Shown: one piece after another, positions 1 to 64,000 of the stretch
How positions within the stretch are numbered: the first letter of the stretch is position 1
How the letters are laid out: the number at the start of each line of letters is the position of its first letter
Origin: Anolis carolinensis
Lineage: Eukaryota
Reading direction: 5' to 3'
Length of the DNA: 64,000 nucleotides
Assembly (NCBI RefSeq): GCF_035594765.1
Contig: NC_085846.1
Location: forward strand, 19,455,190-19,519,189
Made by a program: the position numbers and the translations under genes
Notes under the pieces: generated by a model
Databases searched by the model: none
What the model was told of the DNA's origin: nothing
What the model saw: only the letters and a program-made list of their open reading frames with translations

Positions 1-444
1 CCAAGGAAATAAGTTAATCTGAGAATAAATTGGGCCATTGTATAAAATGAAAAGCAAAACAAATTTTCAGAAGCCAGAAGAGAGCTGAAGGAATTTCCAG
101 TAATTGTTTTGTTGTTGTGCTCCCTCTGTGTACACTATTTATGGACTTCAACATACTAAGTGAAATCATATGGGTTTAGACTATTGCTCTCTTTAGACCA
201 GGGGAATGAACTTGGGCTCGGTCTCTGGAAGGGAGACAGCAACAATATCCATCCATGTACAGCTAGCCCTCTGCATCCATTGGGATTAGGGGCACAAGAA
301 CCCTGTGAAAGCAAAAAATCACAATTTCGTTTAACCTGAGAAGATACTTTTCTAGGAATTTTTGTGTCTCCTAACATTAGTCCACAGTCAACTTCTACTG
401 AAAGCTGGCCATAGAATTGCATTGGATATCTGTGGTCCCTTCTA

Positions 445-581
445 GGCCCCTTCTACACTGCCATATAAAATCCAGATTGCCATCTTTGATCTGGATTATA
501 TGACAGTGTAGACTCATATGATCTAGTTCAAAGCAGATAATGTTCGATAATCAGGATTATATGGCAGTGTAGAAGTAGTCC
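445..581. mobile_element. Palindromic MITE, probably PIF/Harbinger-like (related copies ~20691-20835 and ~39310-39430)
   Basis: TTCTACACTGCCATATAA at the left is mirrored by TTATATGGCAGTGTAGAA at the right. Confidence 0.65.
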
Positions 582-1982
582 TAAAGATGTCTCTGTATCA
601 CCTCAATGTGATTCTAAAACCACTACTGCCCTCCTGAAGGCTTTACAGCAAGTAGAAGGAAAACTTTTGGTTGGTCAGTAGGTTAATCCCATTTTTTGGC
701 AAATAAACTTCTGGTGAGCATTGCTAATATTTCTGAAGTTTGCTATACAAGAATTATAAATGGAATTATTCATTATCATAGTTGGGGGATGCTAAACTTA
801 TTTTTACTGAGAGCCACATCAGCCTTATGGTTGTCTTTAAAGGGTCGGGTGAATCCAAGGACAGAGAATCTGTGCATACAGAGGGCCAAATTCATATATT
901 TTTACATAGTGGTTGATTCTCTTTAGTTCCCAGATGTTATTGAATCACCACTCCCATCACTTTTGATTATCCATCATGCAGACTAGGGATAATGGGAATT
1001 GCAACTCAACAGCATGTGTGGCTCTATGGTTGGGGAAAGGTTAAAGGACATTGTAAAGTCAGACATATCCACAAATGTTGTATCTAAATTCAAACCCCAC
1101 CAATCTGACAAAACAGAACAAATGGCAGCCTTCCAGGCATTACTATATCACAACTCCCATCAGCTCTAATTATGATGTCTAATGACGAGGAATACAGGAG
1201 TTGTAGTTCAGCTTTTGGAGGGTTACATAGAATGAGATGGCGGGACGGAATCAGCCTGCGTGCCTTGAGATTGACACATGTTCCATAGATCTAACCCACA
1301 ATACAATTGGATACATCTTAAAACCTGAAACTTAAAACTTAAAGGGTAAAAATTGATACTTGCATGGAATGATCAAGAAGTACCAAAATGTCTGTTAATG
1401 AAATATACCTGTATGCTTGAATTCAGCATCTAACCATTATGACTTATTGCAGATGTTTATTGGTTACTGGTCTGGAACTTTAAGAGCAGAGCCCTAAATC
1501 TAGTTGCTAATTTCAACCAGACTGGATATATTGAATCAATGGAATATTTACAAGTACTGACTGATGATATTCACATCTTTCATTTTTTTAAAAATTGTAG
1601 TTGGGTTGGAGCATTCAGTCTGGTTAACACCGATGCTGCATTCTCAAACTCTAGGTTGATAATCACAACTTCAATAAGGCTTGAATAAAGTAGAAATATG
1701 TATATGGTAATATGTATATAGAAAAGTAAGAGTATTGGTGCTGCCCCTAACCATACCATGACTTTGCTTGGGAAAGGAGTGTACTGAGTCAACAGTTCTC
1801 ATCTCCAAGGACAAAACAGGGATTTGGTTTTAATCTAGGGATGGATGAGAATTTTGTTTTAGTGAATTTTGGATTAGTGTTTCTGAAAGTTTGGGATGTA
1901 TTTCACATTTGGAACAGAATTATTGTTAGATTTTTATAAAATCAAATGTGCAGAATATATTTAGCTTTAGAGTTGTAAGTAT

Positions 1983-1998
1983 ATTATTATTGTTGTTG

Positions 1999-2057
<59 letters not shown>
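1983..2057. repeat. (TTG)n(TTA)n microsatellite
   Basis: Directly visible. Confidence 0.95.
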
Positions 2058-2642
2058 GAACACACACACAGAGAAACATACAATCTTGATATTCCACAAT
2101 CAAAATACAAGTATTTTTCCCCAGCCCTGCCACCTCCCCCTTCCCACCCATGAACCCCCACCCTTGACTTCTTCTTACAAAATATGAGGTACAGGAATAC
2201 TATTGAATATTTATACTTCAGTATGATCAAGCATGTAATCATTTCCCTTGATTTCACCAGCTATTCTATTATCACTCAGAATCCTTAACAAAGGATTGTG
2301 GTTCTCTGTGGTTCTCTGGGTTGTGGTCCTCTGTGGTTCAACCCTGTTTGTGGTGATGAGTGATGGTTACTACATTTTCCATTCTCAGAGAGTTAATTTT
2401 TAACAGCAGTATAGCAGACAAGTGCAATTCAGTACTAGGAAGAGCTATGTTGTTGAACTGGATCGGTTTAGATGGGAGTGACTTTTAAAAAAGAGAGTGA
2501 ATCTGATTGACCTTTCTGATGCTTAGCTTTATTTTGCAAGAGAGAGGACGAGAAGATTAACCAAACAGGACTTCTCTATGCTTTGTGGAGATGTGGAAAT
2601 GCAGGGAGTCTTGTTTCTGTTTCATGTTTAATCAGTCAAGAT

Positions 2643-2776
2643 CAGGCATGGACAAACTTTGGCCCTCCAGGTGTTTTGGACTTCAAATCCCACAATTCCT
2701 AACCGCCGGTAGACTCTTAGGAATTGTGGGAGTTGAAGTCCAAACCACCTGGAGGGCCAAAGTTTGTCCTTGTCTG
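2643..2776. mobile_element. Short palindromic hAT (MER5/Charlie-like) MITE
   Basis: ~60-bp arms, CAGGCATGGACAAACTTTGGCCC..GGGCCAAAGTTTGTCC; degenerate 8-bp TSD GTCAAGAT/GCCTAGAT. Confidence 0.75.
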
Positions 2777-2910
2777 GCCTAGATACTGTTTTCAATAAGT
2801 CAAACCTTAATGATGAAACACCTATATAGCTGTGGACTAAAGTCATGGATTGCTCATTTCCTTTTCTGCAGTGGGTCATTCCACAATGAAAGGCTCCTTT
2901 CTATCTAACT

Positions 2911-3045
2911 CAGTGGTTCTCAACCTGTGGGTCCCTAGATGTTTTGGCCTTCAGCTCCCAGAAATCCTAACAGCTGGTAAACTGGATGGGATTTCTCGGT
3001 GTTGAAGGCCAAAAGCATCTGGGGACCCCAGGTTGAAAACCACTG
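2911..3045. mobile_element. Palindromic hAT MITE (CAGTGGTTCTCAACC family)
   Basis: TIRs plus perfect 8-bp TSD ATCTAACT. Confidence 0.85.
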
Positions 3046-3077
3046 ATCTAACTATTGAAAATAAAATTTCTGGTCAG

Positions 3078-3116
3078 ATGTGACAAACATAATTTCTTCA
3101 GCAGCTCTCAATGGGA
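3078..3116 (+). promoter_or_regulatory. Candidate V2R promoter module upstream of gene A
   Basis: ATGTGACAAACATA followed by O/E-like CTCAATGGGA; same arrangement upstream of gene C. Confidence 0.4.
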
Positions 3117-3298
3117 ACACCACCACAAAATTACTAGTTAATTATTGAATAGCTATAATTAATTCAACTCCTCAGCAAATCCTTTTGCTGAGAGTTGGAA
3201 CTGCTCAAGGACCAAACAAATGACACAGTCTGTAAAATACGATATAAACAATATAGGCAATCCCAGGATGTATAGAAAGGGAAAGAGGAGATTTTAAG

Positions 3299-3519
3299 AT
3301 GATGATGCGTTTAATAATATTGATTCTGATATTGTTTCCACCTATGATGTGCAAGTCTGGCATCCCTAAATGCACAATAACAGATCCACATCCACCACTT
3401 CATGAGTATCATCAGCCAGGAGACTTCACCATTGGTGCCATAGCTTCCCTGAGCTTCATTATTTCCGATGCAGTAGCCTTCAATGAAGAACCTCCACAAG
3501 TATTGTTCGAAGAGCTTCT
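3299..3519 (+). CDS. V2R A exon 1 (signal peptide, N-terminus)
   Basis: [29 protein letters not shown]; donor CT|GTAAGA, phase 2. Confidence 0.88.
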
Positions 3520-6500
3520 GTAAGACACTATTACAGAAAAGAAACCCTTTATTTTAGGCAAGATAGCAAATGTTTCTTTCCTATCTATGTCTGAATATTG
3601 TCAAGTGGCCATCTTGGGGGGGGGAGGGGGAAGGTATGTGTATTATTTCATATAAGATGTGTAAAATTATCACTTTTGATAGCTGTTGCAATAGCTTTCT
3701 GTTGTTTTAAACTGCAGATATTTTCATTTTAATCCCTGCTTTGAGTCCTATTTTGGGAGAAAGCTTTCAAAGATCTTGAATAAAGTGCTGAGCTCTTTAA
3801 GAAAGGAATTATTGCTGAGAAAAAAAATCAAGGTGCAGTTTAATACAACTTTAATTGTCATGGCTAATTCTATAGAATCATGGAAACTGTAATTTTATGA
3901 TCTTTTCAGCCAAAGATTACTGGTATATCAGATATTTTGTTAAATCTTTTCTTTTCCTCGGCCCATAAATACAAAGTTGTTGGGCATGAGGATGCTGTCA
4001 TATTACTAAACTACAAATCGTAGGATTCCATAGCATTGTGTAATGACAATTCAAGTGATGTCAACCTGCATTAATTCTATAGCACATGTGCACTTTAGAA
4101 AGTTGCTGTAAAAAAATCCTTAGGCTTTTTGCTTTACAATAGGCAGCTCCTTATTCTTCCCCTCTCCAAGCATTCTTCATTGGGTTATTCTGCCTACATA
4201 TGATGCCTCAAATAGAGAGCATTGTAGAAGGTGCAGAGTGCAAAGCATTGTGCATAACACATGCAGTGGGAAGACAAAAAAAGAAGGATACACTCCCCTC
4301 AATACAAAGTGTGTTTTTATTGCTGCTAATGATGACTTTTCCTCCCCAAGACTTTTGGTTACCCTGGAAAAAATCTGTGAAATGTTTACTTCATTCTTTT
4401 TAGTAGGGGTATGACAGCAATTATTTCTAAGGTGTGGAATATTGTATATATCCATGTGTAAGTCTAAATTTTTTAGTAAAAAAATCAGCCCCAAATACCT
4501 GGGTTGACAAGTACATGGATCAATCTAAGGACTGTACCTTAACTTTTATATTTTGTGGCCATCTCCTTCTCTGCATAGAGTGAGAAAAGATGAAAGTCTG
4601 GTTGGTTCTGGGAAACGTGAAAGAAGCACTGACCTACTCTACTCTCTCAACCATGGCACTACTACTGGTTGAGGTCTGGGTGGAAAAATAGTGGTAGTAG
4701 CAGCCAATAGCACTCCTAAGGCACTGCTGGAGCTTTCCCTTCAATGTGGAATGGCTCTCAACTTATCTAAAAGTCATATCAAACCCCATTATTTTGTCCC
4801 AAATCCTGTCCTCAACTTCCATGTTAGGTCGATTTATCCATGAGTATATACAGAAGGCTTCTGATAGAGAGTGTCATATTTCTTTCAGAGTTGTGCCTAA
4901 ATATTATCAGCACATTGTGGCCTTGGCATTTGCAGTAAAGGAAATCAATGAAAACCCTCAGATCTTACCCAATTTCACCCTTGGCTTCCACATCTATGAC
5001 AATTATTTCACTGCTCAGCAGACATACCATGCCACAATGCTACTCATATACACCTTGGGGAGATTAATTCCCAACTATAAATGCAACATCCATCAAAATA
5101 TGATTGCAATCCTTAGTGGACTTGAACCTCAGGCTTCTCTTCATGCAGCAGCTCTTTTGGATACCTACAAGATTCCAAAGGTAGGCTGCATTGCGTGGGC
5201 GTCCCTGTGAGTGGAATAGGAAAAAATCAACAATATTAAAAATGCTTCCTCACTCAAAATGAGGCAATGTTATTTGATTGTTTGAATGTGAAATGTAATC
5301 TAGATATTTAATTGCCATTTGTATTAACAAAGCATAGAAATATTGGTGTACAGTATGATGCTTGATTTATCACTTTTGAGTAATATGTTTCTCATTTCTG
5401 TTTTAACAAGTAATTAATTCATTAATTATAATTATTACTATTTTGAAAAAAGAAAAATACCAAGCTCTGAACATGGCTTTTAAGGGTGTATCAACATCAG
5501 TGGATAACATCTTACCAGCTGTTGAGAATTGTGGGAGCTGAAGTCCAAAACCCCTGGAGCACCAAAGGTTTGCAACCACTGATCTACAATGTAGTATAAT
5601 ACAGCTAATGGCGTGGAATCCTGGGAGTTGTAGTTTTCCATGGTCTTTATCATCCTCTGCCAAAGAGCTGCTGGTGCCTCACCATACTACAACTTCCAGT
5701 CTGCATAAAACCTAAGCCTGCATCAACATTGCCTTTAGAGCGATGATAAATATATCTTCAGGGGGCCATGCTGGCTACATCCAGAGCTTGTTTAGTCAAT
5801 TCATCTCTTCATGACCCTTCGAAATGTTTGGGAGCCAATGAAAAATCTTTGTGGACAAACCCTCAATCACACTGTCTTAACTACTGTGATAAACAAGCAA
5901 TCCCCCTTTCCCCCCAATAAGTCTTTTAAAAATATATGTTAGGAATGGGATTACCAACTTTATAATCTTACTTTCATGCCCTCTTTATTACTAGAATTAC
6001 TATTACTGCTGCAAAGATTAATATTATTTTCCCCACCTGAAACTCCTCTTTAGGTTACCTATGGCTCTGCTCCAGTCATGAATGATAACACTCCTGACCT
6101 CTTATTCTATCAGATGAAACCACAGGAAACCCTCCAACATCAAGGGATTCTGTCTTTACTTCTCCATTTTGAGTGGACATGGATCGGGGTCCTTGTTTCC
6201 AATGATGAATATGGAGAAAGATTTGTGCAAACTGTGTTGCCAGTTTTTTCGAGGAGAGGTATTTGTTTTGCATTCATAGAAAGGATTTACAGACATACAA
6301 TTGTGACTGAGATGGGTGATCATTTCAAAAGTGGAGCTAAAACACGTGATAAAATCATAGAGAGTGAGGCCAACGTAGTGGTGATTTATGGGGAAAATTT
6401 TGTCATTGATTTCCTGAGATGGTTTCCATATCTCTCAGATCACGAACACATGACAGAGAAAGGTAAAGTGTGGATCATACCAGCCCAGATGGAGCTCACT

Positions 6501-9500
6501 TCAGTGGCGTACCAAAAAAACTGGACTACCGACATATTTCATGGTGCTCTTGCCTTCACGATTCACTCAAATGATTTGCCAGGATTCAAAATGTTTGTGG
6601 AGAAGAGAAACCCTTCCAGCACAAAAGGAGATGGTTTCATTGTGGACTTCTGGCAACAGGCCTTTGGATGTGTCTTTCCAAGTCATTTCTTTGGTGAGGT
6701 GACTGGGGATACTTGCACAGGACAAGAAAAGCTAGATAGCCTTCCTGGTGCTTTATTTGAAATAAGTATGACCGGACATAGCTACAGCATCTACAACGCT
6801 GTCTATGCTTTGGCTTATGCTTTACATGCCATGTCCTCTTGTAGGTTCAAGCACAATTCAGTGGCAGATGGAAGGGGATTTAAGCTTGAGAATCAGCCTC
6901 CTTGGCAGGTAATGGGGTAAACATCCTCTTCTCAGAAGTCATTGTATATATAATTTAACAACAGTCTCAAATCTATGTAACGAAATTTCTCCCAAACTTC
7001 CATTATTTTAACTTTCCTTCAACATGTCACAGTCTACTCTTGAAAAATTATTTTTAAATGTGAATTATCTTTGCTATTTTCAAAAACATTTTGCCTTGTC
7101 CTTACCTACTGACAAATCCAATACTTGATTTGAATTAGAAGTTCAGAATGTTAAAAAAAAGTGATTGCATCTATGATATGGCTGTGCGTTAGAAAATTAA
7201 TATCTACTGTCTTTCTACCTGTAGAGGAATGAGGTCTGTATCTCTCAACCTGTATGAGCCACAACATTGCTCCATTTTCCTTTTAGATTCATCACTATCT
7301 GAAAAGAGTCTCCTTTAACAACAGTGCTGGTGATAAGGTTTCCTTTGACCGTAATGGAGAGCTACTGGCTGGATTTGATATTGTCAACTGGATTATTTTG
7401 CCCAACCAATCTTTTCATAGAGTGAAGGTTGGAAGGATGGATCACCAGGATTCTTCAGCTGGATCATTCTTTATTGAGCATACAATAATGTGGCCACATT
7501 GGTTTAATCAGGTATAATGAAAACTCAGGGTCCATAAGTCTGGATGTAATTTAAGGAAAGTCAAATAGTGGAACTTCCAAGTGCAAGGAAATCAATGTGC
7601 CAAAGGTTTTAGTAATATGCAAAATGGGAAAGTGCTTGTTGTTATGTGCCTTCAAGACACTTCCAACTTATGATGAACCTGGCAAGATTTATTCAGAAAT
7701 CATGTTTCCCTTTGCCCTCTTCTGCGGAGGTAGCCAAAAATAGCCCTGGGTTATTTGGTGAGCTCCAGGAAACTCAGTGCTGGCAACATGCCGGCAATAT
7801 GCAGAGATGGAGAAAACCATCCATGTGATGAGGCTGTAGGATATTCGTTAAAAAACTATAGGAAAATGTGCTGTACGATATTCTGTAAAAACAAAGTTTT
7901 TGCTGTTTAATAAACCCTTTCCATGTTTTAATGATGGAAAATATAATTAGGAAATATAAAAAAAATGTTACAGTGTGTTATTGTTTCAGGGCTACTTCAT
8001 GACTAGATGAGTAAAACCTCCAAGTATGTGCCTTGTTCAAAAGGAGTAGTGTTCCTCTCTTTTTTGTGATTTAGACCCAGCCTATTTCTGTCTGCTCAGA
8101 GAGTTGCCTTCCTGGATCTAGCAAAAAAGTGAAGGAAGGGGAGCCATTTTGCTGCTATGCTTGCATTCCATGTTCTGAAGGGAAAGTTTCAGACTTAAAA
8201 GGTAGGCAATAGACTGTATACCTTCTTTAAACACATTGCCAGACATATAGTTGAAAAATTACCACACTTATTACCGCACTTTCAAAGTTAACATATATAG
8301 TTTTAACTGAAAAAAAGTCATAATAATTGGACACACTTGCATGCTTTACCGACAGCTACTCAAATGTATTGACAGTGTATAATACAGAGATTTAAAATAT
8401 GCTTTCAAACGAATCCTCTCACGTTAGGCATGCAGTTTTTCACTAATTTTGCTCTAAAGAAACAAACTGCAACTTTTGAAATAGTCTTCTCACTGTCAAA
8501 AAGTCTTCAAAATCATCACAAGACTATTCACAGTTCAAGACATATTCTGCCTAAAATTTGCCTGTGTGACAAAACAAGATGCCTGGGACTTAATCAAACA
8601 AATTTTTAAAGCTTACACAGTAATTAGCTGAAATATTATTGGTGCAAGATTTGGACAGTTACATTGGTATAAACCAGTGGTTCCCAACCTTTTTTTTTTT
8701 TTAACAAGGGTCCACTTTGACCAGAGACCACTTTGAACAGGGACCACTCCCAACATTAGTACCAAAAGGGTTACAAATAAGTTTTTGGCCAACTTTAGAT
8801 TTGGTTTGGTTATTTGGGGTGCTGATTCAGAAAATTGCATTGGATAGACCACATCAATTCTAGTTTGTGATACAGAACATATGCCATCCAGTAGTTGCCA
8901 TCTGCTTGCCCACAGAAAACCATATTTAATAATCTAGAGCTGATGTGGTCTATCCAATGCAATTTGCTGAATCAGCACCCCAAATAAACAGGAACACCCC
9001 AGGAACAGGCTTAAAAATGAAGACACCAAGGTGCACTTGCTTCCAAGTGTCACTTGGAATGGCCCCGCTCAGAGGGAGGGAGGGAAGGAGGAGGAGAAGC
9101 AGCAGTCAGGAAGCTTGTTGTTGCACCTTTTGTGGGTAGTCAGCCTCTTCCCTCTCGACATCCCCGTCGCCTCGGCACTATAAGAGGGTTTTGCAAGACC
9201 AGTCACTCTTGTTGCAATGGTGTAGTAATGATGAGGCCACAGACCATATTTTAGTTCTTGGGGACCACAGTTTGGGAACCACTGCTATAAGCAAACAGGT
9301 AGGGAAACAAACAAACATTGGAAAGCTCTATGGTTTCATTGGTTTATTTGTGTAATAAAATATGATATTGCAAAACTTCAAACCACTGAGCTGTTTGAGA
9401 ACATGGTCTTAAAAGAAAGCTTCTATAGAAAGCATGGTGTGGATTCAAAGCAGGAGAGATATGGTCCTATATCAAATTTCAGCAGAGGAGTACTGAATGG

Positions 9501-10476
9501 AGTTTCTGATTTAATGGTTACATGGCAGAAGATGACATGGTTTGAAGATTTAAGGTACATCTTTTCTGTTTCAGATATGAATGACTGTTATAAATGCACA
9601 GATGAAAGCTATCCAAATAAGAAACAAGATATGTGTATTCCCAAGGATATAATTTTCTTGTCCTATGAAGAACCATTGGGCCTCTCTTTAGCCATTTTGG
9701 CTCTTTTCTGTTCTGTGATCACAGCACTGGTGTTAGGAACTTTTATGAAGCACCACAGGACTCCCATTGTCAGAGCCAATAACAGGACCCTCACCTACAC
9801 CCTCCTCATTTTCCTTCTTCTCTGCTTCCTTTCTGCATTCCTGTTCATTGGTAGACCACAGAAGCTCACATGTCTCCTCCAACAAACTGCTTTTGGCATT
9901 ATCTTCTCAACAGCTATTTCTTCTGTGCTGGCCAAAACTATCACTGTGATTCTGGCTTTTATGGCAACTATGCCAGGATCCAGCACAAGGAAGTGGATGG
10001 GGAAAAGGCTAAGCATCTCCACTGTTATTTCCTGCTCTCTTGTCCAAGTAGCTATTTGTACTGCCTGGCTAGTAAGCTCTCCTCCATTTCCAGATGCCGA
10101 CATGCATTCAATACCTGGAAAAATTGTGCTGAAATGCAACGAGGGGTCCATAACTATGTTTTGCTGTGTTTTGGGCTACATGGGTCTTCTTGCCATTGTC
10201 TGCTTCTCTGTGGCTTTCTTTGTCAGGAAATTGCCTGACACTTTCAATGAAGCCAAATTTATTACTTTCAGCATGTTGATCTTTTGCAGTGTTTGGTTAT
10301 CTTTTGTTCCAACTTACATAAGCTCCAAAGGGAAATACATGGTAGCTGTGGAGATCTTTTCTATTTTAGCCTCCAGTGCTGGACTTTTGGGTTGTATCTT
10401 TTCTCCCAAGTGTTATATCATCATATTGAGGCCTCAACTAAACAAAAGAGAACGACTGATTAGAAGGAAAACTTAA
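3299..10476 (+). CDS. V2R gene A, vomeronasal type-2 receptor-like, intact, ~873 aa; join(3299..3519,4889..5180,6054..6908,7287..7511,8075..8201,9575..10476)
   Basis: Six GT-AG exons of 221/292/855/225/127/902 nt sum to 2622 nt in frame. Signal peptide, VFT motifs ([40 protein letters not shown]), Cys-rich CCYxC domain and 7TM ([33 protein letters not shown]). Confidence 0.95.
4889..5180 (+). CDS. V2R A exon 2
   Basis: TTTCAG acceptor; [13 protein letters not shown]|GTAGG; 292 nt like all exon 2s here. Confidence 0.93.
6054..6908 (+). CDS. V2R A exon 3
   Basis: TTTAG|VTYGSAP..PPWQ|GTAATG. Confidence 0.94.
7287..7511 (+). CDS. V2R A exon 4
   Basis: [20 protein letters not shown]|GT; 225 nt, one codon shorter than paralogs. 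Confidence 0.92.
8075..8201 (+). CDS. V2R A exon 5 (Cys-rich domain)
   Basis: [23 protein letters not shown]; 127 nt. Confidence 0.93.
8675..9284. mobile_element. Non-autonomous hAT element with internal inverted repeat
   Basis: TIR CAGTGGTTCCCAA/TTGGGAACCACTG; degenerate 8-bp TSD GTATAAAC/CTATAAGC; internal ~47-bp inverted repeat at ~8810-8856 and 8941-8987. Confidence 0.8.
9575..10476 (+). CDS. V2R A exon 6 (7TM)
   Basis: TTTCAG|AT ATG; class C 7TM ending at TAA. Confidence 0.96.
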
Positions 10477-10532
10477 GGAAACTTAATGCTTATGTATTTT
10501 TCTATAATTTTTACATATGTACTTTCTATATA

Positions 10533-10842
10533 CAGTGTTCCCTCACTTATCACGAGGGTTACGTTCCAGGACCACCCGCTATAAGTGAAAATCTGCGAAG
10601 TAGGGACACTATATTTATTTTAATAAATATAGAATCCCTCCCTCCCGCTCTCCCTACCTCTTTTAATGTATTGCTCAAAGCCGTGGGGGGCCGTGAGGGG
10701 CTGTGGGGGGCCATGCCTCAGTCGGAGCCCTTTTGTGGGAGGGAAGGCTGTATGGCCATGTCCCATGTCCCAGAAGCCTCCAGAAAACACATGAAACTGC
10801 AAGTCTGCAAAAAGCGAACCACGAAGTAGGGGGGAAACACTG
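10533..10842. mobile_element. Tc1/mariner (Tigger-like) MITE in the presumptive 3' UTR of gene A
   Basis: TA|CAGTGTTCCC..GGGAAACACTG|TA. Confidence 0.75.
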
Positions 10843-10914
10843 TACACATTTTCAGACACGTTTCTCTATTTCCCTTATTTAGGGCTTCTTTATATAGAGC
10901 TTTGCCAAATGATC

Positions 10915-10920
10915 AATAAA
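10915..10920 (+). terminator. Candidate polyadenylation signal of gene A
   Basis: AATAAA followed by a T/GT-rich tract. Confidence 0.4.
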
Positions 10921-11648
10921 TAAATTGCTTAGTTTTTATTTTTATATGTATGTCTTTTTTTGTCTTTCTGTTTTGTTATTTTTAATAGTCGCTTAGTTGT
11001 AGCCTCGTAGCAGTAGATAATGCAGTTGTGTAATTTTTAGTTTAATGTATCTAAAAACATCACTTGTATGTTTGGTTTTTTTCTTGAATAAAATTACATT
11101 AAAAGATTTTGCAAAGCTGGAAATCATCTTGGATATATGAAAATCATTTCACCAAACATCTTCTCTTTCAGCACTTGATTTACCATCAAGTGTGGAGAAG
11201 AACAAACCACAGACCACCTACTACAATGCAGTCTGAGCCCTGCTACATGCACAGTGGAGGACCTTCATATAGCAACACTAGAGTCAATCCAACTGGCCAG
11301 CTACTGGTCCAAAGACGTTTAGTATAATGCCAAGTTTTTTTAAACTTTGTTCGTATTTTCAAAAATATTACAATTTGTACCCTTGGTTGGATTCTGACAC
11401 GATTAAATTAAACAATATTTGCCATTTTAGCATATCATTAAACCCATTCAGTGTTAATCTCTGCTGCAGGCATGAGGAAGTTTTGGTTTTTGAGTTGTTT
11501 TGGCCTATATTTCCCACCAAACCTAATTAGGATGAACCATGATCATGGACCGTGATGGCTGTTGTCCAAAATATCTGAAGAACAAACCAATGGTTCTCCC
11601 ATCCTGCTTCAATGGTTGCTGTTCATGCTTAACTTATTATTTTCCATT

Positions 11649-11917
11649 AGCCCCCGGTGGCCAAGGGGATAAAAGCCTCGTAACTTGAAGGTTGGGTTGC
11701 TGACCTGAAAGCTGCCAGGTTCGAATCCCACCCGGGGAGAGTGCGGATGAGCTCCCTCTATCAGCTCCAGCTCCATGCGGGGACATGAGAGAAGCCTCCC
11801 ACAAGGATGGTAAAACATCAAAAACATCCGGGCGTCCCCTGGGCAACGTCCTTGCAGACGGCCAATTCTCTCACTCCAGAAGCAACTCCGGTTGCTCCTG
11901 ATACGAAATAATAATAA
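11649..11917 (+). mobile_element. tRNA-derived SINE
   Basis: A-box-like TGGCCAAGGGG, B box GGTTCGAATCC, (TAA)n tail, TSD TTCCATT. Confidence 0.85.
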
Positions 11918-12434
11918 TTCCATTCGCTAACTCTCATTTAATTTATTCTGTGACCCTGGATTATTTAGAGAAAATTAGTAATTTTGAACCCATAGACATT
12001 TTTGATAATTTGGCAATTTTTGTATGGATTTCACAGAAAAATGAGTCTCCTGGAGCCATAGCTCATAATTAATTTTTTCTAGGAGTACAGTGGAGATAGA
12101 AGAGACTCCTCACATAGCTTCCGTAACTTGCCCAAGAAGTTCAATGTAAGGTTGTAATTGTTATACCAAGCAAATTTGGGCAGTCTTTTCTTTGTACACA
12201 TGAAAAGTGATATTTTTTCCAAGTTACATACACACACTCCCATGCACAAAGTCATGAACAGCTGCAGCTTATAATGGTGCAGGGGATGGAATGATAAGAG
12301 TTGCCATCTCCTAAAGCAAAGATTACCTAGGGTTTTTTTTTTTCCACATCAAGAGACAAACTTCACCTAGCTCTTTGTCAAGCCCATGAAAATCCCTCAA
12401 AGTGTATAGTGGTTTGAGTTTGGACTATGAATTT

Positions 12435-12894
12435 GGAAACTGTGGCGCAGCTGTTGAGCAGCTGCCTTAAATCACTCTGACCATGAGGTCATGAGTTCGA
12501 GGCCAGCCCGTGGCGGGGTGAGCACCCGTCAATTAAAAATAAAAAATAGCCCCTGCTCGTTGCTGACCTAGCAACCCGAAAGATAGTTGCATCTATCAAG
12601 TAGGAGATAAGGTACCACTTATAAAGTGGGGAGGCAAGATTAACTAATTTACGACCTGGAATGAGGAAGTGCCGTCAGTGTGGATGATGAAGCAGCTGCT
12701 CCCCCCTGTGGCCAGAATCGAACATCCCCTCAGAAGATGGTTAACTTGCCTCTGCGTGTGTCTCTCAGTCTCTGTTTGATGTGTTTATGGGCATTGAATG
12801 TTTGCCCTATGTGTGTTATAATGTGATCCGCCCTGAGTCCCCTTCGGGGTGAGAAGGGCGGAATATAAATACTGTAAATAAATAAATAAATAAA
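12435..12894 (+). mobile_element. tRNA-derived SINE with L2-type 3' tail (Anolis SINE2-like)
   Basis: A box TGGCGCAGCTG, B box GAGTTCGAGGCC, L2-type stem-loop CCGCCCTGAGTCCCCTTCGGGGTGAGAAGGGCGG, (TAAA)n tail. Confidence 0.8.
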
Positions 12895-13285
12895 CAACAA
12901 CAACTATTATTATCCCCTAGAAACACACATTCCATAGTTACCATTAGTGGAGACTGGCAGTTTCAACACCACGGATTGATATATCTCTTCTTTTCCATTT
13001 AACCTGAGATGGTGACTGTGTTTAGGAAATACGGTCTAGCACCTTGGACAACTTCTTTAACATTCAGGTTAAAGCCTGGAGCAAATTTCCCATTCTATGA
13101 TATTGGAGCCACTTTCCTGGACTGGTTACTGAATAAAAATATTCAGTTGTCATTTATGCTTTTATATGTGTGCACGTGTGTAAGAGAGAAAGAAAGACAA
13201 ACTTTGTTACCAGATGGATAACCGATCTGAAAAAATATATATACTTTTGTTAGCAGTCCCTTTATTTAAGACCTAGATTCTAGGC

Positions 13286-13421
13286 CAGTGGTTCCTAACC
13301 TTTGGTCCTCCAGATGTTTTGGACTTTAACTCCCAGAAGCCCTTGGCACCTTGCCCAACTATCAGGAATGCTGGCAGTTGAAGTTCAAAATACCTAGAGG
13401 ACCAAAAGTTGGAAACTATTG
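13286..13421. mobile_element. Degenerate palindromic hAT MITE
   Basis: CAGTGGTTCCTAACCTTTGGTCCTC..GAGGACCAAAAGTTGGAAACTATTG. Confidence 0.7.
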
Positions 13422-13762
13422 TTCTGAGTAATAAGACTTATCTCTGTAGTATCTACAAAAAGATTTGCTTTCCATTCATATTCTCTGTCCAGGTTTACTT
13501 AAAATCCTGGTTTTTTTTTTTTTTTGATCCATGCATTATTTACAAAGAGGCAATTAATGCTTGTTTTGCCTGTGTATACCCAGAAACATGCTTTACTTTG
13601 AAAAAGTGTTTGACTACATATGTAATTGAGATAAGCACTAATTTCTTAATCTTGCAAACATGTTGTAAGACATAATACATGGAATACAATTTGAAAACAT
13701 GAATGTAATATTCTAATGTGGATATATTCTTTCTCTTTCCTCCTCCTCATCTGTACCTTCAG

Positions 13763-14620
13763 CTCATATATGGCTTTGCACCAGAAACAAATGATAAAAC
13801 CTCAGGATATTCCTTCTATCAAATGGTCCCCTCTGGACACTTTCAGTATGAAGGGATTCTCTCTTTGCTTTTGCATTTCAGGTGGACATGGATTGGTATC
13901 ATTACCATGGATAATGACAGTGGAGAAAGATTTGTGAAAACTGTGTTTCCAAAATTTTCAAAGGATGGTATCTGTTTTGCTTTCATAGAACAATTGCCCA
14001 TAATGAGGTCTGTTGCTGACATATATGATGCTCTGCAAGATGGGGTGAAATTGCATAGTAAAGTCACAAGCAGCAATGTCAATGTTTTGGTGATATATGG
14101 AGAATCTTATTTCATTGGGTTATTGCGATGCTTGCCATATATATCAGGAGAACAGATAGACAATGAATCAAATGGCAAGGTCTTCATAATATCATCACCA
14201 ATAGAATTCACTTCATTTGCCTTTCAAAAGATTTGGGATGACCAAATATTCCATGGAAGTATATCTTTTACAATCCACACTCGTGATCTACCAGGATTTC
14301 AGCAATTTGCTGGGGGCAGAAATCTTGTCAGTGCAAAATCAGATGGTTTTATCATGGATTTCTGGCAGCAGATCTTTGGCTGTACATTTCCACATATATC
14401 GGGGGATGAGATAGTTGGGACTATTTGCTCAGGAGAGGAGAATCTGGAGAGTCTCCCAGGATCTGTTTTTGAAATGAGCATGACTGGACACAGCTACAGC
14501 ATCTACAATTCCATCTATGCACTGGCTCACGCCTTACATGCTATGCTATCATCTAGGCTAAAATACAAAAACAAAGTGGACAGAGGTGGACTGCAACTCA
14601 AAAATAAACAGCAATGGAAG
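13763..14620 (+). CDS. V2R B exon 3 (open frame)
   Basis: TTCAG|LIYGFAP..QQWK|GTAG. Confidence 0.85.
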
Positions 14621-15526
14621 GTAGTGGCTTTCTTTCCTCATGTATCATCATATAAGTAGGATCTAATTTTATATTTAATTATCTCCCAATGTCCATATTT
14701 TATCATTAATTTTCAAGATATATTTGTATTCTGTGGTAGTTTCCATTTTATTCTGAAGTCGTGTTTGAGACAGAATGGAAAATGATGATGAGAACACTCC
14801 TCTTGTATTTTCTATTGCTTACATTGTTGCATTCAGGCCCATTCCTTGTCATCTCTTCCACATAATCTTCAGAAAATGTGGAATGTGAATGGGTATGTGT
14901 TCAACACAATAGAGCCTGTTTTCTTTTCCAAATAACCTTCACAAGATCTGTGAAACAGAACTTACTAGATACATAAGATATATGGATAGAATAAGCGCAA
15001 ACTCACATTTTAATTAAAATTATAAACAGCTTATACTTTTAGTAGGGCAGAATGCACGCTAAACCATCTTCCTAATTTAATAAAATGAAATGCAATATAG
15101 ATGGGGAAATGGTAAATTACTCTAATTCTTTCAAACTTGTGGGAGAGAGGGAACCAGACATACTTGTTAAAGAACTAGAAGTCATGCTTCTATTCAAATT
15201 CTGGTAAAATCAGGATTTTCAGTCAAGGTTTAAATCAACATTCAGAAATCCTGTATACCAGCAATCTACATAAATAGCAAAAATAATGTTTTAAAAATTA
15301 CTAACTGAGGAGTATCCATATGTAAGGAAATACCTCTAGTTTTGTTATTTTGCACATGAGAGGATTGATGGCACTGAAAACGGACTGCTTGTTTTGGGGC
15401 ACCCAAAACCCTAAGTTGATTCAGCTAGGGTTTTGAATGAGTGAATGAGACTTGGAAAGTTTGAAAAGATTGTAATCAACTTAAACTGTTTTTCCAATCT
15501 TTCTCTGCGCATTTCTCTCCATCTAG

Positions 15527-15754
15527 CTCCACCACTTTCTGAGGTGTGTCTCATTTAACAACAGTGCTGGAGACCAAATTTCCTTTGATCAAAGCAGGAA
15601 GTTAATAGCTGGATTTGATGTTGTCAACTGGATCATTTCTTCCAACCAATCATTTCATAAAGTGAAAGTAGAAAGGGTGGATCCCATGGCTTCTTCAGAC
15701 CAAGTGTTCTCTATAAATGAGAACATGATAACTTGGCATAGCTGGTTTAATCAG
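15527..15754 (+). CDS. V2R B exon 4
   Basis: [19 protein letters not shown]|GT; 228 nt. Confidence 0.85.
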
Positions 15755-16398
15755 GTAGAGTTCAGTTGGGAGACTATGCATTTTATCACACTAGGCTAAT
15801 AAAATGCAATTTTGGAAGAATAAGAGCATTTTTGGAAGGGCTTATGATGCTGTGGCTCTCTTGCAGTCACATTAGAGCTGAATTATGATTGAAATGTCTT
15901 ATTTATATTGTCTCTTCTTCAGTGTGACTGCTTAACAAATTATATTGATAATGATCCTGCACTGGGGTTGCATACTCTTTACTCTGTATATAGTGGAGTC
16001 ATGCATTGTTTGTGCTAAGCCATGCTTTTGAATAACAACTTTACAGAACCCAAATTGCAAATGCATGTGCAACAGCAGCAAATGCACAACCTCACTTCTA
16101 TAACTTCAGTTGGGTCTTGATATTCCTCATTGCACTAAAACGTCCAACTTCTACTCTTGGGAAAACATATGCTTGCATAAGGCACCATTACAATTTCAAT
16201 TATCATGTGCACTTTTTGAAAGATACTTTCAGTTCAAAACTTCAACATTGGCCCACCATTTCTAATATTTGCTTATTGGAATGGGAAAATTCCATGGAAA
16301 ACCAGTTTCTCTGATGTTAACATTAAAATGGCTCCAGAATTTCTAAGGTTCAAAAGGAATTGTTTGCACAATTAAAATCCTTCTCTTTATTTTTGTAG

Positions 16399-16525
16399 AC
16401 TCGGCCATCTTCTCTATGTACTCAGAGCTGTCATCCTGGCTCTTATAAGAAAAAAAGAAAAGGCGAACCATTTTGCTGCTATGATTGCATCTCATGTCCA
16501 AAAGGAAAGATTTCAAATCAGTCAG
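16399..16525 (+). CDS. V2R B exon 5
   Basis: TRPSSLCTQSCHPG..CCYDCISCP; 127 nt. Confidence 0.85.
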
Positions 16526-17131
16526 GTAAAAAATTAATCATGTCCATAATTGATCAAACAGATCACTTGAAATCCAAAGAATCAGGCTTATGTGGTTGAT
16601 GCTCCAAGGTCAGATGTTCTGACTTCAGGAGCAAAAGTTTAAACCACCCAAGACATTTAAATAAACCAACTTTATCCACTGCTGTCATATTTTGTAAGAA
16701 CAGAACTGTGCAAAACTTCTATTTGGAATCATAAATTTCATTCTGACATATGAGAAGGTGGGAAATGTCCTTCTGAAGTGGTTGAATCTCATGTTTTATC
16801 AACTCTAGGCTTAAATCCCATTGAAAGGTTCAACTAAAGTAGATGAAATGAATCAGTGGAATATATCGACCTATTTACCCACCATTCAACAGTTAATTCA
16901 ATTAATCTGTTATAATTGGGACCTACTACCAGGATCTAGGAGCCCCGGTGGCGAAGTGCGTTAAAGCACTGAGCTGGAGACCGAAAGGTCTCAGGTTCAA
17001 ACCCCGGGAGCGGCGTGAGCGTCCTCTGTTAGCTCCAGCTCCTGCCAACCTAGCAGTTCAAAAACATGCCAATATGAGTAGATCAATAGGTACCGCTCCG
17101 GCGGGAAGGTAACGGTGCTCCATGCAGTCAT

Positions 17132-19102
17132 AATAATAAATAATAATAATAAAACTTTATTTATACCCCGCCACCATCTCCCCAATGGGGACTCGGGGCG
17201 GCTTACATGGGGCCACGCCCAAAACAATACAATGTAAACAGCATATAAAAGAACAGCACAACACAATACAATAAACAATACAGTAAATAATATCCATTAC
17301 AAAATAAAACAAGGAGACAATAAAAACAAGGGCAGACCACATGAACATTAAGTTAAAACTCGGGGTGAGAAAGACATAAAAATAAAAACCACAGCGAACA
17401 GGGTCATAAGGGAGTGGGGTATTCTGGAGGATAGATATTAGGGGGAGTAACGGAAAAGAAATATAAAATGGTTACTCTCCAAAAGCGCAGCGAAAGAGCC
17501 ATGTTTTCAAGTCTTTCTTGAAGGCTGCTAGTGTGGGGGCTTGCCTAATCTCCGCGGGCAGAGAATTCCACAATCGGGGGGCCACAGAAGAAAAGGCCCT
17601 CTCCCTTGTTCCCACAAGGCGGGTCTGGGATATCGGGAGTGGGGACAGGAGAGCTTCCCCTGATGAGCGAAGGGATCGTTGTCAGGTCCCTGGCTGCTGG
17701 GCACCAATAACCTTACACAGAGGCCAGTCTCTATCTAATATCTTTATTAAAGAAATATATAAAATCAATAAAAACAAGTGAAGAATATAGTTCAGAAGCA
17801 GACCTTTCAAATGAGGTCAAATATAGTCCAAAAATGTATTGTCCAATAAATGATATTAGAGTTCAAAGTTTTAATCCACTTGACCGAAACACACACTTTG
17901 CCAAGCAATAGTGTGGGGAAATAACAGAGTCTTAGAGTCCAATGAAGCTTGACAACAAGGCTGGAAATAAACTTGATTCTTGACTAGGTCCGTGACTGGA
18001 GACAAGGCAAAACATGAAGCATGAAGCAGGGTCCGTGGTAAAACCGCGAGGCAGGGCAAGGCTTGAAGCTTGATCCGGGAAGCAAGGAACTGGGGTATGA
18101 AGTCCACACACGATCTGTCTCCTGAAGGTGATCAATTGACTCCGCAAAGAATCCCTCGCGCCAAACACCTATATTGGGTCTCGTTTTCCCGCCAACAGAA
18201 CTCTTTCCCTAGAGAACGAGAAGCGAAACCCAACTCTGTCCAGATATGTGACTCCTTAGAATTTCCCAAGGGAAGCAGGCCTAATCAGCTTGATGTTTGG
18301 CAGCTATGCGTAAACTCCTCCGTTGGGCTTCTCTGACTCCCCTTTCTCTAGAATAAGATTCCTTCCTGGGAAACGGAGGGGAGTTCTGCCCAAGGCCTGT
18401 TTGGCTGAATTCTTGAGGGCAAACATCAACATCCTGCAGGTGAAGGGACTCCGGCTCTTGCTGAACCGGCGAAAACCTCATGTTTTCCTCTTCGTCTGCC
18501 ACAATAGTACTAGGAACAGGACTACAAGGCCCATGAGTCATCACAATCGTGTAGGCTTGTGGTAGGAGATACGGTCACGAAGGTAGGTGGGTCCCAAACC
18601 GTTCAGGGCTTTATATGTGATGGTATACACCTTGAATTGGGACCGGAAAGTAAAAGGCAGCCAGTGGAGCTCCTTGAACAGGGGAGTAGATCTCTCCCTG
18701 TAACTCGCCCCCGTAATTAACCTGGCAGCCGAGCGCTGGACCAATTGTAGTTTCCGGGCCGTCTTCAAGGGAAGCCCCACGTAGAGCGCATTACAGTAGT
18801 CCAGTCTAGAGGTAACTAAGGCATGCACCACCGTGGTCAAGTCAGACTTCACGAGGTATGGTCGCAGTTGGTGCACAAGCTTGAGTTGTGCGAAAGCCCT
18901 CCCGGCCACCGCCGACACCTGCGCCTCAAGCGTCAACGCTGAGTCCAGGAGGACCCCTAAAGTGTGGACCTGTGACTTCAGGGGGAGTGCAACCCCGTCC
19001 AGCACAGGTTGCCACCCAATACCCCGATCCGACGCGCGACTGACCAGGAGGGCCTCTGTCTTGTCGGGATTGATCCTCAGCTTGTTCCTCCTCATCCAGT
19101 CC
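17132..19102 (-). mobile_element. 5'-truncated L2 LINE inserted into the Sauria SINE
   Basis: ORF2 C-terminus WMRRNKLRINPDKTE..VTSRLDYCNALY..LHWLP, continuing after the LTR as RAFSSVAPRLWNSLP to a stop at ~17472; (TTA)n tail. Confidence 0.92.
17680..18545 (-). mobile_element. Solo LTR (866 bp) inserted in the L2 ORF
   Basis: TGT..ACA termini, 5-bp TSD ATCGT (17675-79 and 18546-50), minus-strand AATAAA ~17745; its removal re-joins the L2 frame. Confidence 0.88.
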
Positions 19103-22100
19103 GCTGGCCACATGACCTTGGAGGTGTCTACGGACAACGTCGGCTCTTCGGCTTAGAAATGGAGATGAGCACCAACCCCCAGAGTCAGACACGATTGCAT
19201 TTAACGTCAGGGGAAAACCTTTACCTTACCTTACCAGGATCTAAGCCTTAGTCAGCCTGGTCAGTGGTGAGATATGTTGGGAGTAATAATTCATCCTCAT
19301 TTGGAATATGAAATTTCCCCTACTGAGCTATAGTACATTGATCAGGTTTATAGTATCATGTAAGCATAGACTGAAGCATCTTTTCTTCTTTTTCAGACAT
19401 GAATGATTGTTATAAATGCACAGATAAAAAGTTTTCAAATAAAAAACATGATTTATGTATTCCCAAATATATAAATGTCTTGTCCTTTGAAGAACCATTG
19501 GGACTCTGTTTAGCATGTTTTGCTATTTTCTTTACTTTGATTACAGGTTGTGTGCTAGGGATTTTTCTGAAGCATCACAATACTCCTATTGTCATAGCCC
19601 ACAACCGGGATCTTTCATACAGTCTCCTCATCTCACTGCTACTCTGCTTTCTTTGCACATTGTTATTCATTGGCAGGCCTCAACAGGTGACTTGTCTGTT
19701 TCGTCAAACTGCTTTTGGCGTTGTCTTCTCAGTGGCTGTTTCTTGTGTCCTGGCAAAAACTATCACAGTAGTACTAGCTTTTATGGCTGTAAAGCCAGGC
19801 TCTCGGATGAAGAAGTGGGTGGGGAAGAGATTTCCCAAAGTGATAGTTTTTGTAGGTTCCATTATCCAAGCAGTCATTTGTACTGTGTGGATGGCAAGAT
19901 TTCCTCCATTCCCAGATGTTGACACACATTCTATGACCAAAGAAATCATACTGGAATGCAATGAGGGATCTATACTTTTGTTTTATTGTGTTTTAGGCTA
20001 CCTTGGCTTCTTGTCCACCATTTGTTTCACTGTAGCTTTCCTTGCTAGAAAGCTACCTGACCGTTTCAATGAAGCCAAGTTTATAACTTTCAGCATGTTT
20101 ATTTTTTTGTAGTGTTTGGGTATTCTTTGTTCCAATCCATCTGAGTGTAAAAGGAAAATATATGGTAGCTATGGAGGTCTTTTCCCTGTTAGCCTCAAGC
20201 TCAGGACTTCTGGGTTGCATTTTTTCTCCTAAATGTTATATTATTTTGTTGAGGCCAGAGGTGAACAACAGGAAACAACTAATAAATAGAAAATGTTGAT
20301 TAATATTTGTATCTGTGCCTTGCAATATAACTTCTTCATAAAAGTAGCCATGAATAATTTCAACAATTTTTTCCTGTTGTGAGAACCACTATGTGATTCT
20401 TAAAAGCTATTTGCAATGTTGCCCGGTATAAACATTGCATAAAATCAGAAATAAAGCACATCATCATAATTGTTGTTGTTGTTGTTATTAAAAGAAGCTC
20501 AATAAGAGATGAAATTTCCCCCCTAATTTTGTTTCTGTAATGTTCAGTTCTTTCTTCGGTGAATACTGTCTCATATACTGTTGGACAAGTTGTTGTTGTT
20601 GTTGCTGCTGCGTGTCTTCAGGTTGGTTCTGACTTGTAGAGAGGGACCCCTAAGGCGACTAAAGGTTTTTGTTCTGTTTTTTGAGACAGAGGCAGGATCT
20701 ACACTGCCCTATATACCAGGATCTGATCCCAGATTATCTGTTTTGGATTGGATTATACGAATCTACACTGCCAGATAATCTGGGATAAACTGATAATCTG
20801 GGATCAAATCCTGGGACATAGGTGAGTGCATCCAACTTGAGGAAGTGTGACTTGCCCAAGCTCAGCCATTTTCTTTCTTTTGTGCTAACACATTTTCATA
20901 GCAAATAGTGAGTTTTCATTCTTAATTAAATTCAAAAAGAATTATGTAATACATTAAACAATATTTATTCTTCCTGGCTGGGGTAAGGTTAGTTTACCTT
21001 GTTTATCTAGAGCCAATGCTACTTATCATAACCAATATTAGTTCCAACATCATTCAAATTACACTATCCCACACACATTTTGATGCCTTAGATGTTAGCC
21101 CTGTTTCTGGGTATATTTGCCCTGCTGATTCTAATAATGGCTCCAGTTTTTCCATATCACTTCTCGTTTTTGAGATAGAGAAAATAATGCCATTATTCAT
21201 CTGTTCACTCATAGAAAATCATGATAACCGTATCTAAGAAACTAGACCTGATGCAGTCTATCCAATGCAATTTTCTGAATCAGTGCCCCAAATAACCCCA
21301 GAAACAAACCAAGAAACTAAGAATTTGTTTTGGTTGGGCTATATTATCCTTGATTATTTCATCTTTTCAATCATCTCCTAGTTCAAGTATATTCCTAACA
21401 CTTCTGACTGACGAGGTTGGATCTAAACGATATCATAACTGCAATAATTATAAGAGAGGAGAGAAGTTAATAGCTTCAGAAGACCTTTGGTTTTGTAAGA
21501 TCTTCTCTTACAAATGGCTTTTCTACACTTGCAAAAACCCTGGATGCACCCTAAATGGAAGGCTGCTGTCCCCACAATACACAGCAATTTCTGGTGGGTA
21601 TCTTGGAGACTTTGGCTTTAAACCAACTATATTGGAAATCCTGTTTAGCCCAACTCACTGTTAAGACTGGACACTAGCACCATCAGCCTTTTCCTGTGCT
21701 CATCAGCACAAGGAAAGGGATGGATCATGACCAAGTCCCTGCCACCACCCCTAGCCATGCACAAGCTCCATCCATATTCCTGGCCATCGTGGTTACTTCA
21801 GCTGACATTAGAATTGTGTACCCACACAACCTCAAAGAAGGACTGGGGAGCATAATCTGATATCATTGTCAGAATTGAACCCTGGAGATCACTTTTTTAG
21901 TTTCAGCATAAAGATATCATTTGAAGCATTTGGGTAGATTTTTCTGGACCTAGACATTTCTGTATCCGGAGAGTGACTAATTCATTTGGTGAAGGGTATG
22001 TCTTTGTATCTGCCTCTTTAGTTCAACAGTCATGAAAAGTTGAGAAGTAGATTTCCCTGGGAGTTGAGCTCCCACTTTAAGTCACCACCTTCAGGCCTCT

Positions 22101-23727
22101 TGGGCCTTCCAGTATTGGCTAGACAGAAAGCAACCCAGCCTTTGGATTCTCTTTAAGACTCAGGTGTTTTGGCTAAGGGGAGCAGGGGTGTAGGACTGCA
22201 TCTGCCCTATAACATTAATACATCACATTAAGTACAATGCTATGGAATCATAAGAGTTATAGTTTTAGAAAGCCTTTAGCTTCTTCTGCCAAAAAGCGCT
22301 GGTGCCTCAACAAACTACAAACCTCAGGATTCCATAGCATTTAGTCATGGTCATTTAAGTGGTGTCAAACTACCTTCATTTTACAGTGTAGGTGCACCCC
22401 AGCTCTAGGTAAAAAGATTTGTTCTCACACTACGCTTTTCTCCCCCTTTACAGCTCTTGGGACTTAAAATTTAACTAGGTTAATAGTTAAAATAAAGCGG
22501 TTTTTATTTAACATAATCTTTGTATCTGGTTTCTTTATTTCTGCTATTTTTCAACAACAACAAAAATCCGCAGGTGTTAGTTGCTCTGTATGTATGTGCT
22601 GTATTTTGCATGTATTTTTCCTGTCCTGATGTATTTGGTGTCATTCTCAGCTAGCCTAATAAAAATATCTTTTAAAATATTCAACATCAGTGTCATCCTT
22701 TTTTAATATCTGGTACCATACTTATTCTGTGAACAACAGTAATCTATATTTGAAGAGGTTGACTAGGGCTTGAACCCTTCTAGCAGAAATAAGGCAACAT
22801 AATTTGGCTTCAGTTGCTTCATTTGGGACAATGCCCAGATTTTTCTCCACCTCTGATAGTATTTATTTATTTATTTATTTATTTACAGCATTTATATACA
22901 GAGAAACCAATTTCATGATTCTATCATGGTGACCTGGGGCCTTAAACATGACCTAGGATCTCATCACATTACCTATGGGACTCGCCATGCATTGTGGCTT
23001 CCCCCTTACTCCATCCCATGGGGAGGAAACAGTCACCACCCGGCTTCCCTTTGTTGTTCCTATGCAATATGTTAAGCTTCCTGTGTTGCTGCACCCACAG
23101 AATAGGAAAAAGCTTTTTTATCTTTTTATCCATTTTTAAAATGATAAATCAAACCATCCAATTCACCATTCTGGACACAAGACGGCCTGTAATGTTTTCT
23201 TTTATGTGATTGTGAGGCATTGAATCTTTGCCATTTACTATACTGTTAAACCACTTTGAGTCCCCCTAGGGGTGAGAAAAGCGGTATAGAAATGGAATAA
23301 ATAAATAAATAAAGAGAAGGTATAACAAATACATATACAAGGACTCCAACAAGACAGGCATACAGCAATATCCATATTTATTTTTCTTCTCATACTACAC
23401 ACAATATCTTATCATACATTATCTTTCCATACTGCACACAATATCTTCCTATACTGCATAATATCTTATGAAGTAAACATCATTCTTTCCACATTTTCTT
23501 GGGACAAAAATATTGAACTTTGAATCATTTTTGGTACTATCATTTCATGTACAAGTGGGTCTAATGTTACTTTACAGTATAATTAGAAAAATGTCTGCGT
23601 TGAATTAGGTTTATTTTCTCTCAGTATATCCTGGAACACAGCTTGAATGAAAGATAATCTTGTCTTTGTACCTGAAAAACACGCAATTCTCAGAGCACCC
23701 ACATCATTAAATTATTTTTTTTTTCAA

Positions 23728-23764
23728 ATGTGACAAACATATTTTTGTTCCAACTCCCCAGGGA
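23728..23764 (+). promoter_or_regulatory. Candidate V2R promoter module upstream of gene C
   Basis: ATGTGACAAACATA followed by a consensus O/E (EBF) site TCCCCAGGGA at 23755-23764. Confidence 0.45.
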
Positions 23765-24034
23765 TCCCTGACTTTGAAGTAGTGTTGACTTTTTAATTGA
23801 ATTGTAAATTTGTTTCATGGGGACTAAGAAAAAAAACTCAAATCAGTGATGCATTTATAAATATATCATAGTACCATATTTTACCAGGTCTAAGGATTAG
23901 GATTAAAGAAGATAGGTATCTATAATCCAGCTATTCCATCTTTCAGGATAAACACCTTGTCTGAGCAATCATTTCAGTTAAAGCTGAAACTTGGAAATCC
24001 TAACTGAAATGTTATAGATTAAAATATTGATGAA

Positions 24035-24276
24035 ATGTCAGTGGAGGAAAGATTTCTAAGAATGATGATATTAATGATTTTGATACCTGGCATACTTCCT
24101 CACTTAAAGAACAAGGCACAGAAAATCCAGTGCATGATCCATTATCCTTACCCTCCACTTCACAAGTATCTTCACCCAGGAAAGCTTCTTCTTGGTTTTG
24201 TTGCATCACAGGCTATAATTGTTTCCAATGAAATCACCTTCACAGAAAGACCAAAATCAATGATTGAAGAGAATAT
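24035..24276 (+). CDS. V2R C exon 1
   Basis: [25 protein letters not shown]; AT|GTAAGA. Confidence 0.85.
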
Positions 24277-27200
24277 GTAAGACGTTAATTTTCTGTTTTT
24301 CCATCCTTTTTAGCAACTGTATGTGTGTGTGTATGTGTGTTTATGCATGTGTATTCTTCTGAAAAAATGGTGCATCATCTATTCCTGCATCTTCATGAAA
24401 TGTGAGAGATTTAATGCTAACGAAAAAAGATCCATTAAATGAGTGGAACCTATGATAATTTTTGATTTACCAATTTAATGTTAGTCTAATTGGAACTAAA
24501 ATTGGTTACAGGTTGCTTTATTTCTCAAGACCTGGCTATTTCACAATGCACATGACTGGATATTATGTGCAGTAACATATATGTCTATCTCTTTTGTTTC
24601 CCTTCTACAATTGATGGTATCTCTGGAATCTTCCAGCTATTATAATGTGGGCTGCAAAAAACATATATTTTAGTATCACCAGGAATCAAATTTCTGCTAA
24701 ACTTCAACCATATTCTTGTGGCAGTAATTTATCACTAGTTATAATTTATAAGTTATAAACTATGTATAATTTTTAAAAAGCAATGGTAAATCAATGATAA
24801 TTTTAAGCCAGAGAAAATATAATGAACAATGTTGTCAAAGTGTAATAAAAACACACATTGTAAGATCCCAAAATAACTTTTCTTTTGATTTCACACCTAG
24901 TGCTCACTGCCATACTTTCCAACATTAATATTTCCACTCCTTCTCCAGCATTATTAGATTGACGTCTTCCTCCCAGTTAGATTTTATTATCAGGATCTGA
25001 CAGTTAACTATTTCTACTTTTTCTTGGTTTTGCCATCTCAATAATCAAATCTGGCTATGGCAGGCTCAGAAAAGTTGTTAAAAGGAATAAAATTAAAGGG
25101 ATTGCTAACAATGGGCGTATTTAATTTTTTGAAAGTTGTCCTGCTGCTTTTTACATCATTCTACTTTCCTTTCTTTCACACCAATTTATATATTCGATTG
25201 CTCAGAGTAGCATCTAGCTATTAAAGTAGGATTGGAATTTGATCTAGTGTAAAGAGGTCGTAGGAAATGATAGTCACTCATTCTAACTTAGTAAGTGATA
25301 AAGGGTATGGGCCATTCCATGCTTACTCTCATTTCACTTCTCTTCTAGTATGGTGCCAAAGAATTACCAACATATTCTGGCTTTGGAATTTGCAATACAG
25401 GAGATAAATGAAAACCTGCAGATCCTACCCAATGTCACTCTGGGCTTCCACATTTATGACAGCTATTTCAACATAAAGTGGGCCTTCTATAGTGCAATCA
25501 TGTTTATATCCCTGTCTGGAATATGTGTTCCCAATTACAAATGTAAATTAGATAACAGCTTAGTAGCAGTAATTGGGGGACTGGACTCCCGAACCTCACT
25601 TCACGTGGCAACTATCTTGGATATCTACAAGATCCCTCAGGTAGGATGTATGTGTAAACAGTGAAAATATGCCTTTGTCATGTCTCTTTCCTTTGCCCCC
25701 CAAATGTGATTTTGAACTGTTGTATGCATGTTGAGTACATAAGCAGATATGACCTTCTCATTGAGTGAGATGTATGTATATTGAATTTAATTTTCAGTTT
25801 TTACATGATAGCAAGGGTGGATGGGATAGATATTGCTTGCTGACTCTCTTTTTTCAACACATCTCAGAAAGGAGAGCATATGTGTTGTATCTCAGAATAC
25901 ATTCACATGAACATTGCTCTCAAGTAATACATTTCTGGACAATGCATCCAGGTCATAAGGCACTCCTGAATATACTGAAAAGCTGTCAGCATATCCAGGT
26001 CACAAGGCACTCCTGGAAAAAAGTATAGGAAAAAAATACAAGTAAACTTTAATTTAATATTTCAGATTCAAAATAATTTGTATCTGAAAGGGAGAAATAA
26101 GGTTCAGTGGGAAATAATGCAGAGAACTCTGCAACCTGATAATGGACCACTATATTAAGACCTATATAATCCAATGAAATATAAAGAGATGGCAAGAAAA
26201 AAAAGGACTATGGCAATCTCAATCGAGAACTCAAGACTACAGTAGGTATGAATAGATCTGGATCTCATGTTTTCTATAAGGACCTTTAGTTGGACCTAAT
26301 TAAAAATAGACAGTCTCTTAATGAAGAAGGAGGCGAGAGAAGTACAAGCCCTGTGTAAAAAGAAAGCTGGGTTATAAACCAAATAAAGAATAAAATACAT
26401 GAAACCATTCGCATCAAGATTTCAAATGATATACTCAAAATGAGTATATAATACTATTCATTATATCATTGAAATTGAATGCGGGATTAGTTCTCTGTAA
26501 ATGAAGGTAGTATAATATTGCTTTATAATGTACTACAAAATCAATACTGAATTTCTATGTCACAAAATGTTGTATTTAACTATGTGTGTACTAAAACTAT
26601 TGTAATTTAATAATCCTCTTTCCCTGTTTGTTTTCATATTTCTCTGTAGCTCATATATGGCTCTGCTCCAGTGATGGATGAGAAAACCTCTGGGATTCCC
26701 TTCTATCAGATGGTACCTGAGGAAACTGCTCAGTATGCAGGGATTCTCTCTTTACTTCTCCATTTCAGATGGACATGGATTGGAGTCCTGACTACAGATG
26801 ATGACAACGGAGAAAGATTTGTGAAAAATGTACTCCCAGTATTTTATGAGAATGGTGTCTGTTTTGATTTCGTAGAAAAAGCAACCAGATTGCATGTTGT
26901 GACTGTTTTTGATCATGTTATGCTCCAAGGGGCAAGAATACATGATAAAATTATGTCTAGCAAAGCCAATGCAATGCTGGTTTATGGAGAATCAGATTCC
27001 ATGGTGTCATTGAGATGGCTGGCATATCTTTCCGAAATAGAAGAAATTGAACTTACCTTTAAACCAAAAGCCAAAGTGTGGATAATAACAGCCCAGATGG
27101 AGCTCATGTCAACAGCTTATCAAAGAACTTGGGACGCAAATATGTTCCATGGTGCAATTAGTGTCACAATTCATTCTAACAATATACCAGCATTTCAGCA

Positions 27201-30200
27201 ATTTATTCAAAACAGAAAATTTCACGATGATAAAGAAAATGGTTACATCAGGGACTTCTGGGAGCATGCCTTCGGCTGTACATTTCCAAGTGAAGTTATG
27301 CATGAAAGGGATGAAGATATTTGCACAGGGAAAGAGAAGGTGGACAGTCTTCCAGGATCTTTTTTTGAAATGAGTATGACTGGCCACAGTTACAGCATCT
27401 ATAATGCTGTCTATGCAGTGGCCTATGCATTAAATGATATGTTTTCCTCTGGATTCAAGCTCAAGGCAAAGATGGGCAGAGGGAGATTGAAATCTCTTAA
27501 AGAATTTTGGCAGGTAATGCACAGATAACATACGGTGTTAATGCAACGTACTTTAAAAACAAATGTAATTTTTGCTCATATACAGGAAACCCTCAAGTTA
27601 CATACAAGATAACTTCTGTAGGTTTATTCTTAAGCTGAATTTGTACTTAAGTCAGGACAAGTACCGTATATACTCGAGTATAAGCTGACCCGAATATAAG
27701 CCGAGGCACCTAATTTTACCACAAAAAACTGGGAAAACATTGACTCCAGTATAAGCTGAGGGTGGTAAATTTCAGAAATAAAAATAGCTACCAATAAAAT
27801 TACATTAATTGAGGCATCGGTAGGTTAAATGTTTTTGAATATTTATATAAAGCTCAAATTTAAGATAAGACTTTCCAACTCTGATCAAATCGCTATTCTC
27901 ATCTTCTTCAATGTAAATGTGCTTATGTATCCTTTTAATAATAATAGAGTAAAATAATAATGTAATAATAATAATAAATACAGGAAAATAATACATGTAA
28001 TAATAAATAGNNNNNNNNNNNNNNNNNNNNNNNNNNNNNNNNNNNNNNNNNNNNNNNNNNNNNNNNNNNNNNNNNNNNNNNNNNNNNNNNNNNNNNNNNN
28101 NNNNNNNNNNNNNNNNNNNNNNNNNNNNNNNNNNNNNNNNNGTAGCAACAATAATAGAGAAAAATAATAAATGTAATAATACCAATAATAATAGAGAAAA
28201 ATAATAAATGTACCATATATTCTTGAGTATAAGTTGACCCAAGCCAACCAGGACCCTCACCCGAGTATAAGCCGAGGGGGGCTTTTTCAGTCTTAAAAAG
28301 AGGGCTGAAAAACTAGGCTTATACTCGAGTATATACAGTACATTTTGAAGTTTAACTCCAATCAAATATATATACACACACACACACACAAATTTTGGTC
28401 AGCATAAGGAAAGATTAACACTACTGTCTGTGCCCCTGTTCAGAAGATTTCACCTAATTTTCTGTCCTTGTGATCAATCATTGGATTCTGAAAAAAATGG
28501 TTTGTTGTGGAAACAAGGATAGGTGATAAAGCTTCAGTGGAGACTCCTTTCCCTCATGATAACTCTTCTTGGAGTGCATTTCCCTTCCTAGGGGTAGATT
28601 CCTCTCACTTCCTGTTGTCTTGCCTCCATCTTTAACTATACGCCGCATTCAAGCATTCATGTAACTGATTTTGTTATGTGGCTTCAAGTGAACTCTGATT
28701 TACAGCAAGGTTTTAGCAAGATTTATTTTACCCACAGAAGTTTATCATTGCCTTCCTCTGAGGTGGAAAGTTATAACTTGCACAAAATAATCCAGGATGT
28801 TTATGTCTGTGAGTAGAAATTCGAACCCTGGTCTTCCAGAATCCTAACACAACACTCAAAGCCTATGCTACACTGGCTCTCAATTTCTGGTGGAAATAAA
28901 AAGATAGCAGAAACATTTCTCAGTTTGTACAGTAAACCTCCCATTTCATTTGTTCTAATAAATGCTTCCTGGGTCCCATGTCAAGTGAAATTGTAGCATT
29001 AAAATACAGTAAAGTCTCGCTTATCCAAATTTCGCTTATCTAACATTCTATATTATCCAATGCAGTCTGCCTTTTAGTAGTCAATGTTTTTATAGTCAAT
29101 GTTTTCAATAGATTGCGATGTTTTGGTGCTAAATTCGTGAATACAGTAATTACTACATAACGTTACCGTGTATTGAACTGCTTTTTCTATTGATTTGTTG
29201 TATAACATGATGTTTTGGTGCTTAATTTTTAAAATTATAACGTAACTTGACATTTAACAGACTTTTCCTTAATCCCTCCTTATTATCCAACATTTTTGCT
29301 TATCCAACGTTCTGCCAGTCGTTTATGTTGGATAAGCGAGACTCTACTGTAAAGTAGTTCAATATATAATATAATATGATATAAATCCATCTGTGCGCAT
29401 TTTTAAAATTCGGTTTATATATATATAGGACAAGAAAGTTAGTTTAACATTAACTGAAAGTATATACTCAAGAGCTGGAAGAAGATACTTTTTGATATTT
29501 CGAGCACAGATATAAAGGATGACTTGTGCATGTCCAGTTGAACATTTTTGTCCATTGATATCAAATCAATTTTTTTTTCTAAATTCTCGCTGTTCCCTTT
29601 TTCTATCTAGCTCCATCAGTTTCTGAAGATTGTCTCATTTAACAACAGTGTTGGGGACAAAATTTTCTTTGACCACAATGGGCAATTAATAGCTGTGTTT
29701 GATGTTATCAACTGGATCATTTATTCCAACCAGTCGTTTCATAGGGTGAAAATTGGGAAGATGGACCCTGAAGCTCCTCTAGATCAAGTCTTCACTATAA
29801 ATAACACTGCAATAATTTGGCACAACTGGTTTAACCAGGTAGTTTATTATTTAAAATAATCTGGGGACTGTTTCCATGTTGATATAGCAATGACAGTCTT
29901 GACACGTCATGAGCCATTTGAATCTGATATAAAATATTGATTATTGTTAGAAACTAGACCATATGTAATTTGATTACAGATATGAAGCACCTTCCCTTTT
30001 TCTTTGCTGTTAGTTATAATATCTGAAAACATAGAAGACTGCATTTTGAATAGATTTTGAAAACGCATTTTATTTAGTCTTGAAAAATAGGCTTGAAATT
30101 CTTGATTATTCAACCTGCTCCATTCAGGCTAAATCTGATATTAATTAAAAAATATATGGCATCTGTTATATTCAGGGCCGGCCGGAGATATTTTTTGATG

Positions 30201-33200
30201 TAAAGCGGGGGCGCTGAAAAGCGCCCCCGCCACCGGCGCCCTGGCCCCGCCCAGCGTGCCCTGGCCCCGCCTCCCACGCTGCGTGGGAGGCGGGGCCAGG
30301 GCGAATAGTGAGGGGGCGGGGCCAGAGTTGGCCCCGCCCCCCGTGCCCTGGCCCCGCCTCCCACGCAGCGTGGGAGGCGGGGCCAGGGCACGCTGGGCGG
30401 GGGGGCGGCGTCAGAGCTGGCCCCGCCTCCCACGTTACCCCCGCTCGCCCGTCTGGCCTTGTGTAGCAGGCCAGACGGGCGAGCGGGGGTAACGTGGGAG
30501 GCGGGGCCAGCTCTGACGCCGCTCCCCCCCCCCCCCGCCCAGCGTGCCTTGGCCCTGCCTCCCACGCAACGTGGGAGGCGGGGCCAGGGCACGCTGGGCG
30601 GGGGGGGCGGCGTCAGAGCTGGCCCCGCCTCCCACGTTACCCCCGCTCGCCCGTCTGGCCTTGTGTAGCAGGCCAGACGGGCGAGCGGGGGTAACGTGGG
30701 AGGCGGGGCCAGCTCTGACGCCGCTCCCCCCCCCCCGCCCAGCGTGCCTTGGCCCTGCCTCCCACGCAACGTGGGAGGCGGGGCCAGGGCACGCTGGGCG
30801 GGGGGGCGGCGTCAGAGCTGGCCCCGCCTCCCACGTTACCCCCGCTCGCCCGTCTGGCCTTGTGTAGCAGGCCAGACGGGCGAGCGGGGGTAACGTGGGA
30901 GGCGGGGCCAGCTCTGACGCCGCTCCCCCCCCCCCGCCCAGCGTGCCTTGGCCCTGCCTCCCACGCAACGTGGGAGGCGGGGCCAGGGCACGCTGGGCGG
31001 GGGGGGCGGCGTCAGAGCTGGCCCCGCCTCCCACGTTACCCCCGCTCGCCCGTCTGGCCTTGTGTAGCAGGCCAGACGGGCGAGCGGGGGTAACGTGGGA
31101 GGCGGGGCCAGCTCTGACGCCGCTCCCCCCCCCCGCCCAGCGTGCCTTGGCCCTGCCTCCCACGCAACGTGGGAGGCGGGGCCAGGGCACGCTGGGCGGG
31201 GGGGGCGGCGTCAGAGCTGGCCCCGCCTCCCACGTTACCCCCGCTCGCCCGTCTGGCCTTGTGTAGCAGGCCAGACGGGCGAGCGGGGGTAACGTGGGAG
31301 GCGGGGCCAGCTCTGACGCCGCTCCCCCCCCCCCGCCCAGCGTGCCTTGGCCCTGCCCCACGCAACGTGGGAGGCGGGGCCAGGGCACGCTGGGCGGGGG
31401 GGGCGGCGTCAGAGCTGGCCCCGCCTCCCACGTTACCCCCGCTCGCCCGTCTGGCCTTTTCTAGCAGGCCAGACGGGCCAGGGCGCACTGGGCGGGAGGC
31501 GGGGCACCGTCAGGGCGGTGCCCCGCCTCCCGCCCAGCCTGACGGCGCCCCCCCGGGCCTGCGCCCGAGGCGGCGGCGTCAGCTGCCGCATGAGTGGGGC
31601 CGGCCCTGGTTATATTTAAAGTTCTTATTCAATACATATAGAGGTACGGTCGCCACATCCCAGCTTCACAAATCTCATATCCCAATTTGCATGTTATGCA
31701 GTTTTGTTTGTGTGTGTTTTTGCACTGTTAAAAGTGAAGGACGATTTCTTTTCAGAAAGACTACGTATGCTCCCCAAATGTGTGAGCCACAATGTTGAAT
31801 TTATTTCTTCCAGTGAACCTCAATAAGTGCAACCCACTTCCCTTCCCTGATTCCTCCTTCCCCTCAGCAACAGCATGCATAGTTTGATACTGTCATATTA
31901 TCAATGCATTTTTAATTTTTTTGACTAGGTTCAACCCCTTTCTCAGTGTAATGACAATTGCTATCCTGGCTATAGCAAGAAAATAAAAGAGGGAGAACCA
32001 TTCTGCTGCTATGATTGTATGCCATGTCCAGAGGGGAAGATTTCCAGTGAAAAGGGTAAGAAGAAAGAATGTTAAGATTAACCTAGCTACTAGTGCTATT
32101 TACATATTAAAGAACATTTTATTATTGGTTCAGAGACCCTGAAATGTAAACTAAAATTGACTAAAAGCCACTTTTTGCCATTTTAGGGTTGTTGAGATGA
32201 CTTTGTTTCCCTCCATCCCTCTTGCTAAAGATAGTCACTTTCCATTCAGAAGGAAAAGCCATGTCCTGATTTGATTCCTTCTTCATAATCTGTTGGGGAC
32301 ATGAGAATTTGTTTAAAGATTGTTTTAAGTATGTCTACAAACTCTAGAGGAGAATATGTATGACTCTCTGAGCTAATCTGTTGACTACAATAATAAAAAT
32401 ATAATAATAAACCTTTATTTATATTCTTCCCTATCTCACCAGAAGTACTCAGGGCAATTCCAACATACAACGGCAAATATGAAATGCCTCCATAGAACAA
32501 ACAAATACCAACATAAAATCCCAGAAAAAAAACCCCACATATGAAAACACTAAAACCTAACATCAAATTAAACCTAATATCAATAAATTAAACCTGACAT
32601 CCATAAATTAAACCAAATATATAGTTCCCACCAACGTACTTGAGATGGGGGTGGGACTGAGAGTAGGGCCTCCTCCGCTGACCGCATTGCCCAGGCTGGT
32701 TTATAAGAGAAGATGCGATCAATTAAATAGCCTGGACCTGAGTCAGGGCTTTAAGGTAATGACCAACACTTTGTATTTATCCTGGAAACAGACCAGCAGC
32801 CAGAGGAGCTGGCGCAACATAGGAGTGGATCTCTCCCTGTATGGAGCTCCTGTTAGTAATCTGATCTCTGGACCAGTTGGCTTACTTTTTACCACTACCA
32901 CTATTACTATTATACGTAGGTTATTAATATGAAAAGAGACTACATTCAAGAATCAGATGAAAACTTGGAATAGCAGCTGTGAAGGAACTAGAAAAGATCC
33001 TGAGATATAATGATATATCATTAAATGCTAATGTTAGGACTGCCCATGTCATCGTCTGTCTCTATCTATGGTACCGGTAGTAAAAGGTGAAAGTGAAGAA
33101 AAGTGATAGGAAGAACATCAATACATTTGAGGTGTGCTAGAGAAGAGTTCTATGCATATCCTGGACTGCCAAAAAGATAAATAAATGGATCTTAGAGCAA

Positions 33201-35449
33201 ATCAAATCCAAACTCTCCCGAGACCCAAGATGGCTAAACAGAAATTGCTGTACTTTGGCTAGATCAAGAAAAGACACCATTTCCTAGAAGTCATAGCCCC
33301 AACCTAAGCAGGAATATTGATTATGGGATGACTTGAAGGTCTCTCATTCATAGGGTTCACATAAGTCAAAGTTGACTTGATGGCAGTTAGCAATACAATT
33401 CCAAAGAAAACGTGTTTAGCACCAGGATAGGAAAAATAGAACACTTTCATAACTTTTTAAAACTAATCATAATAATGGGGTTGTTGTATGTCTTTTGGGC
33501 TGTGTGGCCATGTTCCAGAAGCATTCTCTCCTGACGTTTCGCCCACATCTATGGCAGGCATCCTCAGAGGTTGTGAGGTACCTCACAACCTCTGAGGATG
33601 CCTGCCATAGATGTGGGCGAAACGTCAGGAGAGAATGCTTCTGGAACATGGCCACACAGCCCGAAAGACATACAACAACCCTGTGATCCCGGCCATGAAA
33701 GCCTTCGACAACACATAATCATAATAATACTGTTGGATGAATATTTAATGCAAAACTGAACCTTTTTGCAGTATTCCTTAAAAAATATTCTTGGCAAACA
33801 TTTTTCCAAAATAATCACAATAATTTGACTCATATAGACTGGGTATAAAAAATCCATTTTTGGAACTATGCGGGAGGGTAATTTTTAAATAACTAAGTTT
33901 ATTACCTTTCCAATGAAGTAAATATGGGAAAGATGATAAACTGAACCTAGCCATTTGAAAACTACCCTCCCCAAATGACCATTTAGCCTAGGATCTAAAC
34001 ATAACAAGGTTTTATTACTAATCTTTGTTTATGTGCAACATGAATGCTTCTTTAAAGGTTCACAGTGATGAGATACTAGAAAAATATAGTGGAGCGTTAT
34101 CATTTCAGCTGGTTTCCACTTGAAAGAGATATTTATAATTGTGCAGTTCAACAGTTCTTGAAATGATTTCAAAGGCTATTTTATGACAATGAGTGGTCAA
34201 CAGTAGACAATACCTGTTGACAAAATACTTTGTTAACCAACAAAGGTATAGCCCTTTTAGTGGACCTTGGATTTTGTTTTAACTTAATGACAAATAATTA
34301 TCATTATTATCTTTTGTCAAATTAAAAGGAGGGAAAAGTGTAGGGAAGGAACTGATGCCGTGTTGAGTGAGATGTATTGCTGTCTAGGACTAGCTCTGTT
34401 ATATCTCCCCAGTGAAACAGAGCCGGAATAAATGAAGAGAACAGAAAATGAAGAAGGTACAGTAGGACTGATGTTTCAGTCTTACTCAACAATAACAGAT
34501 ATGTGAGAGATTAATACCACAATTACTTTTTTCTATTTCAGACATGGATGAGTGCTATACATGCAGAGATGAATACTACCCCAATAAAAAACATGACCTG
34601 TGTATTCCAAGAGATATAAGCTATCTGTCTTATGAAGAACCATTGGGGATTGCTTTAGCCTTCCTTGCTCTTCTTTTATCATTCATAACATGTTTCATAC
34701 TAGTAATATTTCTGAAATATCAAAACACTCCCATAATCATAGCAAATAATCGAAACCTTACCTATATTCTCCTCATCGCCCTCCTGTTCTGTTTCCTTTG
34801 TGCCTTGCTGTTCATTGGCCAGCCTCAGAAGGTGACATGTCTTCTCCAACAAACTGCTTTTGGCATCATCTTCTCAGTGGCAGTGTCTTGTGTGTTGGCA
34901 AAAACAATAACAGTACTTCTTGCTTTCATGGCCACCAAGCCAGGATCCAAAATGAGGAAATGGGTGGGGAAAACATTGACCTACTGCATTGTTATTTCTT
35001 GTCCCCTTATTCAAACAGGCATCTGTGTTGTATGGTTAGCAACCTTTCCCCCATTTCCCAGTCCTAACACTAATTCGGTCAGAGAAGAAATCATACTGGA
35101 ATGTAACAATAATTCTGCAACTATGTTTTATTGTGTTCTAGCATATATGGGATTCCTGGCCGCTGCCAGTTTTGTTGTGGCTTTCCTTAGTAGAGAGTTG
35201 CCAGATACTTTCAATGAAGCCAGGTTTATCTCATTCAGCATGTTGGTGTTTTGCAGTGTTTGGATATCCTTCATTCCAAGCTACTTGAGCACTAAAGGAA
35301 AATCCATGGTGGCTGTGGAAATCTTTTCGATCTTAATCTCTAGTACTGGGCTACTAGGTTGTATCACTTTTCCAAAATGCTATATTATTTTGTTCAGGCC
35401 TAACCTGAACAACCGAGAAACATTAATGAAGAAAAAGTTGAGAGATTAA
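24035..35449 (+). CDS. V2R gene C, intact, ~886 aa (877 aa if start is ATG 24062); join(24035..24276,25349..25640,26650..27513,29611..29838,31929..32055,34542..35449)
   Basis: Exons of 242/292/864/228/127/908 nt sum to 2661 nt in frame; all GT-AG; full VFT, CRD and 7TM motifs. Confidence 0.94.
25349..25640 (+). CDS. V2R C exon 2
   Basis: [25 protein letters not shown]|GT; 292 nt. Confidence 0.93.
26650..27513 (+). CDS. V2R C exon 3
   Basis: LIYGSAP..EFWQ|GTAATG. Confidence 0.94.
27664..28338. mobile_element. Tc1/pogo-type MITE spanning the assembly gap
   Basis: TIR CCGTATATACTCGAGTATAAG / CTTATACTCGAGTATATACAG; TA TSD. Confidence 0.85.
28011..28141. other. Assembly gap (131 N) in an AT-rich minisatellite
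   Basis: N run. Confidence 1.
29007..29349. mobile_element. Tc1/mariner MITE
   Basis: TA|CAGTAAAGTCTCGCTTATCCAA..TTGGATAAGCGAGACTCTACTG|TA; same family at 53344-53649. Confidence 0.88.
29611..29838 (+). CDS. V2R C exon 4
   Basis: [19 protein letters not shown]|GT; 228 nt. Confidence 0.92.
30173..31608. mobile_element. Non-autonomous hAT element with internal GC-rich palindromic tandem array
   Basis: Perfect 11-bp TIR CAGGGCCGGCC and perfect 8-bp TSD GTTATATT (30165-72 and 31609-16). Confidence 0.92.
31929..32055 (+). CDS. V2R C exon 5
   Basis: [25 protein letters not shown]; 127 nt. Confidence 0.93.
32400..32870 (-). mobile_element. Degraded L2 3' fragment
   Basis: Minus frame [22 protein letters not shown] resembles the L2 at 18.7 kb; L2-type 3' end near 32410. 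Confidence 0.7.
32950..33395 (+). mobile_element. Degraded RTE/BovB-like LINE 3' fragment
   Basis: Relic peptides [23 protein letters not shown] and LLYFG, plus an RTE-type 3' end. Confidence 0.65.
33530..33570 (-). ncRNA. Mirror-image minimal hammerhead ribozyme motif
   Basis: Exact reverse complement of 33589-33629. Confidence 0.72.
33589..33629 (+). ncRNA. Minimal type I hammerhead ribozyme motif (PLE-associated)
   Basis: CCT-CTGAGGA-T-GCCTGC-catagat-GTGGGC-GAAA-CG-TC^AGG. Confidence 0.75.
34542..35449 (+). CDS. V2R C exon 6 (7TM)
   Basis: TTTCAG|AC ATG; 7TM ending at TAA. Confidence 0.96.
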
Positions 35450-37126
35450 ATTATTTTTTCTTTTCTTCTTCTTCTTCTAGAGGTTGATAGTTCTGGTAGG
35501 TAGGTTACTTGGTCAAGACTGTCCTACACCCTAGTTTCACATCTTAAACCTCAAACTCAGGGGGAGTGTCTTGTCACCGAATTAGCTTTGATGAAGTCAT
35601 AGAGTGGGTCCTCTTGATGTCAAACATAATAACTTAAATGTAAAGCAGAATTTTACAAATAATGCAATTCAAGCAGAATTCTTTTTAAAAATACTGAATA
35701 TGTATTTATACAAACACACTTGTTTCAAAGTAATAATCCCACTTTGAGACCCCACCCCCCGATCCTAAGAACTGGAGAAGAGGCCTGAAATTTCAGAAGC
35801 CCACCAAATAGGATTGAAAAATACTTTTTTCAAAAACCTAGATGGCGGCCAATCAGTGTAGAAACTATCAGTTTTCATGGACCACTGCTGTTACCTGATA
35901 ACTTTATACTGAGAAGGAGACTCTGGGTGCATCGACAGTTCAGAATTAATGCAGGTTGACACCACTTTAATTGCTATGGCTCAGTGCTATGAAATCATGA
36001 GATTTGTAGTCTGATGAGTACCAGTCCTCTTTGGCAGAGCAGACAAAATACCTTGAAAAACTGCAACCTCTAGGATTCCATAGTACTGAGCCATTCAGAC
36101 TTGGGGGGAGAAACCCCAAAGACACCAGCTGCTGTTCTTAATGTTTCCCATGACAAGTGATCTTATCACACATGAGGCTTTTGGCCCCTTGCTCCACTTC
36201 GGGGATGGGGCCTGCCGAGTGCCATCAGACAATGCTGGCTTGGCCCTGACCCATTCTTCCCCAAAGTGGTGAGGAAGCGTCACAACAAGCTTCCTCGCCC
36301 ACAGTGGAAAGATAAGTGGTAGTTCCGACAGAGCTAGCTGCATTTTTGGCACCTTTCTCCCATGCGATGATGGGGGAAAGGCCACCCTTTTCCCTTTTCT
36401 GATGGGAGCAGGGACAGGGTGCCAACACACCTCGTCCTGTTCCCTACATATGATGGGGGAAAGAAGGAGGGCATGTGGGGTGCTGTGATTGCTGGCAAAA
36501 CAGAATCAAATGGGGGGGGGGGGGAGGTCGGTGTGAAGATGTCCAAGGAGAACACAGTAGACTTCTGTCGGTTCTTTTATGGCCTATTGCATTATTTATC
36601 TTTACGTATGCCTAGCTATGTGGCAGAGATGCTAAGAAGCCTTTTTATGGAATTGTAAAAGTGGGTAAGGAACAAAGGCAAGAGTGCCCAATTCACATCA
36701 AGGCCAATCCACATGAGTGCATGATGCTATTTGGGATTAATTCATATGAATACATGATGAACATTTGTGTGCAATGCAAACCAGTCTCTCTGCCAGCTAT
36801 ATTAATCAAAGTTTTATTATAGTCCAAAGACACAAGTAGCTCAGCAATAAAAGGTACACAAGTGCATACAGATTAATAAACCGATTAAATCGATTAAAAT
36901 GCAGGATGCCACACTATACAAAGTGCATATGAACAAGAGTGAGAACACTGCAAATAAACGTAGAGGCAAATTCAGCCTTAGTCTAATCCATGTAGTTGTC
37001 TTAACCTGGCTATCCCAGAGAGAAATTTGACAATGGCCAAAGTCACGTGGGGAGATTATCTCCTAATGAAAACCTTACATAGAAATGGGCTGATCTACCA
37101 GGTAGGTCTCTGTAGTGGATTAATAA

Positions 37127-37436
37127 CACTATGTAACAAAATTTGAAAAATACTCTATTCCTGATTTGAAAGTGTTATTTCCTGTTTGATTGTACAATAC
37201 CTACTTTGAAAGTAATTGTTATACTCCAGAAACTTCATTTTTGTGGCTGTCACAAACTATATCGAATTGATTGACACTATATGAGATATTAGCTGAAAAA
37301 CTATAGCAAAATGTGCTGCAGGATGTCTCGCAAAAACAAAGTTTTTGCGGTTTAATAAACTTTTTCTATGTTTTTATGATATAATCAATTAGGAAATGAC
37401 ATTTATAACTCAGGAACAAAAATCGTGTTACATAGT
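37127..37436. mobile_element. Non-autonomous DNA element (Chapaev/CACTA-like ends); partial relative at ~7830-7975
   Basis: Termini CACTATGTAACA / TGTTACATAGT; shared internal block AAAAACAAAGTTTTTGC..TTTAATAAAC. Confidence 0.55.
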
Positions 37437-37620
37437 TGTAACATACATGTTGTCGATCCTGTTTATAAAAACTGCAGGACAATAAGATTTGATCCATACA
37501 TCCATATATTCCTGGGTATTGCATGGGCAAAGTCTTGTGTTATGTGGGACTCCCACAAATTTAGCAGGGAACATACATCTTGCCTTGGAGAACAGACAGG
37601 AATATTTGGCAATATTGGTT

Positions 37621-38487
37621 TGCATTAGTGTGCAAATAACCTTTTTGTCGTATGAAGAAGCTTTAGGGCTTGGTTTAAGTATTAGTGCTCTTTCTTTCCT
37701 TTTGGTCACAACACTGGTGCTTGAAACTTTATAAAGCACCAGAATACTCCCATTGTTAAAGCCAACAACCTGACTCTTTCGTACACTCTTTTCATCAGTC
37801 TTTTGCCCTGCTTTCTTTGTGCTTTGCTATTCCTCAGATAACCCCCCAAAATAACATGTCTCATTTGTAATATTATCTTTGCAATTGTTTTCTCAATGAC
37901 CACTTCATTGGTGTTAGCCAAAAGTGTTACAGTGGTTTTAGCTTTCATGGTTACGATGGCATCATCAAGGATGGAAAGATGGATGAATAAAGGAGTGGTT
38001 GCATTAATTGTTTATTTTCCTGTACTCTATTCAAGTAATCATTTGTGTTACATTGTCATCAGTCCCGTCCCCCCATTTCTTTGACATGCATTCGGAACCT
38101 GAAGAAACCATATTAACATGTAATATAAGCTCAGTGGCAACGGCTTACTGTGGCTTTGCTTACATGGTCTTCCAAGCCATTGTCAGTTTTATTGTAGCTT
38201 TTCTAGCCAGGAACTTACCCAGCAGTCTCAATGAAGCTAAATTTATCACAATCAGTATTCTCAACTTTTGCACTGTATGGGCATCCTTTATTCCAACCTA
38301 TTTGAGCACCAAGGGAAAACAGGTGGTGGCCATGGAGATCCTTGCTATCTTAGTTTCCAGTGCTGGGTTGCTAAGTTTCATATTCCCACCCCCCCCCCCC
38401 AAATGGTTCATTATAGTTCTGAGGCCTGAAATGAACAAGAAGGAGCTGATTTTAAAGAAAACTAAAGTGACACTCTCCATAGAATGA
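37621..38487 (+). pseudogene. Orphan V2R exon 6 (7TM) pseudogene D
   Basis: [21 protein letters not shown] and LPSSLNEAKFIT are recognisable. Frameshift ~37730, in-frame TAA 37839-37841, second frameshift ~38010-38030. No exons 1-5 seen in 35450-37620. Confidence 0.9.
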
Positions 38488-39906
38488 CCCTTTACAATGC
38501 AAGTCTATGAATGCAGGCAAGTTCAAAATCTATTTGGATAGGAATTTTTCTTCAGATGTTTGGGGAAATGACTAGCTCATTTAGAATTTAAAATTTCCCC
38601 CTTCTACAATTCTTGAACAAAAATGTTTGCTCCAAAGCCTACCAGCAAAAGAAGATTGCTTCTATCAGATGGTGTAAGTTCTAATTGTTCAGTTAACCAC
38701 ATTTCCTGAGACAACTTTGCTATGAGCTTCCTCCTGATATGTTACCAAGGACAAATAAAGGTAGCAAACACAACTTCAGATTAGAATGTTTCACAGTGAA
38801 AACCATGTCTAATAAACACCCTCTCCATTGACTTCCTCTATAGTTGTCCTTTTATTTTGAATTGCTTTCACCCTTGAACACTTCATCTCTAATATTTTAT
38901 GATCAGTAACCAACATCATATTAAGTGTGTGTGTGTGGGGGGGGGGGGGATTATCATGGCCATCTTTGTCTCCTGTTTCAATTCTAGCACTCGTAGTTTT
39001 CTCTTGTGATAAGTGAATTTAATAAAACACATAACCTACCATATTGAATGACATATTATAAATATTATATATCATGTTATTCTTTACTTATTCTATAGCC
39101 CTTTTCAGACATTTGTCTGATGGCTAAAGGTAAAGAAATAGGCTAAACATAGGTAAAGAAATAGAGCTTCCTTCTCTTTCTCTGCTCCCAGAGAAAGATT
39201 CTCTATGTTAAGGGGGGAAATGTGAAAGTGCAAATCAGTTGAGATACCATGCTTTATTGCAGTTTTTGTTTTCATTGAATATTTTTTCGTTTTCACTGCT
39301 CCGACCAAGGGCCCTTCCACACAGCTAGATAACCCAGAATATCAAGGCAGATAATTCACAATATCTGCTCTGAACTGGGTTATCTGTCCACACTGCCATA
39401 TAATCCTGTTCAATGTGGATTTTATAATTTTATAGTCATGGAGTAGGGAGCTGCTCTGGAGAATTCCCCAGCTTCTTGTAATGTGAGGTAAAACAAATTA
39501 AAAAGTGCATGGTAGGATGACACTTGGACAATTTTTGAAGAGTTTGGAGGCAACAATAGGGAAGAAAGTTATGAAAGATTCCTCCTACCATTGCTACAAA
39601 CACTAAAATAATGCCTCTGCTCAAAAATAACAGCTTGGCATTCAGCATGGGGATATCTTCATTTTAGCGAAGAGTCTCATAATTACCAAATTGTAGTGAT
39701 TAACTCTGTTGCTTTCAAACCCTCCTTTGGAGTTCCAGTGGACTATGTCAAAACTAAGAATAAAGAATGGTATAAATATATTCCAGAGGCATTCGATATC
39801 AGAGCAAGGGTCTGGATGGAATCTCCTGTTTATATGGGAATTAATAGTTCCTCTGAAAACTTCAAGCTACTGAGAAATTTATTAAAATCTGGCTGTTGTC
39901 GTAATC

Positions 39907-40151
39907 ATGAAAGCTGTAGTTCTGCTTAGAGTTAGGATGATAATAATAATAGTGTTGCTGTTATTGCTGCTGCTGCTGCCTTCCATGGTTTGTAAAGGAA
40001 ATGTGGGTCAGTGTCAGGTTATAAATGACCAACTCATTTTGCACAGGTATCTTCAGTCAGGAGATCTGCTCTTGGGTGGCCTTGTTCATCACATCAACTT
40101 TCTGAAACCTTTTGCAGAAACACATGATCTGATACAGTCTGAAGATTTCTT
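39907..40151 (+). CDS. V2R E exon 1
   Basis: Poly-Leu signal peptide, [13 protein letters not shown]; TT|GTAAGA. Confidence 0.85.
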
Positions 40152-43100
40152 GTAAGAATTCCAACCCTCTACACAAACATATATCTTGTATCATCTGTAT
40201 ATATTGGGTCAAGTGCACTGCCTTGGCCTCCTATAGTACATTAGGTAATGCAGGTTTTCAATAAGGGTGATTTTTTTTAAATCCATTTCTATACACACCC
40301 CAGATTCAGAGGTGTTACTTTAAAGCAGTGATTCTCAACCTGTGGGTCCCCAGGTGTTTTGGCCTACAACCAGAAATTCCAATCAATTTACCAGCTGTTA
40401 GGATTTCTGGGAGTTGAAGGCCAAAACATCTGGGGACATATAGGTTGAGAATCACTGCCTTAGAGAAACTCTGGTGTCAGTGAAGACAACCATATGTGAA
40501 AGCCTGTGACAATGTTGTTTGCCCAAGGCGAAAGTTAATAGCATAGTGACTAGAGTTTGCTATTTTTTTTTCTTACAACCAACACTTATACTGTAAAAAT
40601 ATTATAGTTGACCAGTTTTCTAATGGTGGTTTGGTCAATGATAACTCCTTCTGGTGGACAGACAGTATAGTCCAACTCCATGAAAACAGAAAAGTTTAGT
40701 TTCTTTTTCCTTCACTGAAATGTAAAATGAACTTACTTTGGTGAAATATTTTTTACTGGATTTGGTGATTGTGCTGCCTTTCTTACCTTGCTCTCATGAA
40801 TAATGTTACACGGGCACTGTATTGCTAAATTAATGAAAATCATGGACAATGTAGTGCAATTATTTTATACAAGGATAATGTTATAAAAAGGCAGGAAATA
40901 TTTGTGACATGCTGTGGAAATCTCATTGCAGCGTAACAACTCAGAATTGCCAAAACATCCTTGCCTTTGTATCTGCCATAAAGGAAATTAATGAGAATCT
41001 TAACATCTTGCCCAATGTCTCCCTGGGATTTCATATTTATGATAGCCATGCGAACACAAAGTGGAGTTACCATGCTGCGTTGCGACTAATTTCTCCAAAA
41101 AATCACTTCATTCCAAACTACAAGTGTGATACTGAGGACAATCTTATTGCAGTTGTTGAAGGTCTTGACTTGGAATCATCCCAACAAATAAAATATATTC
41201 TGGACATCTATAAGATTCCTCAGGTGAGATGTGTGTGTGTGTGTGTGTGTGTTCACACTTTGTGGTTTTTTTTTTCCTTTAGAGTTTGGTTTATTGTATA
41301 GAATCAATGGGCCTTCTTTCTTCTGGGGGCTCATCTACATAGTCATCAAAATCTTGGGTCGGTCCAAAGCATTTTGCTCTGGGGCAGTCCTCGATTCCAT
41401 GGAGCTTTTCAGAAGCTTCTCCTTGACTTCTCAACTGTTATTTGTTTCAGTCAGTATTTCTTGATGGATTTCCAAACTTTTTGCTCCTATCATGTTGGAA
41501 GGTTGAAGAAGAAAACGTCTTTTTCTCTGTTCCTTGTCTTCCAGTTTTGATGTCATTGCTTGACTAATCCACTTTTAGCAAAATGAACACTATGACTTGT
41601 TTAAGTATAGGAACCAACTTGAGGCAAGATAGTGTCCATTTGCTATGTTTTACTTATATGCTTCAGATGATCAACTGCATGATTGACAGTTTGCTTTCAA
41701 GCACAAAGGGCTGGTTATGACCTATAAAGCTCTATATGTCATGGGTCCAGGCTGAGGCTGTATACATTATAAGATCCTAAGGGAAATTTTTCTCTCAGAC
41801 TTCTCAATGGCTAGTCCCAGACTCTCAAAAGTGGCTGGATTGACCCTCTCTCTGCTATTTTTTTATTTTATTAATAAGCTATTCTTTTTAGTGGAAGTGC
41901 TCAGCTTTTATTTTCTTCATTGTTTTATAATGTATATGATAATTTTAAATTGTCTAGCTAGGGACTCAGGGTGCATCTACACTGCAGAATTAATGCAATT
42001 TGATTCCAATTTAACTGCCTTGGCCCAATGTTAAAGAATCCTGGGAATCACGTTTTGGCAGAGAAAGCTTGCAAAACTACACAAGCCTATGAGTCCAAAG
42101 CATTGAGCCATGGCAGTCAAAGTGGTGGCAAACTGCAATAATTCCATAGTGTAGCCACACCCTCATATATTGAGAATGGCAATGCTGATCTGGAGTGGGG
42201 TACTTTACATCAATACCACTGAAGTCCAAACAGCTAACACCTAGCTGGCTTGGGGGCTTGCAAATGTCAAAGGTGGCATTAAAAATGTAGAGTTAGAGTT
42301 ACAGTGGACAATTATGTCACCTGCTATTCTCACATTCTAACATGTGGTTGAAAAAAAGGTACAATAGGGGACGTATTTCCTTTTGAAAATCATTTTATCT
42401 ATCCTTCAATTACCAACATATGTTTAGCTTTTATATGGTTCAGCGATGATGGATGATAATCAACAGCTTCCCCTCTATCCAATGGTCGCAAATGAAACCC
42501 AACAATACAAAGGGATTCTCCAGTTACTTCTCCATTTCAAATGGACATGGATTGGATTGTTTACTTCAGTTGGTGTGAATTTAGAATGGATTCCTAAGGT
42601 TGTGGTTCCAGAATTTTCCCAGCATGGCATTTGTTTTGCCTTCTTGGACACAATTCCCCATTTTCAGATAGGTTTGTATAAGGTCATTGAAAAATTTAAA
42701 GCACAAGTCTCTGAGAGAATCATGACAAGCTCTGCCAATGTTTTTGTCTTCTTTGGAGATCCTCATTCTGTGTTGATTTTCACTTGGTTCATTGGCTTGT
42801 CTGGCATGAAAGAAACAATGCACAAGGCAAGAGGTAAGGTATGGATCTTGACAGATCAGCTGGAATTACAATATTATAGTAATATGGGGAAATTGAGAGA
42901 TGATGTACCAGTATTTCAAGGGGCTCTCTCTATTGCTGTCCATTCTAATGAACGCCCAGGATTTCAACCATTTATTAAAAATTATTCTTATAGCACAAAA
43001 GAAGATGGTTTTATCAAGGACTTTCCTGGTGTTATCCCAAATTCCCTTTTAGGCACCAGCAATGTAGATATGTCTAATGAGGAAGAGACACAGTATGATC

Positions 43101-46100
43101 TTTTTCAGTTTGTTTTAAAAAAACACATTGCTGGGCACAGCTACACAATCTACAATGCTATTTATGCTGTAGCTCATGCTCTACAGATCATGCATTCATG
43201 TCAATCCAGAAGAGGAAGTGGACAGAGGAAAAAACTTCTAAAGCAAGAGCCATGGAAGGTAATGTCATGTCTTCTCATGTTGTTTGTATCCTTTGAGCAT
43301 GATAGATAGCCAGATCACCCCTTCCTTCTACAAGTTGTATGTTTTATCTTGCAAATGTCAGCAATCACATCCAAGGATAACCAATAATTCTTTTGAGCTG
43401 TGGCCAAAGAAACAATAATTACAAGACCACCAAGATAAAAGAAGTAATCCAGCTGGGTCAAACCATGTTGTCCCCACTGTATGTTTCAGATTCCATCCCA
43501 TTGATGCAATGAGACGGAGACAGACAGTGGATGCTGTGGAGTACTGCACTCTACATCAGTATCGGGGGGTTTTGCCCATGTAGATGCACCCTATGATAGT
43601 AACAAACCTTAAACATATGGACAAATCATGGGTTTAATGAATACACACTAGCACACATGACAAAGGGAAAAACTGATAGAGACAAAGGCACAGACACATA
43701 TACAGAGGGAAATGTAACTGAATATTTTTTTTAAAAAACTACCTTAACGTAGTTGATTTTACAGCTGTTGCAAACATTCAGTGGCCAGAGATCCCTCCAT
43801 AGTTAAGGGAATTAGCATACAAGAAGTTGGTTTCATCAAGGACTTCTGGTCATTTGCCTTTCTTGGTGTTATCTAAAATTCCCTTTTAGGCAGAAGCAGT
43901 GCAGATATGTCCAGTGGGGAAGAGCAGTATGATGGAATTATGTTATATGAATTATATTATGTGAAAATCCTTCTGCAGATCTGAAGCAGGGTAACTTTTC
44001 ATATGTAGAAGTGGAGGTTCTAAGATACATGATTTGCCCTGTGCACTTTACCTTGTGTAGTTTGCCCTGTTATACATGGGCCAAATAAAAACATAGTCAC
44101 CCTGAACCTGCTGCAAAGAGTCCATACAAAGTGCACTCAATTTTATAGCATAAGCACTGCTTCCAGATTTTAATCTGGCATAAGAAAAATAATTTTGTGG
44201 AGATAAAAGATAGGGTATAAACAAATAGAAGAAGAGGAGGAGGAAGAGGAAGAACCACTACCACCACCACCATTTACTCCAGAGTTTCCAGGAAACTGCA
44301 GAATGACCCCCAGTGTTTTGAATGTGTAGACAGCTGGATCTGAAGTGATATAGTATTCACTTGCCAAAAGATCCACCACTGTTTTGATATCCAAAAGCAG
44401 TTCCCTGACAGAGACTTGCTGTCAATATTGCTTCTAGTGATCACATGGCTGGGTGCCTTGTTGTGACTTCACCATAAATGACATTGCTAGCAAAGATCTG
44501 CCAGGGATCCACTTCTGGCTGCTGAAACAGCAACATCAACCTTCATGAGAACAGGGCTGTGATACTGATGTGCTGTGTCAGCCTGGCCAGCCATATAGAC
44601 TAAAAAAAAAGGCTTTGAGAGACTACCATGCTAGTACATGTGAATTCTGAGAGTTGTAGCCAGGGCAACTCCTGAATAGACTATTCCAGAATATTCCAAC
44701 TGGGTGGTTTTGATTATGTATGTATATTGAAGGGTTGAATAGACTTAGCTGGGATTTCAAACCCTGTAAACATGGTGATATTTATAAGAATACACAGGAT
44801 ATAGATTGGTATGTAGCTAAGAAACAGATTTGGCTTCTATTTTCATCTTTTTATTAAATAAACCCACACCTATCTTTCCTTCCCCATATAGCTCCATCAT
44901 TTTCTGAAGCAGGTTTCTTTTAACAACAGTGCTGGAGACAAGATTTCCTTTGACCAGTATGTGGTGCTAATAACAGATTTTGATGTAATAAACTGGGTCA
45001 CACTTCCAAACCATTCTTTTGCCAGAGTAAAAGTTGGAAGCATAGATCCAAAGGCTCCTGTAGGCCAAGGATTGATTATTAATGCATCTGGCATTCTGTG
45101 GTACAACGGGATTGAACAGGTAAGAATTGAATGCAATCATTCATGATCTTTTTTCAAAAATAAAGATGCAACTACCCTGCTCCTTCAAAAATAAGACATA
45201 CCCATAAATAAGTCATAGCAGAATTTCTAAGCATTTGCACAATATAAGCCATACCCTGAAAATAAGACATAGTGATAGGCGTGGCTATGCAGCGTACAAG
45301 GCCGGCTGTCCCATCTAGCAACAGTCAGTGAGTCTCTCTCACCCCACACAAACACCAGTAAGCTGCTGCTCTCCAGCACTGACTAGCAACAGTCTGTGGG
45401 TCTCTCTCACCCCACACAGGGGGATAGGGGAAAAACTTTAGCAAGCAGAGATCATCCCATAAATGCAGATTGTTGTACCATACTTGATAAAAAAAATAAG
45501 ACACCCCTGAAAATAAGTCATAGTGTATCTTCTTGAGGAAAAAATAAATTCAGATAATGTCTTATTTTCGGGGAAACAAAGTATTGAATAGAAATGTCAA
45601 GAATATTCCCAAATTGCACCAACCATAACACATAAGAATTCCTCAACATGAATTTATGTTATGAATGGTTTTGTACATTTTCCAGTGATTTTCCACATTT
45701 ATGGACTTTTGTGAAAATTTTATGTCCACACTCACATACAGAGGCCATCTACATTTTATTTTTCTTCATCTTCAGTTGTACAAAGAAGTTCTGAAATGTC
45801 AAAATCATTTTAAAATGTTCAAAACTTCTCATTACCTCAAATAGCAGAAAGATTCCTAGATTTTTTTATTCATCTGAAAATAACAATAACTGTAACAGTA
45901 ACAATAATAATTTATATTACATATCTCATATATAAATAAACATATATACACATAAAGAAAACTGATGACAATGCTCATTCTTACAGGAGGGTGTCTATTT
46001 GCTGCTTTTCAAATAACCAGCTTAGGGATGGTTTGAAGTAATGCATTTTACATTCATATGTTAAAGCTTATAGATCTAACCCAGTTTCTTCTAGGTTATC

Positions 46101-47306
46101 TCGATCAACCCATTCCTGAAAACATCTGAACTGAGAAGGAGAAAAAGAAAAAATTAATTGTATCAAATTTATTTGTTTCCAAATGTCTAAAAGGATCTTA
46201 TGGCATCTTAGAAACCAGAATGTTTGAAGTTTAAAATAATTGCAGAAACAGCATTTTTGATTACATGCTGGCCATCTGTGTATTGTATGAAGTTCTTTTC
46301 TGAACCTTAATCATTCCCATGCATTGTTCTGAAGAGTAACTTTCATTCTTACCATTGGTAAATTAGGTACAGCTCCTTTCTGTGTGTAATGATAAATGTC
46401 ACCCTGGTTACCACAAAGAAAAGAAAGAAGGGGTGGTGTTCTGCTGCTATAATTGCATTCCATGTCCAAAAGGAAAGATTTCTGATCAGTTTGGTGAGAA
46501 TTTTACTTTCAACACCCCTTGCCTGCAACAATTCCAAACCAGTGCAAATGAGCTTTCAAAGTTAAAGAGACATTTGTTACAAAAGAGGGAAATAAACAGT
46601 TGAGTCCTGATAGGGCTCCATAGATGGTAGTGGTTCCTTTAAACATGTTCAAAAATGATCTGGAATTAGTCTCAGACATAATTCTTATGATCCCATGTTA
46701 TTTATGTTGTTTGACCAAAAAACGGGATGTGGCACATTGAAGAGGTTCGAAAAAAATCCTTCACACGGGGAGAATAACAATGAAAATTAATGAAATTAAT
46801 ACATTTGGTTGACTGGTTGCTGATACAATATCCTCAGAGCAGTGAGTTGATTGGATTTCCTACAACTCAGCAGATGGTGCAGGCATTTATTTGCTATGCA
46901 TCTTTTGAATTTAGCCTTTTTCAAAGAAAAAGACAAAAGAACCACAAATAGAGAAATGAATGAAATGATTTACAGGGATAGTTATATATCTTAACCAGAA
47001 TCTTAACCAGATTCAAATCCCTGCTGAAAAGTTTCTGAAAAAGACATGGAATGAGGGGTTGTTGGTGTTGTTATTATTGTAAGAGCAGTTTTAGGCAACA
47101 TATTCAATTATTTAATCAGAACTGTTAACAAAACCAGAAACAGAATTGTTTTATAATTGTAACTGGAGTATGAAATGCTATAGTACAGGAACTTGTACAG
47201 TTTCACAAGGAGATCAGTGAAGCTGTTTTTTGTATTATTTTCTCAATATCAATTTCAATGTTATTGACAAAAACCATCAACATGTACCTGGCTGAAATGG
47301 TGACTG

Positions 47307-47348
<42 letters not shown>

Positions 47349-47455
47349 TTATGACACAGCAAACAAGATAGATATGCTGGATTTCATATCACAAAATCAC
47401 AAGTTGAACACTTCCCAAGTGTCTAGGACTGTGTGATGTATTTTTGGATGATGCG

Positions 47456-47509
<54 letters not shown>

Positions 47510-49535
47510 TGTAGTAGTAGTACTAGTATTTCTTACTCACCTATCCTTATGGATTAATGCAAGAAACAACAACATATTAAAATACAACATATACAATCAA
47601 TTTAAACCCAAAACACAGTAAAAATACTTTTTTTTACTGCACTCATATACTTATTAATATGCACATATTAAAACACCTAGTACATAATGTGAAAATCATA
47701 ACTTAGAAATCATCTTGAGATAAGCCATAAAACCTCTTCTTGTACAGTCTTGTGACAGCTGAAGAAAAAGTAATTTTGGGCCCTATCTACCTGGACCATA
47801 TATTCCGAAATGGGTGAGAACTGTTTACATGTCATGTGGGATCCAATGCAGTGCATAGCCCCAAACATGGAGCACAGTTGTGGAATTCTTAGAAACTCAC
47901 TTAAATCTCAGGAACAGCCCTGAACTCCAAGGTGGTGTGAACAATTTGGTTATTTCTAATTCTGAGCCATTTCTTGTGTTCACATATACCAGTATGACTT
48001 TGTTTGCATTTCGCGGCCTAGGAAAAATTGGATCACAGTTACTTGTATCTTTTTCTGTTTGTTTGTTGCCACAGTGGGGAATGTAGAGCTCAAAAGTCCC
48101 TTTGCTAATGTCATCAAAGGTGCCTATATCAACACAGTGGAACTCCATGGCTACCACTACATTGACCAAAAATGACACAAGTAAGGGTGGTTATCCAGTG
48201 GGGTTGAACCAGGTTCACCCCTGCTGGATACTTTGGATTCTATCCTGCATTCATAGCAGGATGGAGATGGACGCTGGGGTTGGTCTGGGGTACTGCCACT
48301 CCAGACTGACATCCCATAAAGTGACCCGAGTAACTGCTGCCAAGCTAGTCCTGGCTGAATGAAGTAAATGTCTCCCAGTGGGCCTGAATGTAACAAAACA
48401 AAATTAAGAATGAGAAGATGGCTAGGCATTGTTGTTCTTTTCTGTTCCCTTACTCAAGCAGGCATCTCTACTCCGTGGTTATCAATCTCGCCTCCATTCC
48501 CAGATGTTGATGTAGATTGAGAAACTGAAGAAATAATAGCTATTGAGTTTTATGTTGAAATTAATTGACCATGTAATAAATTTCATTAAGTAATAGTGCA
48601 ACCTTTCTTTTTCAGATATGACCAACTGCTTTCAATGCCATGAAGATCGCTATCCAAATAAATACAGGAATGCTTGCATTCCCAAAGTAGTGACCTTCTT
48701 ATCTTTTGAGGAACCATTGGGTATTGGTTTAACCTCTTTGACTCTTTCCTTTTTGTTGATGACAATTCTGGTGTTTGGGATATTTTTGAAACACCGTAGC
48801 ACTCCCATTGTCAAAGCTAACAACGAGACGCTCACCTACAACCTTCTCTTCTGTCTTTTTCTGTGTTTTCTTTCTGCTTTGCTATTCATTGGCCATCCTA
48901 GGAAGATGACCTGTCTCCTCCAACAAGCTGCTTTTGGCATTGTCTTTTCAGTTGCGATTTCTTGTGTATTGGCAAAAAATCTCACAGTGCTCTTAGCATT
49001 TATGGCAACCAAACCAGGATCCAGATTAACTAAGTGGATAGGTAAAAAACTGGCCAATGCCATTATTCTGTCCTGTTCCCTAATTCAAACAGGTTTGTGT
49101 GCTGTGTGGCTGGCAACTGATCCCCCATTTCCTGATCTGGACATGCACTCAGTGGCTGAAGAAATTGTACTGGAATGCAATGAAGGCTCAGTGACCATGT
49201 TTTACTGTGTTTTGAGTTATATGGTCTTCCTGGCAATTGCTAGTTTTACTGTAGCCTTTCTAGTCAGGAAGTTACCCAACAATTTCAATGAAGCTAAATT
49301 TATCACTTTCAGTATGCTCATCTTTTGCAGTGTGTGGTTATCCTTTGCTCCGGTCTATCTGAGCACGAAGGGGAAATATGTGGTAGCTGTGGAGATCTTT
49401 TCTATCTTGACTTCCAGTGGTGGTTTGCTGAGTTTCATCTTCTTCCCCAAATGCTACATTATTGTCCTGAGGCCTGAGCTGAATAATAAAGAACAGCTCA
49501 TCAAAAGAAAAGTACCTCTCCCTATAACTCAGTGA
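39907..49535 (+). CDS. V2R gene E, intact but divergent, ~880 aa (870 aa from ATG 39937); join(39907..40151,40932..41223,42428..43258,44892..45119,46367..46493,48616..49535)
   Basis: Exons of 245/292/831/228/127/920 nt sum to 2643 nt in frame; GT-AG throughout. Confidence 0.9.
40326..40457. mobile_element. Palindromic hAT MITE (same family as 2911)
   Basis: CAGTGATTCTCAACCT..AGGTTGAGAATCACTG. Confidence 0.82.
40932..41223 (+). CDS. V2R E exon 2
   Basis: [17 protein letters not shown]|GTGAG; 292 nt. Confidence 0.92.
41969..42162. mobile_element. PIF/Harbinger-like MITE (relatives ~3835-4095, 22225-22400, 35925-36093, 57330-57523)
   Basis: GGGTGCATCTACACT..AGTGTAGCCACACCC; 3-bp TSD TCA. Confidence 0.7.
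42428..43258 (+). CDS. V2R E exon 3
   Basis: [29 protein letters not shown]|GTAATG. Confidence 0.92.
43814..43933 (+). pseudogene. Intronic partial duplicate of gene E exon 3
   Basis: Aligns to ~42992-43099; reads [27 protein letters not shown]. Confidence 0.85.
44892..45119 (+). CDS. V2R E exon 4
   Basis: [18 protein letters not shown]|GTAAG; 228 nt. Confidence 0.92.
45175..45581. mobile_element. Degenerate pogo/Tc2-like MITE
   Basis: AAAATAAGACA subterminal repeats, TGTCTTATTTT at the right end, TA flanks. Confidence 0.6.
46367..46493 (+). CDS. V2R E exon 5
   Basis: [22 protein letters not shown]; 127 nt. Confidence 0.92.
47347..47455 (-). mobile_element. 5'-truncated R4-clade (Dong-like) non-LTR element inside a (TAA)n microsatellite
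   Basis: Minus strand reads [10 protein letters not shown] plus a short 3' UTR; (ATT)n on both sides (47307-47348 and 47456-47509). Confidence 0.7.
48407..48541 (+). pseudogene. Intronic relic of a V2R exon 6 (ICL2/TM4/ECL2)
   Basis: Reads [43 protein letters not shown]. Confidence 0.82.
48616..49535 (+). CDS. V2R E exon 6 (7TM)
   Basis: TTTCAG|AT ATG; 7TM ending at TGA. Confidence 0.95.
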
Positions 49536-49678
49536 AATACATGGTAGCTGTGGAAATCTTTTCCATTTTATCCTCCAGTGCTGGGCTGCTGGGTTTTATT
49601 TTCTTCCCCAAATGCTATATTATTGTGTTAAAGCCAGAACGGAACATAAAAAAGCAACTAATAAGGAGGAAAAATTAG
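49535..49678 (+). pseudogene. Second copy of V2R TM7 + C-tail directly after the gene E stop
   Basis: Reads [47 protein letters not shown], in the -1 frame relative to gene E. Confidence 0.9.
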
Positions 49679-50535
49679 GACATTGCTTGATTCCACATAC
49701 GATTTTATAAGTTTTTACTCATTGCTGACAAACTTCCTGTCACAACTGAAGCATGATTTTGCTGACATTTATAACATCCTGAAAAATGTAAATGTAAAGA
49801 TCTTATTAAATATTCTAACTGTTGAAAAAAAATGATGTCTGGATATCTTACGAGTTTTTTCTGTTTAGCAGTTGGGAACTTTGCACAAAGATCTTTGTAC
49901 AGAATTTTGTGTAAATGAATATATTGGATAAAAAAAATCCCTGAAATGTAGAATACCATTGAAAACAATGGGAAAATCCTCTCATCAAAGGGGGAATAAT
50001 TTTAATGCTCTGGTTTTATGTTAAATAAATGCAGAGATTCCTATTGTAAGCATACTTTGTTAACTCGAAATGGCTAGGCATTGTTGTTCTTAAAATGGAA
50101 AATTAATCCATAGTTTAGTGTTAGTTTACAAACTTGGTTTGTTTAAACCCATACTTCTTCTAATTTATGATATCGCTAACAAGGGTATTTGTTTCAAAAG
50201 GATGGGGACAAGAGCATGAGACACAAAATATTCATTCATTTTTATTATTTGGGACAGTAGCAATAAGAAAAGAAAAGGAGATTATCAGGTAACTTTTTGC
50301 AAAAAGCATGAACATTTGTTATATTTTGGCCACTGTAGAAAAGCACCAAGTAAAGACATTGGGAATCTGTCAAATGGATCTGGATAGCATATAAGACATC
50401 TCACAATCATAAGGGATGGACCTTGCACCATGGCAAGCCCTAGGCATTTCTCTCAGGGCAAATTGCTGTTACATGTGGCAGAGGCCAACTCCACTCCCCA
50501 TGAACTACCACATGTGATGGAGGCCATCAGTGCTC

Positions 50536-51091
50536 CATAGAATCATAGAATCATAGAATCATAGAATCATAGAATAGTAGAGTTGGAAGAGACCACATGG
50601 GCCATCCAGTCCAACCCCCTGCTAAGAAGCAGGAAATCGCATTCAAAGCACCCCCGACAGATGGCCATCCAGCCTCTGCTTAAAAGCTTAAAAGCCTCCA
50701 AAGAAGGAGCCTCCACCACGGCCCCGGGGAGAGAGTTCCACTGTCGAACAGCTCTCACAGTGAGGAAGTTCTTCCTGATGTTCAAGTGGAATCTCCTTTC
50801 CTGTAGTTTGAAGCCATTGTTCCGTGTCCTAGTCTGCAGGGCAGCAGAAAACAAGCTTGCTCCCTCCTCCCTTTGACTTCCCTTCACGTATTTGTACATG
50901 GCTATCATGTCTCCTCTCAGCCTTCTCTTCTGCAGGCTAAACATGCCCAGCTCTTTAAGCCGCTCCTCATAGGGCTTGTTCTCCAGACCCTTGATCATTT
51001 TAGTCGCTCTCCTCTGGACGCTTTCCAGCTTGTCAACATCTCCCTTCAACTGTGGTGCCCAAAATTGGACACAGTATTCCAGGTGTGGTCT
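50536..51091 (-). mobile_element. 5'-truncated CR1 LINE
   Basis: ORF2 C-terminus [37 protein letters not shown]; octamer tail (ATTCTATG)x5; 8-bp duplication at 50678-50693 shifts the frame. Confidence 0.95.
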
Positions 51092-51320
51092 CAAAACATC
51101 ACATGTGTTGATCAATGACATTCTCTCTGGCATTCTCCAGCCCATCAAACGCGGCTGGGCCCAACTGCACTCCCTATGGATCATCACATATGGTGGCCAA
51201 CTGCATCCCTGATAGAAAAGAGTCGAAGCCCTGCCTTCCAGGTCAATCAACAGTAGGTAGTTTCACAGACCATCCAGAAGTATGAGATAAACATGTGAGC
51301 CAGCTACCTTGACAGTAGAC

Positions 51321-51456
51321 CAGTGGTTCTCAACCTGTGGGTCCCCAGGTGTTTTGGCCTACAACTCTCAGAAATCCCAGCCAGTTTATCAGCTGTTAGG
51401 ATTTCTGGGCATTGAAAGCCAAAACATCTAGGGATCCAGCAGGTTGAGAACCACTG
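51321..51456. mobile_element. Palindromic hAT MITE
   Basis: TIRs; TSD CAGTAGAC/CTGTAGAC. Confidence 0.85.
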
Positions 51457-52056
51457 CTGTAGACTAACAGAAAAACAAATCTTCTCAGGATAAATATGGG
51501 AATTGGAGTGTTGTATCATCATATTATAGACCAATGGCAAAAGAGCTCAATATAGGCTTCATCTGAAGGACCAAATATCCAAGGCTTGCCAAACATTCCC
51601 ATTTCTTTTTCCTCCAACTCAACAGATTTACTGTATGTACTTCTAATATTTCCCATTTGGGTGCCCCATTGATTGTGTCATCTTTGGCAATGAAAAACAA
51701 AAGGAACAAACTAAAAGTTGATGATGAAACTTTTTTTAAGTACTTGTTTTTTACACTCTTCTCTTTAGTTTCATCTACAGCCCAATACTCCAGGGAAATA
51801 GCTTATAACTGTGTAATTATCTCAAATTTCCTGCATTTCTTTGAGGCCAGAAACATGATCAATAATGCAGCTTATGAAATCCTATAAAAAGGAACTTTGC
51901 AATCCAACAATAAGCAGAATACATTGAGTGGGCAATATCCACAGACTCCTTTGATCAAAATAAACCCACAATAATTGCAGAAAGACTGTTAAAAGTATGT
52001 TGTGTGTGGGTATAATATGGAAACGTGAGATTGTATGTCAGTTTTTTTTCCCTGAG

Positions 52057-52286
52057 ATGGCAGGGATATTTATGCTGTCTGTAGTCTTCCTATTGTTGCA
52101 GTCATCTCAAATGGAGGAGAAGCCACAGACCACAATGTGTTTCATCAGTGGTAACTTCCAGCTACCATATGAATATTACCAAAGCGGAGACTTATTGATT
52201 GGGGCAATTTCTTCCCAGTTTGGTATGCTGTCTGATGGAATGGTTTTCGATGAGCATCCCAGCACAAAGTTTGAAAATGAACTAAT
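52057..52286 (+). CDS. V2R F exon 1
   Basis: [28 protein letters not shown]; AT|GTATGG. Confidence 0.85.
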
Positions 52287-55200
52287 GTATGGATGTAATT
52301 TTTGAACATGCATTTAAATTTACAAGCATGCTTTAAAATGTGTATGCTCCCTTCTTGAGATAATCTGTGTGTGTATGTGTGTGTGTATACATATATATGT
52401 ACATGAATATACACACACATTCTTTTGCTTTCTCCTTAGAGCTGGTTTTAAATTCATTTTAGTCCTATTTTCATCCAGTCTATATACTGCCTCATCCTCT
52501 ATATGATAGTGTTCTGTATCTTCCATTACTTCCTTCTGATTACATTTTCACTCTCCTTCTAAGTTTTCGCTTCAGTGTATCTCTTCTGCTGTTTATGGTC
52601 CCTTGTATAGCTGTTGTATTTTGTTTCAACCTTAGTTTTTTTTATCTCTCCATCAAAAGCATGGGCGACCCACCTACTTAGAACTGCATCATGTGTTTTG
52701 TCAATTTTATAATATAGCAATATTCTCTTTGTAGTATAACTTATGTCTGGCCATATTATTGTATTAATTTCCTTTCTTCCATTTCATCGTTATGAGTGTG
52801 ACTTCTTTGTCATTCTGCAGTTCCTGAAGGGGAGTGTTAGATGAGATTCTAATGGCAAAAACAGCCTTGAAGTATTTGTGTGGGGAACAAGAAAAAGAGC
52901 CACACCTCATGTTTATGAGCTACCTTGGAAGAAAGGAGAAATTGAGACTCTGGAATAGTACCTCTAAAGTTAGCAAGATTCACAATAGTCTAGACATTTT
53001 GACTTCTATTTGACAGTTTTCCTCCTGGTTGTATTAGGAACTGAGAAAGTAAGAGAAGGTTTCCATCATAATAGCAGAAATTAGAGGAGGTGGAAGCTTT
53101 ATGCAATATCTAATAGTCATTGCTTGTTTATTTGTATTTGAAATACATTACAAAATCTAATACAGGCATTATTCAGTGAATTTTACACCTATGTATTTGA
53201 ATGGGTGCATTGCATTGCATTCAAACTCTACTTTTATAGCTGTATTCCTGTGTCATTTATATGGAATTAAATTGCACAGCAAAAAATGATTAAATTTTGC
53301 GCAGATACAAAGCAGTGTAAACCTTTTGCTGAAATTGGTAGTACAGTAGAGTCTCACTTATCCAAGACTCGCTTATCTAACGTTCTGGATTATCCAACAC
53401 ATTTTTGTAGTCAATTTTTTCAATTCATCGTGATATTTTGGTGCTAAATTCGTAAATACAGTAATTACTACATAGCATTACTGCATATTGTCAAATTTGT
53501 TGTATAACATGATGTTTTGGTGCTTAATTTGTAAAATCATAACTTAATTTGATGTTTAATAGGCTTTTCCTTAATCCCTCATTATCCAACATATTCGCTT
53601 ATCCAACATTCTGCCGGCCTGTTTATGTTGGATAAGTGAGACTCTACTGTATTTACATTATAATCTTATGTCTATTACAAATTAAGTTCCATTGGCCCAA
53701 TGCTATGCTTAGTCTTAAGTAAGTTTTAGCTCAACCTGTACTTTATTTTAGTTGCATATTAAGCACAACATTGCTTTCAAAACCAAAACTTTAAAAATTC
53801 ACATTGAATAAGAGTATAGTAAAATAGTGGGGCAATTACTAAGAAAGTTTCTTCAGGTAGTTAACATCAAAGAAAGATTGGAATGGCTCATTTCTTCTGA
53901 GTCTGAATGTATGTCTTCTTTCATGTTCAAAACTGAAATATCAGTAACGCTGATCTGTTTTAGCACCTTTTTCAATGAAATGCTATGAGGAGACATCTGT
54001 TGCATACATTTTACAATTATAGATGCATAATTCATCTAATCATTTTCATTAGACCAACACTGAAGAACTATCAACATCTTCTGGCCCTGGAATTTGCTGT
54101 GAAGGAAGTAAACAGCAACCCCAAAATCTTATCAAATATCAGCCTGGGCTTCCATGTCTATGACAGTTATTTCAATGCAGGAATGACTTATCAAAACACT
54201 CTGAAACTTCTCTCCACCTGGAAAAGGATTGTCCCCAACTTTCACTGTAACAAGAAAAAGAATCTGGTTGCTGCCATTGGAGGACTTGACGCTGAAGTCT
54301 CTTATTGCATGGCCACAATCACCGGCATTTACAAGATTGCACAGGTACAGCAAGTGCTTTTTCTCATTGCTTTTTTTGGGGGGGGGGGGAGTTAAAATTA
54401 CATTTCACCTTTCATGTTACACTCAGGATATTCCCTACTTTTCTCCTTTGAAAAAATATCTGCAACTAATTAAAAGGCATGTGTGCTTGCTCCAAAGAAA
54501 TCAAAATTGGAAGAAAAGCTTTTGGTAATAGTCCTTTCCTAGTGTGTGGGAAACATGGGATTATGTGTCATTTTGGAGGTCTGTATTTGCAAGTTTTTAT
54601 AACTTGTAGGGTCAGTGTTCTGATGGTGCACTGCTCATTACAGATAAGTTTAGATCCCCCCATATGTATTTCCAATTAGAATTATTTTAAATGAATAGTT
54701 GTTTTATTTCTAAGAATCTTTATTAAGGAACCTCAAAAGGTTCAAATCCCTGCTCAGTAATGGAAATCCTCTGGATGTATTTGGGGAAGTCACACTCACA
54801 ACCTCAGAAGAAAGCAATGGCAAACACCCTCTTCAAAAACCTAGTAACTTTAGGATCTCTGCAAGTTGGAAAACATGGAAAGCACATAACACACAGTGAA
54901 TAAAAAGAAAAGAAGGGGAAATGAGAACGTTTAAACAAAACATTTGTGTGCCGCCACTAGGCTTGTGGAATTTGTCTGGACTGTGATCCATTTTGGTATC
55001 CAAATTTCAGTGGGTACTTGGACCCATTTTCGGGAGCCTCCCAAAATCGGCTAATGGGAAAAAATGGGACTCAGCAATCAAAAGATCCAGAAGACCTGGC
55101 CCATTGGCAGCAATGAGGAACTTACGAGGCTCCTCTCCCTTTCTCTTAAACCTAAGTTTAAGGCAAGGGCTTAAGAAACCCACCTTCCTGGGATCCTTTC

Positions 55201-58200
55201 CTTTTTGTCTTTCAAGGAGACTTGGATTTCAGGCAACACCCTTTCTTTGGATCCTTTCCCTTCTAACAGATGCCTCCCTCCTCACACTCCACATGTAGCT
55301 GAAATCAAAGCAGACTTTTTCAGCAGCCACTGTTCTTTTGCGGCCAGAAAATAACAGCTGTGGAGCGCATGCCGTTATGGGCGTCCTAATCAGCCAAACA
55401 TCGTTTTTGAAAATGAATCTGTGCACAACACTAGTCACCACTACTGCGAGGGCACGAATTATAACTTAAGATTCCCAATTTACATATTTCACATGTACTA
55501 TACTTTAAAGCAAGGAAATATCCTTCCAGACTGATTTGCTAAGTGATATGAAACAAAACTACTTTTGCTGAGTTGTTCTCCAAGATGTAAAAAGAAATAT
55601 GTCCAGAATTGATTGAAGGATAAAATATATATTAAATCTCATAGAAGAAACTTGACACATGGCAATCCAAGCAATACTGTTGTTAATAAAAAGTCAATTC
55701 CTTTTGGTCTAGATTGGCTACTGTGTATTGGCTCCAGTGATGAGTGAAAAACCCCAATACCCTTTTTTCTATCGGATGGTCCCAAATGAAGTATACCAGT
55801 ACAAAGGGATTGTCCAGCTCCTTCTGCATTTCCAATGGACTTGGGTTGGGATGATGGCAGCTGATGATGACAATGGAGAAAAATTTGTGCAAACATTGGA
55901 AAAGATGCTTTTCCAGGGTGGCATATGCACAGCTTTTAAAGCAAAAACAAAACACATAGCTCAGTTAATGGAAAATGGATCAGCTTTTGATGTCTTTCCA
56001 TACTTATGCCGTCTACTAACCAATGCCAAAGTAAGGGCAGTGATTATCAATGCAGAGCATCAGACTATATCAAATTTGAAATGGCTGATTTACGTTTACG
56101 TCGTTTTAAGAAACGTGGTTACACTCGGATCAGTGTCTAAAGTGTGGATTATGACAGCTCACTGGGATTTCTCATCACAAGCTGTTCACAGGTTTTTTGA
56201 TATACAAGCCTTTGATGGCACACTGTCTTTTGCAATTCATTCAAAAGAAATGTTGGCATTTTCAGAATTCCTTCAGACATTTCATCCTAGTTCAGCAAAA
56301 GGAAATGATTTTCTTAAATTGTTCTGGGAAGAGGCATTCAGATGTTCTTTTTCTGAATCTAATGAAGAAGAGGAGAGGCCTACGTGCACTGGGCAAGAAA
56401 GGCTGGATGATCTCCCAAGAGTTCTTTTTGAAGAAAGCATGACAGGCCAAAGCTACAGTATCTACAACGCAGTTTACATGCTAGCATATGCTTTAGAAAG
56501 GGCTTATAAATCTAAGACAAATAAAAAAGGAATGGCATACCCAGGTCCACTGGATCCTTCAAATCTTCAGTCATGGCAGGTAGGATTTCACATCACATGT
56601 AGCACTGATATCAAATGTTTAAACAACTATCTTGAAATGAGCATACAAGATATATATTTATCGATGACTTCTTTGACTTACAACTGTATACAGGGGGAGA
56701 CAAAGTCCATAATATGTACTAAAATGGTGGTCTGCTATATTGCCAGAATATCAATGGCAGGGAAACATCCTGAAGGAAAAGAAGAAACGTAATGGTTCAG
56801 ATTTTCTTGGAATAACTGAGGACCTTGCGACATGGACCAGACAGGCAGTTCCATAGTGCTGGCTTGCACCGGTGAAAGGGAAAGCATGTGGGGCAACTCG
56901 TGGCACCCCACGTGCCCTCCCTCCTACCCTCATCACACATGGAGGGTGGGAAAGGGTGCACATTACCACCCTTTTCCACCCCCATCACATGACAGAAAGG
57001 GTGGTAACATGCATCAATTTGTGTTGCCTCGCTGACCTTTCTGCCCTCACATGGACTTTTGGAGCCAAAAAGTGCGGGTAGCTCCATCGCAGCTACCCAC
57101 ATGATACTTTACTTCTTATAGTGGAGGGTGAAGCACCTTTCTGCGTTTTGCCTCCACTTTGGGAGGAAAGTGGGCGGGGCCTGCCATGCGTCATGTGACA
57201 CCACATGGCAGGCCCTGTCAAAGTCATGCATGAAGGAGGCAAAATGAGCCATTTTTGCCACATGTGAAGAGGTTCTAAGTAACTGTTAATTATGATTACA
57301 AGAATCATTTATGGCACAGAGAGAACAAAAGTGCATCTACATCGTGGAATCAATGGAGAATGGACATCACTTTAACCAGCATGACTCAATACCATGAAAT
57401 CATGCGGGTTTAGTTTCAGAAGGGCATTAACCTACTCTCATAAAGAATGCAGGTGCCTCACCAAATTTCTGCTCAATTACAGTGGTGTCAAACTGCATCT
57501 GTTCTACAATGGAGATGCACTCCTAATCATCCTGGAAGCATGCAGATAGCCTTGATGGAAACAGAGGTAACAAAACAGCGGTAATATTTTGAAAAAGAAA
57601 ACCAGAAAGAAAGGAATGCCAGATTCATAAATAAAATATGCTGTATATATAAAGCTTTGGGTTTTTTTTTATTCTGAGCAGCAAACAGCAATGATGGGAT
57701 ACCAGTCAGTTTAAAGGCTTTCTAGAAAAGGCATCAATAGATCATTTGGTGAGAAATATGGAGCAAAATGTGATTGCCTGTAGGGCCATTCTAAAAAGAC
57801 AGTGTCATGACTGAAAGGTCTCTGTTTCTCACTGAAAGTGAAGACATGGTTATGGGACCAATTATTTGGTTAGTAAAGTAATGCAGTCCTAAAATTGGAA
57901 TATGTGCAATCGACAACTGGACTGGCTCTGGATTACCATTTTGGATAGTGTGGTTTGTAAATGTTGTTGCTAAAACTTTTGAATTCTATGATTTTAATGC
58001 AACTGTTTATTTTAATTGATTTTCTGTTTTATTAAAACTACTGATGTTTGTAAAATATTGAAGTGAAGTAGGAATCTCACCATCTTCCCCTTTATAATAA
58101 TTTCTCACCAATTCATCATTTTCTTCTTTCAATCTAGCTTCATTCTTTCTTGAAGAGTGTTATATTTAACAATAGTGCTGGAGACACTGTGGCTTTTGAT

Positions 58201-60936
58201 GAGAATGGGGAATTAGCAGCTGGATTTGATATTATGAACTGGGTTACTTTCCCAAACCAATCCTTCTTAAAAGTTAAAGTAGGAAGTTTGGACCCTCATG
58301 CGCCCTTGGGCAAAGAGTTCACCATTAATGAAGAGGCCGTCACATTTCACAATATCTTCAATCAGGTGGGGTCTATCCAACATTTCTTTTAAAAAGCAAT
58401 GATAATTCAAAAATTATGATGTACTGATCCTGGGTAGATGGTGTTGGTGCAATCCCATTTACCAGAAATGAGTTGTTCCTTGTACACCAGTGGTTCTCAA
58501 CATGTGGTTCCCCAGGTGTTTTGGCCTACAACTTCCAGAAATCTCAACCAGTTTACCAGTTGTTAGTTCTGGGAGTTGAAGTCTAAAACATCTGGGGACC
58601 CACAGGTTGAGAACCACTGTTCTACACAATACATTATTGTTGTTGCCTAGGGGTGTGAATGACTCAAAAAACCTGTTTTGTCTTAATGAAATTTCTGCAA
58701 CCCCATTTTGATTCTAAAGTGTTTTGAACAATTCCTAAGTAGGTTGGGTCGTTTCTAATATGAAGAGAGGAGAACATAGTTATGTTTTCCTTTTGTTATT
58801 AAAAAACCAACAGAAGCTAAGCTATACCTGGTGGAGGAGGAAGCCCCATGGGGCTTGGGGTGGCTCTTCTCAGTCCGCCACTCGGTCTTATGTGAGCAGG
58901 CCCTGTCCTGCGCTGAGCTTGGGAAGGCTGCATGCCTGATGGTAAAGGATGCCTTGCTGAAGGTTTCTGGCATGAAAGTATCAGCCTTACCCAAGCAGGC
59001 CTTGTCATGTGCTTGGCAGAAGAGGAGGCCTCTCTATATATCTCTCTATCTCCCACTCTCTGTTGGCCTTCTCCTCGTGGCAAGCCACATGATTGGTGAG
59101 AGGGAGGTAGACGGAGCGAGAGAGAACTATACGAAGCCAACTATCTTCTTTATGAAAACTCAAAGGTGGGTGTATTGATTAGTTTGTGTTAGACGGGTGG
59201 GGGTGGCTCTGGGGATCGTAAATCGAGTCATATATATATATATATGAATTTAACAAAACAATCACGATTTACAACCCTCTCACATTTTTTTGCACAGCCA
59301 TGTTCCTTTCAACCTCAGAGAAAGGTTATAGCAAACCTACTTTGAGCAAATACTGCAGGTAAAATAGATTTATCCTTACAGTTAGCAGAAATCAGAAACA
59401 ACTTATAAACTCACAATGGTGAAGAGAAATTATCTTTTTTTTTTTTCCTTTTTGAACTCCCTTCTTTGTGACAACAAAGCTTTTTCACCTGTTCGTTTCA
59501 TTGGTCAAAGCTGTCTCACCGAAAATCAGTGATGTTAGATTGAGTATTTCAGTTACTGTTGTTAACATGGAAAACTGATATGTTGTCTCTCCTTTCTGTG
59601 GGTAGGTGCTGCCTATTTCATTGTGTACCGATAGATGTCATCCAGGTTACATGAAAAAAAAGAGGGAAGGGGAATTATTTTGTTGCTATGATTGCATTCC
59701 GTGTCCAGATGGGAAATTTTCAAACCAAAAAGGTGGGCAGTTTAATATGTAGTTATCATAAAGAACATTGTTGAGAAATGTAACTTATTGGCAACAACCC
59801 CAAACAATACAGGTAGATCCTTTGGACATATGAAGACAAATAGAAGAAGCAAAATGGTTTCATATTTTCTCATTGATTATTCGCATTTCTATCTTGTATT
59901 TCTTCACCGGAAAGCAACCACCTCTACTTTTTCCACCTAACTTTCTGCTCATGTTAATCCCGATGTAGATTAAGCTGGGCTGAATTGAGTTGAATGTTTC
60001 AATGAACATTTAAGCTTGGATTGGTTTTATTTTTCAGACATGGCTGAATGTTCAAAGTGTCCAGATGATCAGTATACCAACAAGAACCACGATCAATGCC
60101 TTCCCAAAAGTATACATTTTCTCTCGTTTACAGAACCTTTGGGAATAACTCTAACTTGCTTGGCTCTCTCCCTTTCTCTGATCACAATTTTGGTGCTCAA
60201 GATATTCATCATCAACAAGAACACTCCTATTGTCAAGGCCAATAACCGGAACCTCACTTACGTTCTTCTCGTTTCCCTATTACTCTGCTCCCTCTGTACA
60301 TTTCTGTTCATTGGCCAGCCTAAAACAGTGACCTGCTATTTGCGACAAACCATTTTCGGCACTGTATTTTCACTAGCTGTGTCTTGTATATTGGCAAAAA
60401 CCCTAACTGTGGTTGTTGCTTTCATGGCTACCAAGCCAGGATCCAGGATGAGGAAATGGGTGGGGAAAGGATTGGCAAACGCTGTAGTTTTTAATTGTTC
60501 TCTTATTCAAGCCAGTATGTGTGCTGTATGGCTGTGTATTGCTCCTCCATTTCCAAATTTTGACATGCACACGTTAGCTGAAGAAATCATTTTGGAATGC
60601 AATGAAGGATCCGTCACAATGTTTTATTGCATTATGGCCTACCTGGGATTTCTAGCCATGGTTAGTTTCACGGTGGCTTTCTTTGCCAGAAAGTTGCCAG
60701 ACAGTTTCAATGAAGCCAAATTCATTACTTTCAGCATGGTAGTGTTTTGCAGTTGTTGGCTGTGTTTTGTTCCATCTTACCTGAGCACTAAGGGGAAATA
60801 CATGGTGGTTGTGGAGATTTTCTCCATTTTAGCCTCTAGTGCTGCTTTATTGGGTTTCATCTTTTTCCCCAAATGTTTCATAATTGTCCTGAAGCCTGGC
60901 CTGAATTGCAAGGACTACCTAATCAGAAAAAAATGA
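52057..60936 (+). CDS. V2R gene F, intact, ~880 aa; join(52057..52286,54053..54344,55713..56579,58138..58365,59606..59732,60038..60936)
   Basis: Exons of 230/292/867/228/127/899 nt sum to 2643 nt in frame; GT-AG throughout. Confidence 0.94.
53344..53649. mobile_element. Tc1/mariner MITE
   Basis: TA|CAGTAGAGTCTCACTTATCCAA..TTGGATAAGTGAGACTCTACTG|TA. Confidence 0.9.
54053..54344 (+). CDS. V2R F exon 2
   Basis: [25 protein letters not shown]|GT; 292 nt. Confidence 0.93.
55713..56579 (+). CDS. V2R F exon 3
   Basis: [21 protein letters not shown]|GTAGG. Confidence 0.93.
58138..58365 (+). CDS. V2R F exon 4
   Basis: [18 protein letters not shown]|GT; 228 nt. Confidence 0.92.
58488..58619. mobile_element. 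Palindromic hAT MITE
   Basis: TIRs; TSD TTGTACAC/TTCTACAC. Confidence 0.85.
59606..59732 (+). CDS. V2R F exon 5
   Basis: [25 protein letters not shown]; 127 nt. Confidence 0.93.
60038..60936 (+). CDS. V2R F exon 6 (7TM)
   Basis: TTTCAG|AC ATG; 7TM ending at TGA. Confidence 0.96.
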
Positions 60937-63703
60937 TATATATTAGGCCTGTGTGATCTATGTTTCTATGCTAATTACTAGAGGTGTGCAAATTAATCGT
61001 ATGAAATCAGAAATCGGAAGAATTCATAAGTTTTGTACATTGAAAGTCTTTCTGAAGCGTTAGTGTGGCCCACTCTAAAAACTTAAATATCAAAGCTGAC
61101 TCCCACACTTTTTTATTGCAAGAAAGCAAGCTGCTACTAGTGAAAGCATAAAACTACCATACCTGCCTCCTTTGCCATTCCTGTCCCTGTAAATGGCTTC
61201 TCTGCTTGAAGACTTCATGGCTTGTTCCTCAGTGTGAAGACAGGGAGGGGTGCATTTTGGGAACAGCACAGAACTAAGGAAATGTAGTTTGGGAAAGGGC
61301 ACAGCCCTATGCCAAAGAATTCAAAGGTCTCTGCCCTCAACCACATTTCCCAGTATGCATGAGAATGATAATCAGGAGAGTAGTGAGGAAGTTGTCCCTC
61401 CCCTAAACAAACCATTTATATCAAAACTTTACAAAATTCTTTAAAATCAGTAGATGTATATTTCTGAAAGTAGGGGGAATGATCCCCTGTTATCTTGTGT
61501 CATCGGATGGAAAATTCAAGGAGTTAGCTCTTGTAGTTTTTTTTTAATGTTGTGTTTTTAAACTTTGAAAATTCCCCAAAAATTTGTGGATAAGTGAAAC
61601 GTTATGAAACTTGATGGGCAAAGAGTGGTAAATGTGTTTTACCATTGTAGCAAGTTTTATCCCATTAGCTTTAAAAAAGCGGAGATAGGTATGCACTGTT
61701 CTTATTCTCTTACATTATGAATGTCCATACACATATCTATATTAAATAAACATATATTCAAACAGACATGCACATACATGCATACTGTGACACATTCCCA
61801 CACACAATTACATATTCTGAACACACATACATACACATATGAACCAGCCCCTTAAAACTCCTGAGCTCTGCACCTTTTAGACCAGTCACTTTCAGATGAG
61901 GAAGCAGTGACAGGCAAAATTATAATGTTGCCACACTTTGCATCTTGATTTAATTACTGAAAGAAGAACCTAAAAAGGACTTGAACTATCTTGTCATCCA
62001 CCTTCATGCATGCCTGTGCATGGAAATCTATGGTTGTGGTCAGGAAGCGTTTTGCTGTACTCCTGATCTTTTAACGTATATGCTGTACTTATTTCTTTAT
62101 TAAAAGATGTATATTCTGTGCTTCCTTGTGAGATCTTTGTGTGATATACAAGTCAAATATTGGTAGAAGGTCAAATGATTCCAGTTTTGAAAGAATAACT
62201 GTATTTAAACAGCATAAAAACATACCAAACATGTTAAGAAGTTGAAATTAGTTAAGAGGTTAATCAGTTAAAACTACAAATACGTACATTTAAAAAAATA
62301 AATTAGGCTCAAGGGTAGCTGTGTGTGTTCTTGGCATTGGAAAGAAACAATTATCACCACCATTTGCTATTTCACAAATACGGCATCATAAGAAGAATAT
62401 TGGCATGTCTGCAATGTATTATTACACTGGTGGTACACAGAAGTAGACCTGTATAAAGATAGAGGCTTTTTTCAAATAGCAAGGTCCCAATCTATTTATT
62501 GCCCTGAAGTTTTTGTGTGCCTTCACGTGGTTTCAACTTATGGCAAATCTAATGTTAACCTATCATGCAGTTTGTTGTGTCAAAGATCACTCAGTGGGTT
62601 TTCCACAGTCATAGTCGAATACTCACAACACTACACTGTACTAGCCCTCAAGTCATCTCTAATATCTTAAATGAATACTAGATGTGAATTGGGAACCAGT
62701 CCACCTGCTTTATGATTGTTGTGATGTTAGTGATTTTGCAGCCATATTTTGTACTAGCTGTAGTTTTTGAATAATTTCCATAGGAAGATCCATCTAGAGC
62801 ACATTATAATAATCTATATAGGACATTTCCAGTGTGTGAACTCCTGTATGTATGCCACTCCCCACAAAGTCTGTAGCTCTCAGACCATATACTCCTGTCC
62901 ATGGTATCTACTTGAGTCTTCAGTTATAGTTTTAGAAGACTTTTAGATGTCTTAGGACTTCATCCCTCAGGATAAGTCAAACAGTTCAGAGAGTTGGTTA
63001 AACTTTGCCAAACCCCATTTGTAAATTAGATGAAAAATTTTCCTATCCCATCACACTAATCCTCCTCTCCAATTTCTTTAAGATTTATCCATTTGATTTG
63101 CCATCACACGGTAAATACTTGTTTTCCCCACTGTCCCTCCCCCATTTTTTTTTTTAAATTCTTTCTAATCTCAAGAGTTCAATTTACAACCCAAAAACTC
63201 ACAAGGGGTTATTTTTATATTGCAGAATCCAGAACAGGATGGAGGGGAAAATGAAGTTTTAGGTCTCTTATATGTTTCTCTTTGCTAGCCTTTTGATAGG
63301 CAAAACAAAATCCTGACAGCACAGCAGGAGTTTCAGGGAGGCAATTGTGAATGTTGAAAGAGGAGTTTGCTAAGTTTACAAAGACATTAGAAGAAGCACA
63401 GGATTTGCATGCTTGCTATTGTCTCCTAAATGTTTTGCATATGTGTTTTGCATATCTTTACTATATCTCCTCAGTCGCAAAATGGTAATGGTGGCAGAAA
63501 AGAATCAATTCTGCCCATCTCGGCTCCTCCCTCCATGATGAGGTCATTGTTATCTTTACAAGCAGTCAAGGGATAATTCACATCACATGGTAAATTGGGA
63601 GTATTTACAAGTCTCTATGTGGGGAATTGACTTAGGAATCATGGGAAAACTCACACTTTAGAAATGTAAAGATACCTCTACCCCATATTTGAAGCTTGCA
63701 TCA

Positions 63704-64000
63704 TGTGAAGAGCACCAACTGTTTCACTTGAGCCCTGAAACACCCTTTCACCACAAACCACAATCTGTCCATGTAGTCTAGCAGGTTAAAGTTTATTAAA
63801 AGAAGAATATATAAGGAAATAAGAAAATATATAAAGAAGCATCAATGTTCAAAAAGCCAATTCAAAAGAATCTCAGAAGCCCAAAATTCATTCAAACACA
63901 GTCTCAACAATTAATCCACAGATAGATCCATAAACCTGGTAGCAGGAGTCCAAGGCAGGCTGTTTTAAACCATCCATGAAACTAGAAACAGGAACAATCT
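63704..64000 (-). mobile_element. Possible LTR end, cut by the window edge
   Basis: TGT start, TTTATTAAA (minus-strand AATAAA) and A-rich texture similar to the solo LTR at 17680. Confidence 0.35.

Follow-up and report, generated by a model that had tools for sequence, protein, structure and literature searches.

Intron 4 of a V2R-type receptor gene of Anolis carolinensis holds a chain of nested GC-rich palindromes, which raises the questions of what this chain is, how it came to lie there and whether it does anything for the gene. We analysed it in the window, the whole stretch of 64,000 nucleotides containing the locus, and in copies found elsewhere in the genome. Our overall reading, in which we are fairly confident, is that the chain belongs to a young and polymorphic member of a non-autonomous hAT family that an intact transposase in the same genome likely mobilises, and that it likely rearranges because replication slips and switches template at the hairpins of the chain itself.

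The element and its host intron

The host gene and the element comprise the following features, in window coordinates.

24035 to 35449, plus strand: host V2R-type gene
From 24035 (end not fixed), plus strand: candidate exon 1
25349 to 25640, plus strand: exon 2
26650 to 27513, plus strand: exon 3
29611 to 29838, plus strand: exon 4 (228 bp)
29839 to 31928, plus strand: intron 4, which holds the element
31929 to 32055, plus strand: exon 5 (127 bp)
34542 to 35449, plus strand: exon 6
30165 to 30172, plus strand: left copy of the target site duplication (TSD; 8 bp, GTTATATT, perfect)
30173 to 31608: non-autonomous hAT element (1,436 bp; ends and TSD read from the sequence)
30173 to 30183, plus strand: left terminal inverted repeat (TIR; 11 bp, CAGGGCCGGCC, perfect)
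30173 to 30235, plus strand: fixed left end, the equivalent of the autonomous element's 3' end, reused in chimeras with an autonomous 5' end
30241 to 30367, no strand: palindromic GC-box module whose B axes, at about 30280 and 30367, are separated by 87 bp
30367 to 31363, no strand: five head-to-tail units of about 200 bp, each an arm plus its own reverse complement
Near 30464, 30666, 30865, 31065 and 31264: short A axes of the five units
Near 30568, 30768, 30967, 31166 and 31364: B axes of the five units
31364 to 31470, no strand: last arm, in forward orientation, with the terminal variant of the axis (loop TTTTCTAGC), also present in a zero-unit copy (L017)
31471 to 31608, minus strand: fixed right end
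31537 to 31587, within the fixed right end: subterminal stretch homologous to the autonomous 5' subterminal sequence
31598 to 31608, minus strand: right TIR (11 bp, perfect match to CAGGGCCGGCC inverted)
31609 to 31616, plus strand: right copy of the TSD (8 bp, GTTATATT, perfect)

A preliminary description of this DNA had proposed a hAT insertion with 11-bp TIRs and an 8-bp TSD in intron 4 of an intact receptor gene. Both the TIRs and the TSD proved perfect, and exons 2 to 6 join into a single open frame, with ANF_receptor and 7tm_3 as the Pfam domains of the gene. The element starts 334 bp past the exon 4 donor and ends 320 bp ahead of the exon 5 acceptor.

The axis-A motif starts at 30455, 30657, 30856, 31056, 31255 and 31453, which reproduces the described periods of 202, 199, 200, 199 and 198 bp, and TRF reported a period of 199 over 5.8 copies with 98% matches. 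Six axes of this type had been counted: their spacing stands, but the sixth has a different loop (TTTTCTAGC) and is part of the fixed right end. An inverted 18-mer had likewise been said to bound the arms about four times per unit; it occurs in 20 exact copies (8 forward, 12 reverse), but the fourth copy of each unit is imperfect and the arm is not bordered by it on the axis-A side. The fifth and last unit carries a 2-nt marker deletion. Folding of two units gave 2 long hairpins, at z = -35 relative to 100 dinucleotide-shuffled sequences. A scan of positions 29800 to 32000 against Rfam found no family, and ORFs across the array were rejected as genes, being low-complexity read-throughs of GC-rich repeats.

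A young family and its putative mobiliser

We searched both ends against the genome and compared unit number between copies, as had been proposed, and obtained 407 exact 28-nt matches to the left end and 316 exact 34-nt matches to the right end, with 0 for the controls in either case. Both ends lay in the fetched stretch for 69 of the 80 copies inspected, of which 68 had a perfect 8-bp TSD and 1 a TSD with one mismatch, the duplicated sequence differing from copy to copy. Four further copies were completed subsequently, with perfect TSDs; 7 of the 11 that lacked a right end at first fetch remained truncated or interrupted and were excluded from structure counts. Family lengths range from 322 to 2,167 bp. 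Unit number runs from 0 to 7 among 41 copies of the youngest subfamily (five units in 10, at least one in 40), a distribution that is not a random sample, as identity to the window guided the choice of the first 20 copies and presence of the short axis largely decided that of 20 later ones; one copy with a young left end, an older right end and 280-bp units (L039) was excluded from this count. The zero-unit copy measures 439 bp and its terminal 150 bases are those of the window element; both it and the 322-bp copy transposed, with perfect TSDs. Over the 212 end bases used for a tree, which is unrooted and weakly resolved, 22 of 24 young copies showed 0 or 1 difference.

The TIR starts with CAGGG and thus fits the hAT criterion of short TIRs beginning YARNG, as given in PMC3014272. 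The family belongs to the hAT superfamily as a non-autonomous member, having 8-bp TSDs, YARNG TIRs and a partner with shared ends and a hAT transposase; its fixed ends and variable internal unit number are also those of a MITE with an internal tandem array.

The window element is a young, polymorphic copy, as the preliminary description had supposed of its age. Private substitutions amount to 0.07% in the young, 0.11% in the middle and 0.27% in the old subfamily, and to 0 in the window copy. The empty allele that had been proposed as a check was found in a contig of run X1, from another sample, in which a single GTTATATT is followed by the window from position 31617 onward. This was the one informative run of the four in which the left junction was looked at (X1, X4, X8 and X15): the X4 contig, which suggests a filled allele, reaches 24 bases into the element and is too short for our 31-letter bridging rule, and those of X8 and X15 end short of the junction. 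No RNA dataset was listed as containing the flank of the insertion, from which we draw no conclusion on expression.

A candidate mobiliser is an intact A. carolinensis hAT transposase family annotated as "ZMYM1-like", which has matching TIRs. The 869-aa protein contains DUF4371 (PF14291), the hAT dimerisation domain (PF05699) and DDE-type motifs. DUF4371 and the TIR resemblance, which we take to be Tip100 traits, provide a lead for a Tip100 assignment. Twenty stretches were fetched for autonomous 5' ends, of which 5 without TIR plus anchor were left out; 9 copies have both TIRs and matching TSDs. Autonomous and non-autonomous families have a 9-bp TIR core in common, and the right end matches the autonomous 5' subterminal sequence at 83% over 52 bp (E-value 7.6e-8, measured on the zero-unit copy). 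All 12 loci sampled for the autonomous-type hairpin (12 of 12) are chimeras that combine the autonomous 5' end with the left end of the non-autonomous family. From these shared ends, the "ZMYM1-like" transposase likely mobilises the window family. The autonomous element has an array of its own, which follows the 5' TIR and precedes the transposase gene and is unrelated to that of the window family (1 shared 12-mer); it measures 412, 466, 636, 803, 976 and 1,405 bp in six copies that show 0 differences over 2,277 coding bases.

Probable origin and remodelling of the palindrome chain

The unit of 200 bp is derived from an older one of 280 bp that lost a central hairpin of about 80 bp, a direction that follows from divergence and from mixed copies. 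In the first sample the short axis is missing in all 46 middle or old copies, and 6 of 24 young copies retain a first unit of 280 bp followed by 200-bp units. The short unit is not strictly limited to young ends, since two copies (L151 and L152) combine middle-type ends with the short axis, and recombination between subfamilies makes it less certain which events came first. Axis A, rather than being an original axis of fold-back, is a remnant of this deletion, so the "nucleosome-length" period is a by-product. Among 99 scored loops of central hairpins, 60 read GATT, 34 its reverse complement AATC and 5 something else, and mismatches to the own arm averaged 1.03 versus 4.81 after shuffling of arms (minimum 3.71 in 1,000), a control that leaves shared ancestry in and overstates covariation. 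In older copies, the flips and the joint changes on both arms of this hairpin are a signature of template switching.

We propose, reading transposition and mutation events from the comparison of copies, that polymerase U-turns at short inverted repeats would first have produced a small inverted triplication, X-X'-X, from a single arm X, and would still flip loops and entire units. Slippage between 9-bp direct repeats beside the central hairpin would have removed about 80 bp and left the 200-bp unit, after which direct slippage, unequal exchange or gap repair may have added and removed whole units, which would explain why the window's units share orientation. A five-unit source copy would then have been cut and pasted into the V2R intron, where the insert would be methylated and near neutral. 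A mechanism of the small-inverted-triplication/ODIRA kind may operate in the lizard. The earlier proposal of a fold-back followed by tandem amplification is supported, but the array came with the element and was not built at this locus, because five-unit arrays recur in 10 of 41 young copies and the marker deletion of the last unit is common to several loci.

Array change could instead be coupled to transposition, each replicative jump remodelling the array through repair of the excision gap from the sister chromatid or through nicking and opening of hairpins by the hAT machinery. hAT transposases form hairpin intermediates, the six autonomous copies with identical coding bases all differ in array length, and two unrelated arrays arose within one transposon lineage; other hAT copies in the flanks have 0 or 1 palindrome axes (11 of 11 HT2, HT1/3/SPIN, hobo and hAT-N6-like rows, plus L100). 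However, many young copies are alike in five-unit length and marker pattern, which indicates that jumps are often faithful, and no array is present in hAT-N6-like elements, whose TIRs are near-identical. Moreover, one tandem genomic duplication elsewhere enters the array at a short microhomology, inverted unit first, with neither a left TIR nor a new TSD, so rearrangement also occurs without transposition. This was the single array-linked local rearrangement observed. We consider the coupling unlikely. Similarly doubtful is the broader idea that a currently active vertebrate hAT lineage breeds fold-back arrays. In this view the transposition cycle itself would provoke repeated template switching at hairpins immediately inside the ends, and whatever sequence lies there would turn into a hypervariable, self-similar chain of palindromes; this would have happened on two independent occasions, one of them in the autonomous element. 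If true, such a hAT would be a germline natural reporter of small inverted triplication in many hundreds of copies, and would scatter entry points for rearrangement through the genome.

Selection for a GC-box array, either because it aids transposition (bending, end pairing, chromatin opening, transposase promoter) or as a mobile CpG-island-like cassette acting on host genes such as the V2R, appears to us quite improbable. The window copy has 24 GC-box matches and 12 G4-type motifs per strand, the autonomous array lies ahead of the transposase gene, next after the 5' TIR, and nearly all sampled young copies retain a unit. CpG islands are delimited by GC above 55% and CpG observed/expected above 0.65 over 500 bp, and the element satisfies these thresholds (0.78, 0.71 against 0.22 for the remainder of the window, and 1,436 bp). 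Protection from methylation-driven decay, however, was not found across copies: private CpG transitions (39/13,289) exceed other G/C transitions (25/36,994) with an odds ratio of 4.35 (p = 1e-8), a measure of germline history that says nothing of the state in vomeronasal tissue. Because of this 4.4-fold enrichment the family is likely methylated, the idea of a CpG-island-like cassette is weakened, and the intact CpGs of the window copy reflect its youth. Arrays wholly unlike in sequence between the families, a 3.5-fold length range among identical transposases, and the transposition of zero-unit and 322-bp copies also argue against selection, as does a polymorphic insertion more than 300 bp from either splice site. 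We obtained no evidence that the insert affects the V2R gene; it likely has no particular role for the receptor and is probably near neutral. Taken alone, it is a polymorphic transposon insertion of an ordinary kind.

Errors are common in palindromes and homopolymers, array length in the window is that of the assembly sequence, compared across assembled loci, and poly-C/G run-length differences between units may in part be consensus error. However, lengths rise in clean steps of 200 bp over 41 loci, diagnostic variants keep the same unit position from one locus to the next, and each subfamily has unit types of its own. It is therefore very improbable that the array length, together with the poly-C/G variation, is an assembly or sequencing artefact of a short palindromic element.

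Comparison with known systems

hAT-N6_AC, hAT-N7_AC and hAT-N8_AC are orphan non-autonomous hATs of A. carolinensis (Novick et al., PMC3014272) that are young and non-coding with 8-bp TSDs, like the window family, and have a near-identical TIR (CAGAGSCGGYCC versus CAGGGCCGGCC, base 4 being G here). We rejected identity with them on TIR base 4, on listed lengths (810, 288 and 329 bp versus 322-2,167 bp) and on the existence of separate hAT-N6-like copies; those matching hAT-N6 by TIR and size (805 and 832 bp) are AT-rich and have no palindrome axis. The same paper suspects an overlooked autonomous hAT family, and the words palindrome and minisatellite are absent from its main text. Tip (Tip100) hATs resemble the present families in their 8-bp TSDs, short TIRs and autonomous plus MITE-like members (PMC3942097), but membership of that group is defined by transposase phylogeny, whereas our tentative assignment uses DUF4371 and TIR resemblance.

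The literature searched, which does not extend to most subscription journals or to Repbase Reports, yielded no description of the window family, of hypervariable nested-palindrome arrays in autonomous hATs, or of a lineage with two unrelated hypervariable fold-back arrays, autonomous copies included. An intact, recently active anole transposase family, absent from the published 2010 list, was concealed by its "ZMYM1-like" label. Its relatives provide hundreds of dated, inherited copies of a hairpin chain, where point mutation lags far behind inversion, deletion, expansion and mirror correction. With long-read population data, one could measure from them how often template switching occurs in the germline and how it is linked to transposition.

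Tandem arrays inside MITEs are already known. DTC84 of Donax trunculus (PMC3879986) has fixed ends and a variable count of internal units, as here, and Xstir/Xmix and miDNA4 of Xenopus and Angel of zebrafish (reviewed in PMC12628747) are MITEs with internal arrays or fold-back structure; such elements have 150-280-bp units, position-specific variants and stem-loop or fold-back replication models (PMC3879986, PMC12628747). Small inverted triplications (DUP/INV/DUP, arms of about 150 bp) are attributed either to a double template switch or to a flap folding back at short inverted repeats, with slippage over hairpins adding or removing units, but are described as rare somatic or mutant-yeast events (PMC13334657), whereas the changes in the window family are iterated, inherited and spread by a transposon. 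Known array MITEs consist of ordinary repeats, in which palindromes do not exceed 12 nt, or form one inverted repeat as a whole; in the window family, by contrast, every unit is palindromic over its full length and has nested axes, units flip, and a second, unrelated hypervariable array is present in the autonomous partner.

The insertion, its host gene and its family

Recomputation on the window bore out the preliminary description of the element at 30173-31608 in its length, TIRs, TSD, six periodic positions of axis A (the short palindrome centre of the ~200-bp unit) and GC richness. The element measures 1,436 bp, with perfect 11-bp TIRs, a perfect TSD (GTTATATT), axis-A spacings of 202, 199, 200, 199 and 198, a GC content of 0.78 and a CpG o/e of 0.71 vs 0.22 in the rest of the window. 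When folded against shuffles, two array units gave two long hairpins (z = -35). Class C GPCR genes lie in a tandem cluster across the window, and we take them to be V2R genes from their domain pair and from exon sizes typical of such genes. Exons 2-6 of the host gene (292, 864, 228, 127 and 908 bp) form one open frame when joined; the element sits within intron 4, its two ends 334 and 320 bp away from the flanking splice sites, and the intron without it measures 646 bp. The V2R last-exon frames at 19375-20112 and 38008-38487 appear truncated or partial, which suggests pseudogenes among intact paralogues. The window also holds LINE fragments (18541-19152 and 50567-51262) and a 135-bp element with an 8-bp TSD (2911-3045) whose size and TIR fit hAT-N1_AC.

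The element is a member of a dispersed family: its 28-nt left end and 34-nt right end have 407 and 316 exact genome matches respectively, with 0 for either reversed control. We inspected 80 copies (20 chosen for identity to the window, plus the 60 that were listed first for contig C1); 69 had both ends inside the fetched stretch, 68 of these with a perfect, individual 8-bp TSD. Grouping the 70 complete elements, window included, by end diagnostics yielded 24 young, 20 middle and 26 old copies, whose private substitutions run at 0.07%, 0.11% and 0.27%, against none in the window copy. The empty allele, sought as a check on the insertion, exists, since a contig from X1, the one decisive run of four, joins 30172 directly to the sequence at 31617. 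The insertion is a real, young, non-autonomous hAT, and is likely neutral.

Private CpG transitions affected 39 of 13,289 sites vs 25 of 36,994 other G/C sites (odds ratio 4.35, p 1e-8), an enrichment that makes germline methylation of the family likely. The undecayed CpGs noted in the preliminary description are indeed intact in the window copy but reflect its youth, as CpG transitions are enriched among copies. The window copy carries 24 GC boxes and 12 G4-type motifs per strand, but the analysis gave no sign that they affect the V2R gene. Transposition does not need the array, given that zero-unit copies transpose.

History and rearrangement of the units

In middle and old copies the period is ~280 bp, axis A bearing an extra ~80-bp hairpin with 9-bp direct repeats on both sides. 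The short axis was found in 0 of these 46 copies; two later-sampled copies with middle-type ends carry one, and in 6 young copies a single 280-bp unit precedes the 200-bp ones. Exact short-axis junctions number 200 in the whole genome. In the simplest reading, a deletion between the 9-bp repeats would have shortened the unit, which would then have expanded in number. Unit number, the proposed comparison among copies, varied from 0 to 7 in 41 young copies, a sample biased towards array-bearing copies: 0 (1), 1 (5), 2 (6), 3 (8), 4 (4), 5 (10), 6 (4) and 7 (3). Many copies, the window's included, bear a 2-nt deletion in the last unit, and in some this mark has spread to inner units. Given this range and this shared mark, the window's five-unit array most likely came in with the element. 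A relative of 518 bp (L043:2898-3415), diverged but similar at its ends, has GC-box palindromes that have decayed and may stand close to the array's ancestor. One 2,167-bp copy (L069) has its right end, TIR included, three times in tandem.

Central hairpin loops (n=99) read GATT in 60 cases and its reverse complement in 34, and the asymmetry beside the loop inverts together with it. Arm variants fit their own partner arm (1.03 mismatches per 32 nt vs 4.81 when shuffled, a shuffle that leaves shared ancestry in). Such loop flips and matched arm variants look like signs of template switching. The last unit is usually inverted in middle copies; young copies are nearly all direct tandems, one having two flipped loops. 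At C1:292.24 Mb (L133:6237-10000), a tandem genomic duplication (99.8% over 3.3 kb) covers the array, the right end and >3 kb of flank. Its breakpoint lies in the array, at a short microhomology; the second copy starts with an inverted unit, holds more units than the first and lacks the left TIR. We read it as an in-place rearrangement without transposition.

The probable source of transposase

A search for DUF4371 returned 104 matches, of which many fall within a 759-aa open frame in 6.7-6.9-kb elements with TIRs CAGGGCCGG and 8-bp TSDs; nine such copies were confirmed at both ends. The protein has hAT dimerisation and DUF4371 domains, and its closest database match (98% identical, 869 aa) is annotated "zinc finger MYM-type protein 1-like [Anolis carolinensis]" and contains the catalytic motifs of hAT transposases. 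Two families were delimited:

L081:112-6984, L082-L088, L090, L102-L118: intact autonomous hAT in multiple copies, ZMYM1-like annotation, with a hypervariable array of nested palindromes that starts after the 5' TIR and measures 397-1,405 bp
L121-L132: non-autonomous chimeras of 476-1,969 bp, in which the 5' end and hairpin array of the autonomous element are fused to the left end of the window family

The autonomous 5' end and the window element's right end share 83% identity over 52 bp. The characteristic hairpin of the autonomous family has 1,318 genome matches, and all 12 of 12 sampled loci were such chimeras, so the ends of the two families are interchangeable in practice. The DUF4371/hAT family is, from these sequences, the likely mobiliser of the window family. 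Some chimeras show 390-bp higher-order periods.

Directly inside the 5' TIR, autonomous copies carry a palindrome chain of their own, whose sequence is not related to that of the window family's GC-box chain (1 common 12-mer). Among 17 copies its length takes 16 different values between 397 and 1,405 bp, and its perfect arms reach 198 bp. In six copies that have 0 differences in 2,277 coding bases, the chain measures 412, 466, 636, 803, 976 and 1,405 bp. Other hAT copies from the flanks, among them hAT-N6-like elements whose TIR is almost identical, show 0-1 palindrome axes.

Comparison with known systems

Novick et al. (PMC3014272) described five autonomous anole hATs, none of which, as presented there, has the TIR of the present family, as well as three orphans whose TIR is CAGAGSCGGYCC; palindromes are not mentioned in the main text. 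Elements of 805 bp (L040:3439-4243) and 832 bp (L075:1514-2345) fit hAT-N6_AC in TIR and size, and share their ends with a 5.3-kb DUF4371-bearing element (L100:2770-8100), in which no open frame exceeds 472 aa. This element is a candidate for the autonomous partner missing from the work of Novick et al. Our literature search found no description of the window family and no account of autonomous hATs with hypervariable fold-back arrays. That MITEs can hold a variable internal array is established, as in DTC84 (PMC3879986) and in Xstir, miDNA4 and Angel (via the review PMC12628747); the coral CMITE (PMC2872659) is a related, less relevant comparison. The unit geometry resembles the small inverted triplications of PMC13334657. 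The window family is a variant of the known tandem-array MITE theme, and its added interest lies in its active partner, which carries an independent chain of palindromes that is itself hypervariable.
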